The notes beneath the pieces were generated by a model, which saw only the letters and a program-made list of their open reading frames with translations, searched no databases and was not told the origin of the DNA. Made by a program: the position numbers and the translations under genes. This document shows positions 1 to 64,000 of a DNA stretch of 64,000 nucleotides, piece by piece (position 1 is the stretch's first letter; each line of letters opens with the position of its first letter). The stretch is from the NCBI GenBank assembly GCA_937911045.1, contig CALEPX010000004.1, positions 17,421 to 81,420 of the forward strand, read 5' to 3'. The stretch is from an uncultured Fretibacterium sp. (GTDB lineage: Bacteria; Synergistota; Synergistia; Synergistales; Aminobacteriaceae).

Positions 1-130
1 TCCGGGTGAAGCGAGTGGCGATTTCGGCGGTCAGACCCCTCCAGAAATACCAAATGGCGGTCAGGGCGGAACTCTAGGCGAAATGGGCGGCGATTTCGGC
101 GGTCAGGGCGGAACCCCTCCAGATATGCCG
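1..130 (+). repeat. Imperfect tandem coding repeat of about 76 nt, encoding GGDFGGQ...PP..P units
   Basis: ggcgatttcggcggtcag occurs at 17-34 and again at 93-110 with similar flanks. Confidence 0.6.
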
Positions 131-2008
131 AGTAACGGATTCAGACCATCAGCGAATACAGGCAATATTGCAGCATTTGCTACTATGACACACAATGCTG
201 ATGAAGCATATGAGAATCCGGTTTTACACATTACCGAACCCGGCACTTACGCAATCAGCGGAAAATGGAACGGACAAATTTGGCTCGATGTCGGCAAGAA
301 AAACAAGATCAATCTCGTTCTCAACGGTGTAGAAGTCAACTGCGATGTCGGACCTGCGATCGTGTTCTACAAAGCTTACGAGTGCGAACCATACGATGAT
401 GACGCTGCGGACACTGCGAAAGAGGCAGCCGCTCTCACTGCGACGGCTTCGTTTGACGTTGAAGATTTGACGCTCGATGACGCTGGTGTAATCGTGGAAA
501 TTGCTTCTGGAACGAAAAATGTTTTCACAGGCTCGAACACTCCGAGAATGTTGGAAATTGGCGCGAAAAGTAACGTTACGAAAATTGACGGCACAGATTA
601 CAAACAGCAATCCAAGCGTTATAAACTCGACGGCGCATTCCATTCAAGGCGTTCAATGCTAATCAGCGGAGACAAAACCGGAGCTTTAAGCATAACTTCA
701 ACAACTGCTGAGGGACTTGACTCAGAAATGCACATGACGATAATCGGCGGCTCAATCGACGTTACAGCTCCTGATGACGGCATTAACGTGAATGAAGATT
801 ACGTTTCGGTGTTCACGCTTGATTCTGACAATAACGGAATCTTGAGCGTAACTTCAACTGGAGCGGACGGCATTGACTCGAACGGCTATATTATCTTGCA
901 GTCCGGGAAATTGCGAATCTACACTCAGAACGAATCCGGAGCAGAAGGCGCGTTAGATGCTCTTGACGAACTCGGCAGCGCAGGCATATATCAATCAAGC
1001 GCGGTCGATTATCAATGGGGACAGGCTTCAGGAAATGCTGGCGGTAATCATGGCGGATCAGGCGGCACTCAACCCGGAACTGTCAGCGGTGAACCAGTGT
1101 TCTTAACATCAAGTCTCCCATCCGGAACTGTCAACACAGCTTATTCTGCGACGATCACTGCTGAGGGAAATGTACCGCTCACTTGGAAATGTGACGATGA
1201 CGATTTGCCCGATGGATTGGCGTTCAAGTCTAGCGGCGTGACTGCGACAATATCCGGTACGCCTACATCAGCCGGAACGTTCACATTCAATGTGGAAATC
1301 ACGAACCAGCTCGGAGCTATAGACAAGGATTTCTCAATCACGATCGTGTCAGCAAGCCAAAGCGGTGAACAGCCATCAACCGAAATTCCGTCAGATACGT
1401 ATCAGTATTCAGAACCTCCAAGCTTAAGTCTTCAGACGATTTTTGCGACAGATTCTGAAGCAGTCGAATATATTGCCAATGCGATTGCGGTTCAAATGGG
1501 AGCACCATTCCCAGATGACGTTGATATTACCGTTCTGCCAAATGACGCTAAGGGGTCAACAAGAGCACTCACAAAAACAGAAGAGAGCATATTTGCCTCG
1601 AAGAACGAAGATATTCTTGTGGTCTTGGAAACGATGAAAGTTTCTCAAAACGGGATTTATTATTTCAAAGTCCCAAGCACTAATCTAGAAGCCGGTGAAT
1701 CGATTCTCCCACACATGTTGGTCTCAGAGACATCATCTGGAAATTCCACGCGAAATTCTTCGGTGACTGATGAGAGCGACAATGCTGTGTTCGTTAATGA
1801 CAGCGGCGAAATTATCACAAAAGTCCCAGCTGCAAAGGACGTGAACATCGTGAGTTACATGAAAGCTAACGTGACTTACACACCAGTTGTAACGACGGCA
1901 GGAACTGTAACACACAGTCGCAGTCATAGCAGCGGTTGTAACGCAGGTTTCTCAGGGCTTGCAATGATTGCGTTGGCGTTGTGTGTCATGAGACGGCGCG
2001 GGAAATAA
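2..2008 (+). CDS. Cell-surface protein, 5'-truncated by the window edge. Contains Gly-rich repeats, a Cthe_2159-like beta-helix carbohydrate-binding region, a He_PIG/Ig-like domain and a Synerg-CTERM-type tail.
   Basis: The frame stays open from nt 2 (PGEASGDFGGQ...), upstream of the ATG at 83. Repeated GxDSNG/DDGINV beta-helix motifs are present. LPSGTVNTAYSATITAEG...ISGTPTSAGTFTF matches the putative Ig (He_PIG) pattern. The C-terminus is SGCNAGFSGLAMIALALCVMRRRGK. Confidence 0.75.
   Translation, partial: PGEASGDFGGQTPPEIPNGGQGGTLGEMGGDFGGQGGTPPDMPSNGFRPSANTGNIAAFATMTHNADEAYENPVLHITEPGTYAISGKWNGQIWLDVGKKNKINLVLNGVEVNCDVGPAIVFYKAYECEPYDDDAADTAKEAAALTATASFDVEDLTLDDAGVIVEIASGTKNVFTGSNTPRMLEIGAKSNVTKIDGTDYKQQSKRYKLDGAFHSRRSMLISGDKTGALSITSTTAEGLDSEMHMTIIGGSIDVTAPDDGINVNEDYVSVFTLDSDNNGILSVTSTGADGIDSNGYIILQSGKLRIYTQNESGAEGALDALDELGSAGIYQSSAVDYQWGQASGNAGGNHGGSGGTQPGTVSGEPVFLTSSLPSGTVNTAYSATITAEGNVPLTWKCDDDDLPDGLAFKSSGVTATISGTPTSAGTFTFNVEITNQLGAIDKDFSITIVSASQSGEQPSTEIPSDTYQYSEPPSLSLQTIFATDSEAVEYIANAIAVQMGAPFPDDVDITVLPNDAKGSTRALTKTEESIFASKNEDILVVLETMKVSQNGIYYFKVPSTNLEAGESILPHMLVSETSSGNSTRNSSVTDESDNAVFVNDSGEIITKVPAAKDVNIVSYMKANVTYTPVVTTAGTVTHSRSHSSGCNAGFSGLAMIALALCVMRRRGK
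1931..2005 (+). other. Synerg-CTERM-like C-terminal sorting signal (GCNAG motif, TM helix, basic tail)
   Basis: SGCNAGFSGLAMIALALCVMRRRGK is nearly identical in layout to the tail of the 42090..43754 protein. Confidence 0.65.
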
Positions 2009-2047
2009 ATTCGGAATAATAACTTTTGAAATACGTTTGAAACACGA

Positions 2048-2078
2048 AATGTCCCAGAACATCGGGGCATTTTTTTTT
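2048..2078 (+). terminator. Rho-independent terminator after the surface-protein gene
   Basis: An 8-bp stem aatgtccc/ggggcatt has an 8-nt loop and is followed by a T9 run. Confidence 0.7.
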
Positions 2079-2089
2079 GCACTCAGAAC

Positions 2090-2118
2090 TTGTTAATCAA
2101 GCCTCAACAAGTTAGAAT
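2090..2118 (+). promoter_or_regulatory. Putative sigma70-type promoter for rny
   Basis: TTGTTA, 17-nt spacer, TAGAAT. This implies a 5' UTR of about 150 nt before the rny ATG. Confidence 0.35.
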
Positions 2119-2274
2119 TATTACTAGTGCAAGGATTAAGGATTCGGATTTACGTAATTTAGCACGTTATTAATAATAATATCCGAAAGATCCGGAAAAT
2201 TTCGCATTCGATGGATCTGTTTGGGTAAATAATTCTGATTTTACTAGCATAGCTGAAAGGATTTAATTGACATT

Positions 2275-3813
2275 ATGAGTTTTTTACTTGGATCGGCATT
2301 CATTGCTGATTTTTTGGTGGGGGTGTTTGTTGGTTATCTCGCACTGAGAACGATCGATAATCACCGCTTGAATGGTACGCAAAAACGTATCGAGAAAATG
2401 CTCAAGGAAGCAGAGGAAAATTCCGAACGAATTAAACAATCGAGAATTTCTGAAGCCCGCGACGAAGTTTCCAAACTGAAGCAGGAAGCCTCACGTGATA
2501 TTAAAGAACGCCGCAACGAAGTTCAACGCACTGAACGCAGAATCGAACAGAAAGAAGAGAACCTCGACCGAAAAATCGAACGCCTCTCAAAAAAAGAAGA
2601 AGAATTGCGCCTCAAAAACGAAGAACTCGACAGACAACAGGAAGAAATCGACGAAATGCTCCAGCAGCAGGACGAGAAACTTGCCGAAATTGCGGAATTA
2701 ACTCGCGAACAGGCTCAGGAAATCCTGCTCAAACGCACCGAAGACGATGCAAAACACATGCTCGGACTGAAACTCAAGGAACTCGAAGAACGTATGCAGC
2801 GCGATGCTGAGAAAAAAGCTCGTGATATTATCCTCGGGGCAATGCAGCGTTGCACGATTGAAAGCGTCGGAGAAACTACGGTGAGTGTTGTTCCGCTGCC
2901 GTCGGAGGATATGAAGGGCAGAATCATCGGGCGTGAAGGCAGAAATATTCGGGCATTCGAGAGTTTAACAGGCGTAGATTTGATAATTGACGATACTCCT
3001 GAGGCAGTAACTCTCAGCAGCTTTGATCCGGTTAGACGCGAAATTGCCAGACGCGCTATGGAACGCTTGGTTGTTGACGGCAGGATTCACCCGGCACGAA
3101 TCGAAGAACTTATTAACAGAGCAGGGCGCGATATCGAAGAGGAAATGATAACTGATGGCGAAAACGCAATGCTCGAACTCGGCATAAAGAATATTCACTC
3201 GGAATTAGTCCGCACGCTTGGACAACTCAAATTCAGATTCAGTTACGGGCAGAATGCTTTGGCACACAGTCTCGAAGTCGCACAGATCGCCGGAATTATC
3301 GCTGCGGAACTCGGACTTGACGAGGATCTTGCACGTCGCGCCGGATTGTTGCACGACATCGGAAAAGCAATCGACCATCAAATCGAAGGCACACACGCTG
3401 CAATCGGAGCAGATTTGGCGAAACGCTACGGTGAAAAACCCGAAATCGTCAGTTGTATCGCCGCTCATCATGACACACTCGAAGTCAGCTCACCATACGA
3501 AGTAATCGTCTCAGTCTCGGACGCAATCAGCGCATCAAGACCCGGTGCGCGCAGTGAAAGTCTGGACGCGTATATCAAGCGAATCGAACAACTTGAGACA
3601 CTTGCGAAATCTTTTGACGGAGTTACACAAGCTTATGCAATTCAGGCAGGGCGTGAAGTACGAGTGATTCTTTCATCTGGCAGAACTGATGACGGAACTG
3701 TTCACAAGCTTGCTTATGACATTGCGAGAAAAATCGAATCCGAGATGAAGTATCCCGGACAAATAAAAGTCAACGTCTCACGCGAGACTAAATACACGGA
3801 GTTTGCGAAGTAA
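2275..3813 (+). CDS. rny: Ribonuclease Y
   Basis: N-terminal TM helix, long charged coiled coil, KH motif GRIIGREGRNIRAFE and HD motif LLHDIGKA. The 512-aa length is typical. Confidence 0.95.
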   Translation: MSFLLGSAFIADFLVGVFVGYLALRTIDNHRLNGTQKRIEKMLKEAEENSERIKQSRISEARDEVSKLKQEASRDIKERRNEVQRTERRIEQKEENLDRKIERLSKKEEELRLKNEELDRQQEEIDEMLQQQDEKLAEIAELTREQAQEILLKRTEDDAKHMLGLKLKELEERMQRDAEKKARDIILGAMQRCTIESVGETTVSVVPLPSEDMKGRIIGREGRNIRAFESLTGVDLIIDDTPEAVTLSSFDPVRREIARRAMERLVVDGRIHPARIEELINRAGRDIEEEMITDGENAMLELGIKNIHSELVRTLGQLKFRFSYGQNALAHSLEVAQIAGIIAAELGLDEDLARRAGLLHDIGKAIDHQIEGTHAAIGADLAKRYGEKPEIVSCIAAHHDTLEVSSPYEVIVSVSDAISASRPGARSESLDAYIKRIEQLETLAKSFDGVTQAYAIQAGREVRVILSSGRTDDGTVHKLAYDIARKIESEMKYPGQIKVNVSRETKYTEFAK

Positions 3814-4608
3814 ATGCGAATATTATTTTCTGGAGATGTAGCATGGAATATTGGGCGGCGAACTTTTGCACTTGCGCTGCCTGTGATCAAAGCCGAATTT
3901 GGCAAGTATGATTTTCTAGTGATAAATTGCGAGAACGCTGCTCACGGCAAAGGCATGACCGAGAAAATTTTCAACGAGTTCATTGCTTTGGGTGTTGACG
4001 GCATGACATCAGGCAATCATATCTGGCATAAAGCGGCGTTCTTTCAGATTCTGGATTCAGATTCGCGAGTATTCAGACCGGCGAATTACGCAAAAACTTG
4101 TCCGGGAACTGGCTGCGGAATTATCGAACGCAAGGGCAGGAAACTCGGGATAATAAATCTACAGGGACAGGCGTTCATGCCAGCGATTGATTCCCCGTTT
4201 GAGTGCGCTGATAAAATGATCGAGAAGTTGCGCAGAAAATACGGGAATACGTTGCCGATCTTTGTGGACTTTCACGCAGAAGCTACGGCTGAGAAACAGG
4301 CTTTGGGATATTATCTTGACGGACGGGTCAGCGCGGTTGTCGGAACTCATACACACGTTCAGACTGCTGATGAGAAAATTCTTCGTAACGGCACGGCGTT
4401 CATAACAGATGTAGGAATGACGGGCGGACATGGCGGAGTAATCGGTGTTGAGAAAAATTCAGCTATACCGAAATTTATCACGGGAATGCCTACGATGTTT
4501 GAGCCGTGTGAATCAGAACCGCGTTTCAACGGTGTAATGATAGACGTGAATGACAGCACCGGACTTGCTGAGAAAATTTTGCGTGTGAATCTTGAGATTC
4601 GCTTGTGA
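3814..4608 (+). CDS. ymdB: YmdB-type (TIGR00282 family) metallophosphoesterase
   Basis: Motifs ILFSGDV, GNHIWHK, DFHAEATAEK and GTHTHVQTADE. The ATG abuts the rny stop, the same synteny as Bacillus rny-ymdB. Confidence 0.9.
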   Translation: MRILFSGDVAWNIGRRTFALALPVIKAEFGKYDFLVINCENAAHGKGMTEKIFNEFIALGVDGMTSGNHIWHKAAFFQILDSDSRVFRPANYAKTCPGTGCGIIERKGRKLGIINLQGQAFMPAIDSPFECADKMIEKLRRKYGNTLPIFVDFHAEATAEKQALGYYLDGRVSAVVGTHTHVQTADEKILRNGTAFITDVGMTGGHGGVIGVEKNSAIPKFITGMPTMFEPCESEPRFNGVMIDVNDSTGLAEKILRVNLEIRL

Positions 4609-4625
4609 GAATCTGCTCATGAAAA

Positions 4626-4656
4626 ATCCCCTGATTATAATTGCGTGTCAGGGGAT
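4626..4656. terminator. Hairpin between convergent ymdB and gltX (bidirectional terminator candidate)
   Basis: A 9-bp perfect stem atcccctga/tcaggggat. The A-run on the + side gives a U-run for the minus-strand gltX transcript. Confidence 0.5.
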
Positions 4657-4671
4657 AGTATTTGCTATAGC

Positions 4672-6015
4672 TTATAGCAATCCGTAGAATTTCAGGCGTT
4701 TCTCACACTCTTCGCGTCCCAGATGTTCAGCGACTTCGAAAATACCCGGGCTGACTTTCATTCCGGTCAGTGCGAATCTCAGAGGCATAGCGTACTCTTT
4801 CATTTTTGCGCCCTCGCGAGCATTCACCCAATCACGCGCAGCAATTTCTAATTCAGGAGCTTTGAAGACAGGTTGCGCGAATATCATCGTGAAAAACTCG
4901 CGTAACTTGTCTTTATCAACGTCCGAAGCATCCCAGCGTTTTTTTACAGGTTCGAACGACACGAAATAATCCGAGAAATCCGCCATCTCTTTCGCAGTGC
5001 GTCCGCGACCTTCCATTAATGTCAGAGCTTCGGCGAGCCAGTTTTCACCGCGGGATTTTTCGACTTCATCGACGGGTAAACCTGCTTCGAGCCAGAACGG
5101 CTTTATCATGTTCAGGCGCGTCATCGGGTCTAAGCGTTTCAAGTGTTCCTGATTGATATAATTCAGCTTGTCGAAATCGAACACTGCCGGGCGTCGTGTA
5201 ACTCGTGAAAGCTCGAATAATTCCGCAGCTTCGTTTCGCGTGAAAATTTCTTTGTCGTCACCAGCTGACCAACCCAGAAGTGCTAAGAAATTAAACACCG
5301 AGTCAGGCATGTAACCCATGTCGCGATATTCGTATATGCTCGTTGCACCGTGGCGTTTGCTGAGTTTTTTCTTGTCGCGTCCGAGTATCATTGGCAAGTG
5401 CGCGAATTTCGGAACGTCCCAGCCAAGCGCGCGATAAATCAGAATTTGTTTCGGAGTGTTCGAGATATGATCTTCGCCGCGAATTACGTCCGTGATATTC
5501 ATCAGGTGATCGTCGATTACAACAGCGTAATTATACGTCGGCATTCCGTCACTCTTGATTATCACGATGTCTTTGAGCTTGTCAGAATCTTTTTCTTTCA
5601 GACCGTCGCTCATCACGTCGATTCTTCCGTAAACTGTATCGTCAAACGAAATATCCTGACCATGTTCGACCCGGAAAATTATCGCTTCACCATCTCGATA
5701 AGCTTTTCCCTCGGATAATAATTTTTCGGCATATTCGCGGTAAATATCAAGGCGTTCAGATTGTCTGTATGGTCCGTAATTTCCGCCTTTATCCGGACCT
5801 TCGTCCCAATCAAGCCCTAGCCACGTCATGCCGGACATGATAGTCTGCTCGTATTCTTTTGTTGAGCGCGCAAGATCAGTGTCCTCGATTCGCAAGATAA
5901 ATTTCCCGCCGTTGTGACGCGCCCATAACCAGTTAAACAACGCCGTGTGACCTCCGCCAATATGCAGCGCACCCGTTGGACTTGGGGCAAATCTCACTCG
6001 TATATTGCTGTTCAT
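4672..6015 (-). CDS. gltX: Glutamate--tRNA ligase
   Basis: Class I aaRS HIGH-type motif SPTGALHIGG and KMSKS-type motif KLSKRHG. The GltX-like N-terminus is RVRFAPSPTG. Confidence 0.93.
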   Translation of the reverse strand: MNSNIRVRFAPSPTGALHIGGGHTALFNWLWARHNGGKFILRIEDTDLARSTKEYEQTIMSGMTWLGLDWDEGPDKGGNYGPYRQSERLDIYREYAEKLLSEGKAYRDGEAIIFRVEHGQDISFDDTVYGRIDVMSDGLKEKDSDKLKDIVIIKSDGMPTYNYAVVIDDHLMNITDVIRGEDHISNTPKQILIYRALGWDVPKFAHLPMILGRDKKKLSKRHGATSIYEYRDMGYMPDSVFNFLALLGWSAGDDKEIFTRNEAAELFELSRVTRRPAVFDFDKLNYINQEHLKRLDPMTRLNMIKPFWLEAGLPVDEVEKSRGENWLAEALTLMEGRGRTAKEMADFSDYFVSFEPVKKRWDASDVDKDKLREFFTMIFAQPVFKAPELEIAARDWVNAREGAKMKEYAMPLRFALTGMKVSPGIFEVAEHLGREECEKRLKFYGLL

Positions 6016-6047
6016 GAAAATATCAATTCCTTTCGTAATATCGTGTA

Positions 6048-6830
6048 TTATGCTTTATTATAATTCCTGCTCCATTCGAAAATCCCAAGTGCCGCAGCTA
6101 CACTAGCATTCAATGAGCCAACACCCTGAGCTTTAATCGGGATTTTTACAAGTTCATCGCACATTTCGCTCACAAGTCTTGAAAGTCCGAAACCTTCTGA
6201 GCCAATTAACAGCGCAGTTCGTTCGGGTAATTTCTCGTCGTAAATGCTTGTCCCGGATTTTTCGTCAAGACCGATTATCCAGAAATCAGATTTCTTCAAA
6301 CGTTCGATTGTCCGGGAAATATTCACGACCTGAATCAGCGGCACTCTCAACGCAGCACCCGCACTCGTCTTGATTACAGTTCCTGAAGGCAAGGCTGAAC
6401 GTCTCTTCGCGTAAATCACAGCGGCAGCACCGCCAGCTTCAGATGAACGGATTATTGCGCCGAAATTGTGCGGATCTTCGATATGATCCGGAATAACAAG
6501 TAACGCAGGATTTTTCGGATCAAGTTTCGCGAGGAAATCTTCGAGATCAATTGCTTTCACGCTGGTTAATTTGCAGATTACGCCCTGATGCTTCTGACCC
6601 TGAGAAAGTTTATCCAGAGCTTCGGGAGCTACGAGCTGATACGTAACTTTCGCATTTCGTGCGGCATCGACAACTTCATCGAGAAACGGCGGTCTAACGT
6701 TATTCGCAATGATTAATTTCGCGCAACGTTCGGGATTATTGAGCAACAGATCGAGAACTGGTTTGCGTCCGGGACAAATATTTTCGTCATCGTCATGTAT
6801 CTTGCTATTCAAATTCAAATTCACATTCAC
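6048..6830 (-). CDS. rlmB: 23S rRNA 2'-O-methyltransferase, SpoU/TrmH (RlmB-like) family
   Basis: SPOUT C-terminal motifs LLIGSEGFGLS and GSLNASVAAALGIFE, plus an N-terminal substrate-binding domain. Confidence 0.8.
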   Translation of the reverse strand: MNVNLNLNSKIHDDDENICPGRKPVLDLLLNNPERCAKLIIANNVRPPFLDEVVDAARNAKVTYQLVAPEALDKLSQGQKHQGVICKLTSVKAIDLEDFLAKLDPKNPALLVIPDHIEDPHNFGAIIRSSEAGGAAAVIYAKRRSALPSGTVIKTSAGAALRVPLIQVVNISRTIERLKKSDFWIIGLDEKSGTSIYDEKLPERTALLIGSEGFGLSRLVSEMCDELVKIPIKAQGVGSLNASVAAALGIFEWSRNYNKA

Positions 6831-6864
6831 ACTCTGATCTAATCTAGTTTTGTATCAAGCAATA

Positions 6865-6893
6865 TTAGCACAAATTATCAACGGGTGTATAAT
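6865..6893 (+). promoter_or_regulatory. Putative sigma70-type promoter for the 6930-8960 operon
   Basis: TTAGCA, 17-nt spacer, TATAAT. An AAGGGAG SD follows before the ATG at 6930. Confidence 0.4.
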
Positions 6894-6929
6894 TACGGAA
6901 ATTCGTATTTCACAAGGGAGTGAAGATTT

Positions 6930-7514
6930 ATGAACAGTATAACAGAGTACGATTATTCTGGAATTTCCTCGGCAGTTGCAGCCAGTCAAATTCAAACGGT
7001 CAAGCAGACTGCTGATCAGCAACAGGAATTAAAGAAAGTCGAAGGCGTTCAAAAAGTAGAGACGGATTCTTACGAACACGTTGAAGACTCAAGCACGCTC
7101 GCATCAGTTGGGATTTATGACGCGAACGGCAAACTTGCAGGTACGGGCGAAACTGAAAAGCAACGCTCCGAATCCGGTTCAGAATCTGAAGCAAATTCTA
7201 ATTCTAATTCTAATTTAGAAGCTACACTGGAAGTCAAATCAGACGCTAAATCAGATTCTGCGTCCGAAAGCGATTCTACACATTTTGCAGTGAAAGCCGA
7301 CGCGAAATCTGAATCCGCAAAATCCGGCGGAGCAGCTCCAGTGAGTTCAAGCGATGATGATGACGATGACGAAGACAGCACCGAGTCAAAAGTCGTCACG
7401 ATTAACGGCGAAACTTATCTGGAAACTACGGTTGTGAAAGATGGCGTGAAAACCGTTACGCGAAAGAACATGTCAACCGGCGATGTCGAAATCACAAGGA
7501 GCAAAAATTCGTAA
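6930..7514 (+). CDS. Hypothetical acidic, Ser/Asp/Lys-rich, probably disordered protein
   Basis: There is a good SD and it is the first gene of a tightly packed three-gene operon. Contains low-complexity (NS)n, AKSDS/AKSES and D7 runs. No signal peptide or recognisable domain. Confidence 0.6.
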   Translation: MNSITEYDYSGISSAVAASQIQTVKQTADQQQELKKVEGVQKVETDSYEHVEDSSTLASVGIYDANGKLAGTGETEKQRSESGSESEANSNSNSNLEATLEVKSDAKSDSASESDSTHFAVKADAKSESAKSGGAAPVSSSDDDDDDEDSTESKVVTINGETYLETTVVKDGVKTVTRKNMSTGDVEITRSKNS

Positions 7515-7517
7515 GTA

Positions 7518-8336
7518 ATGCTGACTGAGCTGAGTGATAAACTCAAAAATTTGCGTGAATATCTTGCGTCGCTTGGGAGTGTCGCGTGTGCATTCTCAAG
7601 CGGCGTTGATTCTACGTTGCTGTTGAAAGTTGCTCATGATGTTTTGGGCGGGAATGTCTTGGCTGTTACAGCTGCGTCGGCAATGTTTCCGGAACGCGAA
7701 TTGAACGAAGCCAGAGAATTTTGCAGAGTGAATAACATTCGGCACGTGATTTTTGAATCGGACGAGTTAGAGATTCAGGGTTTTAATCGTAATCCGAAAA
7801 ATCGCTGTTACCTGTGCAAAAAAGATCTGTTCTCGAAAATTCTGAAGATTGCCAGCGAGAATAATATTGCGAACGTGATTGAAGGCTCGAATCTTGATGA
7901 TTTGGCAGATTACAGACCGGGTTTGCAGGCGATTGAAGAGTTGCACGTGAAAAGCCCGTTACGAGTTGCGAAGCTGTCAAAGGCAGAAGTCCGTGAATTA
8001 TCCCGGGAATTGGGCTTGAAAACTTTTGATAAACCGTCGTTTGCGTGTTTAGCGTCGAGATTTGTTTACGGTGAGGAGATTACACCCGAGAAATTGCAAA
8101 TGGTCGCTGCGTCCGAGAATTTGCTGCGTGAGTTGGGCTTCAAGCAGTTTCGTGTCAGGATTCACGGGAATGATTCGAGAATTGCGCGGATTGAGATTTT
8201 GCCGAATGATTTCGCGAAGATTTTGCAGGATAACACACGTGAGAAAATTTTCGGTGAATTAAAGAGCTTCGGTTTTGATTACGTTACGTTGGATTTGCAG
8301 GGCTACAGAACCGGCAGCATGAACGAGGTATTATAA
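7518..8336 (+). CDS. larE: LarE-type ATP-dependent sulfur transferase (PP-loop ATP pyrophosphatase, TIGR00268-like)
   Basis: PP-loop AFSSGVDSTLLL, CYLCKK, and the LarE-like cysteine motif FACLASRF. Confidence 0.75.
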   Translation: MLTELSDKLKNLREYLASLGSVACAFSSGVDSTLLLKVAHDVLGGNVLAVTAASAMFPERELNEAREFCRVNNIRHVIFESDELEIQGFNRNPKNRCYLCKKDLFSKILKIASENNIANVIEGSNLDDLADYRPGLQAIEELHVKSPLRVAKLSKAEVRELSRELGLKTFDKPSFACLASRFVYGEEITPEKLQMVAASENLLRELGFKQFRVRIHGNDSRIARIEILPNDFAKILQDNTREKIFGELKSFGFDYVTLDLQGYRTGSMNEVL

Positions 8337-8339
8337 ATC

Positions 8340-8960
8340 ATGAGCATTTTGAGAGCGATTATCAGCTGGCTAGTCGATACGATCGGCAGAATGGGTTACA
8401 CGGGGATAATTTCGCTGATGTTTCTTGAGTCCTCGTTCTTTCCGTTTCCGAGTGAAGTTGTTATGCCTCCTGCCGGTTATCTTGCGTGGAAAGGTGAGAT
8501 GTCGCTATTTTGGGTGTTAGCTTCCGGAATTTTCGGGAGCATTTTGGGAGCGTTGTTTAATTACTGGGTGGCTTTGAAACTTGGTCGCCCATTTTTGTTG
8601 CGTTGGGGAAAATATTTTTTTGTGTCGCAGGATTCGATTCAGAAAGCCGACGAATTTTTCCTGAAGCACGGACATATCAGCACGTTAATCGGCAGATTAT
8701 TGCCAGTGATTCGCCAATATATTTCGCTTCCGGCAGGTATCGCGAGAATGCCGCTGAGAATTTTCACGTTTTTCACAACGTTGGGAGCTGGAATTTGGGT
8801 TTGCGTTTTGACGTTGCTGGGATATATTCTCGGGGAACATCAGGAATTATTCAGCAAGTATTACAGGTTGATAACGCTGGCTTGTGTTTTGCTTGCGTTG
8901 GGAATAATTCTCGTGTACGTATTGTTCCTGAAGTTTCGCAAGAATCAAGACAAGATGTGA
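8340..8960 (+). CDS. DedA family membrane protein
   Basis: Motif ESSFFPFPSEVVMPPAGY, GRLLPVIRQYISLPAG and several TM helices. Confidence 0.85.
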   Translation: MSILRAIISWLVDTIGRMGYTGIISLMFLESSFFPFPSEVVMPPAGYLAWKGEMSLFWVLASGIFGSILGALFNYWVALKLGRPFLLRWGKYFFVSQDSIQKADEFFLKHGHISTLIGRLLPVIRQYISLPAGIARMPLRIFTFFTTLGAGIWVCVLTLLGYILGEHQELFSKYYRLITLACVLLALGIILVYVLFLKFRKNQDKM

Positions 8961-9015
8961 TATGATATTACGATAACGAAATAAAATCCAGTATTACCTG
9001 AGGAGGCAGATAAGT

Positions 9016-18251: not shown

Positions 18252-19151
18252 TCAGAAAATCATGTCGATTACTAGACCGTTAATCAGCGAATACGCTATC
18301 ACAAACGCAATATACGCCACGAACTTTCCCGCGCCCAAAACTATTTTCAACGCGCCGAGATTCGTAATTTTCGTAGCAGGGCCTGTAATCATGAACGCAC
18401 TCGCACTCGCCATACTCATTCCATCAGCGAGCCACTGCTGCAACAACGGGATCGTCCCACCGCCGCACGCGTATAACGGCACGCCAATCGTCGCAGCCAT
18501 CAAGACACCAAATGCGTTTTTTTTCCCGAACAATCGCGCAAAAGTCTCAGGCGAAACGTATCTTTGAAATATCGCGCTCAACAAAATTCCCAGAATAAAA
18601 TATCCGCCAGTCGCACGCAAATTCCGCCCGAAATTCTTCACGTAGCGAATCACAATATTCGGATCAGTATCGCGATTCGAAATCTCCCCGTAAAAGCCAT
18701 CGAACCGGAAAAATTTCTCGCCCGAAATCCTGCAATAAAAATTCACCGCAAGTCCGGCAAATATTCCGCAGAAAAAACACGACGCAATTCTCACGCACAA
18801 CGCAACTTGACCGAGTGCTGCACTGTAGATTATTAATTGCGGATTCAGCAGAATCGACGCCATCATGAACGCTGCCAGCCAATCTTCACGCATTCCCTTC
18901 TCACTGAACGACGCTGCAATCGGAATCGTCCCGTACATGCAAAGCGGCGACGCAATACCCAAAATACACGCCGGAATTATTCCGAACACACTCAGTTTTT
19001 TGCGCCCGATTAATTCGAATGCCCCGTGAATTTTGCTCTTGCCGAATACCGACACAAACGAACCAAGTGCAATCCCCAACAGCCAATACTCGTAAATCTG
19101 CAGGAATTGCACTTCGAAATAATAATACAGGTATATAAACTCGCGCTTCAC
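18252..19151 (-). CDS. Predicted permease (DUF318/ArsP_1-like)
   Basis: Two-fold internal repeat with the motifs ASPLCMYGTIPIAASF and GVPLYACGGGTIPLL. Polytopic. Confidence 0.7.
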   Translation of the reverse strand: MKREFIYLYYYFEVQFLQIYEYWLLGIALGSFVSVFGKSKIHGAFELIGRKKLSVFGIIPACILGIASPLCMYGTIPIAASFSEKGMREDWLAAFMMASILLNPQLIIYSAALGQVALCVRIASCFFCGIFAGLAVNFYCRISGEKFFRFDGFYGEISNRDTDPNIVIRYVKNFGRNLRATGGYFILGILLSAIFQRYVSPETFARLFGKKNAFGVLMAATIGVPLYACGGGTIPLLQQWLADGMSMASASAFMITGPATKITNLGALKIVLGAGKFVAYIAFVIAYSLINGLVIDMIF

Positions 19152-19175
19152 GTAATAATTATTCTCAGTCTATTC

Positions 19176-20111
19176 TCAATCTATGCTTATCAAGTCATAT
19201 TCACGCGATCCGAGACCGATTTCTTCTGCGTACTCAATCGTGTGTATTCCGTGACGTGATTCCATGCGATTAATCAGCGATTTTCCGTCCGGAGCTTTGT
19301 ACACAAAATCAACGCAAGCCTGATCCAGCGCAACAGGATCTAACGAGCCTAAAATTCCAATATCGTGCATGTCTGGCTCAGATGGGCTGCCGTCACAATC
19401 GCAATCTACGCTCAAATGATTCATAACGTTTATATACATGATTTTTCTGCCGGCGTTCAAACTATCCGAGACTGCTTTAGCTGCTTCAGCCATCGATTCC
19501 AAAAACGCGTCCTGATCGCTGTACCAGATACTTCCGGAATCTTTCGTGCCTGCTGTGTGAATAATAACTTTTCCTCGACTCGACGCAATGCCAATCGAGA
19601 TATTCTTCAACGCACCGCCTAAACCTGCCATCGCGTGACCTTTGAAATGCGTCAATACCAAAACGAAATCATAATTCTTGAAATGCGAACCGACTACATC
19701 TTCGCGCAAATGTTTCCCGTTCGAAACCGGCAACGAAATTTCTCCTTCTGAGTCCATAATATCTACATTAGCGATTTTCGTGAAGCCGTGATCCTCGATT
19801 ACTTGCCAGTGAGCTGCGTTCGAAGCGCGTGAGCCACCGTATGCAGTGTTGCATTCTACAATCGTTCCGTTCACTCTATGCACAAGATCCTTAATCAAGT
19901 CCGGTGATAAATAATGCGTGTTGCCAGCTTCACCTGTGCTTAATTTCACCGCAACTTTCCCTGAAGCTTCTCGACCTAATCGCTCATAAATCGCAATCAT
20001 TCCCTCGGGCGTAATGTTCCGCGTGAAAAACACTTCGGATTTAGCAAACGCAACTCCGGATAACATACACACAAATGCCATTAAACATACAAAAATCCTA
20101 AAACTCTTCAT
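19176..20111 (-). CDS. Exported DUF362 domain protein
   Basis: HFKGHAMAGLGGALKNISIG and HLSVDCDCDG motifs. I prefer the ATG at 20111, which gives the classic signal peptide MKSFRIFVCLMAFVCMLSGVAFA, over the TTG at 20132. Confidence 0.7.
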   Translation of the reverse strand: MKSFRIFVCLMAFVCMLSGVAFAKSEVFFTRNITPEGMIAIYERLGREASGKVAVKLSTGEAGNTHYLSPDLIKDLVHRVNGTIVECNTAYGGSRASNAAHWQVIEDHGFTKIANVDIMDSEGEISLPVSNGKHLREDVVGSHFKNYDFVLVLTHFKGHAMAGLGGALKNISIGIASSRGKVIIHTAGTKDSGSIWYSDQDAFLESMAEAAKAVSDSLNAGRKIMYINVMNHLSVDCDCDGSPSEPDMHDIGILGSLDPVALDQACVDFVYKAPDGKSLINRMESRHGIHTIEYAEEIGLGSREYDLISID

Positions 20112-20140
20112 AATATAAAACCATCCCTTCAAGATAAATA

Positions 20141-21106
20141 TTAATCTGACATATTACTTATTGATTTCTCGTGATGAACTCTGCGAATCGCTTCTGCAAA
20201 TATCGGCGCAATACTCAGCTGCATGATTCTATCAGATTTCTTCTCAGGCGGAATCGGAATCGTGTCCGAGAAAACTAATTTCTCAATCGGTGAGTTATTA
20301 ATTCTGTCGAGAGCTGGCCCGGATAATACCGCATGTGTCGCACACGCAAATATTCTCTCACAGCCGCGTTCCTTCAAACCGTCTGCCGCGTGACAAATCG
20401 TTCCTGCTGTGTCAATAATATCATCGACGATTATAGCCGTTCTGCCTTTGACATCGCCGATAATATCCATTACTTCTGAAACATTCGCAACCTCGTGAGA
20501 CCTGCGCTTATCAACTATTGCAATATCAACGTGAAGCATGATCGCAAATTTCCTCGCGCGCGAAACTCCGCCAACGTCCGGCGAAACTATCACAACAGAA
20601 TTTGTCTTCAATTCCTCGCTCAACAATTCCTGGAAATATCCTGCCAAAAGCTTCATGCCCGTCAAATGATCGACCGGAATATCAAAGAATCCCTGCAGCT
20701 GTCCTGTGTGCAAATCTGCCGTCAATACTCTCTGAATGCCTCCGTGCGTGAGCAAATTCGCAACTAACTTGGCTGTGATTGGCTCTCTGGGTTTTGCTTT
20801 GCGATCCTGACGCGCGTATCCAAAATACGGAATAACCGCGTTAACATATTTTGCCGAAGCTCGTCTGAACGCATCCGCCATGATTAACAGCTGCATCAAG
20901 TTCTCATTCGCCGGGTAGCATGTCGGCTGAACAATGAAAACGTCAGAACCTCGAACCGTCTCATCGAGTGAAAGACCAATCTCACCGTCTGAGAATCTAT
21001 AATGCCTGAGTTGCGACAACTCTATGCCTAGGGTCTTGCAAATATCAAGTGCAAATTGCGGATGTGCTGTTCCTGAAAAAATTTTGAGACTGTTTCCTCT
21101 TGACAA
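20141..21106 (-). CDS. prs: Ribose-phosphate pyrophosphokinase
   Basis: Full-length PRPP synthetase similarity (YFGYARQDRK, DLHTGQLQGFF, DDIIDTAGT). TTG start after AAGGAG. Confidence 0.95.
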   Translation of the reverse strand: MSRGNSLKIFSGTAHPQFALDICKTLGIELSQLRHYRFSDGEIGLSLDETVRGSDVFIVQPTCYPANENLMQLLIMADAFRRASAKYVNAVIPYFGYARQDRKAKPREPITAKLVANLLTHGGIQRVLTADLHTGQLQGFFDIPVDHLTGMKLLAGYFQELLSEELKTNSVVIVSPDVGGVSRARKFAIMLHVDIAIVDKRRSHEVANVSEVMDIIGDVKGRTAIIVDDIIDTAGTICHAADGLKERGCERIFACATHAVLSGPALDRINNSPIEKLVFSDTIPIPPEKKSDRIMQLSIAPIFAEAIRRVHHEKSISNMSD

Positions 21107-21120
21107 GATAATTTCTCCTT

Positions 21121-21165
21121 CTGAAATCTTGAATCTGAATCTTGATCTTGATCTTGAATCTGAAT
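21121..21165. repeat. Hexa/heptanucleotide tandem tract (ATCTTG/ATCTGA units) filling the glmU-prs spacer
   Basis: ctgaaatcttgaatctgaatcttgatcttgatcttgaatctgaat includes two GATC sites and ends at the prs SD. Confidence 0.8.
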
Positions 21166-21167
21166 TA

Positions 21168-22565
21168 TTATGACTTGCTAATCATTTTTTTGCGTGCTGT
21201 CCAACCGGAAATATTCTGCTGACGTGCGCGTGCTACTGCCAAAGAATCTTCCGGAATTTCCAGAGTGATGACGCTGCCTGCTGCTGTTGCCGAATTATCG
21301 CACATTTTCGCCGGTGCTACGAACATCGTATCAGAACCAACAAAACAATTATCCCCAATGAAAGTCTTGTTCTTGTGAACGCCGTCATAATTGCAAGTGA
21401 TGCTGCCTGCTCCGATATTCACGTCATGACCGAGTGTCGCGTCTCCCATGTATGACAAATGCGGGACTTTGGAATTTTCGCCGATTCTGGAATTTTTGAT
21501 TTCAACGAATTTTCCGGCAAAAGCTTTTTTCTCAAGGCACGTGTTATCGCGAATGTAAACGAACGGACCAGCCTTAGAAGAATCTTTGAGCTCACTGTTC
21601 TCAATCACTGCGTACGCGATCAAATTCACGTTACTGCCTATCAAAGCGTTTCGTAAAATCGATCCTGAACCGATGATTGCGCCGGATTCGATTCGAGATT
21701 TCCCCCAGATTTGCACATTCGGCATAATCGTAACGTCTGATTCCAATTCCGCATACGGACTTATAAAAACGCTCGACGTGTCCATAATATGCACGCCCTC
21801 GTCAAGCCAGTGACGCAAAATTCTCTGCTGCAAAATTCGCGACGCCTGAGACAATTCGAACTGGTCATTTACGCCCTTCATTTCTTCTTCGGACATAACA
21901 AATGCGCCCGTGACGAATCCTTTTTGATTCATCAATGCGAGCGCATCCGTAATATAATATTCGCCTTTCGCGTTATGATTATCTATTAAATCTATGACCT
22001 GTTCGAGAGCTTTGACTCTGAACGCGTAACAACCACCGTTGACTTCGTGAATTTGCTTTTCCGAATCCGAGGCTTCTTTGAATTCTACGATATTAACGCT
22101 GTTATTTTTCCGTACAATTCTGCCGTAAGCTGCGGGATCTTCTGCCACAAAAGTTATGACTGTGCAATCATTGCCATGAGAACGCACAAAAAACTCTCGC
22201 AAACTCTCTGGTTTAATCAGCGGCAAATCCCCGTTCAACACGATTAAATCATCGAAATTCCGCCACCAATCCTGAGCAGATTTCACCGCATGTCCTGTGC
22301 CTAACTGCTCACGCTGCCAAAGAATCTGGATTCGCGAATCGTAACTCTTCGACAAATATTCCGCAACTTGTTCACCGCCTGAACCTACTAAGACTGCGAC
22401 ATTCTCCGGGTCTGTGATTTGGGATTTTGCAACTGTGTGAATCACGCAATCAATTATTTTCTGATCCAAAATTTCCTGCATGACTTTGGGTTTCGCGCTC
22501 TTCATGCGAGTGCCTTTGCCTGCTGCCATGACCAGAACGCCTAATTTGCGATTCAAATTCATCAC
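21168..22565 (-). CDS. glmU: Bifunctional UDP-N-acetylglucosamine diphosphorylase / glucosamine-1-phosphate N-acetyltransferase
   Basis: LVMAAGKGTRM nucleotidyltransferase motif and a C-terminal left-handed beta-helix of hexapeptide repeats. An alternative TTG start at 22556 has better SD spacing. Confidence 0.93.
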   Translation of the reverse strand: MMNLNRKLGVLVMAAGKGTRMKSAKPKVMQEILDQKIIDCVIHTVAKSQITDPENVAVLVGSGGEQVAEYLSKSYDSRIQILWQREQLGTGHAVKSAQDWWRNFDDLIVLNGDLPLIKPESLREFFVRSHGNDCTVITFVAEDPAAYGRIVRKNNSVNIVEFKEASDSEKQIHEVNGGCYAFRVKALEQVIDLIDNHNAKGEYYITDALALMNQKGFVTGAFVMSEEEMKGVNDQFELSQASRILQQRILRHWLDEGVHIMDTSSVFISPYAELESDVTIMPNVQIWGKSRIESGAIIGSGSILRNALIGSNVNLIAYAVIENSELKDSSKAGPFVYIRDNTCLEKKAFAGKFVEIKNSRIGENSKVPHLSYMGDATLGHDVNIGAGSITCNYDGVHKNKTFIGDNCFVGSDTMFVAPAKMCDNSATAAGSVITLEIPEDSLAVARARQQNISGWTARKKMISKS

Positions 22566-22599
22566 CTCGTTGTGATTGTGATGTCGTTTTCAAATTAAA

Positions 22600-22673
22600 T
22601 GGCTGGGGCGAATGGATTCGAACCATTACTGCCGGAGCCAAAGTCCAGTGTCCTGCCATTAGACTACGCCCCA
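22600..22673 (-). tRNA. tRNA-Gln (anticodon UUG), CCA encoded
   Basis: The reverse complement reads TGGGGCG TA GTCT..AGGAC A CTGGA CTTTGGC TCCGG .. AATGG TTCGAAT CCATT CGCCCCA G CCA. It has the U1-A72 acceptor pair typical of tRNA-Gln, a GGTTCGAATCC T-arm, and a 7-nt anticodon loop with TTG at positions 34-36. Confidence 0.9.
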
Positions 22674-22714
22674 ACGCAACGCACATTATCACCCAAAATC
22701 ACGAAAACGTCAAG

Positions 22715-24625
22715 CTATGCTAAAAAATCATGCGTTCCAAATTCCGGCAGCTTGTCAATCCGCTCATCGGGCAAGTCTTGCGAATCCTGTTCTTTATCGC
22801 GCATTAACCTGTCTAAATCCTCAGAATCAATAATTTCTTTCTCAAGCAACTCACTCGTAATCCTGTCCATCAAATCGCGCCTTGAACTTAAAATTCCCTT
22901 CGCTGTCTCATAGCACGAATCAATAATCGATTTCACTTCCTGATCGATCAAATACGCAATTTCCTCGCTGTAATTCCTATCCTCAGAAATATCGCGTCCC
23001 AGGAAAATTTCCTCGCGTTTGTTGCCAAGTTTCACCAGACCGATTTCATCACTCATGCCGAGTTCCGTGACCATTTGTCTAGCCGTCTGAGTCGCACGTT
23101 CGAGATCATTTGCAGCACCGCTCGTAACGTCGTTGAAAACCAATTCTTCGGCAACACGTCCGCTAAGCAAAATCGCAATTCGATTCAGCAATTCTGAGCG
23201 CGAAATCAAAAATCTGTCTTCTTCGGGTAATTGCAGCGTGTATCCCAAAGCAGCGTGACCTCTGGGAATAATCGAAATCTTGTGAACAGGATCTGCTCCG
23301 GGCAAAACTTTCGCAACGATTGCGTGACCTGTCTCATGATAGGCGATAATTTTCTTTTCACGCTCGCTTATCAATCTGCTCTTTCTCTCAGGACCTGCCA
23401 TTACACGTTCGATTCCTTCTTCGAGTTCGTCCATGCCGATTTTATCTTTGTCACGGCGTGCAGCCAACAACGCAGCTTCGTTCACCAAATTCGCCAAATC
23501 CGCGCCGACTAATCCGGGAGTTCTTCGCGCTAAAATCGCAACGTCAACGTCATCGGCAAATTGCTTGTCTTTCATGTGAACCTGCAAAATTTCCTCGCGT
23601 CCTTTGACATCAGGTTTGTCAACTACGATATGCCTGTCAAATCTTCCGGGTCTGAGCAACGCAGGGTCAAGAATATCCGGTCTATTCGTCGCAGCAATCA
23701 GTATCGTCGAATTATTCTCATCAAAGCCGTCAAGCTCAACCAGTAATTGATTCAGCGTCTGTTCACGCTCATCATGACCGCCGCCAAGTCCCGCGCCTCT
23801 GTGACGACCAACAGCGTCCATCTCATCGATGAAAATTATGCACGGTTGATATTTCTTCGCCTGTTCGAACAAATCGCGCACTCTCGCAGCACCGACTCCG
23901 ACGAACATCTCGACAAAATCCGAGCCACTCGCGCTGAAAAACGGCACATCAGCTTCACCAGCAGCAGCACGCGCTAACAAAGTCTTTCCTGTGCCGGGAG
24001 AGCCTACAAGTAAAACACCCTTTGGAACTTTCGCGCCGAGTTTCTTGAACTTGTCCGGATCTTTCAAAAAGTGAATCACTTCCTGCAATTCTTCTTTGGA
24101 CTCGTCACAGCCTGCGACATCTTTGAACGTGACTTTGGGTTTGTTATCGAGAAATAATTTCGCTTTACTTCGCCCGAACGTCATCATTCCGCGAGGACCG
24201 CCTCCGCCAGCCTGCATTGAGTACGCAAAATACCACCACACGCCGATTAATAACAGCGTCGGGAAAAGTGACGACAGCAAACTCGTCAGCCAAGAATTTT
24301 TCTGGGGAGCTTCAACCGTAACCATTACGCCTTTCGCAGCAGCCCTGTCCGCAACTCCGCCGACATCAAGACCATACGTTAAAAATCTCTGCCCTTCTTT
24401 CAATTCTCCCTGTAAAACCGCGGAACTCGATTCACCGGGAACTGTGTTATTGCGAATCTGCAAAATTCTTATGCTGCCCTCGTCAAGATACGTTAGAAAT
24501 TGGCTGTAACTTATCTCGTCATATTGCTTCTGAACTTCCTCAGGTGTCAAGAACGTGTTCACCAGCGACACGACGACAAGAATCAGCACGAGATATAATC
24601 CAAGATTTTTTGCTATACGACCCAA
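22715..24625 (-). CDS. ftsH: ATP-dependent zinc metalloprotease FtsH
   Basis: Walker A GPPGTGKT-like [11 protein letters not shown], second region of homology, and HEXGH zinc motif (HETGHA). The longest ORF starts at GTG 24667. I prefer TTG 24625, which lies 11 nt after AGGAG and gives an FtsH-like N-terminus [15 protein letters not shown]. Confidence 0.93.
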
Positions 24626-24696
24626 AATGAAAATCACTCCTAAAAAATAATATAATATATCTATCACGATTATATCAGAGGGGAATTAGTAATAAC

Positions 24697-25719
24697 ATGA
24701 ATGATGCTTTGGAATTAAATTTCGCTGACTGGGAAAAGATTTTTCTCGACATGAACGAACCAAAATTCCGTGCGAAACAAGTCTGCGAATGGATATATGC
24801 CAAGAAAACTTTCGAATACGAATCCATGACGAATCTTTCAAAAGCTCTGCGTGAGAAATTACCCGGCGAAATATTTATCTCAATGCCGATATTAATCAAG
24901 CAGCAAAATTCTCGCGACGGCACACGGAAATATCTCTGGCAACTCAATGACGGCAAGCGAATCGAGAGCGTGTTAATCAACCATGGCGGTCACAAGACTG
25001 CGTGTATCTCCAGTCAAGTCGGCTGTGCATTAGGTTGCGTATTCTGCGCGACGGGGACTTTGGGATTAACGCGAAATCTAACAAAATCCGAAATTCTCGG
25101 GCAATTTCTCACGATGGAAAAGCTCAATTCCGGCGATATTAATAACATAGTCTTCATGGGGATGGGCGAGCCTTTGCTGAACGAACGCAACGTATTCGAC
25201 GCGATAAAAATTCTCAACGACAAACGAATGCGAAATCTTGGCGCAAGACACATAACGATTTCTACATCTGGAATCGTGCCTGGAATCGAAGACTTGGCAG
25301 ATTTTGAAATCCCGCTGAGATTATCAGTTTCGCTGCACGCCACGAACGATAATTTGCGCGCAAAGCTCATGCCGAACGTAAGCAAGATGTATTCGCTGCA
25401 AAAACTTGTTGACGCGCTCAGGCATTACAAGTCACGAACCGGTGAACGAATCACGATTGAGTACGCGCTGATTGACCGGGTAAACGATGACGCACAATAC
25501 GCCTACGAATTAGCAGCATTACTCGACGGTCTCGAACCGTACGTGAATCTGATTCCGTTCAATGCGATTCCATCAAGACCGGATCTCAAACGCTCAAGCG
25601 AGTCGCGAATCAAGAATTTCTGTGCGGCGTTGCGTGAATTGCGAATCGAGTTCGAACTGCGCAAAGAGAAAGGCTCGGATATTATGGCGGCGTGCGGACA
25701 ACTGGCTGCGAGTAAATAA
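24697..25719 (+). CDS. rlmN: 23S rRNA/tRNA adenine-C2 methyltransferase RlmN (radical SAM)
   Basis: Radical SAM motif GCALGCVFCATG and the C-terminal catalytic Cys context DIMAACGQL. Confidence 0.93.
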   Translation: MNDALELNFADWEKIFLDMNEPKFRAKQVCEWIYAKKTFEYESMTNLSKALREKLPGEIFISMPILIKQQNSRDGTRKYLWQLNDGKRIESVLINHGGHKTACISSQVGCALGCVFCATGTLGLTRNLTKSEILGQFLTMEKLNSGDINNIVFMGMGEPLLNERNVFDAIKILNDKRMRNLGARHITISTSGIVPGIEDLADFEIPLRLSVSLHATNDNLRAKLMPNVSKMYSLQKLVDALRHYKSRTGERITIEYALIDRVNDDAQYAYELAALLDGLEPYVNLIPFNAIPSRPDLKRSSESRIKNFCAALRELRIEFELRKEKGSDIMAACGQLAASK

Positions 25720-25730
25720 TTGCGAATCAA

Positions 25731-25777
25731 AAATCCCCCGATTGATCCGAAAAATTTGCGATCTTTCGAGGGATTTT
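25731..25777. terminator. Long hairpin between convergent rlmN and rplS
   Basis: An 11-bp stem aaatcccccga/tcgagggattt with one mismatch and a 24-nt loop, with T-runs on both sides. Confidence 0.45.
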
Positions 25778-25789
25778 GCTTCCCAAATA

Positions 25790-26143
25790 TTACGCGAACT
25801 TTCTGCGTTCTTTGATACGTGCGGCTTTTCCGCTCAACTTGCGCAGATAATACAGCTTGGCTCTGCGAACTTTTCCCGTTCTGACGACTTCAATCTTGTC
25901 AATCGATGGACAGTGAAGCGGGAAAATTCTTTCGACTCCGACACCGTTTGAAATCTTGCGAACTGTGAATGTCTCGTCAAGTCCGCCGTGTTGACGTGCG
26001 ATTACGATCCCTTCGAAAACCTGGATTCTTTCTCGCGCACCTTCTTTGATTTTCACGTGAACTTTCAGAGTATCGCCGGGTCTGAAATCCGGTAGAGGCT
26101 CAGATCTGAAGAACTTTTTTTGAACCAGATCCAGCGCGTTCAT
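25790..26143 (-). CDS. rplS: 50S ribosomal protein L19
   Basis: [25 protein letters not shown] and RRAKLYYLR are diagnostic of L19. Confidence 0.97.
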
Positions 26144-26170
26144 GACTATACATCTCCCTTCATAATAAAA

Positions 26171-27310
26171 TCATCTCTTGCCTAAAATCCTGTCGAACAA
26201 AATCGCAGCCTTGAAACTCAAGCTCAGGTCTGCAAAATCCTCCTGCAAATACACGCCGAAAGTTTCACACGAAAAATCCAGCGCGAATTTCTCATTCGAC
26301 AGCACGAATAAAACTGCTCCGTCATGTTCGAGAATTTTCCGCTTGACTTCAACATAATGGAACGAATTTTTCTCCGGAGAATCGCAAACTTTCACGACTA
26401 ACAATTTCTCCGGAGCCTTAACGCTCTCCAGAATCCGCGAAAACTTCCCGAGAATCCTGAAGCCGGAATTCTTGAATCTCTCGCGCAAATCACGATTCCC
26501 GGAAATTACGAACGGACGCTCCAATCCGTAAATCACGCGCAATCTCTCAATATCGGCAAATACTTGCGTTTCAAGAGAATTTTCATTCGCGATCAATGCC
26601 AGATAAATTTCGCCTGAGATATAATCGCGAATATCTGCACGTGCGATCAAATCCGGTCTGCGTGTCAGCGTGCGACTAACTGCAAGCGAACGCCGCCATT
26701 TTCTGATCTCGTGTTCGTTACCGTTCAGAAGAATTTCCGGGACTTCGAGATTTTCCCAAACTGCTGGTCTCGTATAATGCGGATTATCCAACATGCCTCG
26801 ATAGAACGAATCTTCGACAACAGCGCGAGATTTTCCAACAACACCCGGAACAAGCCGCGACAACGAATCAATCAACGCCATCGCAGGAATTTCGCCGCCG
26901 GTTAGGACGCAATCTCCAACAGAAAATTCTAAATCGACATAGCGTTCGACGAATCGCTCGTCAATGCCCTCGTAATGTCCGCAGATTATTATCAAATGCT
27001 CCTGATTATATAAACTCTCGATTAATTCCTGGCTTAATAATTGCCCCTGAGGCGACGGATAAAGCACGAAATTATTCTCGAAGCCTTTCTTCGCAAAATC
27101 CAGAGCCTGCTTCAACTGCGGTGCCGCAAAGAGCATTCCTCCTGAACCGAACGCGTAATCATCAAGCTGCTTGTAATTGCCCGTGCCGAAATCACGAAAA
27201 TTTATAACATCCGCACGAATATCGCCACGCTCAAGCGAACGACCCAAATTTCCCGTCGATAAAAACTTCCCGAGCAAATCCGGAAATATCGTAATTATAC
27301 TCAGATTCAA
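26171..27310 (-). CDS. trmD: tRNA (guanine37-N1)-methyltransferase TrmD with a C-terminal extension of about 155 aa
   Basis: The TrmD core covers residues 1-225 (IITIFPDL, DDYAFGSGGML, IIICGHYEGIDERF, VLTGGEIPA). The remaining 155 aa are not part of canonical TrmD. Confidence 0.9.
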   Translation of the reverse strand: MNLSIITIFPDLLGKFLSTGNLGRSLERGDIRADVINFRDFGTGNYKQLDDYAFGSGGMLFAAPQLKQALDFAKKGFENNFVLYPSPQGQLLSQELIESLYNQEHLIIICGHYEGIDERFVERYVDLEFSVGDCVLTGGEIPAMALIDSLSRLVPGVVGKSRAVVEDSFYRGMLDNPHYTRPAVWENLEVPEILLNGNEHEIRKWRRSLAVSRTLTRRPDLIARADIRDYISGEIYLALIANENSLETQVFADIERLRVIYGLERPFVISGNRDLRERFKNSGFRILGKFSRILESVKAPEKLLVVKVCDSPEKNSFHYVEVKRKILEHDGAVLFVLSNEKFALDFSCETFGVYLQEDFADLSLSFKAAILFDRILGKR

Positions 27311-27318
27311 TTCATATA

Positions 27319-27561
27319 TTAATCCTCGACGATGTCAACATCAACTCGCTCTCCAGATTTGACTGCGGCAGCTTTTGCCAACAGTCTAATGGCGTTGATT
27401 GTCGCTCCTCTCTTTCCGATTACGCGCCCTACGTCCTCATGGGCAACACGAACACGGACATTATTTCCGTCCTCAACTTCGGTACTTTCTACGCTGACTG
27501 ATTCCGGCTGCGTAACAAGACGTTTGACGATGAACTCTACAAGCTCTTTATAATTGACCAT
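27319..27561 (-). CDS. KH domain RNA-binding protein (YlqC/UPF0109 family)
   Basis: MVNYKELVEFIVK...GRVIGKRGATINAIRLL. The ATG at 27561 lies 7 nt after AGGAGG. The longer ORF to 27609 is rejected. Confidence 0.9.
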   Translation of the reverse strand: MVNYKELVEFIVKRLVTQPESVSVESTEVEDGNNVRVRVAHEDVGRVIGKRGATINAIRLLAKAAAVKSGERVDVDIVED

Positions 27562-27673
27562 TTTGGCACCTCCTGTTTTTTTCGCAGTCTTAGAAGAAAT
27601 AAAAAACAAAAATTGTGATTACTAATTACATAAATTACTACAACTAACTAACTCACGCTCTTGAGAACTAATT

Positions 27674-27943
27674 CTATTCCGATTTAGCCGGCTTGAATTT
27701 GTCCCAGATCCCATGCTTCTTCAAAAGTCCCCTTGCCGTTTCTGAAGGCAATGCTCCTACCCCCAGCCAGTACAAAGTACGCTCCTCATTGATAGTGACA
27801 GACGCTGGATCCGTCATAGGATTATACGTGCCTATGAGTTCGATGAATTTACCGTCTCTGGGTGAACGAGAGTCCGCAACAACTAAACGATAAAAAGGAG
27901 CTTTCTTACGTCCCTGACGCGACAAACGAATTCTTACAGCCAT
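27674..27943 (-). CDS. rpsP: 30S ribosomal protein S16
   Basis: [31 protein letters not shown] is diagnostic. The start is taken at the MAVRIRL Met. Confidence 0.96.
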
Positions 27944-27975
27944 TTTGTAAATAACACACCTCCTGAACAAAAATA

Positions 27976-29331
27976 TTATCTGCCGAATAAATTCCGCAGC
28001 TTACCAAATTTACCTGCACCGAAGCCCGAACCAGACGAGAAATTCTTGAACAACTTCCGCATTTGCTCGTATTGTGCAAGCAACTGATTTACCATTTGAA
28101 CCGACGTTCCAGAACCCTGTGCAATGCGCCGCCGTCGTGAACCTTTTATAATCCTTGGATTGCGTCGTTCCTGTAGCGTCATTGACTGAATTATGGCCTT
28201 ATTACGCTTCAAAACCTTTGTATCGAGTTCGTTCTTATCGAGACCTTTGAGCTTATCAAGACCCGGAATCATTCCCGCGATCTTGTCAAGCGGCCCGAGT
28301 TTCTCAAGCTGCTCAAATTGCGTCAACAATGTCTCTAGCGTAAATTGCTTCTTGAGATTCTTAGCCGTTAATTGCTCGCCCAAATTTGCGTCATCAAGAC
28401 CAGCCGCACGAACTTTCTCAGCAAGTCCCTGAATATCGCCCATTCCCATAATTCGCCCTGCAATTCTCTCAGGACTGAATATTTCCAGAGCGTCAGTATT
28501 CTCGCCAGTTCCGACAAACTTCACCGGAACACCTGTCATCGCCCGAATCGACAACGCACTTCCACCGCGCGCGTCACCGTCCATCTTCGTCAAAATCAAG
28601 CCAGTGAGATTCAGCAATTCGTGAAAAGATTTCGCAACATTCACAGCTTCCTGACCCATCATCGCGTCAACAACCAGCAATTTCTCGTGAGGCGGCAGAA
28701 CTTCGGCAATATTCTTAAGCTCCTGCATCAATTCCTCGTCAATATGCAAGCGTCCGGACGTGTCGAGAATTATAACGTCATTCATGTGAGATTCCGCGAA
28801 TTTTACAGCACCTCTCACGACATCAAGCACCGAAATTTTCGAATCACTCACGCCGTAAAACGGGATTTTTGCACTCTCAGCCAGAACCCGCAACTGTTCA
28901 ACCGCTGCAGGCCGTCGCAAGTCACACGCCACAACTAACGGACTATGCGAATCCTTCAGAACACGCGCCAATTTCACCGTCGAAGTAGTCTTTCCTGAAC
29001 CCTGCAAACCTGCCATTAATATAACAGTCGGAGGCTTGGGCGAAATTATCAGATTGCTGCGTCGGTCACCTGCCAGCAACGCGATTAATTCCTCGTAAAC
29101 GATAGCCGCGATCCGTTCATTTGCCGTAATCGAGTTCAAAACTTCCAAACTCACAGCACGCGCACGAATCTTCGCAACAAGATCCTTCACGACGCGAAAA
29201 TCCACGTCAGCTTCAAGCAACGATCTTCTGATTTCCCGTAACGCTCCGTCAACGTCTTCCTCTGAAAGCTTGCCCTTCGAACTCAAACGTGACAAAGCCG
29301 ATGCTAATTTCTCTTTTAACGCTTCAAACAT
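27976..29331 (-). CDS. ffh: Signal recognition particle protein Ffh
   Basis: N and G domains ([26 protein letters not shown]) plus a Met-rich M domain. Confidence 0.97.
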
Positions 29332-29360
29332 GTAACACTAAATCCTGATCCTGATCTTTA

Positions 29361-29690
29361 TCACTTAATATCTTTATCACTTAATCCTAATTTTGACCTC
29401 AAAAACTCGTTTTCCATTTCGAGCGACTTGATACGTTCCTCGAATTTCCGTGTTGTGTCCGCGAAATGCAGATCATTCTCGATTGCTTCAAGTTTTGCTT
29501 CGATCTTGCGCTTCATCATGTGAACTGCTTGGCGGCTAATTCCCAAAGATTCCGCTGCTTCTCCCAAACTCATATCCGAGAAACACACCAACTCGTAAAT
29601 CCTGCGCTGCCTGACCGTCAACAACGGCGAGTAAAAATCGTACAGCAAATTGAAATTCAGTCTTCTCTCGAACTCACTATCGAATTTCAT
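29361..29690 (-). CDS. ylxM: YlxM/p13-like putative DNA-binding protein (UPF0122)
   Basis: NLLYDFYSPLLTVRQRRIYELVCFSDMSLGEAAESLGISRQAVHMMKRK matches the YlxM pattern and the gene lies immediately upstream of ffh. The start is set at ATG 29690 because a terminator hairpin occupies the longer ORF. Confidence 0.85.
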   Translation of the reverse strand: MKFDSEFERRLNFNLLYDFYSPLLTVRQRRIYELVCFSDMSLGEAAESLGISRQAVHMMKRKIEAKLEAIENDLHFADTTRKFEERIKSLEMENEFLRSKLGLSDKDIK

Positions 29691-29696
29691 GAACGA

Positions 29697-29726
29697 ATTA
29701 TAAATAATTATCGCGCGTTCTGTCAA
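29697..29726 (-). promoter_or_regulatory. Near-consensus sigma70 promoter abutting the ylxM ATG (leaderless candidate)
   Basis: On the minus strand: TTGACA, 18-nt spacer, TATAAT, then tcgttc, then ATG. There is no SD. Confidence 0.5.
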
Positions 29727-29751
29727 GTGTTTTCGATTTACACTCACGCAT

Positions 29752-29790
29752 AAAAAATCTCCCGAGTAATTTATTTTCACCCGAGAGATT
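29752..29790 (-). terminator. Rho-independent terminator downstream of trpB2
   Basis: On the minus strand: aatctctcgggt-gaaaataaatt-actcgggagatt (12 bp including 2 G-U pairs) followed by TTTTT. Confidence 0.7.
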
Positions 29791-29827
29791 CTCATGTTAA
29801 TTCTAATTCGCGATTGCTTAATAACCT

Positions 29828-31210
29828 TCAGAAATTCACTTTCACGTCCGGAATTTTCGCGAAACCTTTAGCCAAATCCTCGTCCGTTGGGATATAATCC
29901 GTCATAGTTCCGTCGTTATATTGCTCGTAAGCCTTGAGATCAAAATATCCCGTGCCGGTCAAGCCGATTATGATAGTCTTCGCTTCACCAGTCTCTTTGC
30001 ATTTCAGAGCTTCGTCGATGCCAACTCGGATCGCGTGACTTGATTCCGGTGCAGGCAAAATTCCCTCAACGCGCGCGAACTGAACGGCTGCGTCAAAAAC
30101 TCTGGTCTGTTCAACCGAAACAGCTTCCATATAGCCATCGTGATAAAGCTGCGACAATATCGGGCTCATTCCGTGATAACGCAAGCCTCCCGCATGATTC
30201 GCCGACGGTATGAAATCATGTCCAAGCGTGTACATCTTAGCCATCGGACAGACTTTGCCGGTGTCACAGAAATCATAAACATATTTGCCGCGCGTGAAAC
30301 TCGGACAGCTCGCAGGTTCTACAGCTATGATCCTGTAATCAGCTTCTCCGCGCAACTTTTCGCCCATGAACGGTGAAATCAATCCGCCCAAATTCGATCC
30401 GCCGCCAGCACAGCCGACGATAATATCCGGTTTCAATCCGTATTTTTCACAAGCAGCTTTCGTCTCAAGTCCGATAATCGACTGATGCAACAGAACTTGA
30501 TTCAACACGCTGCCCAATTCGTAGCGATAGCCTTCATGAGTAACTGCACACTCAACAGCTTCGGAAATTGCGCAACCCAGTGAGCCAGTTGTTCCAGGAT
30601 GTTCGGCGTTGATTTTTCGACCGGCTTCTGTTTCCATTGACGGTGACGGCGTGACTGTTGCACCGTAAGTTTTCATGACTTCGCGTCTAAACGGCTTCTG
30701 TTCGTACGAAACTCTCACCATGAAGACTTTGCAATCGAGTTTGAAATACGAACACGCCATTGATAACGCAGTCCCCCATTGCCCCGCGCCTGTCTCAGTT
30801 GTAACGCCTTTCAAGCCTTGTTTTTTCGCGTAATATGCCTGAGCGATTGCCGAGTTAAGCTTGTGAGAACCGGACGTGTTATTGCCCTCGAACTTGTAGA
30901 AAATATGCGCTGGGGTGTCGAGTAACTGCTCAAGAAATACAGCGTGAGTGAGCGGCGATGGTCTGTACATCTTGTAGAAATCCAGAACCTCATCAGGAAT
31001 CGCAATATAACGCTCCGTGTCATTGAGTTCCTGCTTGATTAATTCGTCGCAAAATACCGGCTGCAATTCCTCGAACTTCATTGGCTGCAAAGTTCCCGGG
31101 TGAATCAACGGAGCTGGCTTGTTCTTCATGTCGGCTCGCACGTTGTACCAAGAGTTGGGAATGTCTTTTTCGTCGAGGTAAATCTTGTACGGTACATCAA
31201 GTTTTTTCAT
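29828..31210 (-). CDS. TrpB-like PLP-dependent enzyme (TrpB2 class tryptophan synthase beta)
   Basis: The 460-aa length and NTSGSHKLNSAIAQAYYAKKQG...TETGAGQWGTA are typical of the long TrpB2 clade. No trpA or other trp genes are nearby. Confidence 0.85.
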   Translation of the reverse strand: MKKLDVPYKIYLDEKDIPNSWYNVRADMKNKPAPLIHPGTLQPMKFEELQPVFCDELIKQELNDTERYIAIPDEVLDFYKMYRPSPLTHAVFLEQLLDTPAHIFYKFEGNNTSGSHKLNSAIAQAYYAKKQGLKGVTTETGAGQWGTALSMACSYFKLDCKVFMVRVSYEQKPFRREVMKTYGATVTPSPSMETEAGRKINAEHPGTTGSLGCAISEAVECAVTHEGYRYELGSVLNQVLLHQSIIGLETKAACEKYGLKPDIIVGCAGGGSNLGGLISPFMGEKLRGEADYRIIAVEPASCPSFTRGKYVYDFCDTGKVCPMAKMYTLGHDFIPSANHAGGLRYHGMSPILSQLYHDGYMEAVSVEQTRVFDAAVQFARVEGILPAPESSHAIRVGIDEALKCKETGEAKTIIIGLTGTGYFDLKAYEQYNDGTMTDYIPTDEDLAKGFAKIPDVKVNF

Positions 31211-31279
31211 GAGTAAAATTCATCTGCCTTTGTTCAAAAATTTTCGCAATATTCTACAACATGTCGCGAAAATTGCAAC

Positions 31280-32143
31280 TCATGCACCGTAGAATTTCGC
31301 GAGTGACTGCACGCCCATCTCGCCCTGACCGTCATCTTCGAGCTGCCTGTAATGCGTCATAATCGTCATCAACACGTCGAGTTTAATAGTATCCCTGTTA
31401 GCTTCGTCGATTGCGATTAACATGTCCTTCACGAAATGCCTGATCGAGAATCCTGCTGTGAAATCACGATCCATAATTTTCGAGGCGTTAATATCAAGTT
31501 GTCGAGAACCTGCTTCACTTGACGAGATTGCTTTTACGAATTTCGGAGTGTCGAGACCTTTCGCTTTTACATATGCTAATGCTTCGGAAATTCCTGCCAG
31601 AGTTCCCGCGATCATGATTTGACTTGCTATCATTGCGTGCTGACCTTTGCCGGCTTCTCCCATGTAAGAGACGTGTGTGCCAACCGCGCGCAATAACGGC
31701 AAACATGATTTGTAATCCTCGAATTTTCCACCGACAAGAATCGCTAACTTGCCTTTACGTGCTGCATTTTCGCTGCCTGAAACCGGTGCGTCAAGAACTC
31801 GAAAGCCGCGTTTAGATCCCTCAGAAAAAATTCTCTGTGAGAGCGTCGGGCTTGTAGTCGTCATGTCGATCAGATACGTGCCTTCTTTTACACTGTCCAT
31901 AACATTCCCCCGTGAAAAATACACTTCCTCGACATCTTTCGGAAATCCAAGCATCGTCATGACAACTTCGCAATCTTTCACGCAATCGCTAATTTCAGCG
32001 TGATATTTCGCGCCCTCGCCGACAACGTCATAAACTTTCACGAGCGATTCCGAGAACACGTGCAATTCAAAGCCCAATCGCATCAAATTCCGAACAATAG
32101 GGCGTCCCATTCTGCCAACACCTATGAATGCTATTTTCTTCAC
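31280..32143 (-). CDS. NAD(P)-dependent beta-hydroxyacid dehydrogenase (3-hydroxyisobutyrate dehydrogenase family)
   Basis: Rossmann N-terminus KIAFIGVGRMGRPI and an HIBADH-type catalytic region GKGQHAMIASQIMIAG. Confidence 0.8.
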   Translation of the reverse strand: MKKIAFIGVGRMGRPIVRNLMRLGFELHVFSESLVKVYDVVGEGAKYHAEISDCVKDCEVVMTMLGFPKDVEEVYFSRGNVMDSVKEGTYLIDMTTTSPTLSQRIFSEGSKRGFRVLDAPVSGSENAARKGKLAILVGGKFEDYKSCLPLLRAVGTHVSYMGEAGKGQHAMIASQIMIAGTLAGISEALAYVKAKGLDTPKFVKAISSSEAGSRQLDINASKIMDRDFTAGFSIRHFVKDMLIAIDEANRDTIKLDVLMTIMTHYRQLEDDGQGEMGVQSLAKFYGA

Positions 32144-32203
32144 GTTACAAAAAACCTCCAGATTATTGGTATAATTGCCTGATAAATATATTATAAATGG
32201 AGT

Positions 32204-35200
32204 TTGATTTTTCCAGATAACATGTGTCCCAAAATTTCACGAGCTAAGATTTCCGAACTTAATGACGCGACGATTTTCGAATATGTGAACGGTGCTGCGA
32301 ACGCGTATATTTGCCCGACTGATGCGAAAAATTCACACGTGATTGCGATTTTTGCTGATGTGTTGAGAGCTTCGAGTTTCGTTTCGGATTACAGGATTTT
32401 GCATGAGAATCACAACGCATTTTTGCTGAACGAGCTGCCGTTAAATATTCAGATTCAGAATTTGCAGCCGCTATTAATCGAACGTGGCGAGATGATTCGT
32501 AACTGGCTCAAAAGCGGCGGTGTTCTCGCGACAACTCCCGGAGCTTTGATGTCACCGTGTGCGTTTGGGAGTTCGGAGATGAAATTGCAGCTTGGGCAGG
32601 AAATTTCTCCGGAGAAAATATCGGCTTGGCTTCATGAATCCGGCTACAAAAATTCGAGCTTAGTCTGGTCACCGGGTCAATATGTCCGGCGAGGCTTCAT
32701 AATCGACGTGTTCGATCCGGCGCACGCAATGCCAATCAGAATCGAATTTTTCGACGACGTAATCGACAGAATCGGCGCATTCAATCCGCAAACTCAGAAA
32801 AGCGACTCGACACTCATGAAGCTTGACGAGATAATTCTGCACGGACTTGCGAGTGAAAGTGATTCGCGAAAATTCCCGATTGAGATATTTCCTGCGAACG
32901 CGAAAATATTATTCTTCGACACGGACAAGATAAATATTCAGGCTGGCTCGTTCAGATGGCTTTGGAATGAAATCCTGAGTGAAAATCACGCGATATATAA
33001 AATTCAAGACTGGAACGAAATTCTTGCGGCATTGCTTGATATGCGTAATCTGCGAATCGAACCTGTCTCTAAGAACGCGAAATTCGAAGTCGATATTTCA
33101 CCGCTGCCGGCGTTCAAAGGTGATGCGAGCGTATTATCCGGAATTTGCGACGCTCTCGAAAAACGTAATTTTCACATCAAGCTCTACACACAGAATCCGA
33201 TTTTCTTCGAGACACCGTACGAATTGCACCGCGAGAAATTATCGTCCGGATTCATCGACAATGCCGGGAAAATTGCGTTCATATCAGACCGTGAGTTATC
33301 CGGAATAATTGCGAACGAACCCGTCACGAAATGGCGCGTACCGTTGGAGTGGCAGGAGAAATTATCAGTCGGGCAACTGGTTATTCACGAGGATTTCGGC
33401 GTTGGAATTTTCAGGGGTATCGAGAAATTCAAGACTGCTGGCTCTAATCACGAACCGGTTGACAAATTATCTATTGAATTTGCGGACGAGCAGCGATTAT
33501 TAATTCCGGTTTTGCAATCGTACAAGCTCATTCCCATGAACGAACACGTGAACGAAAACACAGAACTTGACAGCCTACGCAGCGTCCGTTGGAAAAAGAA
33601 TCTCGCTAAAATACGCGAACAAGCTCATGACGAAGCCAAAACTCTGCTGGAAATTTTCGCGCACCGTGAACTTGAACGACGTGACCCCAGAATTTCTCCC
33701 GATGACATGTACGATAAATTCGTGAGTGCGTTTCCGTTTAACGAGACGGTTGACCAGATCAAAGCAATTCAAGATATTATGCGTGACTTGTCGGGTAACT
33801 TCCCGATGGACAGATTGCTTGTCGGAGATGTCGGTTTCGGCAAAACTGAAGTCGCAATGAGAGCGGCGTTTCGTGTGATTGAATCCGGTTTCCAAGTTTG
33901 CGTGTTAGTTCCGACGACGTTACTGGCTCAGCAGCATTTCAACACGTTTCAGTCGAGATTTGCGGGATTTCCGGTCAAGATTGGAATGCTGTCACGATTC
34001 GTAAGCAGCAAACAGTCCGCGAAAATCATTTCTGAAATACGCGAGAACAAACTCGACATAATAATCGCGACGCACAAAATTTTACAAAAGGGCATTGATT
34101 TCAAGAATCTGGGATTGCTAATAATCGACGAAGAACACAGATTCGGCGTTATGCACAAAGAGGGCTTGAAGAAAATTTACGGTTCAGTTGACGTATTAAG
34201 TCTATCAGCGACACCGATTCCGAGGACTTTGGCATTATCACTCAGGGGATTGCGATCAGTTTCGGTTTTGCTCACGCCTCCGGAGAATCGATTGCCTGTT
34301 GCGACGTTCAGCGGAATTTGGCAAAACTCAACGGTTCGGCGCGCAGTTGCGTATGAATTATCTCGGGGTGGACAAGTGTATTTTCTGTCATGCAGAATTT
34401 CCCGAATCGAACGCTACAGACAAATGCTCGAAACATTCTTCCCGAACGCAAAAATAGGCATAGCACACGGGCAATTAAGCGAGAAAGAGCTTGAACAGAT
34501 TATGCTGAAATTTTACGCCGGAGAAATCGATATTCTAATCGCGACGACTATAATCGAGAGCGGCTTAGACGTTGAACGCGCGAACACGATCATAATCGAC
34601 AATTCCGAAGAGCTTGGACTTGCACAGATGTATCAATTACGCGGGCGAGTTGGCAGACGTGGCGAGAAAGCATTTGCGTATTTCTTTTACCCGGAGAGAG
34701 GGATTTTGAATCGCGAAACGATGGACAGGCTTGAAGCGATTACGACTATGACGGACTTAGGCTCGGGCTACGAGATTGCGAAGAGAGATCTGGATATTCG
34801 CGGCGGAGGAAATATCGGCGGAACAAGTCAGCATGGAAAAGATAATTCCGGAAATTTCGGTCTGTTTTACGAGATGCTTGAACGGGAGCTTGAGAATTTG
34901 CGCGGTGTGAAGCCTCATGAATCTGTGCAGATAAATTCGGATCACGGTGTCGGCTCGATTCCGGAATACTACATTCCGCAAGAGGACGTGCGAGTTACGC
35001 TTTACCGGAGACTAATGCACGCGAACGATTTGCCTGAACTTGATAATTTGCTTTCGGAAATGAAAGATCGTTTCGGGAAATTGCCCGATGACGTGAAATA
35101 TTTGGGAGGGTTGCTAGCGATTCGGAAATTTGGCTCTGATTTTGGCATAAAGCGCGTTGAAATCAAGAACGGTCTTGTGAAAATTTCCTGTCCGAACGAA

Positions 35201-35296
35201 TTTGGATTTACAACCGAGAAAAGTTTTGCGAGATTACCTGAGAATGTGAGAGAGCATGTGTCAAATCTTGGGCGCAGAATTATTTTCGCTCAGTGA
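32204..35296 (+). CDS. mfd: Transcription-repair coupling factor
   Basis: CarD/RNAP-interacting region (GQLVIHEDFGVGIF), SF2 helicase motifs (GDVGFGKTEVA, DEEHRFG, SATPIPRT, QLRGRVGR) and a TRCF C-terminal domain. The start codon is uncertain (TTG 32204 or ATG 32222). Confidence 0.92.
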   Translation: MIFPDNMCPKISRAKISELNDATIFEYVNGAANAYICPTDAKNSHVIAIFADVLRASSFVSDYRILHENHNAFLLNELPLNIQIQNLQPLLIERGEMIRNWLKSGGVLATTPGALMSPCAFGSSEMKLQLGQEISPEKISAWLHESGYKNSSLVWSPGQYVRRGFIIDVFDPAHAMPIRIEFFDDVIDRIGAFNPQTQKSDSTLMKLDEIILHGLASESDSRKFPIEIFPANAKILFFDTDKINIQAGSFRWLWNEILSENHAIYKIQDWNEILAALLDMRNLRIEPVSKNAKFEVDISPLPAFKGDASVLSGICDALEKRNFHIKLYTQNPIFFETPYELHREKLSSGFIDNAGKIAFISDRELSGIIANEPVTKWRVPLEWQEKLSVGQLVIHEDFGVGIFRGIEKFKTAGSNHEPVDKLSIEFADEQRLLIPVLQSYKLIPMNEHVNENTELDSLRSVRWKKNLAKIREQAHDEAKTLLEIFAHRELERRDPRISPDDMYDKFVSAFPFNETVDQIKAIQDIMRDLSGNFPMDRLLVGDVGFGKTEVAMRAAFRVIESGFQVCVLVPTTLLAQQHFNTFQSRFAGFPVKIGMLSRFVSSKQSAKIISEIRENKLDIIIATHKILQKGIDFKNLGLLIIDEEHRFGVMHKEGLKKIYGSVDVLSLSATPIPRTLALSLRGLRSVSVLLTPPENRLPVATFSGIWQNSTVRRAVAYELSRGGQVYFLSCRISRIERYRQMLETFFPNAKIGIAHGQLSEKELEQIMLKFYAGEIDILIATTIIESGLDVERANTIIIDNSEELGLAQMYQLRGRVGRRGEKAFAYFFYPERGILNRETMDRLEAITTMTDLGSGYEIAKRDLDIRGGGNIGGTSQHGKDNSGNFGLFYEMLERELENLRGVKPHESVQINSDHGVGSIPEYYIPQEDVRVTLYRRLMHANDLPELDNLLSEMKDRFGKLPDDVKYLGGLLAIRKFGSDFGIKRVEIKNGLVKISCPNEFGFTTEKSFARLPENVREHVSNLGRRIIFAQ

Positions 35297-36414
35297 TGCA
35301 GGCGGATATATTTGCCGTTGACCCAACCGTTAGTTCCGTCTCTTGCAGTAACTCTGTACCAATCGCTGTTTGAATCGCTGAAGATTTCGTGAGCTGTAAT
35401 TTCGCTGCCGTCTGGTAACGCGTCCAAAACTTGCGAGCCTTTCGCCACCGGAAAATTTCTGATGTTCAGCTTGTCTGATTGAGAGAGCGAGATTGTGCCT
35501 TCGACCGGTAATCTGTAATTTCGATTTGAGCGTTCGATCTCAGTCCGTGAGAATTTATTTTTGTCCAGCGCAACGACGTAGCTTGCCAACGCCCAACCTT
35601 GTGTTCCGCTTGCAGTTCTGACGTAATACCAAAATTCGTGATCTGAATCGCTTGTTCTGTATATGCTGACCGGATGACCGGAGTTCAATTTTTTCAGAGC
35701 GGGTGCGCGTATATTTGGGATTGCTCGAATATAGACGTTATTATCGAAAATTACGCCCGGGTACGGCAGAGAATTTTGAGCTTCGAGATTTGTCATGTAT
35801 GGACGTTCGGTTTTCAGACGTTCGATCATGTCACAGCGTTTTTGTGCGATTTCGTAGCCCTGAGCAGCAGCTTTCTTGTACCAGCGCAAAGCCTCGTCAT
35901 AATCGCGACTAACTCCCCAGCCTTTGTAATATAACAAACCTACGCTAGCCTGAGCAAAATAATTTCCCTGTTCTGCAGCAGTTTTGAACCAACGCATTGC
36001 CTGTGAATAATCGCGCGTCACACCCCAGCCGTTTTGATACATCCAGCCGAGTTTGTCCTGAGCCGGAGCATAGCCCTGATTAGACAGCCTGTTGAAAATT
36101 TCGAAGGCTTGCGAGTAATTACGCTCTTTCAGATATTTCTCAGCCTGGAAATACGCATCTTGAACACTTCCGGAACTTGAACTTGACCCCGAAGAACCGG
36201 AGCTTGAGCTTGAATCCGAATCCGAAGTCAACCAATCTACAAATGCGTCAACAGCAGCGTCAATAATTGCGTCCTCAATTTGCTCGATTATAATGTCCCC
36301 GATGATTCCCAAGAGCGAATCGTCTTCTGCACGGGCGATTTTTGCAGCCAATGGGTTACAAATCAACGCCACACACAACACAAATGCAACAAATCTGCGC
36401 GAAAAATTTTTCAT
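35290..36414 (-). CDS. Exported Sel1-repeat / tandem SH3b domain protein
   Basis: Signal peptide, poly-Ser linker, three Sel1 repeats (AQDKLGWMYQNGWGV..., AQASVGLLYYKGWGV...) and two SH3b-like modules (WYYVRTASGTQGWA, WYRVTARDGTNGWV). Confidence 0.8.
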   Translation of the reverse strand: MKNFSRRFVAFVLCVALICNPLAAKIARAEDDSLLGIIGDIIIEQIEDAIIDAAVDAFVDWLTSDSDSSSSSGSSGSSSSSGSVQDAYFQAEKYLKERNYSQAFEIFNRLSNQGYAPAQDKLGWMYQNGWGVTRDYSQAMRWFKTAAEQGNYFAQASVGLLYYKGWGVSRDYDEALRWYKKAAAQGYEIAQKRCDMIERLKTERPYMTNLEAQNSLPYPGVIFDNNVYIRAIPNIRAPALKKLNSGHPVSIYRTSDSDHEFWYYVRTASGTQGWALASYVVALDKNKFSRTEIERSNRNYRLPVEGTISLSQSDKLNIRNFPVAKGSQVLDALPDGSEITAHEIFSDSNSDWYRVTARDGTNGWVNGKYIRLHH

Positions 36415-36573
36415 GACAACGACCTCCCTATGATTATTTTACGACAAAACGCCCCCAAAAATTCCGAGAGCGTCAGTTAATTATGCGTTCAAAAATTCTG
36501 ATTATCTCAACGAGCAATCTTTATTATAGCTTCGGTAATGTCTTTTACATCGCTTGTCTGAAAAAATCGGAGA

Positions 36574-36936
36574 CTAATTTTGAGGGACGGGTTGAGGAGA
36601 TGGATTTTGACCTGCTGCAATGGCACCTACAACTGCTACTCCAGTTCCGACCATTTCCCTGCCATTTTCGCCAATAGCACCGGTAACGTACCCACCAGCA
36701 CCACCAACAACTGCACCAGCAGTTCCTGCGCCTATGATAAATGGCAAAGCTGCTCCGCCTGTAACGATTGTTGCGCCAGCTGCGAGTACAGCACCGCCGA
36801 CCATGCCCCAGAAGCCCCAAGTTTTACCTTCTTCGTGAACTTCTTCCCAAGTTCTTGTCTTAGTTGTCCACGCGAACGCCGGACTGACCGAGAAAACCAT
36901 AACTACGACTAATAATATTGCGACTAACTTTTTCAT
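36574..36936 (-). CDS. Small exported glycine-zipper protein, hypothetical
   Basis: Sec signal MKKLVAILLVVVMVFSVSPAFA|W, a Trp-rich amphipathic stretch, then GxxxG/AxxxG-rich hydrophobic segments and a Pro/Gln tail. Confidence 0.6.
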   Translation of the reverse strand: MKKLVAILLVVVMVFSVSPAFAWTTKTRTWEEVHEEGKTWGFWGMVGGAVLAAGATIVTGGAALPFIIGAGTAGAVVGGAGGYVTGAIGENGREMVGTGVAVVGAIAAGQNPSPQPVPQN

Positions 36937-37069
36937 GAAACAACATTCCTTTCTAAATTTAATAACTTAGTGATTTTATTTTAAGCCTTTTACACTCAAG
37001 TGCAAGAGGTGAAAAATACTGAATAATCGACGAGGAAGACCCAGAATTTACACCAACAAAGCTGAGAAC

Positions 37070-37270
37070 ATGAGAGCTTTTCGCGCTCGGAAAAAATCGG
37101 AAGGCTACAAAGACATTCACGCTTCGATCCCTGACGAATACAAAAAGCTGCTCGATAAGTTTTGCCACGATACTAAACTCTCGATTTCGGAATTTATCTG
37201 CTATCTTCTCGGTTGCGCGCAAGAAAGAGACTTACCAGACATAGACCGCCCCATCGACTTCCAAAATTGA
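37070..37270 (+). CDS. Ribbon-helix-helix (CopG-like) small DNA-binding protein, with the true start probably upstream at a non-ATG codon (37016/37019)
   Basis: IHASIPDEYKKLLDKFCHDTKLSISEFICYLL fits a strand-helix-helix layout. The frame is open from 37013 and encodes NNRRGRPRIYTNKAEN directly after the SD AAGAGGTG. Confidence 0.6.
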   Translation: MRAFRARKKSEGYKDIHASIPDEYKKLLDKFCHDTKLSISEFICYLLGCAQERDLPDIDRPIDFQN

Positions 37271-37372
37271 CGGTGTGATTATATTATGTTTCGTGAATTT
37301 GCAACATGTGCGTTTGATTAGTGCATGTGCTATCATGATTTGCGAAATTTTCCGAACGGGAGTGTGTAGGTT

Positions 37373-39013
37373 TTGGCAAAGGACAAATTCAATCTAACGG
37401 ACGACATGATGCAGCGTCTGAGAGCAAGATTTCTCGAATTCAAGCGCGAACGTGACATGATACATGCGTTATTGAACGATTACATTGCAGATTACAGACA
37501 ATTTGATGGAACGTCTGAGCAACGTTACGAATATTTACGCCGAAAGTTTTCGTCACGAGTTCCGGCTTTAAGTCACTTGATATTCTCTCAGGGCGAAATT
37601 CTCTGGAGCGTCAATGACATCGCAATAGTCTTGGACAGACACAGAACTACAATCGGCAGATCTCTCGAAAAAATGGAACACTCAAGCGCATGGCGTTCAA
37701 GATTATTATCAACACGCGAAAATTCCAAAGCTTCAAGCGGTCTGAACGTCACGGTATATCGCAAAGAGATTTTTGACTTGCTGCTGGATTTGTACGAAGA
37801 AGAATATTTGCTCAGATTCTCTCAGCCAAGACACGGCGATCCCGAAAATGCTCCTGACGAAATCGAAGTGCGAAAGTTTTGGGAATTTCTCAAAGATGCT
37901 GAAGCTTACGATTTGCTCAGTCTCAGTGACGAATCCGGCGAATCCGATGAATACGACGAAGATTTTGACGACGAGATCCCGCCAATTACGTTCGGTGAAA
38001 TTATGTCGATGATTTGGGAGAAAGTTTTCAGAATCAGGAACACTACGATTTGTTCGGTGATTTTTGCGATTGTATTCGAATTAACGCGAAGATTTTTCGG
38101 GATTAACGTCTGGCTGTCAATCATTCCGTTCACGATTACGATTTTGTGTGTGCTGATCATGTTCTCAAATTCACGGCTGAATTTCTGGGCAAATATTGGA
38201 GCTGTTAGTTTATTTTTCGGGTTTCTGTGGGTGTCAGCGTCACTATCGATTGACAAGCTCTCACCGGAATTTCGCGATGAAGTCAAAAGCCAGGTCAAGT
38301 CCGAAGTAAAATCCGAAATGAAATCCGAAATCAAGGACGAGATAAAAGTCGAAATCAAAACCGAAGCAGAATCTATCGAACCGAAATTATCACTCGCTCC
38401 GACGATGGGACGCAATCTAACCGTAGCTTTTAATATCGGCTCGAATGTTTTTGACAGGACGCGCGAATTTTTTTACAGAATACGCCCGAACGAAAATTTC
38501 AGGTCTCTCGGCAAAATGAACCTGATAAATCCCGACACAAAAGAACCTTACGCAGCTCGCACTATACAAACTGACAGAAGCTCCGGAATAATTACGATTG
38601 ATTTGAAATACGTTGATCTTAATGAGAACGAGAGCGAAAATTTCTGGACATTCTCGGCTGATTTGGGCGTTGAACTCGTGAAATTGTGCAAGCAATCCGT
38701 CCTGAACACTCCGAATGATTACGCTTGGCTGTTCATCACGAAATATTACGACGGAAATTACGCGCTGAGAGTTTACCCGCCGTTATTTGACGCAATCGGA
38801 CGCGAATCGATTCAGGAAATTTATTACGGCTTGAACGGTGAATCACCCAAAACGAGAATTGATTACGCGAAACTCTCAGAACCCGGGCGCGGCAATCATG
38901 TGTTCGACGTTTATCTGGTAACGAAACACGCGAAAAACGACATGCACTCAGTTAAATCATATATCCTGTTCAAAGACGGGACTTCATCGGACGTGCGGGA
39001 AATCGATTTCTAA
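37373..39013 (+). CDS. Hypothetical membrane protein with an N-terminal HTH-like cytoplasmic domain, acidic linker, about 3 TM helices, (E-x-K-S)8 repeats and an unknown C-terminal domain of about 210 aa
   Basis: TTG start 10 nt after GGGAG. HTH-like WSVNDIAIVLDRHRTTIGRSLEKM. TM helices span ICSVIFAIVFEL...LFFGFLWVSASL. No family was recognised. Confidence 0.6.
   Translation: MAKDKFNLTDDMMQRLRARFLEFKRERDMIHALLNDYIADYRQFDGTSEQRYEYLRRKFSSRVPALSHLIFSQGEILWSVNDIAIVLDRHRTTIGRSLEKMEHSSAWRSRLLSTRENSKASSGLNVTVYRKEIFDLLLDLYEEEYLLRFSQPRHGDPENAPDEIEVRKFWEFLKDAEAYDLLSLSDESGESDEYDEDFDDEIPPITFGEIMSMIWEKVFRIRNTTICSVIFAIVFELTRRFFGINVWLSIIPFTITILCVLIMFSNSRLNFWANIGAVSLFFGFLWVSASLSIDKLSPEFRDEVKSQVKSEVKSEMKSEIKDEIKVEIKTEAESIEPKLSLAPTMGRNLTVAFNIGSNVFDRTREFFYRIRPNENFRSLGKMNLINPDTKEPYAARTIQTDRSSGIITIDLKYVDLNENESENFWTFSADLGVELVKLCKQSVLNTPNDYAWLFITKYYDGNYALRVYPPLFDAIGRESIQEIYYGLNGESPKTRIDYAKLSEPGRGNHVFDVYLVTKHAKNDMHSVKSYILFKDGTSSDVREIDF
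38279..38374 (+). repeat. Eight tandem 12-nt units encoding E-[VIM]-K-[ST]-type tetrapeptides
   Basis: gaagtcaaaagc caggtcaagtcc gaagtaaaatcc gaaatgaaatcc gaaatcaaggac gagataaaagtc gaaatcaaaacc gaagcagaatct. Confidence 0.85.
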
Positions 39014-39132
39014 AATTGACAGGAATTGACGAAAATTTTTTACTCAATTCTGTATATTTCAAAAATACTCGCAAATGAGATAATATTCCTGCATAATTTT
39101 GCTATTCAGAAACCAGAAAGGAATGAATAAAC

Positions 39133-39663
39133 TTGTTCAACGGAACTACGATTGTGTGTGTTCGGGACGGCTCAAAAGTTGCGATGGCCGGTGATGGTCA
39201 GGTAACTTTGGGAAGTCAGGTTATAAAATCCGGTGCGAGAAAAGTGCGCACGTTGTTACACGGGAAAATTTTGACGGGGTTCGCAGGAAGTACTGCCGAC
39301 GCTATGACGTTGCTCGAAAAATTCGAGAATTGCCTTGAACAGGAAAAGGGCGATTTGATGCGAGGTGCTGTTAAACTTGTTCGGGAATGGCGGCTTGATA
39401 AAGCGTTGCGGCGTTTGGAAGCCATGATGTTGGCGGCAAATTCTGAGATGACGTTATTATTAAGCGGCGCGGGCGATGTGCTTGAACCTGAAGGCGATGT
39501 TGCTGCTATTGGTTCTGGCTCTGGTTACGCATTGGCTGCTGGTCGTGCGTTGAGAGCTGCTACGGATCTTTCAGCCGATGAAATTGCGAAACGTGCTATC
39601 GAAATTGCTTCGGAAATTTGCATTTACACGAATAATAATATTACACTTGAGGTACTTGCTTAG
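39133..39663 (+). CDS. hslV: ATP-dependent protease subunit HslV
   Basis: [23 protein letters not shown] and [17 protein letters not shown] start. Confidence 0.93.
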
Positions 39664-39666
39664 AAA

Positions 39667-41148
39667 ATGGCTACGAAAATTACAAATTCAGATTTAACGC
39701 CCTCGAAAATTATCGAGTATTTGAATCGCTATATAATCGGTCAGGACAAAGCGAAACGTGCTGTTGCAATCGCTCTCAGAAATCGAATCAGACGCAGAGC
39801 CTTGCCGCCGGAAATTGCTCACGAGATCATGCCGAAAAATATCCTGATGGTAGGACCTACAGGTGTCGGAAAAACTGAAATCGCGCGAAGATTAGCTACA
39901 CTGACAGATGCTCCGTTCGTGAAAGTCGAGGCTACAAAATTCACGGAAGTCGGTTATGTCGGTCGTGACGTTGAGACTATAATTCGAGATTTGACGGAAT
40001 TTGCTGTCTCAATGGTGCGAAAGAAAATGCTGGCGAAAGTTCAAGCCCCTGCTATGGAACGCGCCGAACAGAGATTACTCGATGCGTTGCTGCCAAAACC
40101 CGTGAAAAAATTTCCGGTTCACGATTTCATGAGAGCTTTCAACGCGAGTTTATCCGCTGAGAAAAATAATTCCGAGCAAGATCCAGATCCAGATCCAGAT
40201 TCAGATGCAAATGCAATTTCGGATTCAGAACAGGAAACACAAATTACTCCGGAAGAAGATGCCCGACATGAACGAACACGCGAAAGATTGCTCAAGATGC
40301 TTAGAGAAGGCAAACTTGATTCGCGCGACATAGAAATCGACGTTAATGACAGCGTGACAGCAATGCCATTTTTCGCTTCACCCGGAATGGACGTTATGGG
40401 CATAAATATTACCGAAATGCTCGGGGGGATCATGCCCAAGAGAACTAAGAAACGCCACATGAAAGTCTCCGAAGCTCTGAGAATTTTGCAGCAGGAAGAA
40501 GCCGAGAAATTAATCGACGCGGACGCAATGGCTAAAGAAGCTCTGGAACTTGCTCAGGAGGACGGAATCGTATTTCTTGACGAGATTGACAAAGTTGTCG
40601 TGAAAAATGGCAGCTCTCACGGACCAGACGTCAGCCGCGAAGGTGTTCAGCGTGATTTATTGCCGATTGTCGAAGGCTCTGTTGTGCAAACTCGTTACGG
40701 GCCTGTAAAAACCGATCACATTCTTTTTATTGCAGCGGGTGCGTTCAGCGGCGTTAAACCGTCGGATTTGATTCCGGAATTGCAGGGGCGTTTCCCGATT
40801 CGCGTTGAGCTTGAGCCTTTGAGCTGGGAAAATTTGCAGCAGATTTTGACTGAACCGGAGAACAGCTTGATAAAACAATACGAAGCGTTAATCTCAACAG
40901 AAGGCACGGACTTGATATTCACGAAAGAATCTACCGAGGAAATTGCGCGACTTGCTCACAAAATGAACTCCGAAATGGAGGACATCGGCGCTCGAAGGTT
41001 GCACACAATGATGGAACAGTTGCTCGAAGAAATCAGTTTCAGCGTTTGCGACATGGACACCGAAAGTGTGACTATTACTCCGGAAATGGTGCGCGAAAAG
41101 TTAAGCGGCTTAATCGAGAATAGCGATATACGAAGATACTTGTTATAA
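39667..41148 (+). CDS. hslU: ATP-dependent protease ATPase subunit HslU
   Basis: LTPSKIIEYLNRYIIGQDKAKRAVAIALRNR, Walker A GPTGVGKTEIARRLA and the C-terminal motif ARRLHT. The I-domain carries an acidic DPDPDPDSDA insert. Confidence 0.95.
   Translation: MATKITNSDLTPSKIIEYLNRYIIGQDKAKRAVAIALRNRIRRRALPPEIAHEIMPKNILMVGPTGVGKTEIARRLATLTDAPFVKVEATKFTEVGYVGRDVETIIRDLTEFAVSMVRKKMLAKVQAPAMERAEQRLLDALLPKPVKKFPVHDFMRAFNASLSAEKNNSEQDPDPDPDSDANAISDSEQETQITPEEDARHERTRERLLKMLREGKLDSRDIEIDVNDSVTAMPFFASPGMDVMGINITEMLGGIMPKRTKKRHMKVSEALRILQQEEAEKLIDADAMAKEALELAQEDGIVFLDEIDKVVVKNGSSHGPDVSREGVQRDLLPIVEGSVVQTRYGPVKTDHILFIAAGAFSGVKPSDLIPELQGRFPIRVELEPLSWENLQQILTEPENSLIKQYEALISTEGTDLIFTKESTEEIARLAHKMNSEMEDIGARRLHTMMEQLLEEISFSVCDMDTESVTITPEMVREKLSGLIENSDIRRYLL
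40180..40215 (+). repeat. In-frame hexanucleotide microsatellite (GATCCA)3-GATTCA-GATGCA-AATGCA in the HslU I-domain
   Basis: Read directly from the sequence. Encodes DPDPDPDSDANA and contains three GATC sites. Confidence 0.85.
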
Positions 41149-41182
41149 ACTTGAATTTGCGAGGGAGGTTAGTTAGATTATC

Positions 41183-41989
41183 ATGAACGGACTTATACAT
41201 TCAGAAAATGCGGCTCTGAAAAAATTATTGAACAAAACGCGTCAGGTCGGGCGTGCGATTCAATCGCGTCGTGAGGGTGAACCGCTGGATTATTTTCACT
41301 TGTCGCAATTATTATCCGAATTTTCTACGGCGAACGTTTATATCGTCGATAAATTGGGAATGTTGCTGGGCTATAACTGGCTGCCTGAATACGAGTCAAA
41401 GGCTTTATCCGACAGTTTCAAAGACGGAGTTATGCCCGAGGAATTTGTGATCCGCATGAACCGTTGCAGAGATTCCGAAATTCATGACGAAGACGCGTTT
41501 TTGTTCGACGACGCTTATTCTGGCGAAAGACCGGAAAAGCATCTCATGTACGTTCCGATTTTGGGAGCTAGTGCTGAACGATTGGGTACGGTTATGCTTG
41601 TGAGATTTCACGCGCCATTCTTACTTGAGGACGTGTTGCTCGCCGAATATCTGGGCATGTTGGTCGGGATCGAAATTCTAAATGAACGCGCAAAAAATTT
41701 AGAGGAAATTTCCCGCAATCGAATTGCTGTTCAAATGGCAATGCGTGCGCTGTCATATTCGGAACTTGAGAGCATGAAACATATCTGTGCGGAATTAAAC
41801 GGCATTGAAGGTGTCGCAATCGCCAGCAAAGTTGCGGATCGTGTCGGAGTTACGCGAAGTGTAATCGTGAATGCTCTGCGAAAACTTGAGAGTGCAGGCT
41901 TAATCGAAAGTCGCAGTCTCGGCATGAAGGGAACGTATATTAAAATCCTGAGTCCGTTGCTGCTGGAATACCTCAACAAAAGCAACTAA
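41183..41989 (+). CDS. codY: GTP-sensing pleiotropic transcriptional regulator CodY
   Basis: The C-terminal wHTH ASKVADRVGVTRSVIVNALRKLESAGLIESRSLGMKGTYIKIL is nearly identical to Firmicute CodY. It has a GAF-like N-terminal half and follows hslVU as in the B. subtilis codVWXY operon. Confidence 0.9.
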   Translation: MNGLIHSENAALKKLLNKTRQVGRAIQSRREGEPLDYFHLSQLLSEFSTANVYIVDKLGMLLGYNWLPEYESKALSDSFKDGVMPEEFVIRMNRCRDSEIHDEDAFLFDDAYSGERPEKHLMYVPILGASAERLGTVMLVRFHAPFLLEDVLLAEYLGMLVGIEILNERAKNLEEISRNRIAVQMAMRALSYSELESMKHICAELNGIEGVAIASKVADRVGVTRSVIVNALRKLESAGLIESRSLGMKGTYIKILSPLLLEYLNKSN

Positions 41990-42022
41990 CTCACTAATTC
42001 ACGAGAATTTACGCGCATGAAA

Positions 42023-42057
42023 AATGCCCCTCCGGATTCATCTCTGGAAGGGCATTC
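42023..42057. terminator. Hairpin between convergent codY and the surface-protein gene
   Basis: Stem aatgcccctcc/ggaagggcatt (11 bp, one mismatch) with a 13-nt loop. Confidence 0.5.
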
Positions 42058-42089
42058 GTTTATTTCTAACTATCAGCTAAATTTCCGAA

Positions 42090-43754
42090 TTACTTCTTTT
42101 TGCGTAACAGTGCAAGTCCACCAAGAGCAACGAGTGCAAGTCCTGAGAAACCTGCTGAGCAACCGCCGCCGCCACCGGAATGATGTGGAGTGCTTGTGCC
42201 GCCATTGCTGGACACATTGACTTTGATCGCAAGGAGCGGTTTAGTGTACTTGGAAGTCGTCTTAATTGCGAACGTCACATAACCACTCTTAATCTCGCTC
42301 TTCACAGCACCAGTTTTAACTCTTCCCTTAGCCTCGGTGTCATCGAACAGATCCTTCGGGAACACTTCGACGAGATCACCGGAAATTGAAGTCCAAACAT
42401 CAGCGGAAATCTCTTTTCCAGCCTCTGCACCATCAGTGTAGAAATGGAAGTTTTTGTCAAGGTCTTTGCTGATCTTCTCGTAATCGAGATCGCCAAGATC
42501 AAAAGAAGCAAGTCTCAACACGTACGTGCCATCCTCAGAAGCACCCTTAATCGGGAAAATTAACGCAACTGGCTGAAGCTCATAACTTGAGGTCTCCCAA
42601 GCATCTTCTTCGTCATCGTCAACTTTCCAACCGTCAGCGCTGATGTACTTAGCATCAAGAACTTTCGCGTCAAATGAGCCGCTATCCAAATTGGCAAGAG
42701 CAGCGATAACTGTACCATCAACTTTGTTGGTAACACCGGACGCTGCCCAAGAAGCTGTTACGAAATCAATCGTTTCCTCAGTAACAACTGTAACATCGAC
42801 TTTCTCTGTTGTGGTTGTCAAAGCCGTTCCGCTCTCACCCTTGTCATCGTTTGCAACTGAAATAACTGGCTCGTAGGTTTCGCCCTCTTCCATGTACGTT
42901 GCGACGTTCAGGTAACCAGGAATTGCATCTCCGCTCTCACCGGGAACAGTAGTAACCTCTTCGCCAAGGCTGTTAAGGAACACTGCTTCACCAGCTTCGT
43001 CGTCAGCAGCCGCAACTTTGACACCTTTACCTGCTTTGCTGCCGGTCTTGAAATTGTTGTACTTAACTTTCATGCCGTAAGTTTCTTTCGCGAACTGAGG
43101 CATCGGGAGAACAGCAACTCCGCTCGTAGCAGGCTTCATTGTCGGCATAACCGCGACTGGAGTTTGCTTCTTAAGTGCAGCTGCCTTCGTGGTATCTTCG
43201 GTGTTCGCAGCAAGTTGTGCGAGTTTCTGGGCAGCCGAACTGATCTGCTCGGTCTTGGTTCCAGTAGCAGCAGTCATCGTTATTGTGCTTGCTTCGATAG
43301 CTTTAACGGGCTCACTACCAGTGATGGCAGTAACAACGAGTTTGGCAACACTCTCAAGGAAATCCACTTTCGCTTTCAATTCGGTGATCTTCGCATCAAG
43401 AGAAGCTATCTGTGCTTCGTACACTTCCTTCTTAGCAGTATCGCTAACTGCCGCTATAGCCTCATTAGCAGACGCCGATGCCGTTTTCTGAAGATCCTCA
43501 ACCTTGGTCTCAGTGACAACATTTTGATTTGAAGGAACAACAGCGTCAACTGTCTCAACAGTTTCCTTGATAACCGTGACAGTATCTTCAACACCGGACT
43601 GAGGAACTTCGACTTCAGTTGGAACTTCCGGTGCATTTGGCGTAACTGGTTCTGGCGTCACGTGTCCACCCGGTACACCTTGCTCCGCCGCAAATGCCGC
43701 GCCCGCAACTGCGAGCATTCCGATAACAACTAATAGCGCAAAAATCTTTTTCAA
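42090..43754 (-). CDS. Exported surface protein with a Synerg-CTERM-type sorting tail
   Basis: Signal peptide MKKIFALLVVIGMLAVAGAAFA and a coiled-coil/Ala-Thr-Val-rich N-terminal half. The C-terminus is GGGGGCSAGFSGLALVALGGLALLRKKK. TTG start after AAAGGGG. Confidence 0.75.
   Translation of the reverse strand: MKKIFALLVVIGMLAVAGAAFAAEQGVPGGHVTPEPVTPNAPEVPTEVEVPQSGVEDTVTVIKETVETVDAVVPSNQNVVTETKVEDLQKTASASANEAIAAVSDTAKKEVYEAQIASLDAKITELKAKVDFLESVAKLVVTAITGSEPVKAIEASTITMTAATGTKTEQISSAAQKLAQLAANTEDTTKAAALKKQTPVAVMPTMKPATSGVAVLPMPQFAKETYGMKVKYNNFKTGSKAGKGVKVAAADDEAGEAVFLNSLGEEVTTVPGESGDAIPGYLNVATYMEEGETYEPVISVANDDKGESGTALTTTTEKVDVTVVTEETIDFVTASWAASGVTNKVDGTVIAALANLDSGSFDAKVLDAKYISADGWKVDDDEEDAWETSSYELQPVALIFPIKGASEDGTYVLRLASFDLGDLDYEKISKDLDKNFHFYTDGAEAGKEISADVWTSISGDLVEVFPKDLFDDTEAKGRVKTGAVKSEIKSGYVTFAIKTTSKYTKPLLAIKVNVSSNGGTSTPHHSGGGGGCSAGFSGLALVALGGLALLRKKK
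42093..42167 (-). other. Synerg-CTERM-like C-terminal sorting signal
   Basis: GGCSAGFSGLALVALGGLALLRKKK parallels the tail at 1931..2005. Confidence 0.65.
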
Positions 43755-43819
43755 AGCTAAAAACCCCTTTCAAAAATAATTTTCAAATTCAGTAAAATAT
43801 GCAGCTTTGAATAATGTTT

Positions 43820-43847
43820 ATTCTACACCGCAACTTGCTTTTGTCAA
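43820..43847 (-). promoter_or_regulatory. Putative strong sigma70 promoter for the 42090..43754 surface-protein gene
   Basis: On the minus strand: TTGACA, 16-nt spacer, TAGAAT, about 60 nt upstream of the start codon. Confidence 0.45.
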
Positions 43848-44028
43848 TATCTTAGTCAAATTTTTTTCAAGCACGCTCGACAACTCATCAGAAATTTTTC
43901 AGAAATGCTCGGCGAATTAACCGGGCGTGTCTTGTGCAGGAAGAAATATTGCCCGGTTTCACGCAAGCCGCTCGTTCCAGACTTGTTAGCTTCAACAATA
44001 ACGACAACAACTGGAGGTCAAGCGTGAT

Positions 44029-45492
44029 TTATTCTTTCGTCATCGCAAGCGCACTGTCAAATAACTCGTTGACTTTCTCGCTCGGTGCTGGCGAAATTAT
44101 CGACACGATCACAGCCAAAACTAATCCAGCGAAAAATCCCGGAATAATTTCGTAAACTCCCGTCGAGGACATGTAATTCAGCCACGCAATATCAACAACC
44201 GCTCCCGTGATTATGCCGGCAACCGCTCCCGAAAACGTGAATCGCTTCCAGAACAAACTCAGCATGATAGACGGTCCAAATGCCGCTCCGAAAACTCCCC
44301 ACGCATTCGAAACCAACGCCATGATCGACCCAGCATTCGGACTCGACGCAATGTAAAGCGCAACAAACGCAATCACAAGAACTACAAATCGTCCAGCCCA
44401 AAGCATTTCCTTTTTGCCAGCATGTTCACGTCTGATAATCGGTCTGTAAACATCACTCGCAAATGCCGACGCAGCCGCTAATAACTGACTGTCCGCCGTA
44501 CTCATCGCAGCCGCCAATACCGCCGAAAGCAAAATTCCCGAAACTAACGACTGGAAAATTCTCCGAACCATCACGACAAATACCAGCGAGTTATTATTCA
44601 CAGCTTCGTCAAATCCGATAAACATTCTGCCGACAACTCCAACAAGCCCGGCGAAAATCAAGATTACAACCGTCCATGAGATTCCGATCTTAGCCGATTT
44701 CTTCAGATCTTGCTGCGAACGTAGAGACATGAAGCGAATTATAATATGCGGCATTCCGAAATATCCAAGCCCCCAGCCTAATCCGGAAACTATATCCTGC
44801 CAGCTAGAAAATACATCCCAGTAACCAGGCTGCGAAATTACACTAGCGCCACTCTCAAGCATAAACGCCGCCGTAATCGGGACGATTAACATCGCTGCGA
44901 GAACTAACATTCCCTGAAAGAAATCCGTCCATGATACTGCCGAAAATCCTCCCAAAAACGTGTAGCCAATCACAATTATCGCCGACAAATACATCGCAAG
45001 TTTCGTGTCAAGTCCGGTGACAGTGTTAAATAACGTGCCACATGCCTTGATGCTCGACGCTGAATAAATCGTGTACGCAATCAAAAATACTATTGCCGAA
45101 ATTAACTGCAAAACTTTGGATTGCGACAAAAATCTCTTGGTCAAATATTGCGGAATCGTTATCGAATCATCTGCAACAATCGAGAAACATCTCAATCTCG
45201 GTGCTTCGTAAATCCAACTCAACGCGTAACCCAGAGCAAGACCAACTGCAATCCAAACTTGACCAATTCCAAGCGCGTAAATCGACGTCGGCAATCCCAT
45301 CAAAACCCACGCACTCATGTCACTGGCTCCTGCCGATAACGCTGCAATCCACGGACCCATCTTGCGATCGCCCAGAAAATATCCTCGCTCAGTCTGGTTA
45401 GAATCTTTCACGAAGAAATACACACCGATCCCCAACATAAAAACCAAATATACGATAAAAACCGCAATTTCCAAAAAATTAATATCATTCAT
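44029..45492 (-). CDS. putP: Sodium/proline symporter (SSS family)
   Basis: YFLGDRKMGPWIAALSAGASDMSAWVLMGLP matches the PutP signature region. About 13 TM helices. Confidence 0.85.
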   Translation of the reverse strand: MNDINFLEIAVFIVYLVFMLGIGVYFFVKDSNQTERGYFLGDRKMGPWIAALSAGASDMSAWVLMGLPTSIYALGIGQVWIAVGLALGYALSWIYEAPRLRCFSIVADDSITIPQYLTKRFLSQSKVLQLISAIVFLIAYTIYSASSIKACGTLFNTVTGLDTKLAMYLSAIIVIGYTFLGGFSAVSWTDFFQGMLVLAAMLIVPITAAFMLESGASVISQPGYWDVFSSWQDIVSGLGWGLGYFGMPHIIIRFMSLRSQQDLKKSAKIGISWTVVILIFAGLVGVVGRMFIGFDEAVNNNSLVFVVMVRRIFQSLVSGILLSAVLAAAMSTADSQLLAAASAFASDVYRPIIRREHAGKKEMLWAGRFVVLVIAFVALYIASSPNAGSIMALVSNAWGVFGAAFGPSIMLSLFWKRFTFSGAVAGIITGAVVDIAWLNYMSSTGVYEIIPGFFAGLVLAVIVSIISPAPSEKVNELFDSALAMTKE

Positions 45493-45522
45493 GAAAACTA
45501 AAAACTCCCTTACTAAAAAATT

Positions 45523-49042
<3,520 letters not shown>

Positions 49043-49183
49043 AAAACTACAAACTCCTTCTTAATTGCAAATTTGCTATATTTTACACTATATCAGAACT
49101 ACGTATAATTTTCCTTGACAAAATTTCGCGATTCTTCCATTATTTAATACGCAGTTTATAATTCAATCAGGAGGAATTTTCTA

Positions 49184-50098
49184 ATGCGTAAGTTCTTAAT
49201 ATTTGTGTTGGCTTTGTGTATGCTTGTGAACGCTTCCGGTGCGTTTGCTCAGGGTAAGTTAGTCGGCTACACTTGCATGGACGGGACGAATCCGTTCTTT
49301 GTAGTCCTTGAGAAAGCAATCCGTGAAATAGTTGAAGCTAACGGTGACCAGTTAATTTCGCTTGACCCGCAGAACAGCAACGAGAAACAGATCGCCCAAA
49401 TTGAGGACATGATCAGCCGCGGAGTTGTCGCTATGTTCGTGAATCCGGTTGACCGTGACGGAATCATTGCAGCTCTCGACAAACTCAAGGACGCGAAAAT
49501 CCCGATGTTCGGATTCGATACTGAAGTCGCTGACATGAGCTATCTTGTAACATACGCTGGCTCAGATAACTACAATGCCGGTTATGTTTGCGGAGTTGAT
49601 CTTGCTGCGAAAAAACCTGAGGGCGGAAATATAATCGTTCTTGATTCACCGACAATGCAGTCAATCGTTGACAGAACTGACGGCTTCATGAAGGCAATCG
49701 AGGGCAAAAATTTCAACGTCGTCGCTCGTATCGACAGCATGGGCAATCAGGAGCAGGGCAACTTGAACGGCACAGACGCTCTCACAGCTCACCCCGAAGC
49801 AGTCGCAATTTTCGGCGGAAATGATCCCACGGCACTCGGTGCGTACGCTGCTGCAGAAGCTGCCGGGTCAAAAGCTTTGATTTACGGCGTTGACGGTTCA
49901 CCAGACATCAAATCACTCATCGCTGAGGGCAAAGTTGCCGGAACTGGTGCGCAGTCCCCGATCTCAATCGGCAAGACCATCGCTGAACTCTACTACAAAT
50001 ATCTTGCGGGCGAAAAACTCGAGGCGCGTTACCCAATCAGAACGTTCATGATAAATTCTGACAACATCGCCGAATACAACAACGGTGGTTGGCAATAG
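49184..50098 (+). CDS. Sugar ABC transporter substrate-binding protein (ribose-binding protein-like)
   Basis: Signal peptide and periplasmic-binding-protein type I fold motifs (NPFFVVLEKA, VDRDGII, GGNDPTALGA). Confidence 0.8.
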   Translation: MRKFLIFVLALCMLVNASGAFAQGKLVGYTCMDGTNPFFVVLEKAIREIVEANGDQLISLDPQNSNEKQIAQIEDMISRGVVAMFVNPVDRDGIIAALDKLKDAKIPMFGFDTEVADMSYLVTYAGSDNYNAGYVCGVDLAAKKPEGGNIIVLDSPTMQSIVDRTDGFMKAIEGKNFNVVARIDSMGNQEQGNLNGTDALTAHPEAVAIFGGNDPTALGAYAAAEAAGSKALIYGVDGSPDIKSLIAEGKVAGTGAQSPISIGKTIAELYYKYLAGEKLEARYPIRTFMINSDNIAEYNNGGWQ

Positions 50099-50111
50099 AC
50101 TTTGAATTTTC

Positions 50112-50143
50112 ACGCGGCTGATAACACGGTCGCGTTTTTTTTT
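50112..50143 (+). terminator. Intra-operon terminator/attenuator after the binding-protein gene
   Basis: Stem acgcggc/gtcgcgt followed by a T9 run. It lies between the SBP and ATPase genes. Confidence 0.6.
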
Positions 50144-50194
50144 GCAAACTTTCTCAAAATTTCTCAAATTTTCTAACGGTGGTGAGATTAACAA

Positions 50195-51694
50195 GTGAGT
50201 GAATATTTACTGGAAATGCGCAACATCAACAAATCTTTCCCGGGTGTGAAGGCTCTTCAAAACGTAGACTTCCAGCTTAAATCCGGAGAAGTTCACGCGT
50301 TACTTGGCGAAAACGGTGCTGGAAAATCCACGCTTATAAAAGTCCTCGGAGGAATTTACAACGCAGAACAGGGCGAGATTTTCATAAACGGCTCTCAAGT
50401 TACGATCAAAAACGTGAGTGACGCACGCTCAAACGGAATTTCGATCATACATCAGGAGCTGGTTCTTGTTCCGTACATGACTGTATACGAGAATATTTTC
50501 CTTGGGCGCGAGATTACCGGCAAATTTGGAATCGAAGGCAACAAAATGCGCCGTGAAGCTCAGAAAATGCTTGACAGATTCGATCTTGGAATTGACGCTG
50601 GAGAACTTGTCGGAAATCTGAGCATCGCACAGCAGCAAATGGTCGAGATCGTTAAGGCAATCTCGTTCAACTGCAAAATTCTCGTTATGGACGAACCGAC
50701 GTCCTCAATCTCAGATCGTGAAGTCAAGGCGTTATTCGATATTATGCGAAACTTAACGGCTCAGGGTGTCGGGATAATTTACATTTCTCACAAGATGAGC
50801 GAATTGAACGAAGTCTGTGATCGAGTTACAGTCTTGCGAGACGGGACTTACGTTGGAACTCGTGTCGTGAAAGAAACTCCGCGTGAAGAGTTAATACACA
50901 TGATGGTCGGGCGTGAACTTTCGTCGTATTACGTGCGCGATCATGTCGAGAACACCGAAACGATTCTCAAGTGCGAACACATCGACGATAATCGCAAAAC
51001 TAAGAAGCGTGTGAATGACGTAAGCTTTGAGATTCACAAAGGCGAGATTGTCGGATTTGCCGGGCTTGTCGGAGCTGGTCGAAGTGAAACCATGGAATGT
51101 ATATTCGGATTAACGCCAAATTTCACCGGAGATATAATTCTCGATGGACAGAAACTCAACATCAAAACTCCGGTTGACGCAATGAACGCCGGAATCGCAA
51201 TGGTGCCTGAAGATCGCAAACTTGACGGCTTGTATCTTGTCCAGAGTGTAAGCTTTAACTCCACGATCGAAGTCTTGCGCGAATTTATAAACAATCTGCG
51301 AGTGAATCACAATCGTGAACGTGAAATCACTCAGGAATTTATCGACAAGATGCACACAAAAACTCCCAGTCTCGAACAAACTGTCGGAAATTTATCCGGC
51401 GGCAATCAGCAGAAAGTCATGATCGGACGATGGCTCGCGACGAATCCCAAAATATTAATTCTGGACGAACCTACACGAGGCGTAGACGTTGGCGCGAAAG
51501 TCGAAATTTACGAAATCATGAACGATTTGACAAAACAGGGCGTTTCGATAATCATGATCTCGTCGGAATTGCCGGAAATCATAAACATGTCAGATCGAGT
51601 TTACGTTATGTACGACGGCAGATTAACGGGTTGCATTAACTGGCAGAATTTGAGTCAGGAAGCAATCATGAAACTCGCAACACAGGAAAACTAA
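50195..51694 (+). CDS. Sugar ABC transporter ATP-binding protein (tandem ABC domains, RbsA-like)
   Basis: Two Walker A, signature and Walker B sets (GENGAGKST, LSIAQQQ, LVMDEPT; GLVGAGRSE, LSGGNQQK, LILDEPT). GTG start. Confidence 0.9.
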   Translation: MSEYLLEMRNINKSFPGVKALQNVDFQLKSGEVHALLGENGAGKSTLIKVLGGIYNAEQGEIFINGSQVTIKNVSDARSNGISIIHQELVLVPYMTVYENIFLGREITGKFGIEGNKMRREAQKMLDRFDLGIDAGELVGNLSIAQQQMVEIVKAISFNCKILVMDEPTSSISDREVKALFDIMRNLTAQGVGIIYISHKMSELNEVCDRVTVLRDGTYVGTRVVKETPREELIHMMVGRELSSYYVRDHVENTETILKCEHIDDNRKTKKRVNDVSFEIHKGEIVGFAGLVGAGRSETMECIFGLTPNFTGDIILDGQKLNIKTPVDAMNAGIAMVPEDRKLDGLYLVQSVSFNSTIEVLREFINNLRVNHNREREITQEFIDKMHTKTPSLEQTVGNLSGGNQQKVMIGRWLATNPKILILDEPTRGVDVGAKVEIYEIMNDLTKQGVSIIMISSELPEIINMSDRVYVMYDGRLTGCINWQNLSQEAIMKLATQEN

Positions 51695-51716
51695 ATTTAA
51701 CCGGAGGCAGAAAAAT

Positions 51717-52673
51717 ATGAGAGCGATCAAGAAATATTTAATCGACAATCTCGGAATCATATGCGCGCTTGCAGGCATGATATTATTCTTGTACCTGTGG
51801 CCCGCAACACACGCGACATTCTTAACACAAACTAACATATTCAACGTTTTGCGACAGAGTTCGACGAATTTAATGCTTGCATGTGGCATGACAATGGTAA
51901 TAATTCTGGGCGGAATTGATCTCTCAGTGGGATCTATAATCGCTATGTCAGGAGTTCTCGGAGCTGCGACAGTTGTTTGGGGAGGAATGCCGGAGATTCT
52001 CGGGATTCTTGTGGCGTTGCTTTCGGGATTAATATTCGGATTATTCAACGGACTTGTGATCGCATTAACAAGTATTCCGCCATTTATCGTGACACTTGCT
52101 TCGATGAATATTGCTAAAGGCATCGCGTACGTGTATTCAGGGGGCAGACCGATTCGCTGCATGACGAACGCCTGGAAATTTCTGGGAGCTGGATACGTTG
52201 GCGCAATTCCTACACCGGTTATCACTATGACAATCGTATTCATAGCTGCAATATTAATCCTGAATCGCACTCGAACCGGACGACACATTTACGCGGTCGG
52301 CGGCAATAACACGGCTGCGAAATTCTCGGGAATTAACACAGCGAAAGTGAAATTTTTCGTGTACAGTTTCTCTGGCTTAATGGCGGGACTTGCTGGAATA
52401 ACTATCGCGAGCAGATTATATTCCGGAACTTGCACTAGCGGTGACGGCGCGGAAATGGACGCGATCGCAGCAGTTGTCGTCGGCGGAACTTCGATGGCTG
52501 GAGGCTCTGGAAAACTCGGCGGAACTTTAATCGGCGTGTTAATAATCGGCATCTTGAATAACGGCTTGAACTTGATGGGCGTAAATTCGGACTGGCAATA
52601 TATAATCAAAGGCGCGGTTATTCTACTCGCAGTTTACGTTGACTTCCTGAGAAGCACTAAGAAAGCGAAATAA
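51717..52673 (+). CDS. Sugar ABC transporter permease (RbsC-like)
   Basis: BPD_transp_2-type polytopic protein with GGIDLSVGSI and GGTSMAGGSGK motifs. Confidence 0.88.
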   Translation: MRAIKKYLIDNLGIICALAGMILFLYLWPATHATFLTQTNIFNVLRQSSTNLMLACGMTMVIILGGIDLSVGSIIAMSGVLGAATVVWGGMPEILGILVALLSGLIFGLFNGLVIALTSIPPFIVTLASMNIAKGIAYVYSGGRPIRCMTNAWKFLGAGYVGAIPTPVITMTIVFIAAILILNRTRTGRHIYAVGGNNTAAKFSGINTAKVKFFVYSFSGLMAGLAGITIASRLYSGTCTSGDGAEMDAIAAVVVGGTSMAGGSGKLGGTLIGVLIIGILNNGLNLMGVNSDWQYIIKGAVILLAVYVDFLRSTKKAK

Positions 52674-52907
52674 TATAACACGGATCTCCTCGCAAAATTT
52701 CTCTTTCTACGGGGAGATTCGCAATTCAGACTTACTCATCGGGAATACAGAACGACAAACACTCCAAGATTTCGAGATTCGTAATTCAAACTCGCTTCCG
52801 AAAAAGCTGGCTGATTACCTGAGGCGAACATATCAAAACCGGCTTTGGCTGCTCTGCTGTGCGTTGGGATTACGGCGTGCTACACACATCTATCAAGTAC
52901 AAAGAAT

Positions 52908-54410
52908 TTAATACAGCAACGGGATCATATTCGCATTAACAAAATCGATTATATTTCCGGCAAACACTCCCGTTAAAATCGCACTCGCACTCAGCATCAA
53001 CAGCGCAATTCGCATATTCATCGGCAAACGGAACGGCACTACAATCGAGTAATCATAATCTTCACCCGGGAAAAACGCGTCCGTAACAATCGGCAGCAAA
53101 TATCCAGCCGTCAATAGCGCACTCAACATCAAAATCACAACTCCGAAAATTCCAACACCTCCGAGTTCCAACGCTCCCGAAGCCATGTACCATTTCGCCG
53201 TAAATCCTCCCGAAATCGGCAGTCCAATCAACGACACAGACGCAAGCGCAAAACACGTCATAGTTACGGGCAACTCCTTCCCAACTCCGCGCAACTGGTC
53301 AGCATAATGATAATTCGCACCCTGAAGCGTGAAATAAATCACAACTCCTGCACTCAGGAACAAGCAGCTTTTCGAAACGGCATGAGCTGCAATCTGCAAA
53401 ACCGCTCCACGGATTCCATCGGGCGTTAATAGCATCATAGCGAAAACTACATACGAAACCTGACTGACCGATGACCATGCAATTCGTTTCTTCAAATGCT
53501 TCTCAGTGAACGCCATCATTGAGCCAGTGAAAATCGTCAGCAGCGCAATGTATAATATCGCCGTCTGTACCCAGGTTCCGCGCAAGAAATCTGCCCCAGC
53601 TACGTAATACACAACTCGAAACATCGCAATCACTCCGGCTTTCGTGATTAATCCGGATAAAACAGCACTCGCAGGTGTCGGCGCAACCGGATGAGCTGTC
53701 GGCAGCCAAGCATGTAACGGAATCAATCCGGCTTTCGCTCCGAAGCCCATCAACGTCAAGAATATTACGGTCAAAATCATTTCGCGATTATTCTCACTTG
53801 AGATCTTCGCAATATCCAGAAATCCTCCGGGCGTAAATTCCATCGATACACCGTACACGTGAAAGAAAAAGAATCCTCCCAACGCCAACGCAGCTCCGAT
53901 TAACGAATACAGCAAATATTTCACCGTCGCACGAATTGCCTCACGCTGTTGAGAGTGCATTACCAACGGCAGCGTCATGAACGTCATCAACTCGTAAAAC
54001 AAATACAACGTCAGCAAATTTCCGGCACAAGCTACACCTGTCAAAATCCCGAACGTTGATAAAAAGAACGCGTAGAATCTATCAACTGGCGGTCTGCGTC
54101 GCAAATACTCGAACGAATACAGCGTCACTAACACCCAAACAAACGCCACTAAACACGAAAACGCTCTTGCCGGTGCATCCATTCGAAACGCAATCGACAA
54201 ATCCTGCGTAATCCGACACAACACAATCAGATTTGATTCCGCACAGAACGCTGCTAAGAAAATTATTCCTGCACTTATGAACGTCATAAAGCCTACATAG
54301 ACATGCCTGTCCTCAAAAATCGGGCGCGAAAATAACGCAAATCCCGCAATAATCGGAAACAAAACTGACATCAAGACCAGAAAATTACTCGCAAGATTAG
54401 ACAAACACAA
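52908..54410 (-). CDS. Mrp/Mbh-type proton-conducting membrane subunit (MrpD/MbhH, NuoL/M/N family)
   Basis: About 14 TM helices and HAWLPTAHPVAPTPASAVLSG. It is the last gene of the cluster. Confidence 0.85.
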   Translation of the reverse strand: MCLSNLASNFLVLMSVLFPIIAGFALFSRPIFEDRHVYVGFMTFISAGIIFLAAFCAESNLIVLCRITQDLSIAFRMDAPARAFSCLVAFVWVLVTLYSFEYLRRRPPVDRFYAFFLSTFGILTGVACAGNLLTLYLFYELMTFMTLPLVMHSQQREAIRATVKYLLYSLIGAALALGGFFFFHVYGVSMEFTPGGFLDIAKISSENNREMILTVIFLTLMGFGAKAGLIPLHAWLPTAHPVAPTPASAVLSGLITKAGVIAMFRVVYYVAGADFLRGTWVQTAILYIALLTIFTGSMMAFTEKHLKKRIAWSSVSQVSYVVFAMMLLTPDGIRGAVLQIAAHAVSKSCLFLSAGVVIYFTLQGANYHYADQLRGVGKELPVTMTCFALASVSLIGLPISGGFTAKWYMASGALELGGVGIFGVVILMLSALLTAGYLLPIVTDAFFPGEDYDYSIVVPFRLPMNMRIALLMLSASAILTGVFAGNIIDFVNANMIPLLY

Positions 54411-55902
54411 TCACTCCTCTCGTTAATAATCTCAACAACGGCACACAGAATAATCCCAGATAAATCGTCAAAGCTATAAATATTCCCATCGAGATTTTAT
54501 AAATCATGCTGACGTTCATGTGTACTTTGGGATTGCTTTTGTCGTGCGTCAAAACTACAATTACAGCCGGAACATAATACAGCGCGTTCAATACCGAACT
54601 TGTCACAAGTGCTGCGAGCGAGAAAATCATCACCGGACTGTCAAACGACGCTAACATCAAGCTCAATTTCGACGCGAAACCTGCAAACGCCGGAATACCC
54701 ATCATAGAAAATGCCCCAGCCATCAAGCCCAAACCTGCCCAGCGATTCACGTAAAACGTTCCCATCAATGCGTGAAGACTTTTCCTGTGACCTGCTGCCG
54801 AACTCAAACCGCCTGCTGCTGTGAATAACATCGGCTTCACCGTCGCGTGTACGATTATGTGCAAACATGCTGCTGCGATTCCTGCGTTCGTGTTCAAGCC
54901 AATTCCCAAGAATATATAGCCAATCTGCGCAACTGATGACCATGCGATCATTCGCTTCACATTTACCTGACTAAGCGCATTCACCGAACCCATTATCATC
55001 GCGATAATTCCCAGCGCGAAAATAATATTATCCATACGCAATTCGTGAATCGCTTCAAAGCCAAAAACTCGCACGAAAATTTTTATCAGCAGGAATATAT
55101 GCCCCTTCAGAACCAATCCCGACAAAATCGCACTCGACGCATTCGTTGAATTTCCATGAGCATCTGGCAGCCACGACGCAAACGGATATAACGCACTCTT
55201 AATCGCAAGCCCAATCGTCGCTAAAGCAAGAGCTATCGTCAACGGCATAATATATTCACGATTCGAAATCAGATTCTTAATCGCGAGATTCATATTCTGC
55301 ATCAACAAATGTCCGGTCAAGTCATAAAGCAAACAAATCGAAATCAACAGCAATCCCGAACCGACTAAACTCATAATCATGTAACGTAACGCAGCTCTGA
55401 CAGTTTCGGGACTTTCTTTCACCGCAACAATCGCGCACGCAGCAATCGTGTTAATCTCGATGAAAACATACGCTGTGAAAATATCATTCGTGTACGTCAA
55501 CGCTAATAACGAAGCCGTCAGCAAATTCACAAGCACGCAGAATATCACGCGGCGTTTCTCCGGAATATCTTCAGCCGTAGAATCCGAATTTCCCATCAAT
55601 GACAACAGCATCGACACACAAAACACAAACGACAATATAGCCTCAAGCGGCCCGGCTCGCAACTCATTACCCCAAGGTGCGGGAAAATGCCCCATCGCGA
55701 AATTAAACGTCAAACTTTGTCCGGAATTTGTCAACGCGTAAACCAGATACGCAGACAAAATCGCGTTCACAAAAATCACAATGCACGATAATTTCTCAGG
55801 AATGCGCTTTTCATTCGGCAATATCGGAGTTATTATCGCTGCGATCATCATCAGGAATATGCTTACAAACGGGATATTATACGCGAAAATATTCACACTC
55901 AT
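54397..55902 (-). CDS. Mrp-type proton-conducting membrane subunit (MrpD-like, NuoL/M/N family)
   Basis: About 14 TM helices and ASWLPDAHGNSTNASSAILSG. It overlaps both neighbouring genes. Confidence 0.85.
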   Translation of the reverse strand: MSVNIFAYNIPFVSIFLMMIAAIITPILPNEKRIPEKLSCIVIFVNAILSAYLVYALTNSGQSLTFNFAMGHFPAPWGNELRAGPLEAILSFVFCVSMLLSLMGNSDSTAEDIPEKRRVIFCVLVNLLTASLLALTYTNDIFTAYVFIEINTIAACAIVAVKESPETVRAALRYMIMSLVGSGLLLISICLLYDLTGHLLMQNMNLAIKNLISNREYIMPLTIALALATIGLAIKSALYPFASWLPDAHGNSTNASSAILSGLVLKGHIFLLIKIFVRVFGFEAIHELRMDNIIFALGIIAMIMGSVNALSQVNVKRMIAWSSVAQIGYIFLGIGLNTNAGIAAACLHIIVHATVKPMLFTAAGGLSSAAGHRKSLHALMGTFYVNRWAGLGLMAGAFSMMGIPAFAGFASKLSLMLASFDSPVMIFSLAALVTSSVLNALYYVPAVIVVLTHDKSNPKVHMNVSMIYKISMGIFIALTIYLGLFCVPLLRLLTRGVIVFV

Positions 55903-56336
55903 AGCAACACGTCCTCGTCAGATTCTTGCAGCAAATTTTCTTCGAGAGCTTCCTGTTCGCGCGTCATCTTGAATAATGCTTCGTCGATATTCAGCGTACC
56001 GTAACTTTCATAAAGCCTCAACGTCAAAGCCAACGCAAACGCCGTCACACTCACCGAGACAACTATTCCGGTCAAGACTAATCCAGAGGGCACAGGATTC
56101 ACGTAAACACTCGCGTCGTTAATCCAGTTTCCGGCAGCATCCTGAATCAGAATCGGAGCAGCTCGTCCGGAAATATAACCCTTCGCAGCCAAGAACAAAT
56201 ATACAGCCGTGTCCATGATATTCAACCCGATAATCTTCTTGATCAAATTTCTTTGCAGCAACAAATTGCTCAAGCCGATTCCGAAAATTATCACCGCAGC
56301 AGCCTCATAATGATTCACAACAAGTTTCGCGAACAT
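55899..56336 (-). CDS. mnhC: Mrp subunit C (NuoK-like) with an acidic C-terminal tail
   Basis: Three TM helices, LIKKIIGLNIMDTAVYLFL, and a tail EALEENLLQESDEDVLL. Confidence 0.8.
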   Translation of the reverse strand: MFAKLVVNHYEAAAVIIFGIGLSNLLLQRNLIKKIIGLNIMDTAVYLFLAAKGYISGRAAPILIQDAAGNWINDASVYVNPVPSGLVLTGIVVSVSVTAFALALTLRLYESYGTLNIDEALFKMTREQEALEENLLQESDEDVLL

Positions 56337-56338
56337 TC

Positions 56339-57283
56339 CTAAATCTCCTCCTCACTGAACAGCGCGTAAAATCCGTAAAGCGTCCCAGCCACGATTAAGC
56401 CAACGCATATATTCAGTGGCAGAATTAATCCCGCACTGAAAATATTTCCGAGCTCTCCTTTGGGAATATGCGATTCGAAATCATTTGCTCCGGTGAAGAA
56501 TGACCAGCCCTTCGACAATGCGTAAATCATCAATGCAGCCGAACTCATAATCACAAATTTTCTCTCGCTGAAGAATTTATGCACGCTCTCAAATCCGTAA
56601 GCATTCGCAGCCAAAATCAGCGCAGCACTCAGAATCGCTCCTCCGGAAAATCCTCCGCCCGGTGTCAGATGCCCGTTCAAAATCACGATGCAACCCAGAA
56701 AAACAATCGCTGGGATCGAAATCAACGCAACGCCTCGCAAAATCGAATCGTCCTTAGTGAATTTGTGCAGACGTTCGCCGGAATTTTTCGAATCACGACG
56801 AGACGCAGCCAATAACATCAGCACACTCACAGCAGCCGTGAATAGCACCGCAGATTCTCCGAACGTATCAAACGCGCGATAATCCAGAATCATTCCTGAG
56901 ACGATATTTTGCGCACCAGTTTCTTCGCCGCCGGAAATTATGTAGCGTTCCATGACTTCGTTATTTGCCGGATTATTCTCAGAGCCAAATTTCGGTAATT
57001 CCGCAACAGTTGCTAGTAACAACAACACGATTACAACGCAAATCAACACGCTCATTCCTGAATACACGTTCGAGAACAAATGCAAGCCGTGAATTTCCAG
57101 CCAACGCGAGTATCTCTCATGTAAAGTCTGCTCATGAAAGCGCGAATTTCTGGATTCCTGTTTCTGCGTGAACGGCAAATCCGGTGGAGCTTCGGGAATT
57201 ATTTCTTCGTTCTCAGGTCTTGCGCCGTTGCCCATAACCCAGTTGAAAAAATTTCGCCATATGATCCTCAGATCCTCATTCAA
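56339..57283 (-). CDS. mnhB: Mrp subunit B-like protein (fused MbhE/MbhF-type modules) with an N-terminal extension
   Basis: ILDYRAFDTFGESAVLF and NGHLTPGGGFSGGAILSAA are MnhB-domain motifs. TTG start. Confidence 0.8.
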   Translation of the reverse strand: MNEDLRIIWRNFFNWVMGNGARPENEEIIPEAPPDLPFTQKQESRNSRFHEQTLHERYSRWLEIHGLHLFSNVYSGMSVLICVVIVLLLLATVAELPKFGSENNPANNEVMERYIISGGEETGAQNIVSGMILDYRAFDTFGESAVLFTAAVSVLMLLAASRRDSKNSGERLHKFTKDDSILRGVALISIPAIVFLGCIVILNGHLTPGGGFSGGAILSAALILAANAYGFESVHKFFSERKFVIMSSAALMIYALSKGWSFFTGANDFESHIPKGELGNIFSAGLILPLNICVGLIVAGTLYGFYALFSEEEI

Positions 57284-57289
57284 GACACA

Positions 57290-57508
57290 TTAAGCCTCCT
57301 CGTCACCAAAAGTTTTCTTAATTTCCGCGATAATTTCTGGTGAGACGTTCTTTCGAGTCAAAAACGCTGCGATTTTTTCTACAGTTTGTGAGCGAGCACT
57401 ATCGAACCCCTGAAAATAACCGTCAGTCCATTCCAAAAATGACGTTACTTTCGGATTATCTTTCCATTTCTCTTTCATTTTTTGTAGCTCTTCATATTCG
57501 TCTGACAT
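57290..57508 (-). CDS. 72-aa protein paralogous to the C-terminal domain of the adjacent Rpn-family nuclease (RpnS-like antitoxin candidate)
   Basis: SD AGGAGTGG lies 7 nt upstream. SFLEWTDGYFQGF...TVEKIAAFLTRKNVSPEIIAEI aligns with SFIEEWIEESENKGF...TLDEVAALLRQKGISPEIISEL of the 315-aa protein. Confidence 0.7.
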   Translation of the reverse strand: MSDEYEELQKMKEKWKDNPKVTSFLEWTDGYFQGFDSARSQTVEKIAAFLTRKNVSPEIIAEIKKTFGDEEA

Positions 57509-57535
57509 TTTTTTCCACTCCTATTTCAAACAAAC

Positions 57536-57754
57536 TTACCTGAGTTCAGAAATAATTTCCGGTGATATTCCCTTCTGCCTCAAAAGTGCTGCAACCTCGT
57601 CCAAAGTTTCTGCACGTCCCTCTGCACGACCTTCCGAACGCCCCATTGTGAAACCTTCCGAACGTCCTTCTGAACGTCCTTCTGAACGTCCTCTCATAAA
57701 ACCTTTGTTTTCGCTTTCTTCGATCCATTCCTCGATAAAAGATTTTTCCAGCAT
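57536..57754 (-). CDS. Candidate intragenic ORF giving a 72-aa C-terminal fragment of the Rpn-family protein, from an internal in-frame ATG
   Basis: GGGAGGAG (57770-57763) lies 8 nt upstream of the in-frame ATG at 57754. Confidence 0.4.
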   Translation of the reverse strand: MLEKSFIEEWIEESENKGFMRGRSEGRSEGRSEGFTMGRSEGRAEGRAETLDEVAALLRQKGISPEIISELR

Positions 57755-58483
57755 CTTGTTTTCTCCTCCCAAATTACTCTTAAATTTCTCAAATTCAAGC
57801 TTGAGTTCCTCGTCTCTGAGCCTGATTATCTGACCAACAAACATCAAAATATCCCGTCGATCTTGAATATTCCAGCCCCTGTTATTCAGTAACACAGCGA
57901 CTTCCTTCAAGTACGAGAATTTCTTGAACTCTTTCTCTCGCGTGAATCCGTTGTAATCCCTGAATTTCTTCGCAACGTAAATAATCGGATCAAACAGGTT
58001 ATTGCCACTCAATAATTCTTTGTCATTTTGAGCGTACACTTCGAAAACATTGTAAACATACCTGTGTTGCGTTCCGTACTGGTCGAACTCGTAAATTCCG
58101 GGTGTCTCGCGTTTAGGACGTTTGTGCGTGAGAATCGCCAGAGCAATCGGCATCTTGTGATAGTGCGCGAATATCAGACAGCAGTACAGCATCATTCGCC
58201 ACGAAATATCACGATTACCTTTCCCCTGAACTTCTATGTGCAGCAAAACCCACTCAGCTTCACCCGTCTTCAACTGAATCTCTACCAGCTCATCAACGTG
58301 AAGCGAAGATTTATGCTCATCAGAATTTTGCAAAGTGTCCTGCAGCTCCTGACTCAAAAATTTCGGCGCAATCGTGAAATCTGCATCGTGATAAAGCTCC
58401 GGAATAGTCTTCAGAACCAACTCCGGCAAAAATCTCCTGATACATTGTTTCCACCAAGCATCATGATCAAATTCTTCACACAT
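57536..58483 (-). CDS. Rpn/YhgA-family PD-(D/E)XK recombination-promoting nuclease / putative transposase
   Basis: HDAWWKQCIRRFLPEL N-terminus, HVDELVEIQ and VLLHIEVQGK (a D...E-x-Q core), MMLYCCLI, and (R-S/A-E-G)n repeats before the C-terminal domain. Confidence 0.75.
   Translation of the reverse strand: MCEEFDHDAWWKQCIRRFLPELVLKTIPELYHDADFTIAPKFLSQELQDTLQNSDEHKSSLHVDELVEIQLKTGEAEWVLLHIEVQGKGNRDISWRMMLYCCLIFAHYHKMPIALAILTHKRPKRETPGIYEFDQYGTQHRYVYNVFEVYAQNDKELLSGNNLFDPIIYVAKKFRDYNGFTREKEFKKFSYLKEVAVLLNNRGWNIQDRRDILMFVGQIIRLRDEELKLEFEKFKSNLGGENKMLEKSFIEEWIEESENKGFMRGRSEGRSEGRSEGFTMGRSEGRAEGRAETLDEVAALLRQKGISPEIISELR
57609..57692 (-). repeat. Seven tandem 12-nt units encoding (R-[SA]-E-G)-type tetrapeptides
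   Basis: ccttccgaacgt/ccttctgaacgt/tctgcacgtccc units on the + strand. The protein reads RSEGRSEGRSEGFTMGRSEGRAEGRAET. Confidence 0.85.

Positions 58484-64000: not shown

What the first reader, a model, noticed from the sequence alone, without database searches (positions are those of the whole stretch)
57290..57508. Stand-alone 72-aa paralogue of the Rpn C-terminal domain encoded immediately downstream
The 72-aa ORF has SD AGGAGTGG and lies 27 nt after the Rpn stop. Over its last 45 residues or so it aligns with the Rpn C-terminus: SFLEW/SFIEEW, GF, and TVEKIAAFLTRKNVSPEIIAEI versus TLDEVAALLRQKGISPEIISEL. It is the same length as the predicted intragenic product. It lacks the (RSEG)n repeat linker. 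A separately encoded copy of the antitoxin-like domain next to an Rpn gene is not something I know to be described. It could be a second or dedicated antitoxin, a decoy, or a regulator of the cassette.
Basis: partly seen in the sequence, partly recalled or inferred. Interest (0 to 1): 0.72.

Follow-up and report, generated by a model that had tools for sequence, protein, structure and literature searches.

The report
Separate Rpn antitoxin-domain copy downstream
A small gene next to an Rpn-type nuclease gene does encode a diverged extra copy of that nuclease's C-terminal antitoxin-like domain, but separately encoded copies of this kind were already described in E. coli in 2023, so this is a new example rather than a new kind of thing.

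Summary
On the minus strand, a 72-codon ORF (57290-57508) starts 27 nt after the stop of a 315-aa Rpn-like gene. It has an AGGAGTGG Shine-Dalgarno 6 nt upstream. Residues ~28-67 are homologous to the Rpn C-terminal domain (BLASTP E=8e-9; 0/2000 shuffles; hhalign 96.9%, E=1.7e-10). The N-terminal 'SFLEW/SFIEEW' match is not above chance on its own.

The ORF, its SD and its length are conserved in a second lineage (82% identity, dN/dS 0.35). It is otherwise an orphan among 1.84 billion representative proteins.

The claim that this arrangement is undescribed is wrong. Zhong et al. (PNAS 2023, PMC10400941) reported separately encoded RpnS copies ('RpnSs', e.g. ypaA after rpnE) directly downstream of rpn genes.

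This copy differs in three ways:
- It is old (38-39% identity over the 38-40 aligned residues, no DNA similarity).
- It has no tetrapeptide repeats.
- It has an extra N-terminal helix.

It stays constant while the neighbouring rpn C-terminal modules recombine.

The most likely function is a trans-acting binder or antitoxin of the Rpn C-terminal domain. This is untested, and the repeat-matching rule argues against efficient pairing.

Side finding: the cassette sits in a variable slot of a Synergistaceae mrp operon. In other genomes that slot holds Phd-YoeB, a PIN-domain gene pair or a DUF559 gene.

The parts
57290..57508 (-). 72-aa ORF: free-standing, diverged, repeat-less copy of the Rpn C-terminal (RpnS-like) domain with an extra N-terminal helix
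   Evidence: ORF. Homology to the Rpn C-terminal domain. Conserved in a second lineage with the same length and SD, dN/dS 0.35. AF2 model with four helices, pLDDT 73.5.
57515..57522 (-). Shine-Dalgarno AGGAGTGG, 6 nt before the ATG of the 72-aa ORF
   Evidence: Read from the sequence. The relative has AGGAGAGG at the same place before a TTG start.
57509..57535 (-). 27-nt spacer between the rpn stop and the 72-aa ORF start
   Evidence: It is 53 nt in the relatives.
57536..58483 (-). 315-aa Rpn-like PD-(D/E)XK nuclease gene (putative toxin, RpnL)
   Evidence: Family of about 100 Synergistaceae/Fretibacterium homologues; distant homologues carry PF14261, PF12784 or PF04754. Conserved D64, E84-x-Q86 and R96. 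Colinear hhalign with E. coli RpnE, E=2e-4. Pfam and NCBIfam hits are below threshold. AF2 pLDDT 80.
57536..57754 (-). Predicted intragenic RpnS reading frame (M244-R315, 72 aa) inside rpn
   Evidence: M244 and G240 are nearly invariant in the family. The same Met heads the free-standing RpnSs gene in relatives. Not shown to be translated.
57763..57770 (-). Internal SD GGGAGGAG, 8 nt before the M244 ATG
   Evidence: Read from the sequence.
57608..57692 (-). 12-nt tandem repeat encoding (G-R-S/A-E)n, the hypervariable linker
   Evidence: TRF gives period 12, 7.1 copies. The length differs between relatives: Rpn of 299, 302, 310 and 315 aa.
57295..57301 (-). GAGGAGG, an SD-like motif for the downstream mnhB (TTG at 57281-57283). 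It lies inside the codons for the acidic tail (D-E-E) of the 72-aa ORF.
   Evidence: Conserved in the relative L001.
58483..59388 (-). 301-aa Sel1-repeat membrane protein. It is the conserved upstream neighbour of the variable slot and is not a general Rpn partner.
   Evidence: Pfam Sel1. Present at the same operon position in genomes with other slot contents. Absent next to other Rpn homologues.
56339..57283 (-). MbhE/MnhB-type antiporter subunit gene, starting 6 nt after the 72-aa ORF stop. It is the downstream border of the slot.

Best explanation
The 72-aa ORF is a real gene that arose by duplication of the 3' end of the adjacent rpn gene. It is a member of the 'RpnSs' class, meaning separately encoded copies of the Rpn small C-terminal domain.

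Shown:
- It is homologous to the helix 2-helix 3 part of the Rpn C-terminal domain.
- It lies on the same strand with tight spacing and its own SD.
- It is conserved in a sister lineage.
- It is closer to the C-terminal modules of its own locus than to any other family member.

Inferred:
- It is co-transcribed with rpn.
- Its product binds the C-terminal domain of full-length Rpn (RpnL) or of the intragenic RpnS, as a dominant-negative or antitoxin-like partner.
- It thereby damps the nuclease, in the manner shown for E. coli RpnS.

Because it has no tetrapeptide repeats, its pairing cannot depend on matched repeat number. Its action is therefore either weak or works through the conserved helix 2-3 surface.

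A secondary, non-exclusive role: its reading frame ends 6 nt before mnhB and carries that gene's SD. Its translation therefore probably also couples the inserted cassette to expression of the downstream antiporter genes.
For: Homology:
- BLASTP E=8e-9; 0/2000 shuffles reach the observed score.
- hhalign 96.9%, E=1.7e-10, and 89.7%, E=1.8e-6 against family members that exclude the neighbour.
- The full-length family HMM aligns the ORF colinearly to positions 244-311, the RpnS part, at E=0.002.
- The best pairwise scores are to the own-locus modules. Zhong et al. saw the same for RpnCSs and RpnESs.

Gene reality:
- The same 72 codons and the same SD are found in a second lineage and in 8 assemblies.
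- dN/dS is 0.35, Fisher p=0.013-0.03.

Precedent:
- RpnSs genes directly downstream of rpn exist and YpaA protein was detected; RpnS binds and inhibits RpnL (PMC10400941).
- The E. coli rpnE-ypaA layout was verified.
- Free-standing RpnS modules recur downstream of other Synergistaceae rpn genes (L001 61-aa ORF; L009 143-aa double module).

Context:
- The same operon slot holds classical toxin-antitoxin pairs in other genomes: Phd-YoeB and an unknown gene plus PIN.
- This fits a two-component toxin-antitoxin reading of rpn plus the small gene.
Against: - Zhong et al. found that RpnS neutralises only an RpnL with the same number of tetrapeptide repeats. This ORF has none, whereas the neighbour has about 7.
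- Its RpnS-like part evolves fast (residues 47-72: 7 non-synonymous versus 2 synonymous codon changes). Meanwhile the neighbour's own C-terminal domain is almost unchanged between the lineages.
- No Pfam DUF4351 hit. No similarity to E. coli YpaA.
- The AF2 model has moderate confidence only and shows no Foldseek match to RpnA-S 7TH0.
- Only two lineages carry the ORF, and nothing else was found among 1.84 billion representatives. Conservation evidence is therefore thin.
- No expression or interaction data exist. Co-folding could not be run.
Confidence: 0.55

Rival explanations
1. Evolutionary leftover. The ORF is the stranded 3' end of an earlier rpn allele, left behind when the C-terminal module was replaced by recombination. 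It no longer has a protein-level function. Its frame is kept open mainly because it ends at, and carries the SD for, the essential downstream mnhB gene (translational coupling).
For: - The locus demonstrably swaps C-terminal modules. Relatives carry either Rpn(tail A)+RpnSs+72-aa, or Rpn fused to the RpnSs tail plus the 72-aa ORF.
- The 72-aa gene has lost all DNA-level similarity to rpn, its repeats, and the internal SD/ATG segment.
- The start codon differs between lineages (ATG vs TTG), and the N- and C-terminal thirds change mostly non-synonymously.
- GAGGAGG for mnhB lies in its last codons.
- The known E. coli counterpart ypaA is annotated as a pseudogene in RefSeq.
Against: - Overall dN/dS is 0.35, significantly below 1.
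- The core, residues 12-46, has 2 non-synonymous and 3 synonymous changes.
- A strong SD is conserved at the same spacing in both lineages.
- There are no indels over 216 nt, and the ORF is identical in all assemblies of the sister lineage while the adjacent modules vary.
Confidence: 0.3
2. DNA-binding regulator. The small helical protein acts as an HTH-like repressor or autoregulator of the cassette or operon, rather than as a direct binder of the nuclease.
For: - Zhong et al. note HHpred relatedness of RpnS to helix-turn-helix motifs, and that many antitoxins are HTH proteins.
- There are faint sub-threshold Pfam matches of the ORF to HHH_RecD2 (E=0.059) and of the Rpn tail to RecX_HTH2 (E=0.072).
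Against: - All these hits are far below threshold.
- No promoter-like site above chance lies near the cassette (12 found vs 9.7 +/- 3.5 expected).
- No operator-like repeat was noticed, and there is no structural match.
Confidence: 0.08
3. Not a gene. This would be a chance ORF whose similarity to the Rpn tail reflects compositional bias.
For: - The ORF is short, has no database family, and is an orphan outside two lineages.
Against: - The similarity survives composition-preserving shuffles and profile-profile comparison.
- The SD and the frame are conserved.
- Gene callers of independent assemblies call it.
Confidence: 0.05

Closest known systems
E. coli RpnESs (YpaA) downstream of rpnE, and RpnCSs downstream of rpnC (Zhong et al., PNAS 2023, PMC10400941)
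   Same: - A small gene on the same strand, a few nucleotides after an rpn gene (12 nt in K-12, 27 nt here).
- It encodes a second copy of that gene's own C-terminal domain.
- The copy derives from the adjacent gene rather than from elsewhere.
- The locus also shows the reported loss or fusion of such copies.
   Different: - YpaA is a recent copy: it matches the RpnE C-terminal domain closely along its length, the main difference being one extra KLEG tetrapeptide, and it starts at the same Met as the intragenic product.
- The 72-aa ORF is 38-39% identical over only 38-40 aligned residues.
- It has no repeats, has lost the internal SD/Met segment, starts about 20 residues earlier with an extra predicted helix, and has no DNA-level similarity.
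- There is no detectable sequence similarity between it and YpaA.
Intragenic RpnS antitoxin of RpnA-E (crystal structure RpnA-S, PDB 7TH0)
   Same: - A small all-helical C-terminal module.
- The predicted helices at 19-32, 39-52 and 57-67 match the order of the three helices of the Rpn tail.
- The neighbouring gene has the conserved internal Met with a strong SD, and hypervariable tetrapeptide repeats.
   Different: - It is encoded separately and has no repeat insertion.
- The family profile gives only a marginal hit to 7TH0 (E=0.38).
- The 72-aa model gives no Foldseek hit to it.
DUF4351 (PF14261) stand-alone small proteins
   Same: Zhong et al. say separately encoded RpnS genes are annotated DUF4351 in some species. 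Distant full-length homologues of the neighbouring Rpn carry PF14261.
   Different: Neither the 72-aa ORF nor the 315-aa protein matches PF14261 at E<=1.
Classical type II toxin-antitoxin pairs (Phd/YefM-YoeB; antitoxin-VapC/PIN)
   Same: - They occupy the same slot of the same operon in related genomes.
- They are two-gene cassettes of a small neutraliser plus a nuclease-type toxin.
   Different: - The gene order is reversed (toxin first).
- The neutraliser is a paralogue of part of the toxin.
- The toxin already carries an intragenic antitoxin frame.

Membership tests
Rpn / YhgA-like recombination-promoting nucleases (PF04754, TIGR01784) - the 315-aa neighbour | Scores above the curated family thresholds | tested here: not met
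   PF04754 scores 15.8 bits against a cut-off of 21 (E=0.011). TIGR01784 scores 22.1 against 52.1. 13 of 29 family members hit PF04754 at E<=0.01, best 2.4e-4.
Rpn / YhgA-like recombination-promoting nucleases (PF04754, TIGR01784) - the 315-aa neighbour | PD-(D/E)XK core with the D ... E-x-Q motif, colinear with a bona fide Rpn | tested here: met
   D64 and Q86 are nearly invariant, and E84 and R96 invariant, in 29 homologues. hhalign to E. coli RpnE covers 220 columns at E=2.2e-4 (probability 45%) and aligns VDEL...HIEVQ...RMMLY with SDVL...VIEHQ...RLMRY. Full-length hits to PF14261, PF12784 and PF04754 proteins. Foldseek gives only weak hits to PD-(D/E)XK nucleases.
Rpn / YhgA-like recombination-promoting nucleases (PF04754, TIGR01784) - the 315-aa neighbour | C-terminal small domain with a hypervariable number of four-residue repeats | tested here: met
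   12-nt repeat, 7.1 copies. Close relatives have Rpn of 299, 302, 310 and 315 aa that differ in GRSE/GRAE units. The whole family varies in the same place.
Rpn / YhgA-like recombination-promoting nucleases (PF04754, TIGR01784) - the 315-aa neighbour | Internal translation start producing RpnS | tested here: inconclusive
   GGGAGGAG lies 8 nt before the ATG of M244. That Met is nearly invariant and heads the free-standing copy in relatives. Translation itself is not testable here.
Rpn / YhgA-like recombination-promoting nucleases (PF04754, TIGR01784) - the 315-aa neighbour | Toxic DNA endonuclease activity, phage defence | not testable with these tools
   Needs expression and nuclease assays.
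RpnSs (separately encoded RpnS copy) - the 72-aa ORF | Homologous to the C-terminal domain of the adjacent rpn gene | tested here: met
RpnSs (separately encoded RpnS copy) - the 72-aa ORF | Same strand, immediately downstream of rpn, with its own ribosome-binding site | tested here: met
   27-nt gap; AGGAGTGG 6 nt before the ATG; conserved in the relative.
RpnSs (separately encoded RpnS copy) - the 72-aa ORF | Groups with its own upstream RpnS rather than with those of other loci | tested here: met
   The highest pairwise scores are to the own-locus modules (92 and 82), then to the nearest Rpn relatives; most others score <=46.
RpnSs (separately encoded RpnS copy) - the 72-aa ORF | Carries the four-residue repeats in helix 1 | tested here: not met
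   No repeat is present in the 72-aa sequence. Repeat number can be zero in some RpnS according to Zhong et al., so this is a difference rather than an exclusion.
RpnSs (separately encoded RpnS copy) - the 72-aa ORF | Three-helix bundle like RpnA-S (7TH0) | tested here: inconclusive
   The AF2 model has pLDDT 73.5 and four helices, the last three in the expected order. Foldseek finds no PDB match.
RpnSs (separately encoded RpnS copy) - the 72-aa ORF | Matches Pfam DUF4351 (PF14261) | tested here: not met
   No hit at E<=1.
RpnSs (separately encoded RpnS copy) - the 72-aa ORF | Protein is made, binds RpnL and blocks its toxicity | not testable with these tools
   No multimer prediction or experiment was available.

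The most novel reading that the evidence does not exclude
The 72-aa protein is a repeat-independent, constant partner of a nuclease whose own C-terminal module is continually reshuffled. It could be a 'universal' back-up antitoxin, or a sensor or decoy that works through the helix 2-3 surface. It would also act as the translational adaptor that lets a toxin cassette live inside an essential antiporter operon. This would be one instance of a previously undescribed toxin-antitoxin integration hotspot between the Sel1 gene and mbhE in Synergistaceae mrp operons.
Probability: 0.12. Interest if true: 0.6.

Novelty: new member of a known kind. Interest (0 to 1): 0.3.

Why it matters
As it stands, it adds a Synergistaceae example to a phenomenon already shown in E. 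coli: a second, separately encoded copy of the Rpn antitoxin domain.

Its modest value is as a natural test of the repeat-matching rule. This is an old, repeat-less copy kept next to a nuclease with about seven repeats, and it stays constant while the neighbouring modules recombine. If it still neutralises the nuclease, the rule is not general. If it does not, it shows how such copies decay.

The operon context may be of more general interest than the ORF itself. Different toxin-antitoxin cassettes occupy one slot inside a housekeeping mrp operon.

Tried and rejected
- An exhaustive HMM search of the 72-aa pair against 1.84 billion representatives found only the sister protein. A word-indexed search found 2 clusters. 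No wider family exists to build on.
- Pfam and NCBIfam scans of the ORF found nothing meaningful.
- PDB sequence searches found nothing for the ORF. The Rpn family profile hit RpnA-S 7TH0 only at E=0.38.
- The AF2 model of the ORF followed by Foldseek against PDB gave one non-significant hit. The structural test of 'RpnS fold' therefore failed to decide.
- Foldseek of the Rpn model gave no hit at E<=0.001 (best about 0.1). PD-(D/E)XK nucleases appear only weakly among the top hits.
- hhalign of the ORF against E. coli YpaA showed no similarity.
I do not rely on either.
- A DNA-level alignment of the ORF to the rpn 3' end is within the shuffle range, so recent gene conversion is rejected.
- A promoter and terminator scan stayed at chance level.
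- I considered Sel1 as a third component of an Rpn system. I rejected this because Sel1 is absent next to other Rpn homologues and present in the operon with unrelated slot contents.
- Co-folding of the ORF with Rpn was not possible.

Full report
**1. What is in the sequence**

All relevant genes are on the minus strand. In gene order they are:
- mnhG (59677-60018)
- mbhD (59410-59676)
- a 301-aa Sel1-repeat protein (58483-59388)
- a 315-aa protein (57536-58483)
- the 72-aa ORF of the finding (57290-57508)
- an MbhE/MnhB-type subunit (56339-57283)
- mnhC and two mnhD-type genes

The 72-aa ORF starts 27 nt after the TAA of the 315-aa gene. AGGAGTGG lies 6 nt upstream of its ATG. It stops 6 nt before the TTG start of mnhB.

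The 315-aa gene contains a 12-nt tandem repeat (57608-57692, 7.1 copies) that encodes GRSE/GRAE units. It also has an internal ATG (M244, 57752-57754) preceded by GGGAGGAG. The frame from M244 is also 72 aa long.

**2. Is the similarity real?**

Yes, for the C-terminal half.
- BLASTP gives 15/38 identities, E=8e-9.
- The local alignment score of 82 was not reached by any of 2000 composition-preserving shuffles (mean 30.4, sd 4.8).
- A profile of the two known 72-aa sequences was compared with 33 C-terminal domains from other family members, excluding the neighbour and its closest relative. This gives hhalign probability 89.7%, E=1.8e-6.
- Against the seven C-terminal modules of its own subfamily it gives 96.9%, E=1.7e-10 over columns 28-67.
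- I searched six-frame translations of the window and 44 fetched loci. The 72-aa profile hits nothing but itself and the Rpn C-terminal modules of this locus.
- The full-length family HMM places the ORF colinearly on positions 244-311, which is the RpnS part.

Taken by segment, only residues 38-72 are significant. The 'SFLEW/SFIEEW' match scores at chance level, and an alternative N-terminal match (EELQKMKEKWKDN / EELKLEFEKFKSN) has p about 0.07-0.17. There is no DNA-level similarity, so the duplication is old.

**3. Is the neighbour an Rpn?**

It fails the curated thresholds: PF04754 at 15.8 bits against 21, and TIGR01784 at 22.1 against 52.1. Several other lines place it as a distant member of the Rpn/YhgA-like/DUF4351 assemblage.
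- It belongs to a family of about 75 Synergistaceae/Fretibacterium proteins. More distant full-length homologues carry PF14261, PF12784 or PF04754.
- The family conserves D64, E84-x-Q86 and R96.
- A colinear 220-column hhalign with E. coli RpnE (E=2.2e-4) lines up the catalytic motifs and the C-terminal domain.
- All members have the Rpn hallmarks described by Zhong et al. These are a conserved Met preceded by G-E/G codons, then a variable number of four-residue repeats, then a short helical tail.
- The AF2 model (pLDDT 80) has an alpha/beta core. Its Foldseek hits to PD-(D/E)XK nucleases are weak only.

**4. Is the 72-aa ORF a gene?**

It is found in only two lineages.
- The window's own sequence is P0001, from biogas-reactor metagenome contigs.
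- The 82%-identical P0002/P0108 comes from a red-deer rumen Synergistales MAG and related assemblies.
- An exhaustive HMM search of 1.84 billion representative proteins found nothing else.

Between the two lineages the length is identical. The SD is conserved (AGGAGTGG / AGGAGAGG, same spacing). The start codon differs (ATG / TTG).

dN/dS is 0.35 (9.5 synonymous and 15.5 non-synonymous differences; Fisher p=0.013-0.03). For comparison it is 0.14 for the Rpn nuclease part, 0.17 for MnhB and 0.46 for Sel1.

The constraint is concentrated in residues 12-46, with 2 non-synonymous and 3 synonymous changes. The RpnS-like end (47-72) has 7 and 2. The last codons (D-E-E) spell GAGGAGG, the likely SD of mnhB, which is a nucleotide-level constraint independent of the protein.

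I conclude it is probably a functional gene, but the evidence is modest.

**5. The locus is polymorphic in the way already described for E. coli**

In the sister lineage some assemblies carry three elements in a row:
- Rpn with a different tail (…NMNAVVEALASKGMSPDFIAEIREICMKRS)
- a free-standing 56-61-aa RpnSs (MLEKSFIEEWIEESENKAFTKGRSEGRAEGRSETLDEVAALLKQKGISPEIISELR)
- the 72-aa ORF

Other assemblies have Rpn fused directly to the RpnSs tail, followed by the 72-aa ORF. Repeat numbers differ, giving Rpn of 299, 302 and 310 aa, and scaffold gaps fall in the repeats. The window has the fused form.

The 72-aa ORF is identical in all these variants. Another Fretibacterium MAG has a 143-aa ORF made of two RpnS modules after its rpn gene.

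**6. Comparison with what is known**

Zhong et al. (PNAS 2023, PMC10400941) made several relevant findings:
- RpnS is translated from inside rpn, binds RpnL and blocks its toxic endonuclease activity.
- RpnS is a three-helix bundle (7TH0) that dimerises through helix 1, where the repeats sit.
- Only an RpnS with the same repeat number neutralises a given RpnL.
[quoted passage not shown] The examples are rpnESs (ypaA) and rpnCSs directly downstream of rpnE and rpnC, each derived from its own neighbour and sometimes lost or fused.

Koonin's commentary highlights the same point.

I verified the K-12 layout. ypaA starts 12 nt after rpnE, is a close copy of the RpnE C-terminus whose main difference is one extra KLEG unit, and is annotated as a pseudogene in RefSeq.

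The arrangement in the finding is therefore a known kind. The present copy differs in four respects:
- It is ancient (38-39% identity over the 38-40 aligned residues).
- It has no repeats.
- It lacks the internal SD/Met segment.
- It starts earlier, with an extra predicted helix (H3-14).

It does not match DUF4351, YpaA or 7TH0 by sequence or fold search.

**7. Mechanism**

Most likely (about 0.55), the product is a trans-acting partner of the Rpn C-terminal domain, of the antitoxin or dominant-negative kind, co-transcribed with rpn. What is shown is homology, position, an SD and conservation. Binding and neutralisation are inferred.

The repeat-matching rule and the fast evolution of its RpnS-like end argue that any pairing is weak or uses the helix 2-3 surface.

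The main rival (about 0.3) is a stranded relic of earlier C-terminal module exchange. Its frame would persist because it delivers ribosomes and the SD to mnhB. A regulator role (about 0.08) and a non-gene (about 0.05) are less likely.

**8. Context noticed on the way**

The cassette lies inside an mrp/mbh-type antiporter operon, with no promoter or terminator signal above chance.

In other Synergistaceae genomes the MnhB protein is 69-75% identical and the operon order is the same: mnhE-F-G-mbhD-Sel1/TPR-[slot]-mbhE-C-D-D. There the slot holds:
- a DUF559 nuclease-like gene (L050/L051)
- Phd/YefM plus YoeB (L052)
- an unknown 89-aa gene plus a PIN-domain gene (L053)
- nothing (L054)

In L053 the cassette is flanked by a direct repeat of the mnhB ribosome-binding site and start (GAAAGGAG..CACACAACCTTGAACG).

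Sel1 is thus the conserved border of a slot that recurrently receives toxin-antitoxin-type cassettes, not an Rpn partner. This supports reading rpn plus the small gene as one cassette. It is the more unusual observation in this region, but it is outside the finding as given.

**9. Verdict**

This is a new, diverged member of the published RpnSs class. Interest is 0.3.

Noticed in passing
window 57284-58482 (slot) with borders Sel1 58483-59388 and mnhB 56339-57283; loci L050-L054: The position between the Sel1/TPR gene and mbhE/mnhB of a Synergistaceae mrp operon is a variable slot. It holds Rpn+72-aa here, DUF559 in L050/L051, Phd-YoeB in L052, an unknown gene plus PIN in L053, and is empty in L054. 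It looks like a toxin-antitoxin integration hotspot inside a housekeeping operon.
   Followed up: partly
L053 2760-2800 and 3470-3510: The PIN cassette is flanked by a direct repeat of the mnhB ribosome-binding site plus start (ACGAAAGGAGTATCACACAACCTTGAACG / ATGAAAGGAGACACACAACCTTGAACG). This suggests insertion at, or capture of, the mnhB translation start.
   Followed up: no
L001/L003/L005/L007 4804-5947 versus L002 5048-5947: Within one species-level population the rpn locus exists in two forms. One is Rpn(tail A) plus a free-standing 56-61-aa RpnSs. The other is Rpn fused to the RpnSs tail. Repeat counts differ (299, 302, 310 aa), and scaffold N-runs in L004 and L006 fall exactly in the repeat region.
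   Followed up: yes
L009 4963-5394: A 143-aa ORF made of two tandem RpnS modules lies 41 nt downstream of an rpn homologue in a Fretibacterium MAG. L010 has a further partial module at the contig end.
   Followed up: partly
L047 2245-3335: In one assembly of the sister lineage the rpn gene is split into two overlapping frames within the repeat region. This is either a frameshift or an assembly error, and no gene was called there.
   Followed up: no
window 57295-57301: The SD-like GAGGAGG for mnhB is encoded by the D-E-E codons at the end of the 72-aa ORF, and the stop lies 6 nt before the mnhB TTG. The ORF may therefore be needed for translational coupling.
   Followed up: partly
window 57614-57705: The repeat block of the window's rpn also scores as a 48-nt unit in 1.9 copies (GFMRGRSEGRSEGRSE / GFTMGRSEGRAEGRAE). 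This would be expected from unequal recombination between two C-terminal modules.
   Followed up: no
window 35293-36438 (-): A second Sel1-repeat-like reading frame (382-aa stop-to-stop segment) elsewhere in the window shows weak similarity to the operon's Sel1 protein (E=3e-8).
   Followed up: no
L048/L049: The same rumen samples contain a second mnhB-C-D-D cluster (MnhB 77% identical) that lacks mnhEFG-mbhD-Sel1 and lies divergent from ilvC. It is a different operon form without the slot.
   Followed up: no
L045 7817-8002 (E. coli K-12 ypaA): RefSeq annotates ypaA (rpnESs) as a pseudogene, although Zhong et al. detected the tagged protein.
   Followed up: no

What the first reader, a model, noticed from the sequence alone, without database searches (positions are those of the whole stretch)
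57536..57770. Internal SD and in-frame ATG in the Rpn-family nuclease gene predict an intragenic 72-aa RpnS-like protein
On the minus strand, GGGAGGAG (57770-57763) is followed by an 8-nt spacer and an ATG at 57754 in frame with the 315-aa ORF. Initiation there would give MLEKSFIEEWIEES...GISPEIISELR, which is only the C-terminal domain. The full-length protein has the YhgA/Rpn PD-(D/E)XK layout: an HD..WK N-terminus, VDELVEIQ and LLHIEVQGK. For E. coli Rpn proteins it has been reported that the long form is a toxic nuclease with antiphage activity, and that a short RpnS protein translated from an internal in-frame start of the same gene neutralises it. This gene appears to have the same architecture in what looks like a Synergistota genome. 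One caveat is that the SD is encoded by Gly-Gly-Glu codons and could be coincidental.
Basis: partly seen in the sequence, partly recalled or inferred. Interest (0 to 1): 0.78.

Follow-up and report, generated by a model that had tools for sequence, protein, structure and literature searches.

The report
Rpn nuclease gene with internal antitoxin start
This Synergistota gene is a divergent member of the known Rpn toxic-nuclease family. Like the E. coli genes, it carries a conserved internal ribosome-binding site and start codon that should produce a small self-inhibitor from its own tail, so it is a solid new example of a known mechanism and not a new one.

Summary
On the minus strand, GGGAGGAG (57770-57763), an 8-nt spacer and an in-frame ATG (57754) lie inside the 315-aa ORF 58483..57536.

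It is the only strong SD plus in-frame ATG among 15,896 internal codons of 43 genes in the window.

All 22 Synergistota orthologues (37-90% identity) keep an SD 6-9 nt upstream of the aligned start codon, although the encoding amino acids change. Distant relatives in SD-using phyla keep both signals. Most Bacteroidota relatives keep only the Met.

The site falls in a predicted disordered linker between the nuclease domain and the helical tail.

Standalone genes in L001, L003 and L016 begin exactly at this Met.

Four-residue repeats start 17 residues after it and vary in number between near-identical strains (8, 5 and 4 units).

Single-sequence Pfam and NCBIfam hits are below cut-off. Profile-profile comparison places the family with Rpn/PDDEXK_2 proteins (98.7%, E 3.6e-16), and the tail with the RpnA-S crystal structure (92.8%).

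Verdict: a new, divergent member of the known RpnL/RpnS gene-within-gene toxin-antitoxin class. Translation, toxicity and inhibition are untested.

The gene belongs to a 3-gene cassette inserted into an mrp antiporter operon.

The parts
57536..58483 (-). Long form (RpnL-like), 315 aa. It has a PD-(D/E)XK nuclease domain (residues 1-237), a linker, and a helical C-terminal tail.
   Evidence: ORF. The AF2 model gives confident residues 1-237. hhalign to RpnA and to PF04754/PF12784 proteins supports homology. D8, D64, E84, Q86 and R96 correspond to RpnA D11, D63, E82, Q84 and R94. An SD (GGAGG) lies 8 nt before the ATG at 58483.
57763..57770 (-). Internal Shine-Dalgarno sequence GGGAGGAG, encoded by the Gly-Gly-Glu codons of the interdomain linker.
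   Evidence: Sequence. Anti-SD duplex energy is -10.2 kcal/mol, rank 4 of 315 in-frame positions. It is conserved in 22 of 22 Synergistota orthologues. Synonymous-codon resampling puts every orthologue at the strong end, combined p about 1e-4.
57752..57754 (-). Internal in-frame start codon ATG (Met244), 8 nt after the SD.
   Evidence: Met244 is nearly invariant across 40 homologues. Standalone S genes in L001, L003 and L016 start exactly at this Met. It lies in a segment with pLDDT below 50 (residues 241-246).
57536..57754 (-). Predicted short form (RpnS-like), 72 aa: the conserved motif SFIEEW, then the repeat helix, then a terminal helix-turn-helix-like tail.
   Evidence: hmmsearch of the tail profile against PDB finds 7th0 (RpnA) at E 7e-4, the best non-repeat hit. 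hhalign to RpnA-S gives 92.8%, E 4e-7. The AF2 model shows a long helix 6-60 plus a helix 65-71 at moderate confidence.
57608..57705 (-). Array of four-amino-acid repeats (GFMR GRSE GRSE GRSE GFTM GRSE GRAE GRAE), starting 17 residues after Met244.
   Evidence: TRF finds periods of 12, 24 and 48 nt. There are 8 units here, 4 in L040/P0001, and 5 (in-gene) and 4 (standalone) in L001. The nuclease-coding part is 96% identical between window and L001/L040 (698/729 nt) and 100% identical between L001 and L040. Unit number ranges from about 1 to 11 across orthologues.
57290..57508 (-). Separate 72-aa gene encoding a repeat-less paralogue of the short form (RpnSs-like), with its own SD (AGGAG).
   Evidence: BLASTP against the 72-aa short form gives 39% identity over 38 aa, E 1e-10. 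It is conserved at 80% identity in L001 and L040. Sequence.
58483..59388 (-). Upstream cassette gene: a 301-aa Sel1-repeat protein with hydrophobic N-terminal segments. Its stop codon overlaps the rpn start (TAATG). It is lineage-specific and is not a conserved partner of the family.
   Evidence: ORF. Pfam Sel1 hit at E 2e-6, below cut-off. It is present only in L001 and L040 among the loci examined.
57284..59409 (-). The whole inserted 3-gene cassette, lying between mbhD (59676..59410) and mbhE/mnhB (57283..56339) of an mrp/mnh antiporter operon.
   Evidence: In 19 related mrp operons, mbhD abuts mnhB directly. The same insertion is present in L001 and L040. No terminal inverted repeats or target duplication were found.

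Best explanation
The 315-aa ORF is a divergent Rpn-family (YhgA-like) PD-(D/E)XK DNA endonuclease gene organised as a gene-within-gene toxin-antitoxin.

Shown by sequence and comparison: ribosomes have a strong, conserved internal SD and ATG at Met244, placed in the disordered linker between the nuclease domain and the helical tail.

Inferred: initiation there yields a 72-aa short protein identical to the C-terminal tail of the long form.

Inferred by homology to E. coli RpnA/B/C/P2: the long form is a toxic non-specific nuclease that dimerises through the long repeat-bearing helix. The short form binds the same helix and blocks the nuclease. The number of four-residue repeats sets which short form fits which long form. 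Release of inhibition on phage infection gives abortive-infection-type defence.

The downstream 72-aa gene is a separately encoded, repeat-less paralogue of the short form, comparable to E. coli rpnESs/ypaA.
For: Site and rarity.

Conservation of SD plus start in 22 of 22 Synergistota orthologues despite changing amino acids; the SD ranks 1-11 of about 300 in-frame positions in each gene.

Codon choice is biased toward the SD. The key Gly codon is GGA or GGG in 22 of 22 genes, against 47% pooled usage; Fisher p about 1e-4.

Phylum-dependent signal: Proteobacteria, Planctomycetota, Opitutales and Francisellaceae relatives have SD plus ATG. Bacteroidota relatives keep the Met, and 8 of 10 have no usable SD.

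The linker is disordered exactly at residues 241-246.

Natural split alleles: the standalone S gene in L001 begins at the same MLEKSFIEEW. L016 has three tandem standalone S genes, each with AGGAGG, 8 nt, then ATG-MPYESWIE. L003 has a double-S ORF. 8 of 21 loci have extra S copies.

L040's tail is 171/171 nt identical to L001's standalone S gene, and their N-terminal coding parts are 729/729 identical.

Family placement: hhalign 98.7%, E 3.6e-16 over 233 columns against RpnA plus PF04754/PF12784 proteins. The catalytic residues are matched. The tail matches 7th0 RpnA-S. Full-length relatives carry DUF4351 above Pfam cut-off.

E. coli rpnA has the same layout: AAGGAG, 6 nt, ATG at Met244.

Mechanism in E. 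coli: PMC10400941.

Orthologues sit next to BREX, RM/WYL-RtcB and plasmid-replication genes.
Against: There is no expression, toxicity or binding data for this gene or for any Synergistota homologue.

Single-sequence matches are below the curated cut-offs: Pfam Transposase_31 15.8 vs 21 bits, and TIGR01784 22.1 vs 52.1 bits. PADLOC finds nothing.

Foldseek against PDB gives no significant hit for the full model.

Much of the SD strength is already imposed by the Gly-Glu/Gly-Gly amino acids: the mean energy after synonymous resampling is still -6 to -10 kcal/mol. The codon-level signal is therefore modest, and the orthologues are not phylogenetically independent.

No sigma-70-like internal promoter was found upstream of the internal start, whereas E. 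coli rpn genes have one.

This copy sits inside a housekeeping operon and not in a defence island.
Confidence: 0.75

Rival explanations
1. The Gly-Glu-x-x-Met motif is conserved for protein reasons only, for example as a hinge or packing residue between domains. The SD-like sequence is a by-product of Gly/Glu codons, and no internal initiation occurs.
For: After synonymous resampling, the amino-acid sequence alone still gives fairly strong SD energies of -6 to -10 kcal/mol. Most Bacteroidota relatives conserve the Met without an SD, which could be read as a protein-level constraint.
Against: The linker is predicted disordered (pLDDT below 50 at 241-246). The amino acids encoding the SD change between orthologues while the GGAG core and its 6-9 nt spacing stay. 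GGA/GGG is used 22 of 22 times. Standalone genes with their own SD start exactly at this Met in L001, L003 and L016. The homologous position in E. coli rpnA is an experimentally proven internal start (PMC10400941). Bacteroidota generally do not use SD (established knowledge), so loss there fits an initiation signal.
Confidence: 0.08
2. The internal SD-like sequence acts as a translational pause site at the domain boundary. Anti-SD pairing would slow elongation and aid co-translational folding of the nuclease domain. It would not act as a start.
For: Its position is exactly at the end of the folded N-domain. SD-mediated pausing has been proposed in the literature (own knowledge, and disputed).
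Against: Pausing does not need the conserved ATG or GTG 6-9 nt downstream. It does not explain standalone genes starting at that Met. It does not explain retention of the Met without an SD in most Bacteroidota relatives.
Confidence: 0.04
3. The short protein is made, but its main role is not antitoxin. It could be a helix-turn-helix transcriptional regulator or a DNA-targeting subunit. Alternatively the long form could be a recombination or mobility enzyme and not a defence toxin.
For: The tail resembles HTH-like three-helix modules: weak RecX_HTH hits, and Zhong et al. note HHpred relatedness to HTH. The cassette has inserted into an mrp operon, which shows mobility. RpnA promotes RecA-independent recombination (PMC5350276).
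Against: In E. coli the short forms directly inhibit the nuclease and toxicity, with repeat-number specificity. The same repeat hypervariability is seen here. No terminal repeats or target duplications flank the cassette. Orthologues lie in defence and mobile contexts.
Confidence: 0.13

Closest known systems
E. coli RpnA-E / RpnP2 RpnL-RpnS gene-within-gene toxin-antitoxin (Zhong et al. 2023, PMC10400941; Kingston et al. 2017, PMC5350276)
   Same: The N-terminal PD-(D/E)XK core has the D, D, E-x-Q and R residues. The internal SD plus ATG lies in frame at the start of the variable tail; in RpnA it is AAGGAG-6 nt-ATG at Met244, and here GGGAGGAG-8 nt-ATG at Met244. Four-residue repeats begin 8-20 residues after the internal Met (17 here) and vary between strains. 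The tail is homologous to the RpnA-S structure 7th0. There are additional standalone S genes downstream. There is evidence of fusion and deletion between the long gene and the standalone S gene. The genes are multi-copy and patchily distributed, lack transposon ends, and have neighbours in defence islands.
   Different: Only about 14% profile identity to bona fide Rpn proteins. The protein is below the Pfam PF04754, NCBIfam TIGR01784 and PADLOC thresholds, so current annotation pipelines call it hypothetical. The host is Synergistota. No internal sigma-70-like promoter is detectable. This copy is embedded in an mrp antiporter operon with a Sel1-repeat membrane protein. Relatives can carry arrays of up to three standalone S genes with graded repeat numbers (L016).
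DUF4351 (PF14261)-containing PDDEXK_2/'YdaD' proteins of Cyanobacteria, Proteobacteria and Planctomycetota
   Same: Full-length relatives at 25-30% identity (P0077; L034, L035, L037) have DUF4351 above cut-off, beginning right after the conserved Met. They share the D...ExQ core and the domain order.
   Different: The window protein itself does not reach the DUF4351 threshold. Its tail is dominated by GRSE/GRAE repeats.
Other internal-start two-product genes (e.g. Cas10d/Cas11d in type I-D CRISPR, cited in PMC10400941)
   Same: An in-frame internal start yields a C-terminal fragment that assembles with the full-length product.
   Different: In those cases the fragment is a cooperating subunit and not an inhibitor. 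There is no homology.

Membership tests
Rpn (YhgA-like) recombination-promoting nuclease family, RpnL/RpnS system | N-terminal PD-(D/E)XK core with the residues shown essential in RpnA (D11, D63, E82, Q84, R94) | tested here: met
   hhalign aligns VDELVEI/HIEVQG/WRMMLY to SDVLWSV/LIEHQS/FRMMRY. D64, E84 and R96 are invariant and Q86 is at least 90% conserved in 40 homologues; the consensus DxDGxWK matches RpnA HDALFK. The RpnA mutant data are in PMC5350276.
Rpn (YhgA-like) recombination-promoting nuclease family, RpnL/RpnS system | Score above the curated cut-off of Pfam PF04754 Transposase_31 / PF12784 PDDEXK_2 or NCBIfam TIGR01784 | tested here: not met
   PF04754 scores 15.8 bits against a cut-off of 21 (E 0.011). 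TIGR01784 scores 22.1 against 52.1. 16 of 40 family members hit PF04754 at E below 0.01 (best E 2.4e-4); bit scores against the 21-bit cut-off were not listed for them. One distant relative (L030) reaches 21.1 bits.
Rpn (YhgA-like) recombination-promoting nuclease family, RpnL/RpnS system | Significant profile-level homology to bona fide members over both domains | tested here: met
   A1 against A2 (RpnA plus two PF04754 and seven PF12784 proteins): probability 98.7%, E 3.6e-16, 233 aligned columns. A1 against RpnA alone: 88.3%, E 2.9e-6 on the catalytic core.
Rpn (YhgA-like) recombination-promoting nuclease family, RpnL/RpnS system | In-frame internal translation initiation site (RBS plus start codon) at the beginning of the C-terminal tail | tested here: met
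   The sequence signal is present, rare and conserved. Actual initiation cannot be tested with these tools.
Rpn (YhgA-like) recombination-promoting nuclease family, RpnL/RpnS system | Four-amino-acid repeats starting 8-20 residues after the internal Met, with number varying between strains | tested here: met
   The repeats start at residue 18 of the short form (17 residues after the internal Met). There are 8 units in the window, against 4 (L040) and 5 and 4 (L001), with 96-100% identical nuclease-coding parts. The criterion is taken from PMC10400941.
Rpn (YhgA-like) recombination-promoting nuclease family, RpnL/RpnS system | C-terminal tail homologous to RpnS (three-helix bundle with a long first helix; PDB 7th0; DUF4351) | tested here: met
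   Sequence-profile homology: hmmsearch E 7e-4 to 7th0 and hhalign 92.8%, E 4e-7. The model is helical (long helix plus terminal helix) but only of moderate confidence. No structural superposition was obtained, and the full-model Foldseek search was uninformative.
Rpn (YhgA-like) recombination-promoting nuclease family, RpnL/RpnS system | Internal promoter giving a short transcript for RpnS | tested here: inconclusive
   No sigma-70 consensus match lies inside the gene upstream of 57770. Synergistota promoter rules are not covered by the scan, and no transcript data are available.
Rpn (YhgA-like) recombination-promoting nuclease family, RpnL/RpnS system | Long form toxic DNA endonuclease; short form binds and inhibits it; antiphage activity | not testable with these tools
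   This requires expression, nuclease, pull-down and plaque assays.
Rpn (YhgA-like) recombination-promoting nuclease family, RpnL/RpnS system | Patchy, multi-copy, horizontally moved genes without transposon ends, often near defence genes; optional standalone rpnSs downstream | tested here: met
   The insertion into the mrp operon is absent from 19 related operons. There are no inverted repeats or target duplication. At least 6 copies occur in one Fretibacterium MAG. Neighbours include BREX, RM and WYL-RtcB genes. Standalone S genes are present.

The most novel reading that the evidence does not exclude
The downstream standalone S genes may form a recombination reservoir that re-tails the nuclease. 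There is one here without repeats, two in L001 and L003, and three with graded repeat numbers in L016. Homologous exchange starting at the shared sequence just after the internal ATG would swap the long form's C-terminal tail, and with it the specificity of its built-in antitoxin, for a stored variant. This would resemble cassette-type antigenic variation applied to a toxin-antitoxin defence gene. The L001 versus L040 pair is one observed event of this kind: identical nuclease parts, with L040's tail 171/171 nt identical to L001's standalone copy.
Probability: 0.15. Interest if true: 0.6.

Novelty: new member of a known kind. Interest (0 to 1): 0.35.

Why it matters
The RpnL/RpnS gene-within-gene antitoxin principle has been shown experimentally only in E. 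coli, plus one C. difficile gene expressed in E. coli.

This case extends the principle by comparative evidence to a divergent Synergistota branch that Pfam, NCBIfam and PADLOC all miss. Defence-system censuses therefore undercount such genes.

The internal start is under selection as a nucleotide signal. It is kept as SD plus ATG where SD is used, and as Met alone in most of the Bacteroidota relatives examined.

The natural split, fused and arrayed S alleles give ready-made constructs for testing repeat-number specificity.

For genome annotation, the lesson is that one ORF here encodes two proteins.

Tried and rejected
1. Single-sequence family scans (Pfam, NCBIfam, PADLOC) gave only sub-threshold Rpn hits. 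They also gave spurious FliH, Yae1 and RecX matches caused by the EG-rich repeats.

2. phmmer of the protein against PDB found nothing meaningful.

3. Foldseek of the full AF2 model against PDB gave no hit with E below 0.1. The top of the list contained several PD-(D/E)XK nucleases (Cap4, EcoO109I, CinB, EndoMS), but none was significant. I did not run Foldseek on the short-form model because it is essentially one long helix of moderate confidence.

4. The tail-profile PDB search was topped by designer pentatricopeptide proteins. These are additive weak repeat matches with no individually significant stretch, and I rejected them as artefacts.

5. The internal promoter scan found nothing.

6. 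Local mRNA folding around the site showed no significant structure.

7. The search for terminal inverted repeats or a target duplication around the cassette gave only chance-level short matches. GC content does not mark the cassette.

8. I rejected the Sel1 protein as a conserved partner, because it is found only in the two closest loci.

9. No second Rpn-like copy exists in the window.
Full report
**1. Observation**

On the minus strand the sequence reads ...AGTAATTT GGGAGGAG AAAACAAG ATG CTG GAA AAA... GGGAGGAG lies at 57770-57763, followed by an 8-nt spacer and ATG at 57754. The ATG is codon 244 of the 315-aa ORF 58483..57536. Initiation there would give a 72-aa protein, MLEKSFIEEWIEESENK-(GFMR GRSE GRSE GRSE GFTM GRSE GRAE GRAE)-TLDEVAALLRQKGISPEIISELR.

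I checked whether this is rarer than chance. I took 43 putative genes of at least 200 aa in the window, which hold 15,896 internal in-frame codons. I scored the -17..-4 region of every internal ATG for pairing with the anti-SD. Only one ATG reaches -9 kcal/mol or better, and it is this one at -10.2. Within the gene, the only other ATG with a comparable SD is the annotated start. The local mRNA fold leaves the SD in a loop and has no significant structure.

**2. What the gene is**

Single-sequence scans give only sub-threshold matches:
- Pfam Transposase_31 (YhgA-like): 15.8 bits against a cut-off of 21, on residues 61-110.
- NCBIfam TIGR01784 (Rpn family): 22.1 bits against 52.1, on residues 194-313.
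- PADLOC: nothing.

A database search found about 75 close clusters (43-90% identity), all from Synergistaceae or Fretibacterium-type metagenome bins and none annotated. More distant full-length relatives carry DUF4351, PDDEXK_2 or Transposase_31.

In an alignment of 40 homologues (A1), D64, E84 and R96 are invariant, Q86 is nearly so, and the N-terminus has the consensus DxDGxWK. hhalign of A1 against E. coli RpnA aligns these to D63, E82, Q84 and R94 (88%, E 2.9e-6). D11, D63, E82, Q84 and R94 are the residues whose mutation abolishes or alters RpnA activity (PMC5350276).

Against a small alignment of RpnA plus nine proteins with Pfam-assigned PF04754 or PF12784 (A2), the match is 98.7% probability, E 3.6e-16, over 233 columns that span both domains.

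The tail profile (A3) finds the RpnA-S crystal structure chain 7th0 as the best non-repeat hit in the PDB (E 7e-4). hhalign against it gives 92.8%, E 4e-7.

Distant full-length relatives (L034, L035, L037) have DUF4351 above Pfam's cut-off, starting just after the conserved Met.

The family is therefore a divergent branch of the Rpn/YhgA-like group. It is homologous over its full length but invisible to current curated thresholds.

**3. Is the internal start real?**

I fetched DNA for 39 relatives from representative genomes, plus one metagenome contig.

*Conservation in Synergistota.* In all 22 Synergistota sequences (the window plus 21 fetched orthologues) an AGGAG, GGAGG or GGGAG core lies 6-9 nt upstream of the aligned start codon, which is ATG in 20 and GTG in 2. 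Its anti-SD energy ranks 1-11 of about 300 in-frame positions in each gene.

*Nucleotide-level selection.* The amino acids encoding the SD differ between orthologues: LGGENK, LKGENK, FQGDDT, TKGGEN, EGDGDT, TEGGKR, IKGESE, ILEGKK. The nucleotide core and its spacing persist.
- The key Gly codon is GGA or GGG in 22 of 22 genes, against 47% pooled usage.
- Synonymous resampling puts every orthologue at the strong end (fractions 0.02-0.41).
- The Fisher combined p is about 1e-4 for 19 distinct sequences.
- This statistic is approximate, because the sequences are related and the amino acids alone already encode a fair SD.

*Other phyla.* Distant relatives from Duganella/Pseudoduganella, Francisellaceae, Planctomycetaceae and Opitutales also have SD plus ATG at the aligned position. 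Bacteroidota relatives (Pedobacter, Dyadobacter, Puia and others) keep the Met, and 8 of 10 have no usable SD. Bacteroidota are known to make little use of SD (own knowledge), so this is the pattern expected of a translation signal and not of a protein motif.

*Structural position.* AlphaFold2 gives a confident N-domain (residues 1-237), a segment with pLDDT below 50 at 241-246, and then helices. The start therefore sits in an unstructured linker.

**4. Natural split alleles**

These are the strongest evidence.

*L001.* This locus is 87% identical at protein level and has the same genomic context. The long gene is followed by a separate gene whose product begins MLEKSFIEEW..., exactly at the internal Met. 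Upstream of that ATG the sequence is unrelated.

*L016.* The long gene has GGAGG-8 nt-ATG-MPYESWIE internally. It is followed by three tandem small genes. Each has AGGAGG, 8 nt, then ATG; each starts MPYESWIE; and they carry roughly 4, 3 and 1 four-residue repeats.

*L003.* A downstream 143-aa ORF consists of two fused S-like domains, each starting at the same motif.

Overall, 8 of 21 Synergistota loci have extra S-like copies downstream.

*L001 versus L040.* Their nuclease-coding parts are 729/729 nt identical. L040's tail is 171/171 nt identical to L001's standalone gene, but only 144/170 identical to L001's in-gene tail. L040 is therefore related to L001 by a recombination or deletion whose upstream boundary lies at or just after the internal ATG. 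The window's tail is closest to the same standalone copy (161/171), so it appears to be of the fused type too. Zhong et al. describe exactly such standalone rpnSs genes and fusions.

**5. Repeats**

TRF finds periods of 12, 24 and 48 nt at 57608-57705. Unit counts are:
- window: 8
- L040: 4
- L001 in-gene: 5
- L001 standalone: 4

These differences sit beside nuclease-coding parts that are 96-100% identical. Across orthologues the count ranges from about 1 to 11. The repeats begin 17 residues after the internal Met, within the 8-20 range given for RpnS.

**6. Comparison with the known system**

Zhong et al. 2023 (PMC10400941) showed the following for E. coli rpnA-E, for plasmid rpnP2, and for a C. 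difficile gene:
- An internal start makes RpnS.
- RpnS binds and inhibits the toxic nuclease RpnL.
- Repeat number sets specificity.
- RpnP2 protects against T-even phages.

In rpnA the internal site is AAGGAG-6 nt-ATG at Met244, the same layout as here.

All sequence-level defining features are met. The exceptions are the curated family score (not met) and the internal promoter (inconclusive). Toxicity, nuclease activity, inhibition and defence cannot be tested here.

I therefore class this as a new, divergent member of a known kind. It works like RpnLS with confidence of about 0.75. About 0.85 applies to the claim that the internal start is used, and less to the antitoxin and defence roles, which are inferred by homology.

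**7. Context**

The gene is the middle of a 3-gene cassette:
- a Sel1-repeat membrane protein (59388..58483), whose stop overlaps the rpn start as TAATG;
- the rpn gene;
- a 72-aa repeat-less paralogue of the short form (57508..57290; 39% identity over 38 aa, E 1e-10).

The cassette lies between mbhD and mbhE/mnhB of an mrp-type antiporter operon. In 19 related operons, the best 72% identical, mbhD directly abuts mnhB. The cassette is therefore an insertion, and it is shared only with L001 and L040. No terminal inverted repeats or target duplication flank it, and its GC content is unremarkable.

Other orthologues sit beside BREX genes, beside restriction-related and WYL-RtcB genes, or beside plasmid replication and primase genes. 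One Fretibacterium bin has at least six copies. These are the patchy, mobile, defence-associated habits described for rpn genes.

**8. Rivals**

- A purely protein-level constraint (0.08) is contradicted by the changing amino acids, the disordered linker and the standalone genes.
- A translational pause site (0.04) explains neither the conserved start codon nor the standalone genes.
- The short protein could be made but serve mainly as a regulator or targeting subunit, or the long form could be a recombination enzyme and not a defence toxin (0.13). This cannot be excluded without experiments.

**9. Verdict**

The finding is sound but not new in kind. Its value lies in three things: it extends the RpnL/RpnS architecture to a branch that annotation and defence-finder models miss, it gives cross-phylum evidence that the internal start is selected as a nucleotide signal, and it supplies natural split, fused and arrayed alleles for experiments. 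Interest is 0.35.

Noticed in passing
window 57284-59409 (minus strand), flanked by mbhD 59676..59410 and mnhB 57283..56339: A 2.1-kb three-gene cassette (Sel1-repeat membrane protein, Rpn-like gene, small S-like gene) is inserted in the middle of an mrp/mnh Na+/H+ antiporter operon. 19 related operons lack it, and only the two closest relatives (L001, L040) share it. No terminal repeats or target duplication are present. All flanking mrp genes remain intact. RpnLS complexes are reported to dissociate at alkaline pH and Mrp antiporters serve pH homeostasis, so co-transcription might be more than accident. That link is pure speculation.
   Followed up: partly
window 58483-59388 (minus strand): A 301-aa protein with hydrophobic N-terminal segments and C-terminal Sel1 repeats. 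Its stop codon overlaps the Rpn start (TAATG), which suggests translational coupling. It is found only with the two closest orthologues, and its function is unknown.
   Followed up: partly
L016 4961-5614: Downstream of one Rpn-like gene in a goat-rumen Synergistaceae bin lie three tandem standalone S genes of 70, 66 and 59 aa. Each has AGGAGG-8 nt-ATG and the same first eight residues, and they carry about 4, 3 and 1 four-residue repeats. This looks like a graded set of antitoxin variants. Published E. coli examples have a single extra copy.
   Followed up: partly
L001 4001-5416 versus L040 9043-10214: These look like two alleles of the same locus. The nuclease-coding parts are 729/729 nt identical. 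L040's tail equals L001's standalone S gene (171/171 nt). L001 keeps a different in-gene tail with 5 repeats and a different end. This is a recent tail replacement or deletion by recombination, with its upstream boundary at or just after the internal ATG.
   Followed up: yes
L003 4963-5394: A 143-aa ORF downstream of the Rpn-like gene consists of two fused S-like domains in tandem, each beginning with the conserved SEM(T/N)WI motif.
   Followed up: partly
window 59410-59445 and 57283-57300 versus L047 3470-3503: At the insertion junctions mbhD has acquired a different His/Glu-rich C-terminal tail (HHEHEHESGSK). mnhB starts with TTG where the uninterrupted relative has ATG. The 3' end of the small S-like gene (GACGAGGAGGCTTAA) resembles the original mbhD 3' end (GACGACGAGGAAATAGGGTAG), and it probably supplies the SD for mnhB.
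   Followed up: no
L002, L006, L008, L010, L020, L023 (all from assembly CALGGR01): A single Fretibacterium metagenome bin carries at least six copies of this Rpn-like family on different contigs. This is typical of the copy-number variability reported for rpn genes.
   Followed up: no
L042 2300-10284; L044 1-11300: Orthologues lie next to a BREX system (BrxL, BrxC/PglY) with a HIRAN-domain gene, and next to restriction-related genes (EcoRI-methylase-like, Lar) and a WYL-RtcB pair. These are probably defence islands in rumen and gut Synergistota.
   Followed up: no
alignment A3 versus PDB: The S-tail profile gives apparently strong E-values (1e-14) to designer pentatricopeptide repeat proteins. 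These arise from ten additive weak matches to the motif GR.E.a.e...m...G..P, and none is individually significant. This is a trap for automated annotation of these tails.
   Followed up: yes
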